Positions 1-32,000 of a stretch of DNA of 32,000 bases are shown one piece after another (position 1 is the first letter of the stretch; each line of letters begins with the position of its first letter). The translations under genes and the position numbers were made by a program. The notes beneath the pieces were generated by a model, which was not told where the DNA came from, did not search any database, and saw only the letters and a list, made by a program, of their open reading frames with translations. The DNA comes from Candidatus Saccharimonadota bacterium (GTDB lineage: Archaea > Nanobdellota > Nanobdellia > Pacearchaeales > GW2011-AR1), in contig BPGA01000001.1 in the NCBI GenBank assembly GCA_026002795.1, forward strand, positions 480,001-512,000. The letters are read 5' to 3'.

Positions 1-335
1 TCTAGAGTATTTGCTTCTAAAAGAGCCTTTTTTGTTGCCTCGTCTGCTTTACTGAAATTATCGCTGTAGATATAAAATTCAGCTTCTTTTAGATAAAAAT
101 TTATTTTATCAGCAAAAGTTAAAGAAATCTGAGCTAAAGCATTATAACTCTCTGCTGCTTTTGAAAACATTTTTACCTTTTCATATAACTCAGCAATTTT
201 TAGAAGAACAAATCTTTTCATATCCATGGTTAATGGTTCCTTTAGAAGTCTGTTAAGCCAATCTATTTGTATAAAAGGGCCTTTTCCTTGTAATGTTTTT
301 TCAATCTCGCTTTTACTCATTCCTACTTTTAACAT
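1..335 (-). CDS. hypothetical helical protein (TPR-like character), 3'-truncated by the window edge
   Basis: Absent from the ORF track because it runs off the window. A reverse-strand ATG at 335 (alternative ATG at 320) opens a frame with no stop down to base 1: MLKVGMSKSEIEKTLQGKGPFIQIDWLNRLLKEPLTMDMKRFVLLKIAELYEKVKMFSKAAESYNALAQISLTFADKINFYLKEAEFYIYSDNFSKADEATKKALLEAN... No family recognised. Confidence 0.35.
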   Translation of the reverse strand, partial: MLKVGMSKSEIEKTLQGKGPFIQIDWLNRLLKEPLTMDMKRFVLLKIAELYEKVKMFSKAAESYNALAQISLTFADKINFYLKEAEFYIYSDNFSKADEATKKALLEANTL

Positions 336-369
336 AAAAAAAGAAAAGAAAAGAGGTATTTAAGGTTTA

Positions 370-546
370 TTAAAGGCAACCGTAATTTCTAAATTTTTTA
401 ATAATCTCTAAATCTTTTTCGCCACCAAATTCTAAATAATCCTCTGAATAGTTCTTATTAAACTTTTTTCTATAAAAAACGTAAAAAATAGTTCCAACAA
501 ACAAAAAAGAAGCTATAGAAAATTTCAAAATTTTTTCAAGACTCAT
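370..546 (-). CDS. possible small membrane protein (58 aa)
   Basis: Hand-translated, just below the ORF-track cutoff: MSLEKILKFSIASFLFVGTIFYVFYRKKFNKNYSEDYLEFGGEKDLEIIKKFRNYGCL. It has one hydrophobic helix, an ATG start at 546 and a TAA stop at 372-370. No homology recognised. Confidence 0.25.
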   Translation of the reverse strand: MSLEKILKFSIASFLFVGTIFYVFYRKKFNKNYSEDYLEFGGEKDLEIIKKFRNYGCL

Positions 547-683
547 TTTTTTGTAAAGATAAAAAATATTTAAAAAAATAATTGTAAAGTAAAATATCTT
601 TTAATAAATAAAAATCTAAGAGATTAATTATTGTTTATAATTATAAAATTAAAAATCATTAAAATCATAAATCTAAAAAAGAA

Positions 684-1970
684 TTAATTCTTTTTCTTTG
701 TAATTTCATTACAAACACCAGCAGCAACAGTTGATCCAGCATCTCTTATCGAGAATCTAGCCATCATAGGATTATCCTTCATTGTTTCAATACACAAATT
801 TCCTTGAGGTACAACTTTTACTCTTGCGCTATCTCCGTTTCTTAAGAATTGTGGATTTTTTTCTACAACTTCACCAGTTCTAGGATCTATTTTTTCTATA
901 AGTTCAACAATTCTACAAGGAACTTGTGCTGTATGAACATGAAAGATAGGAGTGTAGCCAACAGCAATTACAGTTGGATGATTAATAACAGTTATTGTTG
1001 CAATAAATTCTTCAGCAACAACTGCTGGTTTTGAAGCGTCACAAATAACATCTCCTCTTGCAATATCTTTTTTTCCTATACCTCTTATGTTAACTCCAAC
1101 ATTATCTCCTGCAGAAGCTTCTTGTAAAGATTCATGATGCATTTCAATACTTTTTATTTCTCCTTCTGTTCCTTTTCCTGTTCTACCAGGAAGAATAATT
1201 ACTTTTTGACCTACTTTCATTATTCCGCTTACAATTTTTCCTGTAGGAACTGTTCCAATACCTGTAATTTCATAAACATCTTGTACAGGCATTCTTAAAG
1301 GTAAATCAGTAGGTAATTGTGGTTGCGGGAACTGATCGAACTGTTCTATTATTGTTGGCCCCTTGTACCAAGGTAAGTTTTCAGATTTTTTAACAATATT
1401 ATCTCCTTTTAATCCAGAACAAGCAACAAATACTGTTGTCTCAGGATTGTAACCAACGCTTTTTAAAAGTTTACTTACATCTTCTTTTACTTTATTAAAC
1501 CTATCTTCTTGATAATTAACAGCATCCATTTTATTTATTGCTACTGCAACATTTTTGACACCAGCTGTTCTTAAAAGCCATAAATGTTCTATTGTTTGAG
1601 GTTCTACTCCTTGAACAGCTGAAATAACTAAGAAAGCAGCATCTGCTTGACTTGCTCCAGTAATCATGTTCTTTACGAAATCTCTATGTCCAGGAGCATC
1701 TATAATTGTTACTTGGTATTTTTGTGTTAGTATTTTTCTATAAGATAAGTCTATAGTAACACCTCTTTCTCTTTCTTCTTTTATTTTATCCATTACAAAA
1801 GCAAATTCAAAACCAGCTTTTCCGTGTTTTTCAGCTTCTTGCCTTAGTTTTACCATCTCTTGTTCAGAAACAATTCCAGAATCAAAGAGAAGTCTTCCAA
1901 TTATTGTTGATTTTCCAGCGTCGACGTGGCCAACAAAAACCACGTTCATGTTTGGTTTTTCTTTTGCCAT
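684..1970 (-). CDS. tuf: translation elongation factor aEF-1 alpha
   Basis: 428 aa. G1 motif GHVDAGKST, DAPGH and NKMD GTPase motifs, and full-length resemblance to archaeal EF-1alpha. Confidence 0.97.
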   Translation of the reverse strand: MAKEKPNMNVVFVGHVDAGKSTIIGRLLFDSGIVSEQEMVKLRQEAEKHGKAGFEFAFVMDKIKEERERGVTIDLSYRKILTQKYQVTIIDAPGHRDFVKNMITGASQADAAFLVISAVQGVEPQTIEHLWLLRTAGVKNVAVAINKMDAVNYQEDRFNKVKEDVSKLLKSVGYNPETTVFVACSGLKGDNIVKKSENLPWYKGPTIIEQFDQFPQPQLPTDLPLRMPVQDVYEITGIGTVPTGKIVSGIMKVGQKVIILPGRTGKGTEGEIKSIEMHHESLQEASAGDNVGVNIRGIGKKDIARGDVICDASKPAVVAEEFIATITVINHPTVIAVGYTPIFHVHTAQVPCRIVELIEKIDPRTGEVVEKNPQFLRNGDSARVKVVPQGNLCIETMKDNPMMARFSIRDAGSTVAAGVCNEITKKKN

Positions 1971-2296
1971 CTTAATAATGAATATAAAAATTTAGTAAAT
2001 TAGTAAAAAAAATTGGCTTTAAAAATGTTTCGAAAATTTTAACTGTAAAGTTAACGACCTTTTTTAAAGAAAAATTTTAATACACAAACAAAAAAAATTA
2101 AGAGCGTTTTCAAGAAATAAATGTCAACAATTCTATTTAAGGCCTTTTTTAACTTCAGAGCTAATTCTTGAAACTCTTATAGAATTCTTAAAATCAATTT
2201 TTATGATATAGACGATAAAAAACTTTTTAATCAGCTTGTTCATTTAATTTTCATTCAGAAACATATAAAGATTTATTTTACAGACAATAAAATTTT

Positions 2297-2605
2297 TTAT
2301 TTTACTTTAAACTTTTTTGTCCATAATTCTATGTAATTAACTATTTTTATTAACTCTTTACCTTTTTTAGTCAATTCATATTCTACTCTTGGAGGTATTT
2401 CATTAAACTTTTTTCTTGAAATAAGACCAATTTTTTCCAACTCTCTCAATCTTTTAGTTAAAGTTCTTGGGCTTATTCCTTTCATTTCTTTTACTAAAAC
2501 ACTAAATCTTTTCTTTCCATTATCATTTAGCTCTCTTAAAATTAATAGAGCCCATTTTTTTGATATTCTAGAAAGAGTTTTGTTAACAGAGCATGTTTTG
2601 TCCAT
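2297..2605 (-). CDS. HxlR-family winged-helix transcriptional regulator
   Basis: 102 aa. Typical HxlR pattern: ISKKWALLILREL...RFSVLVKEMKGISPRTLTKRLRELEKIGLISRK...PPRVEYELTKKG. Divergent to the LUD gene. Confidence 0.85.
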   Translation of the reverse strand: MDKTCSVNKTLSRISKKWALLILRELNDNGKKRFSVLVKEMKGISPRTLTKRLRELEKIGLISRKKFNEIPPRVEYELTKKGKELIKIVNYIELWTKKFKVK

Positions 2606-2698
2606 TTTATTAGTTTACTTTTTGATAGCAAAAATTTAAATATATTACTTTAAAAATTAAAGTATAATTAATTTAAAAAAGTTACTAAAGGCCATAAA

Positions 2699-3319
2699 AT
2701 GTCAGAAAATAATTGGTTAAAAATTCCTAAAGAAAAAGAAATTCATGAAACAATTTCCTCTTTAAAAAATAGGGGAATAAATGTTTTTATTGTGGGAAAT
2801 AAAAAAGAAGCATTAGAAAAAATAAAAGAGATAATTCCAAAAAGATCAGAAATAATGTTTGGATCTTCTCTTACTCTTGAAGAAATTGGTTTTTTCTCTT
2901 TACTTGAATCAGAAAAAAATAGATGGAAAAATTTTAGTGAGAAAATAAAAAATGAGAATGATCCTTCAAAAAGACAAGATTTAAGAAGAAAAGCAGTTAC
3001 AGCAGAATATTTTTTAGGAAGTGTTAATGCTATAGCCAAAACAGGAGAGTTGGTTGCATGTGATGCTTCTGGTTCAAGAGTTGGTGCTTATCCTTTCGCA
3101 GCAAAAAACCTAATTTTAGTTGCAGGGATCCAAAAAATAACTAAAAATTTAGAAGAGGCTATAAAAAGAGTTCGTGAATATGTTTTTCCTTTAGAAAATG
3201 AAAGAGCAAAAAAGATTTATGGGATGCCTAGCGCGACAGCAAAGTGGGTAATTATAGAAAGAGAAATTATTCCAAATCGAATAAACTTAATTCTTGTTAA
3301 AGAGAAATTGGGTTTCTAG
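2699..3319 (+). CDS. LUD-domain (DUF162, LutC/YkgG-like) protein
   Basis: 206 aa. The size and the C-terminal pattern GSVNAIAKTGELVACDASGSRVGAYPFAAKNLILVAGIQKI resemble the LUD domain. Assigned from memory of the family. Confidence 0.65.
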   Translation: MSENNWLKIPKEKEIHETISSLKNRGINVFIVGNKKEALEKIKEIIPKRSEIMFGSSLTLEEIGFFSLLESEKNRWKNFSEKIKNENDPSKRQDLRRKAVTAEYFLGSVNAIAKTGELVACDASGSRVGAYPFAAKNLILVAGIQKITKNLEEAIKRVREYVFPLENERAKKIYGMPSATAKWVIIEREIIPNRINLILVKEKLGF

Positions 3320-3366
3320 ATTTTTCATTTAACTAAAAATGACAAAAATCTAAAAAATTTACTAAA

Positions 3367-5556
3367 TTATTGATTCTCGCTAAGTCCTTTCCTTTCTCTA
3401 ATCTTTCTTATTACATCCTGTTGTAATGCTGCTGGTACTCTTTCAAAAGATTGATCAACTAAAGAGCTTACACCTCTTCCTTCTGTAGCTGATCTTAAAT
3501 CAGAGCTCCAGCCAATCATTTCAGCGACAGGAATTTTTGCTTTTACTTCTGAATCAAATTCTGTTTGTTTAACTTCAAGAAGCTGTCCTCTTTTGCTTCC
3601 TACAAGTTTTGTTATTTCTCCCAAGAATTTGTTAGGAATCTCAATTAGATGCACTTGTAATGGCTCAAGTAAATAAGCTCCTGCTTGTTTCATTGCTTCT
3701 ATTATTGCTTCTCTTACAGCAGGATAAACCTGTGCAGGTCCTCTATGAATTGCATCTTCATGAAGCCTAATATCAACTAAAGAAACCTTTACTTTCATAC
3801 ATGGCTCTCTTGCAAGAGGTCCTTGATCCATTACCATTTCAAATGCATCTAAAACCATTTCAATGACTTCTCCTATATGAACTTCTCCTCTTGTTTCATC
3901 CATAAAAATATTTCCTTTGTAAATATCCTTTACATTTCTTATTTGATCACCACTCCAACCAAGTTTTGATAAAACATTAAATATAACATCTGTTCTTTTT
4001 TTTACTCTTCCTTCAGGTAGCTCGCCAGATTTTATTGCTTCATAGACAGAGTCCTCTAAAGGCTCGACTTTAATGTAAAAACTATTGTGTTTGTTTGGGC
4101 TTCTTCCTTCTATCGCAGGCGATTCTTTTGAAACAGTTTCTCTATAAACAATTATTGGAGGAGAGGTTTTGACATCTAAACCTTTTTCAGTTATTATCCT
4201 ATTTTCAATTATTTCAAGATGAAGTTCGCCCATTCCAGAAATTAAACTTTCTCCTGTTTGTTCATTAATTTCAACTTTAATTGATGGATCTTCTTTTGAA
4301 ACTTTTTTTAAGATGTCAACTAGCTTTGGCAAATCAATTGTTTTTTTTACTTCGATAGATTTTGTAATTACAGGCTCAAAAATATGTTTCAACTCTTCAA
4401 AAGGTGTTTCTGGTTCTAATGTTATTGTTTCTCCAGCCTCTCCACTAATTCCAGATATAGCAATAACATTTCCAGCACTTATTTCTTCAACCTGTTCTGG
4501 CTTTATTCCATTATATATAAAAAGCTGTTGTATTTTTTGTTTTTTATTAGCTAAATTTAAATAAACATCCATTCCAGTTTTTAAAGATCCAGAAAATAAT
4601 CTTCCAGCAGAAATTTCTTTTCCACTTCTTGGATCTATCACAATTCTAGTTATTACAAATGCTGGTTTTCCATTTGGATTACAATTCAATAAATCTTTTC
4701 CAAAACCAGAGTTAAGATCTCCTTTCCATATCTTAGGTATTCTATACTTTTGTGCTTCTATTGGATTAGGAAGATGTTTTACAACCATGTCTAAAAGAAC
4801 CTCATATAAAGGAGCATTCTTCCAACACCATTCTTTTCTTTCTTCTTCATTCATCTCATAAATTTTAAAAATATCTTTAAAATTAATTCCTTTTTTTTGC
4901 ATAAAAGGAACAGAAAGAGCCCAATTTTCTCTCGCAGAACCAAAAGCAACACTTCCATCTTTTATATCAACTAGCCATTTTTCTTTAAACTCTTCTTCTG
5001 CTGTTTTTCTTATTAATTCATTAAATTCATGAAAAATTTTTATAAAGCGTTCTTGCATTTGTTCTGGAGTCAATTTCAACTCTTTAATTAAACGATCAAC
5101 TTTATTTATAAACAAAACAGGTTTTACACGTTCTCTTAAAGCTTGCTTAATAACAGTTTCTGTTTGCGGCATTATTCCCTCTACAGCACAAACTAAAACG
5201 ACAGTTCCATCAATTGCACGCATAGCTCTAGTTACATTACCAGAAAAATCAACATGTCCAGGAGTATCAATTAAATTTATTAGATATTCTTGACCTTGAT
5301 ATTCATGAACCATCGAAACATTTGCAGCATCAACAGTCATAAGCCTTTCTTGCTCGTCTGCATGTTGCCAAGTTGCCATTCCCATTTCAAGACTTCCTGC
5401 GGCTTTTGCAGCCATGTATCCAGAAGCAGCAAGGAGGTTGTCTGTTAAAGCTGTTTTTCCGTGGTGAATGTGTGCTGATGTTGCAATGTTTCTTATATTT
5501 TCACGAATTTTGCTTAACCTTTTTATTTTTTCAATTTGTGTCTCTTTTTCTGCCAT
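3367..5556 (-). CDS. fusA: translation elongation factor aEF-2
   Basis: 729 aa. AHIHHGKT, DTPGH and NKVD motifs, plus the diphthamide-site motif HEDAIHRGPAQ typical of archaeal EF-2. Confidence 0.97.
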   Translation of the reverse strand: MAEKETQIEKIKRLSKIRENIRNIATSAHIHHGKTALTDNLLAASGYMAAKAAGSLEMGMATWQHADEQERLMTVDAANVSMVHEYQGQEYLINLIDTPGHVDFSGNVTRAMRAIDGTVVLVCAVEGIMPQTETVIKQALRERVKPVLFINKVDRLIKELKLTPEQMQERFIKIFHEFNELIRKTAEEEFKEKWLVDIKDGSVAFGSARENWALSVPFMQKKGINFKDIFKIYEMNEEERKEWCWKNAPLYEVLLDMVVKHLPNPIEAQKYRIPKIWKGDLNSGFGKDLLNCNPNGKPAFVITRIVIDPRSGKEISAGRLFSGSLKTGMDVYLNLANKKQKIQQLFIYNGIKPEQVEEISAGNVIAISGISGEAGETITLEPETPFEELKHIFEPVITKSIEVKKTIDLPKLVDILKKVSKEDPSIKVEINEQTGESLISGMGELHLEIIENRIITEKGLDVKTSPPIIVYRETVSKESPAIEGRSPNKHNSFYIKVEPLEDSVYEAIKSGELPEGRVKKRTDVIFNVLSKLGWSGDQIRNVKDIYKGNIFMDETRGEVHIGEVIEMVLDAFEMVMDQGPLAREPCMKVKVSLVDIRLHEDAIHRGPAQVYPAVREAIIEAMKQAGAYLLEPLQVHLIEIPNKFLGEITKLVGSKRGQLLEVKQTEFDSEVKAKIPVAEMIGWSSDLRSATEGRGVSSLVDQSFERVPAALQQDVIRKIRERKGLSENQ

Positions 5557-5670
5557 TTTTTAATTTATTTTTTATTTATTAAAAACAATAAAAAATGCAA
5601 AAATTAGTTTATAAAGTTTTAGTAAATAAAAATTATTTATGACGACGATATATAAAAATAATATATAAAT

Positions 5671-6291
5671 TTATCTTGCAGAATCAGCTTGTTTTTCTGA
5701 TTCTATTTTTTTCTTTATCGCATAACTTTCTCCATTTTCTTCTGAAGCGAGAATTATCTCTTCAGCTAAAGCCTCTTTAATGTTCTTCTTTTTTCCAAAA
5801 GCTCTTTCTGAAGCACCATGTACCAAATGTTTTATTGCTAAATTTAATCTTCTTAAAGGCGATACATCAACAGCCTGAGGGTATCTTGCTCCACCATATT
5901 CTATAGTTGTTATTTCATCTCTAGGAGCTGAGTTTTCTATAGCTCTTATTAAAACTTCAACAGGATTTTTCTTTGTCCTCTCTTCTATAATTTTAAAAGC
6001 ACCTAGAACAATTTTTGCGTTTTTTGTATATTTTCCAGAAGAATTCCCAAGAATTATTTTATGTTTTTTTCCTCTATGTCCAGAAACACCTAGCCTATTA
6101 ATAAGTCTTTCTACAACATTAACTTTTGTTTGACCAAATCTTTGTGTATTCCTTCCATGACTTTTTAGAATTAACTTTTGATTAAGGTTTATCACGTTTT
6201 TTAATCCAGGATCATTAATTATTATGTTTTCTGTTTCATACAAATCAAAAATTTTAAATTTAATATCTTTTTCTGACATTTTAATTTTCAT
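5671..6291 (-). CDS. rps7: 30S ribosomal protein uS7
   Basis: 206 aa with S7 family resemblance (…[29 protein letters not shown]…). Has an ATGA overlap with rps12 upstream, in the conserved rps12-rps7-fusA order. Confidence 0.94.
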
Positions 6292-6710
6292 CTTCTTCCT
6301 TTCTCTATTTTACCTTTCCATAATAAATGTAGTGGTTGATCATTAACTTTTATGACTTTAAATCTTACTCCAGGGATATCTCCTTTTGTTCTTCCTTGTT
6401 TTCCTCCAATTCTTTCTATTAAAACCTCGTCATGCTCTTCTATAAACTTTTGGGCTAAATTTCCAGGAATAAAAGCAGTAACTATTTTTCCGTTTTTTGT
6501 TAATTGAACTTTACAACACTTCCTCATTGCAGAATTTGGTTGTTTAGCTTCTTTTTGTATTTTTTGTATTACAATACCCTTTGCTTGATTTGCTCCTTCT
6601 AGAGGATCTGATTTTTTATAAAGATCTAAAGTTCTAACTACATATTTCCTATCACTCCATCTAAATTTTTTTCTATTCTTTTTTAATTTTAAAGCATTTT
6701 TAAGTCCCAT
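6288..6710 (-). CDS. rps12: 30S ribosomal protein uS12
   Basis: 140 aa. S12 signature [20 protein letters not shown]....AFIPG, in the conserved position before rps7. Confidence 0.95.
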
Positions 6711-6756
6711 TTTAATAGATGTATAGAAGCCAATTTAAAAATCTTTTTAAAAAACC

Positions 6757-7170
6757 TTAAATAATCTTAAGTTCTTTATTGAAAAAATTCTTTACTATGT
6801 TTCTTAACTCAAGAAAATTTTTCTTTTTTTTACCTATTAAAAGAGCTTTATTTTTTCCAGGATTTATTATTATTTCATTTTCTTTTATTTTAAGAGATCC
6901 AATTTTTATCGGATTTATTATACTTTTTATAAAATAAATTGCGTCTTTTTCTTTTTTAGGGATTATAATAACTCTGACATTTTTATTCAAAATTTTTTTT
7001 ATTTTTTTTACATTATCCTTATTCCTTCCTAAAGACTTGTTGAAAAAATTCCTATCAACAACAAAAAATAAAGAATTGTTGTAAGAAAAACAATATTTTG
7101 CTCTTACTTTAGTAATTCTCTCAAATAAATTTAGATACATTATTTCTTTTATTTCTAGTTTATTTATCAT
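6757..7170 (-). CDS. nusA: archaeal NusA-like protein (two degenerate KH modules)
   Basis: Sits between rpoA and rps12, as in other archaea, and has a two-KH-like layout (…SLGRNKDNVKKIKKIL…, …LLIGKKKKNFLELRNIV…). The track ORF starts at a TTG (7203) that overlaps rpoA. The first ATG (7170, MINKLEIKEIMYL…) is the more likely start. Confidence 0.7.
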   Translation of the reverse strand: MINKLEIKEIMYLNLFERITKVRAKYCFSYNNSLFFVVDRNFFNKSLGRNKDNVKKIKKILNKNVRVIIIPKKEKDAIYFIKSIINPIKIGSLKIKENEIIINPGKNKALLIGKKKKNFLELRNIVKNFFNKELKII

Positions 7171-7183
7171 TTTTAAAAAGAAT

Positions 7184-10100
7184 CTATCTAGAAATACTTT
7201 CAATTATTTCTTCTTTTACACTTTTTTTTTCTGATTCTGGCTTAGCAAGTGGACCTATGACTTTAACAAGTAAACCAGGAAGTCCTGTTCCTACAGGAAC
7301 CGGCTGATTAATTATAACATTTTCTATAACAGAAGAAAGATTATCTTTAGTTCCTTTTATTGTCGCATTAATAAATTGCTTTATTGGAGTCTCAAAAGTT
7401 GCTCTTGCAAGTATTGAAGATTTTTGTGAGATTATTCCTATTCTAGTTACTCCTTTTACCTCACCAGAAGAAGTCATAACATCTGCAATTAATTTTAAAT
7501 GTCTTTTATCTATGTTAAGTCCTTGAGTATTTAAAACTTCAGATATCTCTTTGATGATAAGCTCTCTTGCAGCCTCTATTCCTAAAACTTTTGCTACCTC
7601 ATGAATATCGTTTGATATTGTTTTTTCATTATCTACTTCTTTCATATTCATTACTTTTTCTAAATCTGTTCCTAAAGTTAGGACCACATAATTTTGACCT
7701 CTTTTAACAACTAAAACTTGAGAAATGCCCTTTATTCCAGAGATCATTGTTCTCTTTATTTTTTCTTTGATTTTATAAATCTCTTTAAAACTCGCGTCTG
7801 GAGTATAAATACTGATTGAGTTTTCTTTTTCTCTACAATTAAAACCTAGTTCTTTAAGTCTTTCAACAACTTTTTTAATACCAACATGAATACTTTTTAT
7901 CCCTTCTTTGTCTATTAAAATCCCTATTTTTTTGTTATTGAAATCTACATTTATCTCAGAAGCTATTTCACCAAGTTTTACCTCTTTTATTTTTTCTGCA
8001 AAAATTCTTGCATCTTTTTCATTATTGTAATCTTTCTTAAGATAAATCTCCATTTTTGGAGAAGACGGTTTTTTTCTAGCATCAAAAATTTCTATAAGTC
8101 TAGGCAATCCTTGTGTTATCTGCATTTCAGAAACACCAGCAAAATGGAAAGTTCTTAAAATCATTTGTGTTGAAGGCTCCCCAAAACTTTGTGCAGTTAC
8201 AACACCAATTGCTTCTCCAGGATCTAGTTTTCCTTTAAGATGCAGCTTAGAGACATCTAATCCGTCATCTCCATAAGTAAACTGAATTATGTTATTGTTT
8301 CCATCTCTTACAGTTCCATCATACTCTTTTCTTATATCTTGCAAAGCACTTACTAATCTTCTATAGAGGTAACCAGATTTTGGAGTTCTTAGTGCAGTAT
8401 CCATTAATGATGCTCTTCCAGTCATTGCGCCGAAGAAAAATTCATCAGGATCTAAACCCTTTATATAAGAACTTTTGATAAATCCTCTTGCTCTCGGCGA
8501 TAAATCACCTTTTTTAAAGAAAGGAAGAGTTCTATTTGTATAACCTATTTCAATTCTTTTTCCTTCTAAATCCTGTTGACCGACACAGCAAGCCATTTGA
8601 GTTATGTTTAATACATTTCCTCCACCTCCAGACTTTATCATGTGGGTTACTGGATTGTCTTCAGGAAACTCTTTTTTTATTATCTCACTTATTTTTGTTG
8701 CGGTTTCATTTAAAACTCTTAAAATTTTTATCTCTCTTGACTCTTCTTTTGTTTTACCTTGTATGAGTTCAAGAGTTCCTTCGTTGTACTCTTTAATTAT
8801 TTCTTCTGCTTTTTTCTCTGCTGTTCTTACTATTTCTTCAGTTTCTTCTAAAATCTTTTTACTTACATCTAAATCAGTTAAAGAAATTGTAATTCCTTTG
8901 TTTGTTAAATAATACCTACCAAGATTAAATGCCTTTCTTATTGATTCAAAAGCAACTTCTCTTCCAAAAATTTTATCTATCGATTTTAGCAATTCGCTTG
9001 TTTCATTTCCAAACAAGCTATCATCTATAAATCCTTTGATAATTTCTCCTTCTTTTATTTTTATGTTTTCATTTGAAAAATCTATTTTAGGTAAAACTTT
9101 AGAAAAAACCTCTATTCCAGGTATTGTTTTTTTAGTGAAGTAATGATTTATTTCTGATTTATAAAGTAATTGATTAGCTTCTTCTTTTGTAAAGCTATCA
9201 AAACCAAGTAAATAATTTCCAGTTATTGAGTCTAAAATACAACCAACCCAATTTTTGTTATTCTTAGGAGAAAATAAATTACTTTTTACACCCATTAAAA
9301 CAATTGCTTCTGATCTTGCTTCTTCTGTTTGTGGGCTGTGTATATTCATTTCATCTCCATCAAAATCTGCATTGTAAGGGAATGCAACAGAAGGATGAAG
9401 TCTAAATGTTCTTCCAGGCAAAACTTTTACATAATGAGCTAAAATACTTCCTCTATGTAAACTTGGTTGTCTATTAAACAAAACAATATCTCCATCTATT
9501 AAGTGTCTTTCAACTTGATAACCAGGTTTTATTTCATTTAATATTTCCTCTTTTAGTTCTGGTGTTATTTTTTTTCTTTTTCCGTCTGGTCTTATTATGT
9601 AATTAGCACTAGGGTATTCAGGACTTTTTTCAATCAGTTTTTTTAAGTATTCAATGTTACTATCATTTACTGTTTCATTTACAGTTACTATTTTTGCTAT
9701 TTCATAAGGAACTCCTACTTCATCTATTTCTATTGAAGGATCAGGCGAGACAACTGTTCTCGCACTATAGTTTACTCTTTTACCAGCTAAATTTTTTCTA
9801 ATTCTTCCTTCTTTTCCCTTTATTCTTTCAGCAATTGTCTTTAGAGGTTGACCAGATCTATGTCTTGCTGGAGGTATTTTTGGAACAGTATTATCAAAAA
9901 AAGTTGTAACATGATATTGCAAAAGTTCCCAGAGCTCGTCTATTATTACTTCAGGAGCTCCTGCATTTAAATTTTCCCATAATCTTTGATTTGCTCTAAG
10001 AATGTCTGAAAGTTTATGAGAGAGATCATCTTCACTCCTCTCTCCTGTTTCTAAAATAATACTTGGTCTTACAGTTACAGGAGGAACAAGTAAAACAGTT

Positions 10101-10669
10101 AAGACAGCCCATTCTGGTCTAAAGTGTTTAGCATCTATACCAATTTTTAATAATTCTTCATTTGGAATTTTTACAAGAATTTCTCTTATTTCTGTAGGAT
10201 AAATTCTTGTTTTTCCTCTATAAAATGTTGTTGGTTTCTCAAGCCTTATTTTCTCTTGAAGAGCATTGCAATGAGCGCATCTTTTAGAATCTTTAGCTTT
10301 TTTGACTCTTTGTGTTGGAGTCAATTTTTCTAAATCTTGGTTAGTTATCATTAATTTTCCACAACTATGACAAAAACTTCTTAGACAAAGTTCAATAATT
10401 GGAACATAATTTATATGTATGACAGGTCTTGCTAAATCAATGCTTCCTGGATGGCCTAAACACTCTTTTAATCTTCCACCACAAGTCCTACATCTAACGC
10501 CAGGATCTATTGCACCCAATCTTAAATCCATTAATCCACCATCAACAGGATAACCATCAATATCATAAAGTTCTGGAGTTACAATTTTTGCTACTGAAAT
10601 ATTTTTTATTTTTTCAGGACTTAGCAATTCAAAACTTATTCCACCTATTTTCTTTTTTATGATTTTCAT
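7184..10669 (-). CDS. rpoA: DNA-directed RNA polymerase subunit A, unsplit (A' and A'' regions in one ORF)
   Basis: 1161 aa. A' hallmarks: N-terminal Zn motifs, the catalytic [10 protein letters not shown], and the bridge helix [22 protein letters not shown]. These run without a stop into A'' hallmarks: the trigger-loop region [29 protein letters not shown] and [13 protein letters not shown]. Confidence 0.95.
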   Translation of the reverse strand: [1161 protein letters not shown]

Positions 10670-10670
10670 C

Positions 10671-10964
10671 TTAAGATTTTTGCTCTAAAACCATTTTATT
10701 AAAAATTTCTTTTATTATGTGATTAGCTTTTGTTGTCCATTCTACTGTTCTTTTTTCTTTGTCAAATTTTACCGCTGCTTCTCCAAGCTCATCAAAAAAA
10801 ACATGAGAGATTTTAAGATCATCATTAAAAGTTCTATAACTAACTCTTGGGTCTGTGTCTATTGCAATATAAACTAAATCATACTCTTGAAAGTCTTTTG
10901 CAGAATATCTAAAATCATACAATAGACTGTTTTCTGTTCTTTCTGTTTTTCTTTTTATTCTCAT
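10671..10964 (-). CDS. hypothetical 97-aa protein embedded in the RNAP operon
   Basis: ATG start at 10964, 4 nt after the rpoB stop. TAA stop at 10673-10671, 1 nt before the rpoA ATG. Same strand as both neighbours. No recognisable motifs and no Cys. Confidence 0.6.
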   Translation of the reverse strand: MRIKRKTERTENSLLYDFRYSAKDFQEYDLVYIAIDTDPRVSYRTFNDDLKISHVFFDELGEAAVKFDKEKRTVEWTTKANHIIKEIFNKMVLEQKS

Positions 10965-10968
10965 TTTT

Positions 10969-13900
10969 TTATTCGTATTTGTTTTTTAATTCTAGCCTAG
11001 TTAAAATATGTAAACCCTGCAATTCTTCAACAAGCAATTTGAAAGCATAAGAAACTTCTATAATTTCTACATCTTCGCTGTTACAAAGAGGACAAATTTT
11101 TCTATTTCTTATACTATCTTCTATAGCTATTGCTCCACATTTCGTACAAACAGGAAGAATAACTTTATCAGAATCATATCTTTCTTTTAAAAGTAAAGAG
11201 GCTCCATGTGCAACTAATGCTTGCTGTTCCATTTCTCCAAGCCTCAATGCACCACCGCGAGCACGACCTTCAACAGGCTGTCTTGTTAACAAAGTTATTT
11301 TTCCAGAAGCTCTTCCATGGATTTTGTTTCCAACCATGTATTTTAATTTCAAATAATAAATATTACCAATGTAAATTTTAGCTTCAATTCTTTTTCCAGT
11401 TATGCCAGAATACATTGTTTCTTTTCCATCATATCTAAAACCAAGCTCTTCAAGCTGTTTTTCAAGATCTTCTTTTGTTTCTCCTGAAAAAGAAGTTCCA
11501 TCCATTATTTCACCCTTTAGGCAGCCAACTTTAGCAGCAAGAATTTCAAGAAGATAACCGACTGTTTTTCTGCTTGGTAATCCGTGTGGGTTAAAAATTA
11601 TATCTGGCTTTATTCCTCTTGAAGTAAATGGAATGTCGTCTTCATCAACAATAATTCCAACAACACCTTTTTGACCATGAGAAGTAGCAAATTTATCTCC
11701 TATTTCAGGAATTCTTAAATCTCTAATTTTAACTTGAACAACTTTGTTTCCTTCATCATCTTGTGTAATAAAAACAGATTCGACTGTTCCTCTTTCTCCT
11801 TGTTTTAAAGAAACGCTTGATTCTTTCTTTGACTTTATAGTTATTTCTCTAACTTCTGATAAAAATTTTGGAGGAGATACTTTACCTATTAAAACATCTT
11901 CTTCATTAACATCAATCTCTGGTTCTATAATTCCATCATCTTCTAAAAACCTATAACTTTTTTCGGTTCTATATCCTGAACTATCTTTTTCAGGTATTGT
12001 AATTTCATCTTTTAATCCGCCAGCATAATTCATTTCAACTGCTGTATATGGTTTGAAATAAAAACTTCTTCCCATACCTCTTTCAACACTTCCTCTATTT
12101 AAAACAAGAGCATCTTCCATATTGTAACCATCATAAGTCATTATAGCAACAACCAAATTCTGACCAGCTGGGTAAATTTTTAAAGTGTCATATACAAAAC
12201 TTCTAACTATCGGTTTTTGAGGGTATTGAAGTAATGAGACGTCTGTATCTAATCTTGCTAGATAATTTGCAGAATACAATCCGAGAGCTTGTTTTTGTGT
12301 TTTACTTCCCCTGTTTAATCTAGAACTTTGATCATGGTTTCCGTAAGGAACTAAAGAAGTTATTGCACCAAATAAATCTATATGGTCTATTTCTAAGTGT
12401 GTGTGTTCATGAGTAATATCCTCTTCATTTAAGGCAACTAAAGCTTCATCTTCTTCTGCAGCATCTAAATACTCTATAACTCCATTTTTTAGAAGATCAT
12501 ACCAACTTAATTCTCCTTGCTCAACTCTTATTAAAACTTCAGGAGTTAATTTTGATTTTCCATTTTCAACAACAATTAAAGGTCTTAAAACTCTTCCTGG
12601 TTCTGTAGATATAAAGACTGTTTGAGAAACCTCATTAAATCTCACACTTAATTGTTCTGAAAATTCTAGCTTTCTTCTTTTTTCAACTATTCTTTTTACA
12701 AAATCTTTAGGATTATTAACACAGCCTATAAATTTTCCATTGAAAAAAACGTCATTACTCCCAAAACCACTCCTATTTAAACCTTCTTTTTCTAATACAC
12801 TTAAAAATTTATCTTCATCCATATAAACTCTTGACGAAACTCTTGCTAAAATAGCAAGATTTTTTCTTAATCCAATTTCTGTCCCCTCAGGAGTTTCTAT
12901 AGGACAAAATCTTCCGTAATGTGTTGGATGTAATATTCTAGCTGGAAAATTCTCTTGTTCACTTGAAAGCATGCTTGTAACTCTCTGAAGTTGTGATATT
13001 ACTGCAAAATAATTTGTTTTATCCATATTCTGAGTAATTCCAGATCTTTCTCCAGTCCAGCTTCCGGTTGCTATTGCAGATTCAATTCTATGAGAAAATA
13101 AAGTAGATTTTGCAATAACTTTCAAAGAAAAAAACTTTTTCCTTTTCGAGGCCTTTTGAATTGAGTATTGAATGTCACGAATTAAAATTCCTAAATTAAC
13201 TCTAAATAAACTAGCCAGCAAATCACCAGAAAGTCTAACTCTTTTGTTCATGTAATGATCTTTATCTGTTCTTAATAAAGGATTTTCTTTGTAAGATAAA
13301 AATTGCTTTATAAATTTACATAAAGTTATGGCTTTATCAATTCTTGAATCTTTATCTTGTCCAATATGTGGCAACAAATAATAATCAATTCTTTGCTTAA
13401 CTCTATCTAAAACCTCTTTTTTAGTCCCTTGTAGGCCTGATTTTTCAGCAATATAAAGCATAGCATCTTCTTTTGTTCCTAAGTTTGCAAATTCATAAAG
13501 ATTTACAATGATAGAATCTGTTTCTTTTCCAATATAATTTTGGATTTCAGATTCTTTAACAATACCTAGAGCTTTTAAAACAACAATTGCAGGAATTTCT
13601 TTAAATTTACTGAAAGACAAAGTAATGATACCTTCTTTGCTTTCTGAAATTGTTATTGGAATTCTATAAGTTCCTTTTGCTGAAAAAAGCCTTAAAAGTA
13701 GATTTCCTTTTGCATTTGTTTCAAAAAAAGGCTGGTTTTCTGCGAGATCTTCAGCCATAACCATTATTCTTTCATTGCCTTTAATTATGAAATAACCGCC
13801 AGGATCTAGAGGGTCATGATATGTCTTTATTAGTTCTTCTTTAGACATAGAATAAAGGTTACATGCTTTACTTTTAACCATTATTGGAATTCTTCCAATT

Positions 13901-14223
13901 TCTACAACTTCTGAATCAATTTGATCGTCTTTTTTTATTGTTATTTCTAATGTTACAGGAGCAGAATAAGTTAAATTCCTCATTTTTGCTTCCCAAGGAG
14001 TTAAAAGACTTGTACTTCCATCTGCTTCAATAATGTTTGGTTTGCCGACATTTATTTTGCCTAAGATTATCTCAACATCTGTTTTAGGCAAGGAATCAGA
14101 AACTTCTTGAACAATTTCTTGCATTCTTTTTTCAATAAAATTATTAAAAGAAATTATGTTAGATTCAACTAAAGAGTGCTCATTAAGATATTTTTTTACT
14201 AAAGTGTGTTTTTTATCTTTCAT
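10969..14223 (-). CDS. rpoB: DNA-directed RNA polymerase subunit B (unsplit)
   Basis: 1084 aa with full-length Rpo2/RpoB resemblance (…GRFCPIETPEG…, …HGQKGV…, C-terminal Zn motif CTKCG…CPLC). Confidence 0.97.
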   Translation of the reverse strand: MKDKKHTLVKKYLNEHSLVESNIISFNNFIEKRMQEIVQEVSDSLPKTDVEIILGKINVGKPNIIEADGSTSLLTPWEAKMRNLTYSAPVTLEITIKKDDQIDSEVVEIGRIPIMVKSKACNLYSMSKEELIKTYHDPLDPGGYFIIKGNERIMVMAEDLAENQPFFETNAKGNLLLRLFSAKGTYRIPITISESKEGIITLSFSKFKEIPAIVVLKALGIVKESEIQNYIGKETDSIIVNLYEFANLGTKEDAMLYIAEKSGLQGTKKEVLDRVKQRIDYYLLPHIGQDKDSRIDKAITLCKFIKQFLSYKENPLLRTDKDHYMNKRVRLSGDLLASLFRVNLGILIRDIQYSIQKASKRKKFFSLKVIAKSTLFSHRIESAIATGSWTGERSGITQNMDKTNYFAVISQLQRVTSMLSSEQENFPARILHPTHYGRFCPIETPEGTEIGLRKNLAILARVSSRVYMDEDKFLSVLEKEGLNRSGFGSNDVFFNGKFIGCVNNPKDFVKRIVEKRRKLEFSEQLSVRFNEVSQTVFISTEPGRVLRPLIVVENGKSKLTPEVLIRVEQGELSWYDLLKNGVIEYLDAAEEDEALVALNEEDITHEHTHLEIDHIDLFGAITSLVPYGNHDQSSRLNRGSKTQKQALGLYSANYLARLDTDVSLLQYPQKPIVRSFVYDTLKIYPAGQNLVVAIMTYDGYNMEDALVLNRGSVERGMGRSFYFKPYTAVEMNYAGGLKDEITIPEKDSSGYRTEKSYRFLEDDGIIEPEIDVNEEDVLIGKVSPPKFLSEVREITIKSKKESSVSLKQGERGTVESVFITQDDEGNKVVQVKIRDLRIPEIGDKFATSHGQKGVVGIIVDEDDIPFTSRGIKPDIIFNPHGLPSRKTVGYLLEILAAKVGCLKGEIMDGTSFSGETKEDLEKQLEELGFRYDGKETMYSGITGKRIEAKIYIGNIYYLKLKYMVGNKIHGRASGKITLLTRQPVEGRARGGALRLGEMEQQALVAHGASLLLKERYDSDKVILPVCTKCGAIAIEDSIRNRKICPLCNSEDVEIIEVSYAFKLLVEELQGLHILTRLELKNKYE

Positions 14224-14245
14224 TTTTTTATCTTAAGTTTTTTGT

Positions 14246-14458
14246 TTAAACAACAACCCTATAATAAAAATTGACTTCTCCAGTTTCTTCGTCTTTTCTT
14301 TCTATTTTTATTATATCTCCGACATTACACCCTTCTGGAAGGCCGGGGTCACCTAAAAGGATTTTAGGGAGCTGAGATTTTGAAATGTTGTATTTTTTGA
14401 GAATTTCTTCTGACTCTTTTTGACTTAACTTTATGTGTTTATTTTTTAGAACGTGCAT
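14246..14458 (-). CDS. rpoH: DNA-directed RNA polymerase subunit H (Rpo5)
   Basis: 70 aa. Rpb5 C-terminal-domain pattern: H.LVPKH-like HIKLSQKESEEILKKYNISKSQLPKILLGDP…GDIIKIER…YYRVV. First gene of the rpo cluster. Confidence 0.9.
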   Translation of the reverse strand: MHVLKNKHIKLSQKESEEILKKYNISKSQLPKILLGDPGLPEGCNVGDIIKIERKDEETGEVNFYYRVVV

Positions 14459-14705
14459 ATTTACCGACGGGATTTTTATGGAGGGTTTTAATATTCCTTG
14501 ATAACATACAAAATACCAAAAACCTATTTTTAAATCTTTCTATATGGCTCTCGTATGGTTCTTTGAAGAGTTAATCATATGTCTTTTACTTTTTAAATTG
14601 TTTGCTTTTCTAAAATTTTAAAGAAAAAATTGCTGACAAACTCCATCAAAATTAATCTATTTTTTTATAATTATATTTATAAATTTAACAAAAAAATAGA
14701 GTTAT

Positions 14706-15155
14706 ATGTTAAAAATATTTCTAACACTAGCACAAATTGCTCTTCCCAGAGAGTTTAGAGAGCAGCCTGTTGATTCAGTAAAAAAATATTATGCAGAAGA
14801 AATAGCTTCAAAAACAATTGAACACGGAATAAAAAAATTTGATTTATATGATGGTTCAGAAGGTTCTTATAGAGTTTGTTGGATAATGCCTTTATATAAA
14901 GAAGAAAAGAAAAGTTTGGAAGCACGAGTCTGTAAAGCTCAATTTTTTTCACCAAGAAAACATGAGATTTGGGCACTTCTTTTTTTAATTAATGATGGAA
15001 GTTCAATAACATCAATTTATGATTTTAATATTAGAGGCATTGGAGCAAGCTGTAACTTTCAAAGAGATAGCCAATCAATGTTTTTTACAGAAAATTGCAA
15101 TGAACTTTATAATGAAATATTAAAAAAAGTTTATAATTATCTAAAAAAAGAATGA
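14706..15155 (+). CDS. hypothetical protein (149 aa)
   Basis: ATG-initiated ORF, divergent from rpoH. No family recognised. Confidence 0.45.
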   Translation: MLKIFLTLAQIALPREFREQPVDSVKKYYAEEIASKTIEHGIKKFDLYDGSEGSYRVCWIMPLYKEEKKSLEARVCKAQFFSPRKHEIWALLFLINDGSSITSIYDFNIRGIGASCNFQRDSQSMFFTENCNELYNEILKKVYNYLKKE

Positions 15156-15196
15156 GTTAATTAGTTAATTTTTTAAAATTTTCTTGTTAGTAATTT

Positions 15197-15454
15197 TTAG
15201 TATCTTCTTAAATTATCTATTAAAAGACCAATTAATCCAAAAATAGCACCCATAATTAAACCATAAATATTATCTATAAAAATATTTTTTAATATTTGTA
15301 AAAAGTAATCAGCAAAGAATGAAACAGGATCATTTCTTAGACCCCCTAGATCTATTTTCTTGCCAACCTCTATATTTACAAAAGCAAGAGATCCAATAAA
15401 AAAACCTACAAAAGCAAGTAAAATTGTAAATGTGAAATTAAGTTCTCCTTTCAT
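15197..15454 (-). CDS. hypothetical small membrane protein (85 aa, about 2 TM helices)
   Basis: Two hydrophobic segments (FTILLAFVGFFIGSLAFV; IYGLIMGAIFGLIGLLI). ATG start 9 nt from the tRNA-Lys 3' end. Confidence 0.4.
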   Translation of the reverse strand: MKGELNFTFTILLAFVGFFIGSLAFVNIEVGKKIDLGGLRNDPVSFFADYFLQILKNIFIDNIYGLIMGAIFGLIGLLIDNLRRY

Positions 15455-15462
15455 TTTTAAAA

Positions 15463-15536
15463 TGGCCCCGGAGGGATTTGAACCCTCGACACCCGGATTA
15501 AAAGTCCGGTGCTCTACCAGGCTGAGCTACGGAGCC
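15463..15536 (-). tRNA. tRNA-Lys (anticodon UUU)
   Basis: The reverse complement folds by hand into a cloverleaf: GGCTCCG TA GCTC AGCCTGGTA GAGC A CCGGA CTTTTAA TCCGG GTGTC GAGGG TTCAAAT CCCTC CGGGGCC A. 74 nt, no intron, no encoded CCA. Confidence 0.93.
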
Positions 15537-15629
15537 TACTAAATCTTTAATTTATTTTATAAAAAAACAATGAAATAGTTTATAAATTTTTATAATTAAT
15601 TTTATTAATTATAACTCTTTTAGCTAATA

Positions 15630-16724
15630 ATGAATAATTTTTTTAAAAAAATAAAAAAGAAAAATTTTTTTAAAGGAATATCGATTGTTTTTTTCTTTTT
15701 TGTAATTCTTTTAAACTTTGTTAATTCTGATGTAATCTCAATTAATGCTGGCGGCTCTAATGAGTTTATTATTACTTCAGATAGATTTATTGAAGGTTTC
15801 TTTTTTGGAGGAATTTGCGGAGATGGTATTTTAGACACATCATTAGGAGAGCAGTGTGATGACGGGAATACAGTTTCTGGCGACGGTTGTTCTAGTATCT
15901 GTCAAATTGAAATACCACCAGAAGAACAACCACCATCAGCTCCTCCTGGAGGAGAGGCTGTTCCTACAGCAAATATAGCTGTTTCTCCAACAGAATTTAA
16001 TATCAGAATGCTTGTAAATACAACAACAGAAAGAATAATAAAAGTTACGAATTTAGGTGAGACTTCAATAACTATTTTTGTAAGTCAACAAAGCCTAGAT
16101 AATAGGATTATTTTCCCACAAACAAATTTAACTTTATTGCCTGGTGAAACAAAAGATTTAAGAGTTATTTTTGTTGCATTAAGCGAGCCAGGAATTTTTA
16201 CAGGAACAATTAATGTTGGTGGAAAACAGATACTTGTCTCATTAAATGTTAGAGAAGGTTTTTTATTGTTTGACACAAACATAGTTGTTTTAAATGAGAA
16301 TTTCACAGTTATTCAAGGAGAAGAGCTTCGAACACTTGTTACTTTAATTCCATTAGGCGATAGACAAAAAGTTGATGTAACTTTATATTTTGTAATTAAA
16401 GATTATTCAAACAAAATTTTCTTGACTAAATCAGAAACCTTATTGGTAGAGCAACAAGTTCAATTAAGGAGGAATTTTGACACTGGTTTGCTTCCTCCTG
16501 GAGATTACATAGTCGGTTTGGAACTTAGATATCCAAACGGCATTGCTCCTTCTAGTGCCCACTTTAGAGTCATAGAAAAACCAAAGGTTTCTATAATAGG
16601 AAAAATAATGCTTTTCTTGATTATAATGATAATAATTTTGATAATTATTATTATAATTATAATATTAATAAGGAGAAGGAAAGAAAAGGAAGAAGTAGAA
16701 GAGACAATAAACTATCAAACATAA
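15630..16724 (+). CDS. surface-anchored protein: signal peptide, Cys-rich repeat, Pro-rich linker, two beta-rich domains, C-terminal TM anchor
   Basis: N-terminal signal/anchor ISIVFFFFVILLNFVNS. CGDGILDTSLGEQCDDGNTVSGDGCSSICQIE matches the CGNG..E.GE.CDDGN...GDGCS..C type cysteine-rich repeat (DUF4215-like). Linker PPEEQPPSAPPGG. C-terminal poly-Ile TM helix followed by RRRKEKEE. Confidence 0.8.
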   Translation: MNNFFKKIKKKNFFKGISIVFFFFVILLNFVNSDVISINAGGSNEFIITSDRFIEGFFFGGICGDGILDTSLGEQCDDGNTVSGDGCSSICQIEIPPEEQPPSAPPGGEAVPTANIAVSPTEFNIRMLVNTTTERIIKVTNLGETSITIFVSQQSLDNRIIFPQTNLTLLPGETKDLRVIFVALSEPGIFTGTINVGGKQILVSLNVREGFLLFDTNIVVLNENFTVIQGEELRTLVTLIPLGDRQKVDVTLYFVIKDYSNKIFLTKSETLLVEQQVQLRRNFDTGLLPPGDYIVGLELRYPNGIAPSSAHFRVIEKPKVSIIGKIMLFLIIMIIILIIIIIIIILIRRRKEKEEVEETINYQT

Positions 16725-16753
16725 ATTTATAAAAATAATTCTTTTATTTTTTT

Positions 16754-17941
16754 ATGCTTATTGGTTTAGTTGGCAAGCCCTCTGCAGGAAAATCTACATT
16801 TTTTAAAGCAGCGACTTTGGTAGATGTTGCAATTGCAAGTTATCCATTTACAACAATAAAACCAAATCACGGAATTGGTTATGTAAAAGTCGAATGTATT
16901 GAAAATGAATTTAATGTTAAATGTCAACCAAGACATGGTTTTTGTATTAATGGGAAAAGATTTGTCCCTATAGAAATTATTGATGTTGCTGGTTTAGTTC
17001 CTGGTGCAAGCGAAGGAAAAGGTTTAGGAAACCAGTTTCTTGATGATTTAAGGCAGGCAGATGTTTTTATTCATATTGTAGATTGTTCTGGAACTACAGA
17101 TTCAGAAGGCAAAATAACTAAAATGGCTTCTCATGATCCTATAAAAGATATAGAATTTTTAGAAGAAGAGTTAGATAAATGGTATTATGGAATACTTATT
17201 AAAGCATGGAAAAGTTTTTGCAAAAAAATAGAATCAAATAAAGATTTAAAATTTTCAGAAGAAGTTTCTAAACAGTTTTCTGGACTTAAAGTAAGTGAAG
17301 AAGACGTTAAAAAAACTCTTTTTAAACTAAATCTTTCAGATAAACCTAGTAACTGGAGTCAAGAAGAACTTTTTAATTTCGCCTCGTCTCTTAGAAAAGA
17401 ATCAAAAAAAACAATAATTGCTGCAAACAAAATTGATTTAGAAAAAAGCAAAGAAAATTACGAAAGAATAAAAAAAAGGTTTCCAGATATGAAAATTGTC
17501 CCATGTTCTTCTGAATACGAATTAATTTTAAGGGAAGCTTCTAAGAATGGTTTTATAGATTATATTCCCGGCGAAAAAGAATTTGTTATTTTAAAAGATT
17601 TAAATGATAAACAGAAAGAGATTTTAAATGAAATTAAGAACTTTTTAGAAACTTATGGGAGTACAGGAATTCAAGAAATTTTGAATATAGCTGTTTTTGA
17701 TTTATTAGGATATATAGCTGTATTTCCAGCTGGTTCTACAAAGCTTAAAGATAGTGAAGGAAGAATTCTTCCAGATTGTTTTTTAATTAATAAAGGTTCA
17801 ACTGCTTTAGATTTTGCTTTTTTAATACATACAGATTTAGGAAAAAATTTTGTTAAAGCAATAGATGTTAGAACAAAAAAAATATTAGGTAAAGATTATG
17901 AATTAAAAAATAGAGATGCTATAGAAATTATAACAAGATAA
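16754..17941 (+). CDS. Obg-family GTPase, YchF/Ygr210-like, with C-terminal TGS domain
   Basis: 395 aa. P-loop GKPSAGKST, switch region YPFTTIKPN, DVAGLV, NKID, and a TGS-like C-terminus (…FLINKGSTALDFAFLIHTDLGKNFVKAID…). Confidence 0.85.
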   Translation: MLIGLVGKPSAGKSTFFKAATLVDVAIASYPFTTIKPNHGIGYVKVECIENEFNVKCQPRHGFCINGKRFVPIEIIDVAGLVPGASEGKGLGNQFLDDLRQADVFIHIVDCSGTTDSEGKITKMASHDPIKDIEFLEEELDKWYYGILIKAWKSFCKKIESNKDLKFSEEVSKQFSGLKVSEEDVKKTLFKLNLSDKPSNWSQEELFNFASSLRKESKKTIIAANKIDLEKSKENYERIKKRFPDMKIVPCSSEYELILREASKNGFIDYIPGEKEFVILKDLNDKQKEILNEIKNFLETYGSTGIQEILNIAVFDLLGYIAVFPAGSTKLKDSEGRILPDCFLINKGSTALDFAFLIHTDLGKNFVKAIDVRTKKILGKDYELKNRDAIEIITR

Positions 17942-17955
17942 AACTTTAAAAAGAA

Positions 17956-18645
17956 TTAAATTTTAATTCTCATTCCATCATAAGCAATAATCACATTATA
18001 CTTTTTTTTAATTTCATCTTCATGTTTCAAAGTTTCTTTGCCGACATGAGTAAAAATTATATTTTTTATTCTTGCTTTTTTACACCAATTTATTTGTGTA
18101 GTTATCCTAGCATGACCAAACCTCTTTCCATTTTTTTTCTTTACAAGATTTGCTTTAATTGATGAACCATCTCCGATATAATAATCAGCATGAAACAAAA
18201 TTTTTTTGTGTGGGGTTTCTACAACATCTCCTGTGTATATTATTGAAGTTTTTTTTAGAAAAATTTTAAACCCTACAGAACTACATTTTAAAGAATGTAA
18301 AATTTTAAAAGGTAAAATTAAAAAGCTTCCTATTTTAATTTTTTTAGATGTTATGAACTTAAAATTATTAGGTTTAAACTTTCCGTTTTTAAATGTATCT
18401 TTTAGTAGATAAACAGGAACATTTGTTCTGCAACTTTTTACACTCCATAAATAATGATCTGGATGAGCATGAGTTATTAAAATCGCATTTGGCTTTATTT
18501 TTTCTAAACTAAATTTTTGTAAAGTTCCATAATCTATAAGCAATTTAAATTTTCTGTAAATAAAAAGAGTTGATGTATGATACTTGTGCTTTCTTGTTGA
18601 TTCTTCAATTTCTCCTTTTGTTCCAAGAAAAATTATTTCAGCCAT
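17956..18645 (-). CDS. MBL-fold metallo-hydrolase
   Basis: 229 aa. The canonical HxHxDH motif (ILITHAHPDHY) lies after a beta-strand-rich N-terminus. Confidence 0.8.
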   Translation of the reverse strand: MAEIIFLGTKGEIEESTRKHKYHTSTLFIYRKFKLLIDYGTLQKFSLEKIKPNAILITHAHPDHYLWSVKSCRTNVPVYLLKDTFKNGKFKPNNFKFITSKKIKIGSFLILPFKILHSLKCSSVGFKIFLKKTSIIYTGDVVETPHKKILFHADYYIGDGSSIKANLVKKKNGKRFGHARITTQINWCKKARIKNIIFTHVGKETLKHEDEIKKKYNVIIAYDGMRIKI

Positions 18646-18696
18646 TTTTGATATTTTCTTGATAAAATTTATAAGAATATTTAATTTATAACAATT

Positions 18697-19590
18697 ATGA
18701 ATAAAATAAAAAAAACAGACACGTCAAAAAAAAGTTTGTTATATGAAACTTCTCAGCTAGATTGTTTATCTTACTATAAAAATATTTTTCCAAAACTAAA
18801 AAATTTTTTAAAAAATAGAGAAATAGCAACTAAAATTTATCTTGAAAATTACCCATTAAAATTTCTTGTTAAAAGAGGATCTAAAGATGAACCTTTATTT
18901 ATAGATGAATTAAAAATCTCTAAAAAATTCTTAGAGTTAAGGAAAGCAAAAGATTTGAATGATGTTAAAGAAAAACTTTCTCAACAAGAAATAAAAATTT
19001 GGCATTATTTTGTGCCTAGAAAAATGATAGAATTTCATTATGCATGCAATCATGAGAAAGGTGAAGAAATAGATAGAATTTTTATTGATATAGACAGAAG
19101 CGGCAAATACACTGCAGAAGATTCAAAAAAAGTTACTTTAGAATTAATTAATCAAATAAGAAAAGATTCAGAATTAAAAAAAATAATAAATTTCGAGATT
19201 AAAATTGTTTGGACAGGAAAAAGCTTTCATGTTTATCTTTTTTTAAAAAAGAAAGTTAATCATAAATTTTATGATCTTTATTTTTCTTGGGGAAAAGATA
19301 AAGAAAGTTTTATCGAAAAATGGGCAGAAGAAATATCAAAAAAAACAAATATACCTGTAGAAGCGCACCATGAAAGAGAAAGAGGAAAGATTATATTGGA
19401 TACATCAGCAACACCACCTGGTAAATTAGCAAGATCTCCTTTCTCTTTACATTTAAATTCTAACGGTGAAATAGATGGAATTTCTGTCCCATTAAGCATA
19501 AAACAACTCAAGGACAAGAACATAATTCAAAAATTACAAAAATTAAATGTAGAAGAAGTAATAAAAAACCTAAACAAATACAAAATATAA
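18697..19590 (+). CDS. archaeo-eukaryotic primase (AEP) superfamily protein, LigD polymerase-domain-like primase-polymerase
   Basis: 297 aa. AEP motif I FIDIDRS (DxD), motif II WTGKSFHVYL (SGxGxH-like), and motif III region RGKIILDTSATPPGKLARSPFSLH…ISVPLSIKQL. That region resembles LigD-PolDom R.GKVFIDY.RN..G.T.VAPYS.R…VS.PL.W.EL. N-terminal YYKNIFPKLKNFLKNREI resembles PolDom YY..VA..LLPHL..RPL. No Fe-S Cys cluster. Confidence 0.55.
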   Translation: MNKIKKTDTSKKSLLYETSQLDCLSYYKNIFPKLKNFLKNREIATKIYLENYPLKFLVKRGSKDEPLFIDELKISKKFLELRKAKDLNDVKEKLSQQEIKIWHYFVPRKMIEFHYACNHEKGEEIDRIFIDIDRSGKYTAEDSKKVTLELINQIRKDSELKKIINFEIKIVWTGKSFHVYLFLKKKVNHKFYDLYFSWGKDKESFIEKWAEEISKKTNIPVEAHHERERGKIILDTSATPPGKLARSPFSLHLNSNGEIDGISVPLSIKQLKDKNIIQKLQKLNVEEVIKNLNKYKI

Positions 19591-19601
19591 AAGATTATAA
19601 C

Positions 19602-19991
19602 ATGAAATATGAATTTGCAGAAGATATACAAAAAAAAGCAGAGGAAATATCAAAAATTTTATTTCCACATATTAGACTTGAAAGAGTTAAATGCTTTAGA
19701 AGTTATGGGACAAACTCGAGAAGAACCGTAGCAAGATGTCACTCCATAGGAAAATTACTTCAAAAAGCCCTTGATGTAAAACCATTTTATGTTTTGGAAT
19801 TTATATCAGAGAGATTTGATAAATTAAGTGAAGAAGAGAAAACAAAAGTTATAATTCACGAATTGATGCATATACCAAAAAATTTTGGGGGTGGATTTAG
19901 ACATCATGATCATGTTTGTTCTAAAAACATCGAAAAAAATTTTAAAATTTATAAAAAAACAAAAAATGAAAGAGAAGAAAATTTTAGTTAA
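19602..19991 (+). CDS. predicted Zn metallopeptidase (HExxH; small archaeal COG4900/SprT-like type)
   Basis: 129 aa. IIHELMHIPKNFGGGFRHH contains HExxH plus a downstream His. The overall layout is that of small archaeal predicted metallopeptidases. Confidence 0.6.
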   Translation: MKYEFAEDIQKKAEEISKILFPHIRLERVKCFRSYGTNSRRTVARCHSIGKLLQKALDVKPFYVLEFISERFDKLSEEEKTKVIIHELMHIPKNFGGGFRHHDHVCSKNIEKNFKIYKKTKNEREENFS

Positions 19992-20271
19992 ATTAAGAGG
20001 AAAAAAATATTCTTTGAAAGGTAAAGAATTAAGTGGTTTTGAGCAGTTTTTTGGACTTATGTTTAAAAAGAAAGAAAAAGCAGAAATATTAATCTTTAAA
20101 ATGAAAAAACCAAAGAAAATTAAAATACATTCTTTTTTTGTATTTTTTCCTTTTATTGCTATTTTTTTAAATTCAAGAAAAGAGGTTGTAGATATTAAAG
20201 TTATTAAACCGTTTAAATTTTTTTTCTCATCTAAAAAAGCTAAATTTTTAATAGAGATTCCTATAAAATGA
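19966..20271 (+). CDS. DUF192-family protein
   Basis: The track ORF begins at 19885 inside the upstream gene. The in-frame ATG at 19966 (MKEKKILVKLRGKKYSL…) is the plausible start. FFGLMFKKK…IHSFFVFFPFIAIFLNSRKEVVDI resembles the DUF192 core (GLMgR…M..m.fPLDiiFld..g.Vv.i). Confidence 0.55.
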   Translation: MKEKKILVKLRGKKYSLKGKELSGFEQFFGLMFKKKEKAEILIFKMKKPKKIKIHSFFVFFPFIAIFLNSRKEVVDIKVIKPFKFFFSSKKAKFLIEIPIK

Positions 20272-20345
20272 TTAAAGGTTTCACAAAAAGAATTTTAATT
20301 TTTCAGAAAAATTTAAAAACATGTAGAATTTATTATTTCTATAAA

Positions 20346-20354
20346 AGGAGGTGA
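20346..20354 (+). promoter_or_regulatory. Shine-Dalgarno sequence AGGAGGTGA for the 43-aa ORF
   Basis: Nine consecutive nt are complementary to the conserved 16S rRNA 3' end (…GAUCACCUCCU-3'). The GGAGG core lies 6 nt upstream of the ATG at 20358. Most other genes in the window have no visible SD. Confidence 0.6.
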
Positions 20355-20357
20355 AAA

Positions 20358-20489
20358 ATGGGAAAGATAATTGCTAGGAACGTCGTTAAAAGAAAACCAG
20401 GCTATCTTTATTATGTAGACTCAAAAGGAAATGTCTGCGAAGCAAAGATGGCTAGGGGCGGCAAAAAAAAGAAAAAGAAGAAAAGATAA
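20358..20489 (+). CDS. small highly basic protein (43 aa), unknown function
   Basis: Below the ORF-track cutoff; hand-translated as MGKIIARNVVKRKPGYLYYVDSKGNVCEAKMARGGKKKKKKKR. Has a perfect SD and a poly-Lys tail. Confidence 0.55.
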   Translation: MGKIIARNVVKRKPGYLYYVDSKGNVCEAKMARGGKKKKKKKR

Positions 20490-20499
20490 GCCAATAATT

Positions 20500-20832
20500 T
20501 TAAAATTTTTTATTTAATTTAGCTTCATATACTATTTTTTCTAATTTTTGTGCTAGACTAATAGAGACTAAAGTATTCTCTGGATGTGTTGTGTTTATAT
20601 ACTTATAACTTCCAATTTTATGGTATACAGAGATGTACTCTCCCTGAAAGGACTTCCAATAAATCTCTCTTTCATCAAAATAACTAGGAAATTCTAAAAC
20701 TTTTTTTAAAGGTTTTCCTTTTTTTGATTTTCTGACTATTAAGTATACTCTTTTTTTGCCTATATGATCTTTTCTAAATTTTAGTATTAAAGAATAAAAT
20801 TCATTGTTTGTTTGAGGGTAATCTTCATTCAT
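20500..20832 (-). CDS. hypothetical protein (110 aa)
   Basis: ATG-initiated ORF, convergent with the 43-aa gene. No family recognised. Confidence 0.45.
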   Translation of the reverse strand: MNEDYPQTNNEFYSLILKFRKDHIGKKRVYLIVRKSKKGKPLKKVLEFPSYFDEREIYWKSFQGEYISVYHKIGSYKYINTTHPENTLVSISLAQKLEKIVYEAKLNKKF

Positions 20833-20904
20833 TTTAAGTTTATAATTGTTAATCTTATAAATATATTTTTATTATTTTATTTATATTAAAAACATAGTAA
20901 CAAG

Positions 20905-21906
20905 ATGATAACTTTAGGAATAGAAAGCACTGCACACACATTCGGGGTTGGTGTTGTAAAAAATGGGAAAATAATTTCAAATGTTAAAAATAGTTATATA
21001 ACTGAAAAAGGAGGCATAATTCCTATTGAAGCAGCAAACCACCATAGAAATGTTAAAGAAGAAGTTTATTATAAAGCACTTAATGAAGCTAAAATTTCTG
21101 AAAAAGAGATAGATATTATTTCAATCTCTCAAGGTCCGGGTCTTGCTCCTTGTTTGTTGGTAGGAATGAATTTTGTTAAAGATCTTTCCAAAAAATTGAA
21201 AAAGCCTGTTGTTCCAGTAAATCATTGTATTGCTCATTTAGAAATAGGCAGATTAACAGGTTCAAAAGATCCTCTAATGCTTTACGTTTCTGGAGCTAAC
21301 ACACAAGTAATTGCTTATGCATCAGGTAAATTTAGGATTTTTGGAGAAACTTTAGACATGGGTGTCGGAAATTTTATAGATAGTTTTGCAAGATACGTAG
21401 GAATTGGATTTCCTGGTGGGCCAAAAATTGAAGAGTTAGCAAAAAAAGGAAAATCATACATAGAACTTCCTTATTCTGTGAAAGGAATGGACATTTCTCT
21501 TTCTGGAATTCTAACAAATTTAAAACAAAAATTTGATTCTAAAAATTATAAAATAGAAGATCTTTCTTTTTCTCTTCAAGAAACTGTTTTTTCTATGCTT
21601 GTTGAAATATCAGAAAGATCATTAGCTCATACAGGGAAAAAAGAACTTTTGCTTGCTGGTGGTGTTGCTTGTAATTCTAGACTTCAAGAGATGTGCAAAA
21701 AAATGTGCGAAGAAAGAAATGCAAAATTTTTTTGTCCTGAAAAACAATTTTTAGTTGATAATGGTGCTATGATAGCTTTTACAGGAGAAATAATGTTTAA
21801 AGCAGGAATCTATTATCCACCATCAAAAATAAATGATCTAGATATAAAACCAAGACAAAGAACAGACGATGTTGAAGTAAAATGGAGAAAAAGAAACTTA
21901 TTTTAA
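20905..21906 (+). CDS. kae1: tRNA N6-adenosine threonylcarbamoyltransferase Kae1 (KEOPS catalytic subunit), stand-alone
   Basis: 333 aa. N-terminal LGIESTAHTFGVGVV, metal-binding HCIAHLE motif, and ASKHA fold pattern with GGVACNSRL. No fused Bud32 domain. Confidence 0.94.
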   Translation: MITLGIESTAHTFGVGVVKNGKIISNVKNSYITEKGGIIPIEAANHHRNVKEEVYYKALNEAKISEKEIDIISISQGPGLAPCLLVGMNFVKDLSKKLKKPVVPVNHCIAHLEIGRLTGSKDPLMLYVSGANTQVIAYASGKFRIFGETLDMGVGNFIDSFARYVGIGFPGGPKIEELAKKGKSYIELPYSVKGMDISLSGILTNLKQKFDSKNYKIEDLSFSLQETVFSMLVEISERSLAHTGKKELLLAGGVACNSRLQEMCKKMCEERNAKFFCPEKQFLVDNGAMIAFTGEIMFKAGIYYPPSKINDLDIKPRQRTDDVEVKWRKRNLF

Positions 21907-21912
21907 CAAATT

Positions 21913-22206
21913 TTAAATTCTCAAGTAGCTTTCAACTTCAGAAGGCATTCTATATCTTCTAATTTCAGATTCGCTATCTCCAATCTTAGAAGTTAAAAAA
22001 TAATAATCAGTATACCCTCCAAAAGGCAACAAATCTAAAATTTTCTCTAAAGTTTTTTCTTTTGTTAGAATAAAATCTCCGACACGCACTTCTTTATAAC
22101 TTATTTTTTTGTATTCTGTTCCATTAATTTCTACAATGTTTTCTTTTTCTTCTTTAGAAGAAGGCAACCAGACATCACCAACCTCAAAATCAAAAAATTT
22201 TTTCAT
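21913..22206 (-). CDS. hypothetical protein (97 aa)
   Basis: ATG-initiated ORF, convergent with kae1. No family recognised. Confidence 0.4.
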   Translation of the reverse strand: MKKFFDFEVGDVWLPSSKEEKENIVEINGTEYKKISYKEVRVGDFILTKEKTLEKILDLLPFGGYTDYYFLTSKIGDSESEIRRYRMPSEVESYLRI

Positions 22207-22372
22207 TTTTTTTTATTATAATTTACTTTTATAAACTTTTCTACTCATTTTAAAATTTTAAAATCGTGTCTAAACTTTTTATTAGACCAAAATAAATATC
22301 TTATACAAATTTACAATTTCTACAACATTAAACTAGAAACATTTTTAAACAACTTATTTTTTTATAAATTTA

Positions 22373-22395
22373 CCTATGAACGAGCTATCGGGAGG
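22373..22395 (+). promoter_or_regulatory. putative kink-turn (K-turn) hairpin in the rpl7ae 5' leader
   Basis: Hand-folded: C-stem CC(22373-74)/GG(22394-95); 3-nt bulge UAU; tandem G.A/A.G from GA(22378-79) and GA(22392-93); 3b.3n = A.G; NC stem CGA/UCG closed by a GCUA loop. Ends 15 nt before the L7Ae ATG and contains GGAGG. Confidence 0.5.
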
Positions 22396-22410
22396 CAGCG
22401 TTCTAATAAA

Positions 22411-22713
22411 ATGACAGATGTTTACTCAATAATAGAAAAAGCAAGAAAAACAGGAAAGATAGAAAAAGGAACAAACGAAGTTACAAAATCAATTGAGAGG
22501 GGAACAGCAAAATTTGTTTTTTATGCTTCAGATGTAGAACCTAAAGAAATTGTTCAGCACATTCCACTTCTTTGTAAAGAAAAAAATATTCCTTGTAAAG
22601 AAGTTGACAGTAAACATAAACTAGGAATAGCTGCAGGAATTCCAGTAGCTGCTTCTTCTGTTGCTATAATAAATCCTGGTGATGCTGAAAAAGAATTATT
22701 ATCTTTAAAATAA
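22411..22713 (+). CDS. rpl7ae: 50S ribosomal protein L7Ae (K-turn binding protein)
   Basis: 100 aa. [62 protein letters not shown] matches the L7Ae signature. Followed by rps28e as in other archaea. Confidence 0.93.
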
Positions 22714-22727
22714 ATTAGAAAAACAAA

Positions 22728-23027
22728 ATGGGTAGTAAAAAACAACAAAGAATTAGAGAACAGAAACAATTAGGATCAAAAGGAAGCGAAAAAATTTTGT
22801 TAGAGAAAGCAGTTCCAGCTGTCGTTCAAGAAATAATTGGAAGAACAGGCTTTAGAGGTGAAATAACTCAAGTTAAATGTCTTATTCAAGAAGGAAAAGA
22901 TAAAGGAAGACAGATAAGAAGAAATGTTAAAGGTCCTGTAAGAATAGGAGATATTTTAATGCTTAGAGAAACAGAAATTGAGGCAAGAAAAATAAAATCA
23001 AAAGTAACAAAAGGAGTTTATACATAA
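22728..23027 (+). CDS. rps28e: 30S ribosomal protein S28e (with about 25-aa basic N-terminal extension, or a downstream TTG start)
   Basis: Core [62 protein letters not shown] is canonical S28e. The ATG at 22728 gives 99 aa. The in-frame TTG at 22797 would give a canonical-sized 76 aa. Confidence 0.9.
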
Positions 23028-23275
23028 TGGATCTTGAGAGAGTTGATTTTTTATTAAGTGAGATAGAAAGAAACGTTTTAGAGTTAGATGAAGACGGCAT
23101 TGTCATGGTGCCTAACTTAAGTAAAGAAACAATTATAAAGCTTAAAGCAAACCTCTATCGAAAATATGAGGTTTGGGTAGAGCCACCAATTTATCAGGTA
23201 AATAACCAACGAAATTGTAGTGATAGAATCTTAGAGTATACACTCTACGTAGCTAAAAAAGAAGAAAATGCCTAA
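23027..23275 (+). CDS. hypothetical acidic 82-aa protein embedded in the rpl7ae-rps28e-rpl24e operon
   Basis: Its ATG overlaps the rps28e stop (TAATG). AAGGAG lies 10 nt upstream. Its 3' end overlaps the rpl24e start by 8 nt. No family recognised. Confidence 0.55.
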   Translation: MDLERVDFLLSEIERNVLELDEDGIVMVPNLSKETIIKLKANLYRKYEVWVEPPIYQVNNQRNCSDRILEYTLYVAKKEENA

Positions 23276-23429
23276 ATGTGTTTTTTGTGGGAAAGAGTAT
23301 AGCTTTGCAAGAGGACTAACTATAGTAACTAATGATGGTAAAATAAACTATACTTGTTCTCCAAAATGCAGAAAAAATATGTTAATGAAAAGAAGAAAAG
23401 TTAGGTGGGCATCGAAAAAGAAAAAATAA
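23268..23429 (+). CDS. rpl24e: 50S ribosomal protein L24e
   Basis: Below the ORF-track cutoff; hand-translated as MPKCVFCGKEYSFARGLTIVTNDGKINYTCSPKCRKNMLMKRRKVRWASKKKK. The C.FCG…DGK…CS.KC…R…W pattern is diagnostic for L24e, and the operon position is canonical. Confidence 0.88.
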   Translation: MPKCVFCGKEYSFARGLTIVTNDGKINYTCSPKCRKNMLMKRRKVRWASKKKK

Positions 23430-23500
23430 AAGAATAATTTGAAAATTTTCTTCAAAAGAATATTTAAAACAAAACCTAATCTAACACTTCTTTTAACTCT

Positions 23501-23791
23501 CTACAAATAACTTTCTAGTTCTTTTAATAATCTTTTTGACCTATTTGCAGCTTCTAACCTTAACTCTTCAGGGTTATTTGTTTGAGGTATGTAGTGTAAA
23601 TGCTTTTTAATTGCAACAATTCTTTTTGTTTTTGTGTCTAGAGCTTTATAGATAATAGAGTGTGCTCCAACTTTGTACCTTTCTAGAATTTCATATCTTT
23701 CTGGATCAACCTCTCCTTCAAAAACATCACGAGAGGAATTAGGATTTTCTAATCCATATTGTGTTCTTTTTAAAGGCAAAGGAGTTATCAT
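23501..23791 (-). CDS. hypothetical 96-aa protein resembling an isolated protein-kinase N-lobe
   Basis: ERYEILERYKVGAHSIIYKALDTKTKRIVAIKK resembles the Gly-loop/beta3 VAIK region of Hanks-type or Bud32/RIO kinases. There is no catalytic C-lobe, and only 70 nt follow before rpl24e. ATGA overlap with the upstream ORF. Confidence 0.4.
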   Translation of the reverse strand: MITPLPLKRTQYGLENPNSSRDVFEGEVDPERYEILERYKVGAHSIIYKALDTKTKRIVAIKKHLHYIPQTNNPEELRLEAANRSKRLLKELESYL

Positions 23792-24468
23792 CTTTTTTGT
23801 TCTCCTTCTTTTGGCTTATATTTTTCAAGAACTACCTTTCCTGCTTCATTCAAATCAGCAAAATAACCTGAAGAAGCTACTTTTAATGAAACAGCCCTGT
23901 TATATGCTTCTCTTAAAATATTGAAAGCATTTAAAGCATCTTTTTCTTGTTCAGTTCTGTTTTCTTCTGGTTTGCTTAATATAGATTCTGCTGTATAAGA
24001 TGCTAGTTCTGTAGGAACACTAAACTCAAAACCATTAGATAATCCTCTAACAATTCTTTCTAAATCAGCTAAGCTAACAACCATTTTGCTTTCTTCTAGT
24101 ATCTTAGCAATCTTTAAAGAGATTTCATAATTTGTTGGATATGAGGGTTCACCAAAAACACCAAAAGCTTTTCCTTCTTTTAATCTAGAAAGATACTCCT
24201 CTTTTCTTTTTCTTTCAATTTCTTCAGAAAACATTAACTCAGTATATTTTTGTTCTGCTCCAAAAAGACCAAGCTGACCATACAATAAAGGATTATTTCT
24301 TACTTGATTTGATCCAAACACTCCTTGATATAATTCATACTCTAAATTAGATATTGCATTCTCTCTTCTTTTTCTCATTAAATCTTCAATCTCTTTTTGA
24401 TTTGTTTCTGCCATGTTTTTTTCAAAGAAAAGCATATTTATAAATCTTTCGGTTTTATTACTATTCAC
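23788..24468 (-). CDS. hypothetical soluble protein (up to 226 aa)
   Basis: The track start at 24468 is a GTG. In-frame ATGs at 24435 and 24414 (MAETNQKE…) are alternative starts. No family recognised. Confidence 0.5.
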   Translation of the reverse strand: MNSNKTERFINMLFFEKNMAETNQKEIEDLMRKRRENAISNLEYELYQGVFGSNQVRNNPLLYGQLGLFGAEQKYTELMFSEEIERKRKEEYLSRLKEGKAFGVFGEPSYPTNYEISLKIAKILEESKMVVSLADLERIVRGLSNGFEFSVPTELASYTAESILSKPEENRTEQEKDALNAFNILREAYNRAVSLKVASSGYFADLNEAGKVVLEKYKPKEGEQKR

Positions 24469-24512
24469 AAGTAATAACCAAAACTAAGGAATTAATAAAA
24501 TTAAATAAAAAA

Positions 24513-24815
24513 CTAACAAAACCTGTTTTTTGTTTCTTCATCTCTCGGATCCTTCCATTCTTTATCAATCTGCATAAATGCTCCTGTTATAGGTTTCATC
24601 TCTATTATTGTTTTATCCTTACAAAAAACTTCAAAATCTTGACAAAAATTATTATTACATATAGCTTTTGTAAAAGAGTGAGTATACCAAATTTCTTCAT
24701 TTTTTAAATTATTGTTTGAATTTTGTGTTTTATAGAAAAAATAAACTAAAAAAAGTGAATTAAACAACAATAAAATGCCCAGTAAAATTAAAATATTCTT
24801 TGAAACTTGTTTCAT
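24513..24815 (-). CDS. small secreted or membrane-anchored Cys-containing protein (100 aa)
   Basis: N-terminal anchor ILILLGILLLFNSLFLVYFF, then a domain with 4 Cys (…CNNNFCQDFEVFC…C-terminal C). Confidence 0.45.
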   Translation of the reverse strand: MKQVSKNILILLGILLLFNSLFLVYFFYKTQNSNNNLKNEEIWYTHSFTKAICNNNFCQDFEVFCKDKTIIEMKPITGAFMQIDKEWKDPRDEETKNRFC

Positions 24816-25024
24816 TTTTCTTTTTTTCCTAAAAAGTTTTTAAAAATATGTGTTTTCCATAAAACGTTTCTAAAAATAATTTTTATCGACGATAAAAGCG
24901 TTTTTTTAATAGAAAAATTTATAAAGAATAAACAACTTTTATAAACAAGAAAAATAAAGATAGAACAGTTTTTCTGTTCAAACTAAATTAAAATCTAAAA
25001 TTAAAAAGTTAATATTTAGCATAA

Positions 25025-26923
<1,899 letters not shown>

Positions 26924-26946
26924 AAAATACATAAAAAAGCATTAAA

Positions 26947-27225
26947 ATGGGAAAGCTTAAAACACCAGAATGGATATTAGAAGGTTTTGATAGTAAAGAA
27001 GAATGGGAAAAAGCAAAAGGAATAAAAAGCAAAGGAAAACAAAAAGGAACTTTTAATTTAAGGTGTTGCCCAAAATGCGGAAGCTTTGAAGTTTGTGTAG
27101 TTTTAGTAGGTGAAGAAGGAAAAAAAGCTGACTTATGGGAATGTAAAAAGTGTAAATGGAAAGGAAAAAATATAGAAGAAAAATCTCTTTCAGAAGAAGA
27201 TTATTTAAAAGAACTTGAAAAATAA
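26947..27225 (+). CDS. zinc-ribbon protein (92 aa) between gyrB and gyrA
   Basis: CPKCGS…(20 aa)…CKKCKW forms a CxxC…CxxC zinc ribbon, flanked by Lys/Glu-rich tails. Lies 23 nt after gyrB and 7 nt before gyrA, on the same strand. Confidence 0.65.
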   Translation: MGKLKTPEWILEGFDSKEEWEKAKGIKSKGKQKGTFNLRCCPKCGSFEVCVVLVGEEGKKADLWECKKCKWKGKNIEEKSLSEEDYLKELEK

Positions 27226-27232
27226 TTGAAAA

Positions 27233-29653
27233 ATGAAAGACGAAAATAACAAACAAATTATCAATACTGAAATCTCAGAAGAGATGAAAAAATCTTATTT
27301 AGATTATGCTATGTCTGTTATCGTTTCGAGAGCTCTTCCTTCTGTTGAAGATGGATTAAAACCAGTTCAAAGAAGAATTCTTTATTCAATGTATTTAATG
27401 GGTTTAAAGCCAGGAAGCCAGACAAAAAAATCAGCGAGAATAGTTGGAGATGTTTTAGGAAAATTTCATCCCCATGGTGATGTTGCAGTATATGATGCTC
27501 TCGTGAGAATGGCTCAGAACTTTAGTTTAAGATACCCCCTTATTTTTGGCCAAGGAAATTTTGGAAGTATAGACGGAGATCCTCCTGCTGCTATGAGATA
27601 TACAGAAGCAAAACTTATGCCGATATCTTCAGAGTTATTGCAAGATATAGAAAAAGAAACAGTAAATTTTGTTCCTAATTTTGATAATTCATTAAAAGAA
27701 CCAGAGCTTCTTCCAGGAAAAATACCTAATTTAATTATAAATGGCGCATCTGGAATTGCTGTAGGTATGGCTACAAACATACCACCACACAATATTAGAG
27801 AGGTTTGTGATGCTATAATTGCATACATAAAAGACCCTGAAATTCCAGTTCAAAAAATTCTTGAGATTCTTCCAGGCCCCGACTTTCCTACTGGAGGTTA
27901 TGTTTCTGGCGAAATAGAAAAGATTTACAAAGAAGGAAAAGGAAAACTTATAATTAGAGGAAAAGCATCAACAGAAAAAATAAAGAATAAAGAAGCAATT
28001 GTTATAACAGAGATTCCTTATATGTTAAACAAATCAGATCTTTTAACACAAATTGCTGATCTAGTTCAGAAAAAAAAGATTAATGATATTTATGATATAA
28101 GAGACGAAAGTTCAAAAGGAAAGATTAGGATTGTTTTGGAATTAAGAAAAGATTCAAATCCAAAATTTGTCATAAATTATCTCTATAAATACACAAGACT
28201 TCAAGACTCTTTTAACGTTAACTTTTTGGCACTTGTTAATGGCCAGCCAAGAGTTCTGAACATTAAAGATTATTTTAAAGAATATGTAGAGTATAGAAAA
28301 AAAATAATTACAAAAAGAACAAGATTTGAATTGAAAAAATCAGAGGAAAGAATTGAAATTGTTAAAGGCCTTTTAATTGCTTTAAACAACATAGACAAAA
28401 TTATCTCTTTAATCAAAAAATCTAAAAACACAAATGAGGCTTCTGAATCTTTAATAAAGATTTTTAGTTTAACCAAAAAACAAGCATCTGCGATACTTGA
28501 AATGAGACTTCAACAATTAACTTCTCTAGAAAAAGAAAAACTTGAAAAAGAAAAGAAAGAACTCGAAAACAAAATTTTAGAATTCAAAAAAATACTTTCT
28601 GATGTTTCTGAAATTTTAAAAATAATTGTTAAAGAATTGAATGAAATAAAAAATAAATATGGTGATGAAAGAAAAACACAAGTAATAAGCAAAATTTCTG
28701 AAATATCAGAAAAAGACATTATTCAAAAAAAGGAAGTGATAATTATGATAACAGACAAAGGTTATTGCAAAAGAATGGATTTAAAAACATATAAAGAACA
28801 GAAAAGAGGTGGTAAAGGAATTATTGGTAGTGATCTTACGACAGGAGATTTTGTTAAAGAGGTTATTGTTTGTTCTACACACGACTATCTTCTATTTTTT
28901 ACAAACCATGGAAGGGTTTTATGGTTGAAAGCCTATAATGTTCCTGCAGCTGAAAGATATAGCAAAGGAAAAGCGTTAGTTAATCTACTTAACCTGAAAG
29001 AAGAGAGTATAACAAGCGTTATTCCTGTTAAAAGTTTTGACGATTTCTTGTTTATGGCAACGAAAAAAGGAATTGTAAAGAAAATTTCATTAAAACATTT
29101 TTCAAAACCAAGAGCTAGCGGAGTTAGGGCAATAACTCTTCCTTCTGATAATTCAGATTTTCTTATAGGGGTTGAAGTAGTTCATCCAAAAGAAGAAATC
29201 TTATTAGCAACTAAAAATGGTATTGCAATAAGATTTAATTCAGATGAGGTAAGAGATATGAGCAGAAATAGTTATGGAATAACAGGAATAAAACTTGAGG
29301 AAAATGATGAGGTTAGAAGTCTCGAAGTTCTTAGAGATGATACAATTCTTACAATTACAAAAAACGGATATGGAAAAAGAACTCTTGTTTCAGACTATAG
29401 AAAAACTTCTAGAGCTGGTAAAGGTGTTATAAATTTAAAAGTAACTCAAAAAACAGGAGAGGTTGTAAAAACAGCCTCAGTAAATGAAAAAGATTCTATA
29501 ATTATAACAACTGCAAAAGGACTTGTTTTTAGAACAGCTGCAAAAAATGTAAAAGTTATAGGAAGAGCTACGCAAGGAGTTAGAATTCTAAAGCTTCATC
29601 AAGGAGATTTTGTAACAGATTTAATTAGAGTTAAAGAAAATACTGAAGAGTAA
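27233..29653 (+). CDS. gyrA: DNA gyrase subunit A
   Basis: 806 aa. Typical N-terminus with [17 protein letters not shown], the active-site region [10 protein letters not shown], and C-terminal beta-pinwheel repeats. Confidence 0.97.
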
Positions 29654-29721
29654 CTTTCGTGATTTTTTCTGTTATCAATTTATTAAGTTAAATTTAAATA
29701 CAAATAGGCTGTTTTTAATTT

Positions 29722-30999
29722 ATGATAGATTTAAAAGATTTGAGAGAAAGGCCTGAAGTTTACATAGAAAACATTAAGAAAAAAGGTCAAGACCCAAATA
29801 TTGTTTCTGAAACTTTAATTCTTGATAAAAAATGGAGAGAAGCAAAAAAAAGAGCTGATTATTTAAGAAAAAAAAGAAATGAAATTTCTCAAGAAATAAA
29901 CGAAGCAAAAAAACAAAAAAAAAGAATTGATGAATTGTTGAAAAAAGCTAAAGCATTGCCCAATCAAATAAGAGAAGCAGAAACAGAAGAAAAAGAAATT
30001 TTTACAGATTTGCAATCTTTTCTTTCTAAAATTCCTAATTTAATGCATAAAGATGTTCCTATTGGCAAATCCGAAAAAGACAACGTTGTTGTTAAAAATG
30101 TTGGGAAACCAAAAAAATTAAATTTTAATGTTAAAAACCATGTAGAAATTTCCGAATCTTTAAATTTAGTGGATTTTGACGCATCTGCAGAAGTTGCAGG
30201 AACCGGATTTTATTACCTTAAGGGAGATTTAGCTCTTTTAAACCAAGCACTTATTAAATTTACAATAGATTTTATGTTAAAAAAAGGCTATACGTATCTA
30301 GAGCCACCATTAATGATAAGAAAAAAAATTGCTATAGCTCAAGGAGATTTTGAGGCATTTAAAAATGCTCTTTATAAAATAGAAGGAGAGGATCTTTATT
30401 TAATTCCTACTGCAGAACATGCAATACTCGGAATGTTATCAAATAAACAAATTCCTGAAGAAAAACTTCCTTTAAGATTTTTTGGTTATAGTATGTGTTT
30501 TAGAAAAGAGATTGGAAGTCACGGAATTAATGAAAAAGGACTTTGGAGAACCCACCAGTTTAATAAAGTTGAGCAGTTTATATTTTGTAAGCCAGAAAAT
30601 AGCTGGGAATGTTATTCTGAATTAATGAAAAACTCTGAAGAAATTCTTAAAAAACTTAAACTTCCATATAGAATAATTGAAATTTGTAGCGCTGAGCTAG
30701 GAAATTGGAAAGCAAGAAGTCATGATTTTGAAGTTTGGAGGCCAACTCTGAAAACTTATGGAGAGGTTATGTCTTTAAGCAATTGTACTGATTATCAGTC
30801 AAGAGAGCTAAACATTAGAGGTATAAGAAAAAACGGAGAAAGGTTTTTTTTGCATACACTAAATAACACTGCACTTGCTACTTCTAGGATTATGGTTGCA
30901 ATATTAGAAAACTATCAAAAAAAAGACGGAAGTGTTGAAATTCCAGAAGCAATTAGAAAGTATATGAATGGAAAAAAGATAATTAAACCTTCAAACTAG
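29722..30999 (+). CDS. serS: seryl-tRNA synthetase
   Basis: 425 aa. N-terminal coiled-coil arm, class II motifs (…FRKEIGSHG…, …TLNNTALATSRIMVAILENYQ…). Confidence 0.96.
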   Translation: MIDLKDLRERPEVYIENIKKKGQDPNIVSETLILDKKWREAKKRADYLRKKRNEISQEINEAKKQKKRIDELLKKAKALPNQIREAETEEKEIFTDLQSFLSKIPNLMHKDVPIGKSEKDNVVVKNVGKPKKLNFNVKNHVEISESLNLVDFDASAEVAGTGFYYLKGDLALLNQALIKFTIDFMLKKGYTYLEPPLMIRKKIAIAQGDFEAFKNALYKIEGEDLYLIPTAEHAILGMLSNKQIPEEKLPLRFFGYSMCFRKEIGSHGINEKGLWRTHQFNKVEQFIFCKPENSWECYSELMKNSEEILKKLKLPYRIIEICSAELGNWKARSHDFEVWRPTLKTYGEVMSLSNCTDYQSRELNIRGIRKNGERFFLHTLNNTALATSRIMVAILENYQKKDGSVEIPEAIRKYMNGKKIIKPSN

Positions 31000-31001
31000 C
31001 T

Positions 31002-31301
31002 TTAATAATTTTTCTTGAGAAAAATTTTAAGTATTAAAAATGTGAATAAATAAGATAAAACAATACCAACAATTAGTACTATATAATTTATTGAGTATAC
31101 ATGAAAATTATAAGAAAAAAATAGCCACATTAAAACAGAGCCGTTTGAGCTTGAATTACAGGGCGCTTTAATACATCTAATTCCATTATCATAATTTATA
31201 AAAGGAATAAATACAATCAAAATTAAAAAAGAAAGAATTAGATGTGTTTTTGTAGGTTTTAAAAAAATATTTTTGAACATAATTAATAATTCAAAAAACA
31301 C
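31002..31301 (-). CDS. hypothetical multi-pass membrane protein
   Basis: Three hydrophobic segments. The track start at 31301 is a GTG; the ATG at 31280 (MFKNIFLK…) is more likely. No family recognised. Confidence 0.4.
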   Translation of the reverse strand: MFFELLIMFKNIFLKPTKTHLILSFLILIVFIPFINYDNGIRCIKAPCNSSSNGSVLMWLFFSYNFHVYSINYIVLIVGIVLSYLFTFLILKIFLKKNY

Positions 31302-31400
31302 AAATTTAAAAAAATTTTGAAAATAAAGAGTAAATTTTAAAAATAATTTTTTATTAATATTCTGTTGATAAAAGACCTGAAAAAAATTTCAAATTTTTAA

Positions 31401-31472
31401 GCCTCAATGGTCTAATGGCGATGACGCTAGCCTGTCGCGCTGGAGATCCGGGTTCGATTCCCGGTTGAGGCG
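31401..31472 (+). tRNA. tRNA-Asp (anticodon GUC)
   Basis: Hand-folded cloverleaf: GCCTCAA TG GTC TAATGGCGAT GAC G CTAGC CTGTCGC GCTGG AGAT CCGGG TTCGATT CCCGG TTGAGGC G. 72 nt, no intron, no encoded CCA. Confidence 0.93.
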
Positions 31473-31616
31473 TTTTATTAAAAAAACCTAAACTTAAATT
31501 ATATTCATTTCTTAGTTCAATAGACAACTTCTTAAATTTATACTAAAAATTAAAAAATTTAAGAAAACTAAAAAATGAAAAGAAAAGTTTAGAAAATAAA
31601 AATTGAAAAATAAAAA

Positions 31617-32000
31617 TTAAAAACTTCTACTTTGTGTTGTCTGGCAAAGTTGCTCATTTCCAGAAGCATCAATAAAGTAAGGTGTAAACTCTATTCTTGA
31701 TGCGTTCAACAAAGATGTCTGTAGTTTTGCAGATTTTGTTTCAAGCTGATTTATTTTACTTCCGAAATCAAGCACTCCTGTGCTAGTAGTTCCATTAAAC
31801 AAAACCACTTTTACTCCACCAATATCTCCTCCACCAGCACCTCTACGTAAAGTTACTGTATAGTTACCAGTTTCACCAGCAACAGGATTAACACTTACAA
31901 ACTCTAACTGAATTGCAGCGCATTGTGTTGTTATATCAATTTGCTCTGAACCTTGCTCAACAAGATTTCTAATAACCACCCAAATTATTCCAATTGCAAT
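31617..32000 (-). CDS. possible archaeal type IV pilin-like protein, 5'-truncated by the window edge
   Basis: The frame stays open upstream of the track's GTG (31979) to the window end: …IAIGIIWVVIRNLVEQGSEQ…. This looks like the tail of an N-terminal hydrophobic helix followed by a beta-rich, Gly-rich domain (RRGAGGGDIGGVKVV). Confidence 0.4.
   Translation of the reverse strand: MAIGIIWVVIRNLVEQGSEQIDITTQCAAIQLEFVSVNPVAGETGNYTVTLRRGAGGGDIGGVKVVLFNGTTSTGVLDFGSKINQLETKSAKLQTSLLNASRIEFTPYFIDASGNEQLCQTTQSRSF

What the first reader, a model, noticed from the sequence alone, without database searches (positions are those of the whole stretch)
10671..10964. Uncharacterised 97-aa gene wedged between rpoB and rpoA in the core RNA polymerase operon
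In the canonical archaeal rpoH-rpoB-rpoA cluster, rpoB is followed directly by rpoA. Here a clean ATG-initiated ORF sits between them on the same strand: MRIKRKTERTENSLLYDFRYSAKDFQEYDLVYIAIDTDPRVSYRTFNDDLKISHVFFDELGEAAVKFDKEKRTVEWTTKANHIIKEIFNKMVLEQKS. It starts 4 nt after the rpoB stop (10969-10971) and ends 1 nt before the rpoA ATG (10669). It must therefore be co-transcribed, and it is placed for translational coupling with both catalytic subunits. The RpoB C-terminus and the RpoA N-terminus (MKIIKKKIGGISFELLSPEKIK…) both look complete, so it is not a split-off fragment of either. It has no Cys or Zn ribbon. I could not see signature motifs of Rpo3, 4, 6, 7, 10, 11 or 12, Spt4 or TFS. It is a candidate lineage-specific RNAP subunit, assembly factor or regulator.
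Basis: partly seen in the sequence, partly recalled or inferred. Interest (0 to 1): 0.72.

Follow-up and report, generated by a model that had tools for sequence, protein, structure and literature searches.

The report
Small accessory gene in RNA-polymerase operon slot
The 97-codon gene between the two large RNA-polymerase genes is real and belongs to a tiny, uncharacterised family found only at this spot in Pacearchaeota, but the spot proves to be a fast-changing slot that is empty in half of the relatives and holds dozens of unrelated small genes in the rest, so the gene is not a core polymerase subunit.

Summary
An ATG-to-TAA ORF of 97 codons lies at 10671..10964 (-), 4 nt after the rpoB stop and 1 nt before the rpoA ATG. 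It is a real gene. About 23 homologues of 55-113 aa exist, all in Pacearchaeota/Nanoarchaeota. In all 14 genomic contexts I could read, they lie next to rpoB and/or rpoA (both flanks visible in 11). dN/dS is about 0.3.

With an 18-sequence alignment, AlphaFold gives a confident model (pLDDT 87): a disordered tail, then a beta-alpha-beta4-alpha domain. It has no significant match in Pfam, NCBIfam, PHROGs, PADLOC, PDB or BFVD.

The context changes the interpretation. Of 77 related species, 37 have rpoB-TAA-A-ATG-rpoA with nothing between, 4 have short remnants and 36 have one to four small ORFs. These ORFs fall into about 35 sequence-unrelated groups. They include a Cys-rich family, a two-helix membrane protein and a YhaM-like exoribonuclease. 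Tandem paralogues, truncated copies and mosaic identity profiles show birth-and-death turnover.

ORF97 is therefore best read as dispensable, translationally coupled cargo of a hypervariable slot. A role in binding RNA polymerase remains possible but is not demonstrated.

The parts
14246..14458 (-). rpoH (Rpo5), first gene of the operon
   Evidence: Pfam RNA_pol_Rpb5_C, E=2e-18.
10969..14223 (-). rpoB (Rpo2), 1084 aa, unsplit. Its stop TAA is at 10969-10971.
   Evidence: Pfam Rpb2 domains 1-7. The C-terminus '...LKNKYE*' is the same as in 77 relatives.
10965..10968 (-). 4-nt spacer AAAA between the rpoB stop and the ORF97 ATG (stop-start coupling context)
   Evidence: The canonical junction in relatives is TAA-A-ATG.
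10671..10964 (-). ORF97, a member of 'junction family A' (about 23 sequences, Pacearchaeota/Nanoarchaeota only)
   Evidence: dN/dS is about 0.3 in close pairs. GC3 is 0.153, against 0.145-0.148 in the flanks.
10920..10964 (-). Residues 1-15: a variable N-terminal tail, disordered at least over residues 1-10
   Evidence: pLDDT is below 50 for residues 1-10. This part does not align across the family.
10677..10919 (-). Residues 16-96: the predicted beta-alpha-beta4-alpha domain. Elements are b1 18-21, a1 25-36, b2 43-46, b3 52-56, b4 64-68, b5 73-76 and a2 78-96.
   Evidence: AlphaFold2 with an 18-sequence alignment gives pLDDT 87.3 and pTM 0.75.
10737..10754 (-). Most conserved motif, K-R-T-V-E-W (residues 71-76). 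The family consensus is (K/R)(R/K)TIE(L/W), and Glu75 is nearly invariant.
   Evidence: Alignments A2 and A5.
10670..10670 (-). 1-nt spacer (G) between the ORF97 stop TAA and the rpoA ATG
7184..10669 (-). rpoA (Rpo1), 1161 aa, with A' and A'' fused in one ORF
   Evidence: Pfam Rpb1 domains 1-5 in one protein.
6757..7203 (-). NusA-like KH protein with a TTG start, overlapping the rpoA end by 20 nt. It continues the operon; S12, S7 and EF-2 follow.
   Evidence: NCBIfam nusA_arch E=2.3e-14, below the curated cut-off. ORF list.

Best explanation
ORF97 is a genuine, translated but dispensable accessory gene. It occupies a hypervariable 'cassette slot' at the stop-start junction between rpoB and rpoA in Pacearchaeota.

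Shown:
- It belongs to a small family found only in this lineage and only at this junction.
- The family is under purifying selection. It is much more relaxed than for the polymerase genes: dN is 5-15 times higher.
- The family has duplicated in tandem, been truncated and been replaced within the slot.
- The same slot is empty in about half of related species. Elsewhere it carries many unrelated small ORFs.

Inferred:
- Expression piggybacks on the RNA-polymerase operon. Ribosomes that finish rpoB re-initiate on ORF97 (TAA-AAAA-ATG), and those that finish ORF97 re-initiate on rpoA (TAA-G-ATG). The protein would then be made in amounts comparable to the two catalytic subunits without a promoter of its own. 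Only inserts that keep this coupling are tolerated.
- The product is a short disordered tail plus an ~80-residue, mostly acidic-to-neutral beta-alpha-beta4-alpha domain. It has no conserved catalytic or metal-binding residues. It most likely acts by binding a protein partner, not by catalysis or DNA binding.
- The slot turns over by tandem duplication, decay and recombination. The very conserved rpoB 3' end and rpoA 5' end could serve as homology arms.

Whether the partner is RNA polymerase is open. I put that at about 0.25-0.3.
For: Gene reality and family:
- An exhaustive phmmer search of 1.84 billion representatives found 8 clusters. Profile searches brought the family to about 23 sequences of 55-113 aa.
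- The alignments show a shared hydrophobic pattern and the (K/R)RTIE(L/W) motif.
- dN/dS is 0.33 for L048/L092 and 0.31 for L065/L093. The flanking rpoB and rpoA give 0.02-0.08.

Position:
- All 14 readable contexts lie next to rpoB and/or rpoA, and 11 show both flanks.
- No second copy exists elsewhere in the window.

Slot variability:
- Of 77 related species, 37 have a gap of 29 nt or less, 4 have 62-140 nt and 36 have 193-706 nt filled with ORFs.
- 55 junction ORFs fall into family A, a Cys-rich family of 4, four pairs and about 30 singletons.
- Family A shows no profile-level link to the other groups; hhalign probability is below 6%.
- 20 other junction ORFs have no Pfam domain.
- Cargo includes a two-helix membrane protein (L036) and a YhaM-like exoribonuclease (L095).

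Birth and death:
- Tandem family-A paralogues occur in L086 and L093, and a 55-aa C-terminal remnant in L095.
- A truncated family-C ORF lies in L083.
- Mini-ORF remnants lie in L021, L022 and L063.

Mosaicism:
- In L048/L092 the ORF is 93-97% identical in DNA, the rpoB flank is 78-95% identical, and the sequence downstream is 50-55% identical. pS is 0.19 in the ORF against 0.40-0.54 in rpoB.
- In L083/L088 the flanks are 78-92% identical but the family-A ORFs are only about 48-62% identical.

Coupling: TAA-(N1-4)-ATG is found at both ends of the inserts across loci.

Protein properties: AlphaFold2 gives pLDDT 87. pI is 4.6-7.9 for 16 of 20 members, and no Cys or His pattern is conserved.
Against: - No expression or interaction data exist. 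Co-transcription and re-initiation are inferred from spacing only.
- Strict fidelity of family A to this one junction over deep divergence is also what a true RNAP-associated factor would show.
- I could not test whether other stop-start junctions in these genomes are equally variable, so 'slot' behaviour may be either special to this junction or genome-wide.
- The recombination model rests on two locus pairs. Differential loss of tandem paralogues, or sequence-level constraint, could mimic it.
- The NJ tree that shows interleaved presence and absence is built from very conserved proteins and is poorly resolved.
Confidence: 0.6

Rival explanations
1. One reading: ORF97 and its family are a lineage-specific accessory subunit, assembly factor or regulator of RNA polymerase. 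It would be produced in step with Rpo2 and Rpo1 and would dock on the enzyme, in the manner of Rpo13, Rpo8 or the bacterial delta, epsilon and omega subunits.
For: - The family is found exclusively at the rpoB/rpoA junction in 14 of 14 contexts.
- It is tightly coupled to both catalytic-subunit genes.
- It is under purifying selection.
- It is a compact folded domain with an acidic-to-neutral surface, suited to protein binding.
- Its composition matches the flanks, so it is not recent foreign DNA.
Against: - The family is present in only 4 of 77 sampled species, and half of the species have an empty junction.
- Unrelated ORFs occupy the same position, including a membrane protein and an RNase.
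- It evolves 5-15 times faster than the polymerase genes.
- No fusion to Rpo1 or Rpo2 is seen in any of about 23 members.
- It resembles no RNAP subunit or factor in the PDB.
Confidence: 0.27
2. ORF97 is a monopartite TBP-domain protein, a single TBP-like repeat. It would bind DNA, or an RNA/DNA hybrid, at or near the polymerase.
For: - The predicted order of elements, beta-alpha-beta4-alpha, equals that of one TBP repeat.
- Several weak Foldseek matches are domains I recall (not tested here) as TBP-like folds: the RnlA N-terminal domain, AlkA, and an ASFV-like B263R homologue.
- Single-domain TBP-like proteins of 82-136 aa (most 91-97 aa) are known in Thermococcales (PMC3597702).
Against: - TBP itself is not among the top 50 structural matches. 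The best TM-scores are 0.35-0.50, all with E above 0.02.
- hhalign against a profile of six archaeal TBP half-domains gives probability 0.2%.
- No member hits Pfam PF00352 at E below 1.
- Most members are acidic or neutral, not basic.
- Strand order could not be checked, because no coordinates were available. A cystatin-like beta-alpha-beta4 arrangement is equally compatible.
Confidence: 0.08
3. ORF97 is conflict-related or selfish cargo, such as an immunity, anti-defence or host-interaction protein. It would merely exploit a constitutively expressed slot and have no link to transcription.
For: - The slot shows extreme family diversity, presence/absence polymorphism, tandem paralogues and decayed copies.
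- Cassette history is decoupled from the flanks.
- The best, still non-significant, structural neighbours are small uncharacterised phage proteins.
- A similar wedge ORF lies between gyrB and gyrA in the same window.
Against: - PADLOC and PHROGs give no meaningful hit for any of 18 members.
- No homologue was found in IMG/VR viral contigs.
- No integrase, repeats or partner toxin are visible.
- The family was never seen outside this junction.
Confidence: 0.2
4. ORF97 is not functional. It is either a chance or decaying ORF, or a split-off piece of rpoB or rpoA.
For: - Spurious ORFs of at least 97 aa occur elsewhere in the window in wrong frames.
- Truncated family members exist in other genomes.
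Against: - Homologues are conserved with dN/dS of about 0.3.
- The AlphaFold model built from co-varying homologues is confident.
- Chance gives P about 1e-4 to 1e-5.
- RpoB and RpoA termini are complete and identical in extent to those of ORF-less relatives.
- No similarity to any RNAP chain in the PDB.
Confidence: 0.02

Closest known systems
Accessory-gene hotspots flanked by conserved core genes (bacterial chromosomal HGT hotspots; variable slots between core genes of P2/P4-like and T4-like phages). This comparison rests on my own knowledge.
   Same: The flanks are a fixed pair of conserved genes. The content differs between close relatives, is empty in many, and includes many unrelated families, tandem paralogues and decayed copies. 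The identity profile across the boundary is mosaic.
   Different: Here the slot lies inside an essential operon, exactly at a 1-4 nt stop-start junction between the two catalytic RNAP subunit genes. The inserts have no promoter, integrase or repeats of their own and must preserve translational coupling. The host is a DPANN archaeon with a ~0.5 Mb genome.
Rpo13 and Rpo8, lineage-restricted small subunits of archaeal RNA polymerase (PMC2675907, PMC3479171)
   Same: Both are small proteins of roughly 100 aa with a restricted phylogenetic distribution, and here there is a possible association with the RNAP genes.
   Different: ORF97 shows no sequence or structural similarity to either. Rpo13 and Rpo8 are constant within their clades, whereas family A occurs in about 5% of sampled related species and is interchangeable with unrelated ORFs.
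Monopartite TBP-domain proteins of Thermococcales (Brindefalk et al. 2013, PMC3597702)
   Same: They are similar in size (most 91-97 aa), are single-domain, are archaeal, and have the same order of secondary-structure elements, beta-alpha-beta4-alpha.
   Different: The Thermococcales proteins are detectable with the Pfam TBP profile. Family A is not. Structural matches to TBP-like folds are below significance. Family A is acidic to neutral.
Tfb5/p8 with the Tfb2/p52 C-terminal domain (TFIIH), PDB 3dom and 3dgp
   Same: These are among the best PDB matches (TMq 0.39-0.42, TMt up to 0.59). Both are small alpha/beta protein-binding modules of the transcription machinery.
   Different: E-values are 0.8-2.3 and probability is at most 0.44. 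My own knowledge, not tested here: archaea have no p52/p8-type TFIIH core. The resemblance is not evidence of homology.

Membership tests
Known archaeal/eukaryotic RNAP small subunits and factors (Rpo3-13, Rpb4/7/8, Spt4/5, TFS, TFE, TFB) | Sequence-profile similarity to the family | tested here: not met
   Pfam gives 0 families for ORF97 and none that recurs among the 18 members. NCBIfam gives nothing relevant. A family profile against all PDB chains has its best E at 0.57, to an unrelated surface protein.
Known archaeal/eukaryotic RNAP small subunits and factors | Structural similarity to a subunit in solved RNAP structures | tested here: not met
   Foldseek against the PDB gave no hit with E below 0.4. 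The only RNAP chain listed is 7ok0_L, with TMq 0.24 and rmsd 10.5.
Known archaeal/eukaryotic RNAP small subunits and factors | Constant presence across the lineage that has it | tested here: not met
   Family A is in 4 of 77 related species. The junction is empty in 37 of 77.
Known archaeal/eukaryotic RNAP small subunits and factors | Physical association with RNAP | not testable with these tools
   No multimer prediction, proteomics or pull-down was available.
TBP-domain superfamily (monopartite TBP-domain proteins) | beta-alpha-beta4-alpha order of elements in a single ~90-aa domain | tested here: met
   DSSP on the AlphaFold2 model: E18-21 H25-36 E43-46 E52-56 E64-68 E73-76 H78-96. Strand order in the sheet could not be checked.
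TBP-domain superfamily (monopartite TBP-domain proteins) | Detectable profile similarity to TBP repeats (PF00352) | tested here: not met
   No PF00352 hit at E below 1 for any of 18 members. hhalign against six archaeal TBP half-domains gives probability 0.2%.
TBP-domain superfamily (monopartite TBP-domain proteins) | Significant structural superposition on TBP or TBP-like domains | tested here: inconclusive
   RnlA NTD, AlkA and a B263R homologue appear, but only at TM 0.26-0.46 with E of 0.13 or higher. TBP is absent from the top 50.
Core-gene-flanked accessory-gene hotspot | Same conserved flanks with variable or absent content among related genomes | tested here: met
   Of 77 loci, 37 are empty, 4 hold remnants and 36 are occupied, with 1 to 4 ORFs per occupied slot.
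Core-gene-flanked accessory-gene hotspot | Many unrelated gene families in the slot | tested here: met
   phmmer clustering of 55 ORFs gives about 35 groups. hhalign shows no cross-family links.
Core-gene-flanked accessory-gene hotspot | Cargo history decoupled from the flanks (recombination or transfer) | tested here: inconclusive
   Two locus pairs show sharp identity discontinuities in opposite directions. Differential paralogue loss was not excluded, and no phylogenetic reconciliation was done.
Translationally coupled operon gene | Same strand, with stop-start distance of a few nt or overlap on both sides | tested here: met
   The spacers are 4 nt and 1 nt. The TAA-(N1-4)-ATG pattern recurs across loci. 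Actual re-initiation was not measured.
Known anti-phage defence or phage protein families | Profile match to PADLOC or PHROGs models | tested here: not met
   PADLOC gives 0 hits for ORF97 and 2 isolated weak hits among the 18 members. PHROGs gives only single weak hits. No homologue in IMG/VR.

The most novel reading that the evidence does not exclude
The rpoB|rpoA slot of Pacearchaeota is a dedicated, rapidly evolving repertoire of RNA-polymerase-binding modulators. In this reading family A is a single TBP-like alpha/beta domain, accompanied by the Cys-rich family and others. All are made in step with the catalytic subunits. They diversify under conflict, for example with viral or host factors that target the polymerase of these episymbiotic archaea. 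ORF97 would then be the first member of a new class of interchangeable archaeal RNAP accessory subunits.
Probability: 0.2. Interest if true: 0.85.

Novelty: new variant of a known kind. Interest (0 to 1): 0.6.

Why it matters
The gene order rpoH-rpoB-rpoA is treated as one of the most invariant in archaea. Here, in a whole order of DPANN archaea, the 1-nt junction between the two catalytic-subunit genes is a turnover site. It holds dozens of uncharacterised small-protein families, of which ORF97's is the largest.

If the proteins bind the polymerase, this is a new and unusually plastic layer of archaeal transcription regulation. If they do not, it shows how genomes of ~0.5 Mb with few promoters acquire and express new genes. 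They would do so by inserting them into stop-start junctions of essential operons, with the conserved flanks possibly acting as recombination arms.

Either way the result has two practical uses. It yields a set of small proteins, at least one with a confident predicted fold that lacks structural neighbours. It also warns against inferring function from operon position alone.

Tried and rejected
- **Single-sequence AlphaFold2** of ORF97 was poor (pLDDT 49) and was superseded by the MSA-based model.
- **Family and structure libraries gave nothing usable.** This covers Pfam, NCBIfam, PHROGs and PADLOC, the PDB sequence-profile search and Foldseek against PDB and BFVD.
- **The TBP-domain idea** was tested by hhalign against six archaeal TBP half-domains, whose sequences were verified through. 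The probability was 0.2%, so I do not adopt it.
- **Remote homology between family A and the other junction ORFs** was not found with hmmsearch or hhalign.
A sub-alignment returned a single new locus.
- **The correlation of ORF identity with RpoA identity** across family-A loci was unreliable. One ORF frame was wrong (L091), and global identities at 20-30% are noisy. I use only the L083/L088 contrast, re-examined.
- **The promoter and terminator scan** uses bacterial consensus sequences and says little about an archaeon. tRNA and Rfam scans found nothing in the ORF region.
- **The idea that the ORF97 start is a duplicate of the rpoA start** (MRIKRK against MKIIKKK) was rejected. Family N-termini are not conserved, and Lys/Arg-rich starts are expected at 30% GC.
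- **Literature searches** found no description of ORFs at this junction.

Full report
**1. Observation.** The ORF is exactly as described.
- It lies at 10671..10964 on the minus strand, running ATG to TAA, and encodes 97 aa with no Cys. The translation matches the one quoted.
- The rpoB stop TAA is at 10969-10971, followed by four A's and then the ORF97 ATG.
- The ORF97 TAA is followed by one G and then the rpoA ATG at 10669.
- Neither spacer puts ORF97 in frame with a neighbour, so it is a separate polypeptide.
- The operon reads rpoH, rpoB (1084 aa), ORF97, rpoA (1161 aa, A' and A'' fused), a NusA-like gene, S12, S7 and EF-2.
- By composition, 97 sense codons have P about 1e-4. Only 1 of 100,000 shuffles of the 299-nt interval gave an ORF of 90 codons or more.
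- Length alone is not proof, because the window has four spurious ORFs of at least 97 aa in wrong frames.
- The exact protein is on record as a hypothetical protein of 'Candidatus Pacearchaeota archaeon KatS3mg001', on a 535-kb contig.

**2. It is a conserved gene family.**
- An exhaustive phmmer search of 1.84 billion representative proteins found eight clusters (E from 3.5e-57 down to 1.2e-5), all 90-110 aa.
- Profile searches and related loci raised this to about 23 sequences of 55-113 aa, none fused to anything else.
- Members share a hydrophobic pattern, a Tyr at the start of the first strand and a (K/R)(R/K)TIE(L/W) motif with a nearly invariant Glu. The N-terminal ~15 residues do not align.
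- Nei-Gojobori estimates give dN/dS of 0.33 (L048/L092) and 0.31 (L065/L093). The adjacent rpoB and rpoA codons give 0.02-0.08, and dN is 5-15 times higher in the ORF.
- GC3 of ORF97 (0.153) equals that of the flanks, so it is not recent foreign DNA.

**3. Position.** The window plus 13 other distinct genomic contexts were readable, 14 in all. In every one the family lies next to rpoB and/or rpoA.
- Both flanks are visible in 11 contexts.
- The rest show only one flank because the contigs are short.
- The family HMM finds no second copy in the six-frame translation of the window.

**4. Structure.**
- With an 18-sequence alignment, AlphaFold2 gives pLDDT 87.3 and pTM 0.75. Residues 1-10 are disordered, followed by b1 (18-21), a1 (25-36), b2-b5 (43-46, 52-56, 64-68, 73-76) and a2 (78-96).
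- Foldseek finds no significant neighbour in the PDB (best E 0.45) or BFVD (best E 0.024, TM about 0.5, uncharacterised phage proteins).
- The order of elements equals one TBP repeat, and some weak hits are TBP-like-fold domains: the RnlA N-terminal domain, AlkA, and a B263R homologue.
- Against that, TBP itself is not retrieved, hhalign against six archaeal TBP half-domains gives 0.2% probability, and no member touches Pfam PF00352. I leave TBP-domain membership as inconclusive. Monopartite TBP-domain proteins are known in Thermococcales (PMC3597702).
- Most family members have pI 4.6-7.9 and no conserved Cys, His or acidic triad. This points to a protein-binding module, not an enzyme or a DNA binder.
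- Pfam, NCBIfam, PHROGs, PADLOC and a PDB profile search give nothing.

**5. The junction is a hypervariable slot.** I fetched 80 related species loci whose RpoB C-terminus is 76-82% identical. Both flanks were present in 77.

| Junction state | Loci |
|---|---|
| rpoA follows rpoB within 29 nt or less; canonical form TAA-A-ATG | 37 |
| Gap of 62-140 nt, holding only mini-ORFs or non-coding sequence | 4 |
| Gap of 193-706 nt, filled by same-strand ORFs that start at or over the rpoB stop and end at the rpoA start | 36 |

- Further contigs show up to four genes in the slot (L093, L095).
- The 55 junction ORFs of at least 35 aa cluster into family A (11, plus L026 by profile), a Cys-rich family (4), four pairs and about 30 singletons.
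- hhalign finds no link between family A and any other group. Twenty of the ORFs have no Pfam domain.
- Cargo is functionally mixed. L036 encodes a two-helix membrane protein. L095 encodes a 322-aa YhaM-like OB+HD exoribonuclease.
- Family A occupies only 4 of the 77 species loci: L012, L026, L048 and L065.
- On an NJ tree of RpoB+RpoA, empty and occupied junctions and the different ORF types are interleaved. The tree is poorly resolved.

**6. Turnover.**
- Tandem family-A paralogues occur in L086 (two copies) and L093 (113 aa plus 92 aa, followed by an unrelated 90-aa ORF). L095 has a 55-aa C-terminal half of the domain in addition to a full copy.
- L083 keeps the first ~30 codons of a different ORF that is intact in its close relative L088.
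- L022, L021 and L063 keep mini-ORFs of 7-19 codons bounded by the same TAA-A-ATG motif.
- Cassette history is decoupled from the flanks in both directions:
  - In L048/L092 the ORF is 93-97% identical in DNA and rpoB is 78-95% identical. Synonymous difference is 0.19 in the ORF against 0.40-0.54 in all seven rpoB windows. Identity drops to 50-55% in the next ORF.
  - In L083/L088 the flanks are 78-92% identical, but the family-A ORFs are only about 48-62% identical and belong to different subclades.
- This fits birth-and-death evolution with recombination between the conserved flanks. Differential loss of tandem paralogues is not excluded.

**7. Interpretation.**
- *Shown:* ORF97 is a real gene under purifying selection. 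Its family is confined to this junction and this lineage. It is absent from most relatives. The junction is a slot with heterogeneous, rapidly changing cargo.
- *Inferred:* ORF97 is co-transcribed with rpoB and rpoA and translated by termination-reinitiation, so only inserts that keep TAA-(N1-4)-ATG on both sides persist. The product acts by binding a partner.
It is not excluded. Fidelity of family A to this junction, and expression in step with the catalytic subunits, are what an RNAP-associated factor would show.
- My probabilities overlap, because the readings are not exclusive: about 0.6 for 'dispensable coupled cargo of a hypervariable slot', about 0.27 for the RNAP-binding reading, 0.2 for conflict-related cargo, 0.08 for a true TBP-domain protein, and 0.02 for a non-functional ORF or split fragment.

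**8. Comparison with known systems.**
- The slot works like the accessory-gene hotspots flanked by core genes in bacterial chromosomes and phages (my own knowledge). It differs in three ways. It lies at a 1-nt stop-start junction inside an essential operon. It has no mobile-element signatures. It occurs in DPANN archaea.
- ORF97 is not a member of any known RNAP subunit or factor family (tested, not met). Its membership of the TBP-domain superfamily is unproven.
- Literature searches found no description of ORFs at this junction.

**9. Verdict.** The finding is real and more interesting at the level of the locus than of the single ORF. It is a new variant of a known kind of genome feature. It carries an uncharacterised protein family with a confident predicted fold and no structural neighbour. 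Function is unresolved. Interest is 0.6.

Noticed in passing
window 26947..27225 (+): A 92-aa ORF with a CPKC...CKKC zinc-ribbon motif is wedged between gyrB (25034..26923) and gyrA (27233..29653). This is a second 'wedge' ORF between two subunit genes of one enzyme. It has only weak sub-threshold hits: TFS4-like E~1e-3 and Zn_ribbon_IS1595 E=0.004.
   Followed up: partly
window 7184..10669 (-): rpoA is a single 1161-aa ORF carrying Rpb1 domains 1-5. The A' and A'' parts are fused, whereas they are separate genes in most archaea. Related loci show the same 1161-1163 aa gene.
   Followed up: partly
L015, L030, L034, L054 junction ORFs (also L001/L011, L024, L027, L028, L059, L068, L009): About a third of occupied rpoB/rpoA junctions carry Cys-rich small ORFs. 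Four of them form a family with a W-x-I-C-x6-7-C ... C-x7-9-C pattern that is not a CxxC zinc ribbon. None has a Pfam hit.
   Followed up: partly
L095:2036-3004 (+): A 322-aa YhaM-like OB+HD 3'-5' exoribonuclease (NCBIfam PRK13480, E=9.6e-45, below the cut-off) sits inside the rpoB/rpoA junction with three small ORFs.
   Followed up: partly
L036:3716-3790 and L041:2665-2752: These loci share a GC-rich hairpin, GTCCTCGGACAAAAGTCCTGCGGAT, about 30 nt upstream of the rpoA ATG in otherwise AT-rich spacers (RNAfold -16 to -17 kcal/mol for the segments). L025 and L037 share another GC-rich motif, GGACACCT(C)GCGGTTTCC, right after a TAG rpoB stop.
   Followed up: partly
L048:3689-3967 compared with L092:1958-2236: Synonymous divergence of the family-A ORF (pS 0.19) is less than half that of the adjacent rpoB (0.40-0.54 in seven windows). 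The WIN/L081 pair shows the same direction more weakly; in L065/L093 the ORF value lies within the range of the rpoB windows. This suggests recent cassette exchange or constraint at the nucleotide level.
   Followed up: partly
window 23027..23275 (+): An 82-aa ORF follows L7Ae (22411..22713) and S28e (22728..23027) and overlaps the S28e stop. I identified those two genes by eye, not with a tool. L24e usually sits at this position in archaea (own knowledge). The ORF has no Pfam or NCBIfam hit.
   Followed up: partly
window 18697..19991 (+): A LigD-type primase-polymerase-like gene (297 aa, Pfam E=3.9e-8) is directly followed by a 'putative phage metallopeptidase' gene (129 aa, Pfam E=9e-24). 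This may be a remnant of a mobile element.
   Followed up: no
window 15463..15536 (-) and 31401..31472 (+): tRNA-Lys(UUU) and tRNA-Asp(GUC) are the only RNA genes detected in the window.
   Followed up: yes
literature: PMC13257274, Figure 12 legend: For a Woesearchaeota genome the paper lists Rpo5 as PIN77523.1 and Rpo1 as PIN77526.1. That leaves two accession numbers between them where only Rpo2 is expected. It is compatible with an extra ORF, or a split rpoB, in that genome too.
   Followed up: no

What the first reader, a model, noticed from the sequence alone, without database searches (positions are those of the whole stretch)
26947..27225. Zinc-ribbon mini-protein encoded between gyrB and gyrA: candidate gyrase partner or modulator
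gyrB and gyrA are normally adjacent or unlinked. Here a 92-aa ORF fills the gap, 23 nt after gyrB and 7 nt before gyrA, on the same strand: MGKLKTPEWILEGFDSKEEWEKAKGIKSKGKQKGTFNLRCCPKCGSFEVCVVLVGEEGKKADLWECKKCKWKGKNIEEKSLSEEDYLKELEK. It has a CxxC-x20-CxxC zinc ribbon with charged tails. The arrangement implies co-transcription with both gyrase subunits. By analogy only, E. coli YacG is a small zinc-finger protein that binds GyrB and inhibits gyrase. I see no sequence similarity to YacG. A dedicated Zn-ribbon accessory factor for an archaeal gyrase would be new.
Basis: partly seen in the sequence, partly recalled or inferred. Interest (0 to 1): 0.62.

Follow-up and report, generated by a model that had tools for sequence, protein, structure and literature searches.

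The report
Zinc-ribbon gene inside archaeal gyrase operon
A small, previously undescribed zinc-binding protein is encoded between the two DNA gyrase genes in this tiny DPANN archaeon and in dozens of related species, which makes it a credible but unproven candidate for a new gyrase helper protein.

Summary
The 92-aa ORF (26947..27225, +) is real. It lies 23 nt after gyrB and 7 nt before gyrA. It matches no Pfam, NCBIfam, PHROG or PDB family. It has more than 140 homologues at 47-77% identity, and dN/dS among close pairs is 0.05-0.19.

Strong full-length homologues were found only in the window's own GTDB family, whose records are labelled Pacearchaeota, Woesearchaeota or Nanoarchaeota. Every locus that could be judged had the gene in the gyrB-gyrA operon: 7 of 7 metagenome contigs, 46 of 50 named genome contigs (the other 4 are cut by contig ends), and 55 of 59 sampled species genomes. 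More than 40 unrelated passenger gene families come and go around it.

Three results temper the gyrase reading:
- The Zn-ribbon core is homologous (hhalign 98%) to a short Zn-ribbon family that is widespread in the phylum away from gyrase.
- Five genomes of the family keep gyrBA without any such gene.
- No interaction could be tested.

Best reading (about 40%): a dispensable, lineage-specific gyrase accessory or modulator that works like YacG but is not related to it. Main rival (about 33%): a general Zn-ribbon protein kept there by history.

Earlier agents of this scan reached the same reading on other genomes.

The parts
25034..26923 (+). gyrB (629 aa), first gene of the operon
   Evidence: Pfam HATPase_c, DNA_gyraseB, Toprim and DNA_gyraseB_C, all above cut-off. 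Upstream neighbours are on the opposite strand.
26924..26946 (+). 23-nt gyrB-ORF spacer
   Evidence: Sequence read directly. It is too short for an independent promoter plus terminator.
26947..27225 (+). 92-aa CPxCG zinc-ribbon protein ('family A'), the finding
   Evidence: AF2 model with mean pLDDT 75.8.
26953..26994 (+). N-terminal conserved motif KLxTPxWIxEG[FY]DS (residues 3-16), specific to family A
   Evidence: Consensus of alignment A1. The short paralogue family B lacks it. Predicted as short helices H8-11 and H17-23.
27016..27051 (+). Lys-rich linker (residues 24-35)
   Evidence: Its length and sequence vary among homologues, but it stays basic.
27052..27189 (+). Zinc-ribbon core (residues 36-81): C41-P-K-C44-G ... 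W64-E-C66-K-K-C69-K-W-K-G73
   Evidence: W64, C66, C69 and G73 are invariant. C41, P42 and C44 are at least 90% conserved. Four predicted strands: E36-40, 49-52, 63-66 and 77-81. hhalign to family B: probability 98%, E 2.7e-13.
27193..27219 (+). C-terminal amphipathic acidic helix (residues 83-91; family consensus ExEFxKYLDEKGEEVA)
   Evidence: H83-91.
27226..27232 (+). 7-nt ORF-gyrA spacer
27233..29653 (+). gyrA (806 aa), last gyrase gene; serS follows at 29722..30999
   Evidence: Pfam DNA_topoisoIV (E 4e-163) and six DNA_gyraseA_C repeats. SerRS identified.

Best explanation
The ORF encodes a real, translated small zinc-ribbon protein, called family A here. It is made from the same transcript as GyrB and GyrA.

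What is shown: the gene is under strong purifying selection. Strong full-length homologues were found only in one family-level clade of Pacearchaeota-like Nanoarchaeia (DPANN). In that clade it was found only inside the gyrB-gyrA operon. Its zinc-ribbon core descends from a widespread short CPxCG zinc-ribbon family (family B). Family A added a Trp-containing N-terminal motif (KLxTPxWIxEGYDS) and a C-terminal amphipathic acidic helix.

What is inferred: the two added segments, together with the invariant Trp (W64) next to the second zinc knuckle, dock the protein onto the gyrase A2B2 core (GyrB and/or GyrA). There it acts as a non-catalytic accessory factor that tunes assembly, DNA binding or supercoiling set-point. 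This would be functionally like the proteobacterial zinc-finger protein YacG, but of independent origin. It is not an obligate subunit, because some sister genera run gyrBA without it.
For: Real gene:
- 142 homologues.
- dN/dS 0.045-0.19.
- Single copy.

Position:
- 7 of 7 distinct metagenome contigs have it between gyrB and gyrA.
- 46 of 50 named GTDB-species contigs have it there. The other 4 are cut by contig ends but still sit next to gyrB or gyrA.
- In a 121-genome sample of the family there are 59 strong hits. Of these, 54 lie on the same contig and strand within 2 kb upstream of gyrA. Four of the five exceptions were fetched. Three are gyrB-A loci that are cut, or whose gyrA is cut, by a contig end, and the fourth (G477) is the counter-example listed under evidence against. 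The fifth (G405) was not examined.

Stability against turnover:
- The gap holds 46 clusters of other genes (cupin, NUDIX, HD, cytidylyltransferase and others) that differ from genome to genome, on either side of A, while A stays.

Coupling:
- Spacers to neighbouring genes are mostly between -4 and +12 nt. In the window they are 23 and 7 nt.

Specificity:
- Strong full-length hits occur only in family f1 of a 401-genome phylum sample.
- None in viral contigs or PHROGs.
- No housekeeping Zn-ribbon family matches.

Precedent:
- YacG is a 65-aa zinc-finger protein that binds GyrB through an inserted Trp and reaches GyrA (PMC10886550, read; PMC4083091, abstract).
Against: - There is no physical or predicted interaction.
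- The Zn-ribbon core is homologous to family B-like proteins found in 158 of 401 genomes of the phylum sample. Outside f1, the 15 such loci inspected had no gyrase within 1.5 kb, and a few lie in genomes where no gyrA was found.
- The window genome has no separate family-B gene. Family A could therefore simply be this lineage's copy of a general-purpose protein.
- The gyrB-gyrA gap collects unrelated genes throughout this order, so location alone is weaker evidence here than elsewhere.
- Five genomes of the same family (G218, G237, G272, G348, G354; 92-96% complete) have gyrA but no A or B match. In G348 and G237 the gyrB-gyrA gap is 135-209 nt with no ORF.
- In G477, gyrB-A is followed by a convergent gene and gyrA is on another contig.
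- A shows no preference for the gyrB side or the gyrA side of the gap: 15 against 17 loci.
Confidence: 0.4

Rival explanations
1. General-purpose small zinc-ribbon protein. Family A is just this lineage's version of the widespread short CPxCG zinc ribbon (family B-like). Its job would be unrelated to gyrase, for example nucleic-acid or protein binding in translation, transcription or chromatin. It landed in the permissive gyrB-gyrA gap in the family's ancestor and has stayed because it hitch-hikes on a strongly expressed essential operon.
For: - hhalign A against B: probability 98%.
- B-like genes are in 158 of 401 genomes in varied contexts not near gyrase.
- The window genome has A but no separate B.
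- The gap holds at least 46 unrelated gene clusters.
- Sister families f2 and f3 carry other small ORFs in the gap instead.
- Five family members lack A and B yet keep gyrBA.
- The Lys-rich linker and overall basic core fit nucleic-acid binding.
Against: - In a gap where everything else turns over, A is the one constant across more than 80 genera.
- Of the 58 strong full-length A hits whose surroundings were examined, none lay outside the gyrase operon.
- The A-specific N- and C-terminal extensions are as conserved as the core. That points to a new, specific function gained after it settled in the operon.
- When A and B co-occur, both sit in the gap in a fixed B-A order.
Confidence: 0.33
2. 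Operon autoregulator. The protein is a small zinc-finger transcription regulator that senses DNA topology or binds the gyrBA promoter and tunes expression of the operon. The Halobacterium CPxCG protein Brz does this for the gene directly downstream of it.
For: - The protein has a CPxCG motif and small size, and sits upstream of and in the same orientation as gyrA.
- Brz is encoded directly upstream of bop and regulates its transcription (PMC2253796).
- The linker is basic.
Against: - It lies inside the transcription unit, not upstream of it.
- Short or overlapping spacers to its neighbours are what one expects for subunits made in similar amounts, not for a regulator made in small amounts.
- There is no helix-turn-helix or other recognised DNA-reading element.
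- Its position relative to gyrA varies, with up to four genes in between.
Confidence: 0.12
3. Mobile or conflict-related cargo. The gap is a variable island, and the zinc ribbon is part of island biology. It could be an immunity factor against gyrase-targeting toxins, or a remnant of an integrated element, rather than a normal gyrase partner.
For: - Gene content in the gap is highly variable, including NUDIX, HD, TIR-like/nucleoside deoxyribosyltransferase-like and MazG-like genes.
- Inteins sit in gyrB and gyrA of relatives.
- Many known protein modulators of gyrase come from conflict systems (PMC10886550).
Against: - No hit in IMG/VR viral contigs or PHROGs.
- No integrase or repeats were seen in the gap ORFs inspected.
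- The gene is vertically conserved at 50-77% identity with low dN/dS, unlike fast-turning cargo.
Confidence: 0.08
4. Chance or non-functional ORF.
For: Nothing beyond its small size.
Against: 142 homologues, invariant Cys/Trp/Gly columns, and dN/dS near 0.1.
Confidence: 0.01

Closest known systems
YacG (E. coli endogenous gyrase inhibitor/protector; Pfam PF03884; PDB 1LV3, 4TMA)
   Same: Both are small proteins (65 against 92 aa) with a four-Cys zinc site, a functionally critical or invariant Trp, and flexible tails. YacG binds GyrB and reaches GyrA (PMC10886550). This is the proposed 'works like' model.
   Different: - No sequence or profile similarity. PF03884 is absent from the Pfam hits at E<=1, and no YacG chain appears among PDB profile hits at E<=10 or among the 50 Foldseek matches listed.
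- The Cys spacing differs: CxxC-x21-CxxC here.
- By general knowledge, not checked here, yacG is not encoded in the gyrase operon.
- The lineage is archaeal, not proteobacterial.
- No binding has been shown for the archaeal protein.
Small CPxCG-related zinc-finger proteins of archaea (for example Brz of Halobacterium salinarum, PMC2253796)
   Same: Both are small archaeal proteins with a CPxCG knuckle plus a second CxxC. Brz is also encoded just upstream of, and co-oriented with, the gene it acts on.
   Different: This is a loose motif class, not a homologous family. Pfam Zn_ribbon_Brz is not among the window protein's hits. The class is described from haloarchaea, and function is known for very few members.
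Short zinc-ribbon 'family B' of Nanoarchaeia
   Same: The zinc-ribbon cores are homologous (hhalign probability 98%, E 2.7e-13). B also sits in the gyrB-gyrA gap in part of the same family, alone or directly before A.
   Different: B is 44-90 aa and lacks the N-terminal KLxTPxWIxEGYDS motif and the C-terminal helix. It ends in an invariant F-P motif. B-like genes occur in many other families away from gyrase.
TFS/RpoM-type C-terminal zinc ribbons (TFS4, NCBIfam NF047723; PDB 7OQY chain Y)
   Same: These are the best, though insignificant, sequence and fold neighbours. They are generic three-stranded zinc ribbons with CPxCG...CxxC.
   Different: The score is 19.6 bits against a cut-off of 120. 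PDB profile E is 0.03 and Foldseek E is 0.9. No TFS N-terminal domain or acidic-loop architecture is present.

Membership tests
YacG (PF03884) | Match to the YacG profile or to solved YacG chains | tested here: not met
   PF03884 is not among the Pfam hits at E<=1. The profile of 57 homologues against all PDB chains at E<=10 lists no YacG entry. No YacG chain appears among the 50 listed Foldseek PDB matches at E<=10.
YacG (PF03884) | Four-cysteine zinc site in a protein of about 65 aa | tested here: inconclusive
   Four conserved Cys are present (C41, C44, C66, C69). The spacing is CxxC-x21-CxxC and the predicted fold is a generic zinc ribbon. Metal binding was not measured.
YacG (PF03884) | Direct binding to GyrB and inhibition of gyrase DNA binding | not testable with these tools
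   No multimer prediction and no experiment were available. Only operon co-location is known.
CPxCG-related small zinc-finger proteins (Tarasov et al. 2008, PMC2253796) | Small archaeal protein with a C-P-x-C-G knuckle and a second CxxC | tested here: met
   C41-P42-K43-C44-G45 and C66-K-K-C69 in a 92-aa protein. C41, P42 and C44 are at least 90% conserved. This is a motif class, not proof of homology.
Zinc-ribbon fold | Two zinc knuckles on a three- or four-stranded antiparallel sheet | tested here: inconclusive
   AF2 predicts strands E36-40, 49-52, 63-66 and 77-81 with the CxxC pairs in the turns, at pLDDT about 76. The nearest Foldseek hits are zinc ribbons of Rpb2, RPA70 and L37Ae, all with E above 0.1.
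   hhalign probability 97.97%, E 2.7e-13, 44 aligned columns.
   The window protein has K-N-I-E at that place and carries a 38-residue N-terminal extension. It is therefore a distinct subfamily.
Housekeeping Zn-ribbon proteins (TFS/RpoM, L37Ae, S27Ae, Nop10, Elf1) | Score above the curated cut-off, or a significant E-value | tested here: not met
   TFS4 scores 19.6 bits against a cut-off of 120. PDB profile E-values are 0.03 to 8. Source labels such as 'Elf1', 'S27AE' and 'FdhE' on single homologues contradict each other and have no recorded Pfam support.
Canonical gyrase subunit domain split off from GyrA or GyrB | GyrA or GyrB of this genome lacks a canonical domain that the ORF would supply | tested here: not met
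   GyrB has all four Pfam domains end to end, and GyrA has DNA_topoisoIV plus six CTD blades. No fusion of the ribbon to GyrA or GyrB was seen among 52 representative clusters, the phylum sample or 15 extra-long GyrA frames.

The most novel reading that the evidence does not exclude
Family A is a bona fide regulatory component of archaeal gyrase. It would dock at the GyrB-GyrA interface through its invariant Trp-bearing zinc knuckle and its lineage-specific N-terminal motif. That would make it a convergent archaeal counterpart of YacG that is hard-wired into the operon. Together with the very acidic helical 'family C' protein that often follows it (a possible DNA mimic, or a trans-acting equivalent of the acidic GyrA tail), it would form a built-in gyrase control module in organisms that acquired a bacterial enzyme.
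Probability: 0.15. Interest if true: 0.8.

Novelty: new variant of a known kind. Interest (0 to 1): 0.55.

Why it matters
DNA gyrase is treated as a two-subunit enzyme. The archaeal gyrase literature read here mentions no accessory protein (Villain et al. 2022, PMC9348778; the 2024 review PMC11894792). An undescribed protein family kept inside the gyrase operon of dozens of DPANN species gives a concrete, cheap target for asking how a bacterial-type topoisomerase was fitted into archaeal cells. The test needs only three small genes that can be expressed in E. coli. If the protein binds gyrase, it would be a second, independently evolved zinc-finger regulator of the enzyme, and it would mark a new regulatory surface. 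If it does not, the locus is still a clean example of an essential operon acting as a landing pad for small genes in reduced genomes.

Tried and rejected
- Pfam, NCBIfam and PHROGs on the protein gave only sub-threshold generic Zn-ribbon noise.
- A PDB profile search and Foldseek on the AF2 model gave nothing significant.
- I looked for Rosetta-stone fusions of the ribbon to GyrA or GyrB. This followed an earlier scan note about a GyrA with a CxxC tail. None appeared among the representative hits or the phylum sample. The 15 longest GyrA frames of the phylum carry long acidic tails, not zinc ribbons.
- I tested whether the ~47-aa Zn-ribbon in front of gyrA in other families is the same thing. 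It follows scpB and stays with scpB when gyrA is 1.5 kb away, so it is a different association. It was not compared by profile.
- The search for related loci with the alignment failed because no stretch was conserved enough. It was repeated with the single protein.
- A viral contig scan found no relatives.
- The first dN/dS script timed out and was rewritten.
- I considered building an artificial read-through fusion of the ORF with gyrA for single-chain AF2. I dropped it because the tool returns no inter-residue confidence, so docking could not have been judged.
- I considered a mirror-tree or co-evolution test and dropped it for lack of control proteins from the same genomes.

Full report
**Observation**

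The window carries an ATG-started 92-aa ORF at 26947..27225 on the + strand. It lies 23 nt after the stop of gyrB (25034..26923) and 7 nt before the start of gyrA (27233..29653). Pfam confirms both gyrase subunits with complete domain sets, so the ORF is not a detached gyrase domain. The conserved cysteines are C41, C44, C66 and C69. The surrounding genes are RpoB, Rpo1, EF-2, Kae1, L7Ae, S28e and SerRS. The assembly is a 535-kb single contig, about 90% complete. Together these mark a DPANN archaeon. The gene is single-copy.

**Is it a real gene?**

Yes.
- The word-indexed search found 142 homologues of 82-148 aa at 47-77% identity.
- The exhaustive search of 50%-identity representatives found 52 clusters, 22 of them below 1e-10.
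- An alignment of 57 members (A1) has W64, C66, C69 and G73 invariant, and C41, P42 and C44 nearly so.
- The alignment also shows a conserved N-terminal motif, KLxTPxWIxEG[FY]DS, and a conserved C-terminal helix, ExEFxKYLDEKGEEVA.
- dN/dS in 25 close pairs is 0.045-0.19.
- AF2 with this alignment gives a moderate model (pLDDT 75.8). It has two short N-terminal helices, a four-stranded zinc ribbon and a C-terminal helix.

**Does it belong to a known family?**

No. Pfam, NCBIfam and PHROGs give nothing above cut-off. The best hits are generic zinc ribbons: Zn_ribbon_IS1595 at 17 bits and TFS4 at 19.6 bits against a cut-off of 120. A profile search of all PDB sequences (best E 0.03, TFS4/RpoM) and Foldseek on the model (best E 0.12, the Rpb2 zinc ribbon) are not significant. 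Neither lists YacG. The names that sources give to single homologues ('Elf1', 'S27AE', 'FdhE', 'transposase-like') contradict each other and are unsupported. The protein fits the loose class of archaeal 'CPxCG' small zinc-finger proteins (PMC2253796).

**Where is it found?**

- All seven distinct metagenome contigs examined have the gene between gyrB and gyrA on the same strand.
- A scan of one genome per GTDB species returned 50 loci. Their submitters labelled them Pacearchaeota, Woesearchaeota or Nanoarchaeota. In 46 the gene lies between gyrB and gyrA. The other four are cut by contig ends but still have gyrB or gyrA next to it.
- In a 401-genome sample of the phylum, strong full-length matches (E below 1e-28) occur only in the window's own family, f1. 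gyrA itself is present in 371 of 401 genomes.
- In a 121-genome sample of f1, 112 genomes have gyrA and 84 match the profile.
- Of the 59 strong matches in that sample, 54 lie on the same contig and strand within 2 kb upstream of gyrA.
- I fetched four of the five exceptions. One (G466) has the gene inside a 4.2-kb gap holding six other genes, with gyrA cut by the contig end. Two (G497, G491) are gyrB-A at a contig end. One (G477) has gyrB-90aa-A followed by a convergent gene, with gyrA on another contig.
- No relatives were found in viral contigs.

**The gap is a variable island with one constant**

Across 70 non-redundant loci the gyrB-gyrA interval ranges from 32 nt to 4.4 kb. It holds 46 clusters of other genes, including cupin/mannose-6-P-isomerase-like, cytidylyltransferase-like, NUDIX, HD, nucleoside-deoxyribosyltransferase/TIR-like, SIS, MazG-like and GGACT. 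These differ from genome to genome and sit on either side of the zinc-ribbon gene. The zinc-ribbon gene is next to gyrB in 15 loci, next to gyrA in 17, internal in 24 and alone in 5. The window has this minimal 'alone' form. Spacers to neighbouring genes are mostly between -4 and +12 nt, which indicates one tightly packed transcription unit.

Two other small families recur in the gap.
- Family B is a short zinc ribbon with the pattern CPxCGSxxV...CxxCGYxGxxFPE. It always sits directly before A when both are present, and it is the only ribbon in some genera.
- Family C is a very acidic helical protein of 54-105 aa. It always sits after A.

The window genome has neither B nor C.

**Origin**

hhalign relates the A and B cores (probability 98%, E 2.7e-13). 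B-like proteins are found at E<=1e-5 in 158 of 401 genomes of the phylum sample, in many families. Outside f1, none of the 15 loci inspected has gyrB or gyrA within 1.5 kb. A few B-like matches occur in genomes where no gyrA was found. Sister families of the same order also have gyrB and gyrA linked, but with unrelated small ORFs in between. In 10 of 11 more distant genomes gyrB is not near gyrA. There, gyrA usually follows scpB and a different ~47-aa zinc ribbon that stays with scpB.

The simplest history is this. A copy of a widespread short zinc ribbon settled in the gyrBA gap of the f1 ancestor. It then duplicated, and one copy gained the N- and C-terminal extensions that define family A.

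**What it most likely does**

The gene-order signal is strong for A specifically. It is the only constant in a gap that otherwise turns over. Every strong A hit whose surroundings were examined lay in the gyrase operon. Its lineage-specific extensions are as conserved as the zinc site.

My preferred reading (about 0.40) is therefore a non-catalytic gyrase accessory or modulator. The zinc ribbon would serve as a scaffold. The invariant W64 and the Trp-bearing N-terminal motif would serve as docking elements. The precedent is YacG, whose zinc finger contacts GyrB through an inserted tryptophan and whose tail reaches GyrA (PMC10886550; PMC4083091). All of this is inference.

It cannot be an obligate subunit. 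Five f1 genomes at 92-96% completeness (G218, G237, G272, G348, G354) have gyrA but no A or B match. In the two inspected (G348, G237), the gyrB-gyrA gap is 135-209 nt with no ORF.

**Rivals**

- About 0.33: A is merely this lineage's copy of a general-purpose zinc ribbon, parked in a permissive, highly expressed operon. This is supported by the homology to B-like genes elsewhere, by the absence of a separate B gene in the window genome, and by the promiscuity of the gap.
- About 0.12: a Brz-like autoregulator of the operon (PMC2253796).
- About 0.08: island or conflict cargo, such as immunity to gyrase poisons.
- About 0.01: a chance ORF. Conservation excludes this.

**Novelty**

I found no description of this family or of any archaeal gyrase accessory protein. 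This covers the archaeal gyrase phylogenomics paper (PMC9348778), the 2024 review of archaeal DNA topology (PMC11894792), the review of protein inhibitors of gyrase (PMC10886550) and two further full-text searches.

Earlier agents of this scan independently reported the same zinc-ribbon family, its acidic companion and the YacG analogy on other genomes. I re-derived those points here. What I add, as far as the earlier notes shown to me go:
- the homology to a widespread gyrase-unlinked short family;
- the dN/dS figures;
- the loss in three genera;
- the resolution of the apparent exceptions;
- the negative search for fusions to GyrA.

**Verdict**

This is an undescribed, lineage-restricted zinc-ribbon family fixed in the gyrase operon. 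It is a worthwhile, cheaply testable candidate gyrase modulator, with a serious chance that the location is historical.

Noticed in passing
L007:5279-5476; also L010:3218-3502, L014:1325-1522, L016:1833-2138, L019:1844-2008, L044:4663-4863: A very acidic, Cys-free helical protein of 54-105 aa ('family C', core IEFSLxxDEIxEWIxKLxxLKxxK...LxINY) recurs directly after the zinc-ribbon gene and before gyrA in many relatives. It has no Pfam or PHROG match. No match at E<=1 was found in the window genome.
   Followed up: partly
L003:4846-4998; L018:1258-1491; L021:1348-1521; L033:1468-1668; L048:684-827: A short zinc-ribbon paralogue ('family B', 44-90 aa, invariant C-P-x-C ... C-x-x-C ... F-P) sits directly before family A, or replaces it, in the gyrB-gyrA gap. 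B-like genes occur in 158 of 401 genomes of the phylum sample in unrelated contexts.
   Followed up: yes
gyrB-gyrA intervals of L001-L110 (for example L095, a 4.4-kb gap with ten ORFs; L134 = G466:C47, 4.2 kb with seven genes): In this order of DPANN archaea the gyrB-gyrA interval acts as a landing pad. It holds 46 clusters of unrelated passenger genes (cupin, NUDIX, HD, cytidylyltransferase, SIS, MazG-like, TIR/deoxyribosyltransferase-like, and a small membrane Cys-rich protein), all co-oriented and tightly packed.
   Followed up: partly
L050-L060 (for example L060:4111-4794 scpB, 4797-4931 zinc ribbon, gyrA from about 4950): Outside the window's family, gyrA usually stands without gyrB. It is preceded by a winged-helix protein, ScpB (PF04079, E 1e-32 to 1e-37) and a separate ~47-aa zinc ribbon (CPKCxxxMKY...RKxCVYCGxSF). 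That ribbon stays with scpB when gyrA is farther away.
   Followed up: partly
L111-L123 (GyrA of other Nanoarchaeia families): Many GyrA proteins in the phylum carry Glu/Asp-rich C-terminal tails of about 55-195 residues, and sometimes acidic N-terminal leaders. The window's GyrA ends right after the last CTD blade. This recalls the regulatory acidic tail of E. coli GyrA, and it invites the thought that the acidic family C protein supplies this in trans.
   Followed up: no
L001:1-4335 (gyrB); L006:5493-9257 (gyrA); many f1 genomes with split PF00521 matches in 1200-1660-aa frames: Inteins (Intein_splicing plus LAGLIDADG_3) interrupt gyrB and gyrA in many relatives, at one or more recurrent sites near residues 80-92 of the GyrA catalytic domain. 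The window's genes have no intein.
   Followed up: no
L136 = G477:C27:1-6000: This is the only counter-example to full synteny. gyrB, a 90-aa ORF and a 126-aa family A gene are followed by a convergent 880-aa gene, and gyrA lies on another contig. If the assembly is right, A stayed with gyrB.
   Followed up: partly
window 7184..10669 (-): RNA polymerase subunit Rpo1 is a single 1160-aa ORF that covers Rpb1 domains 1-5. Most archaea split it into the A'/A'' pair. A 148-aa ORF with no Pfam match follows at 6757..7203.
   Followed up: no
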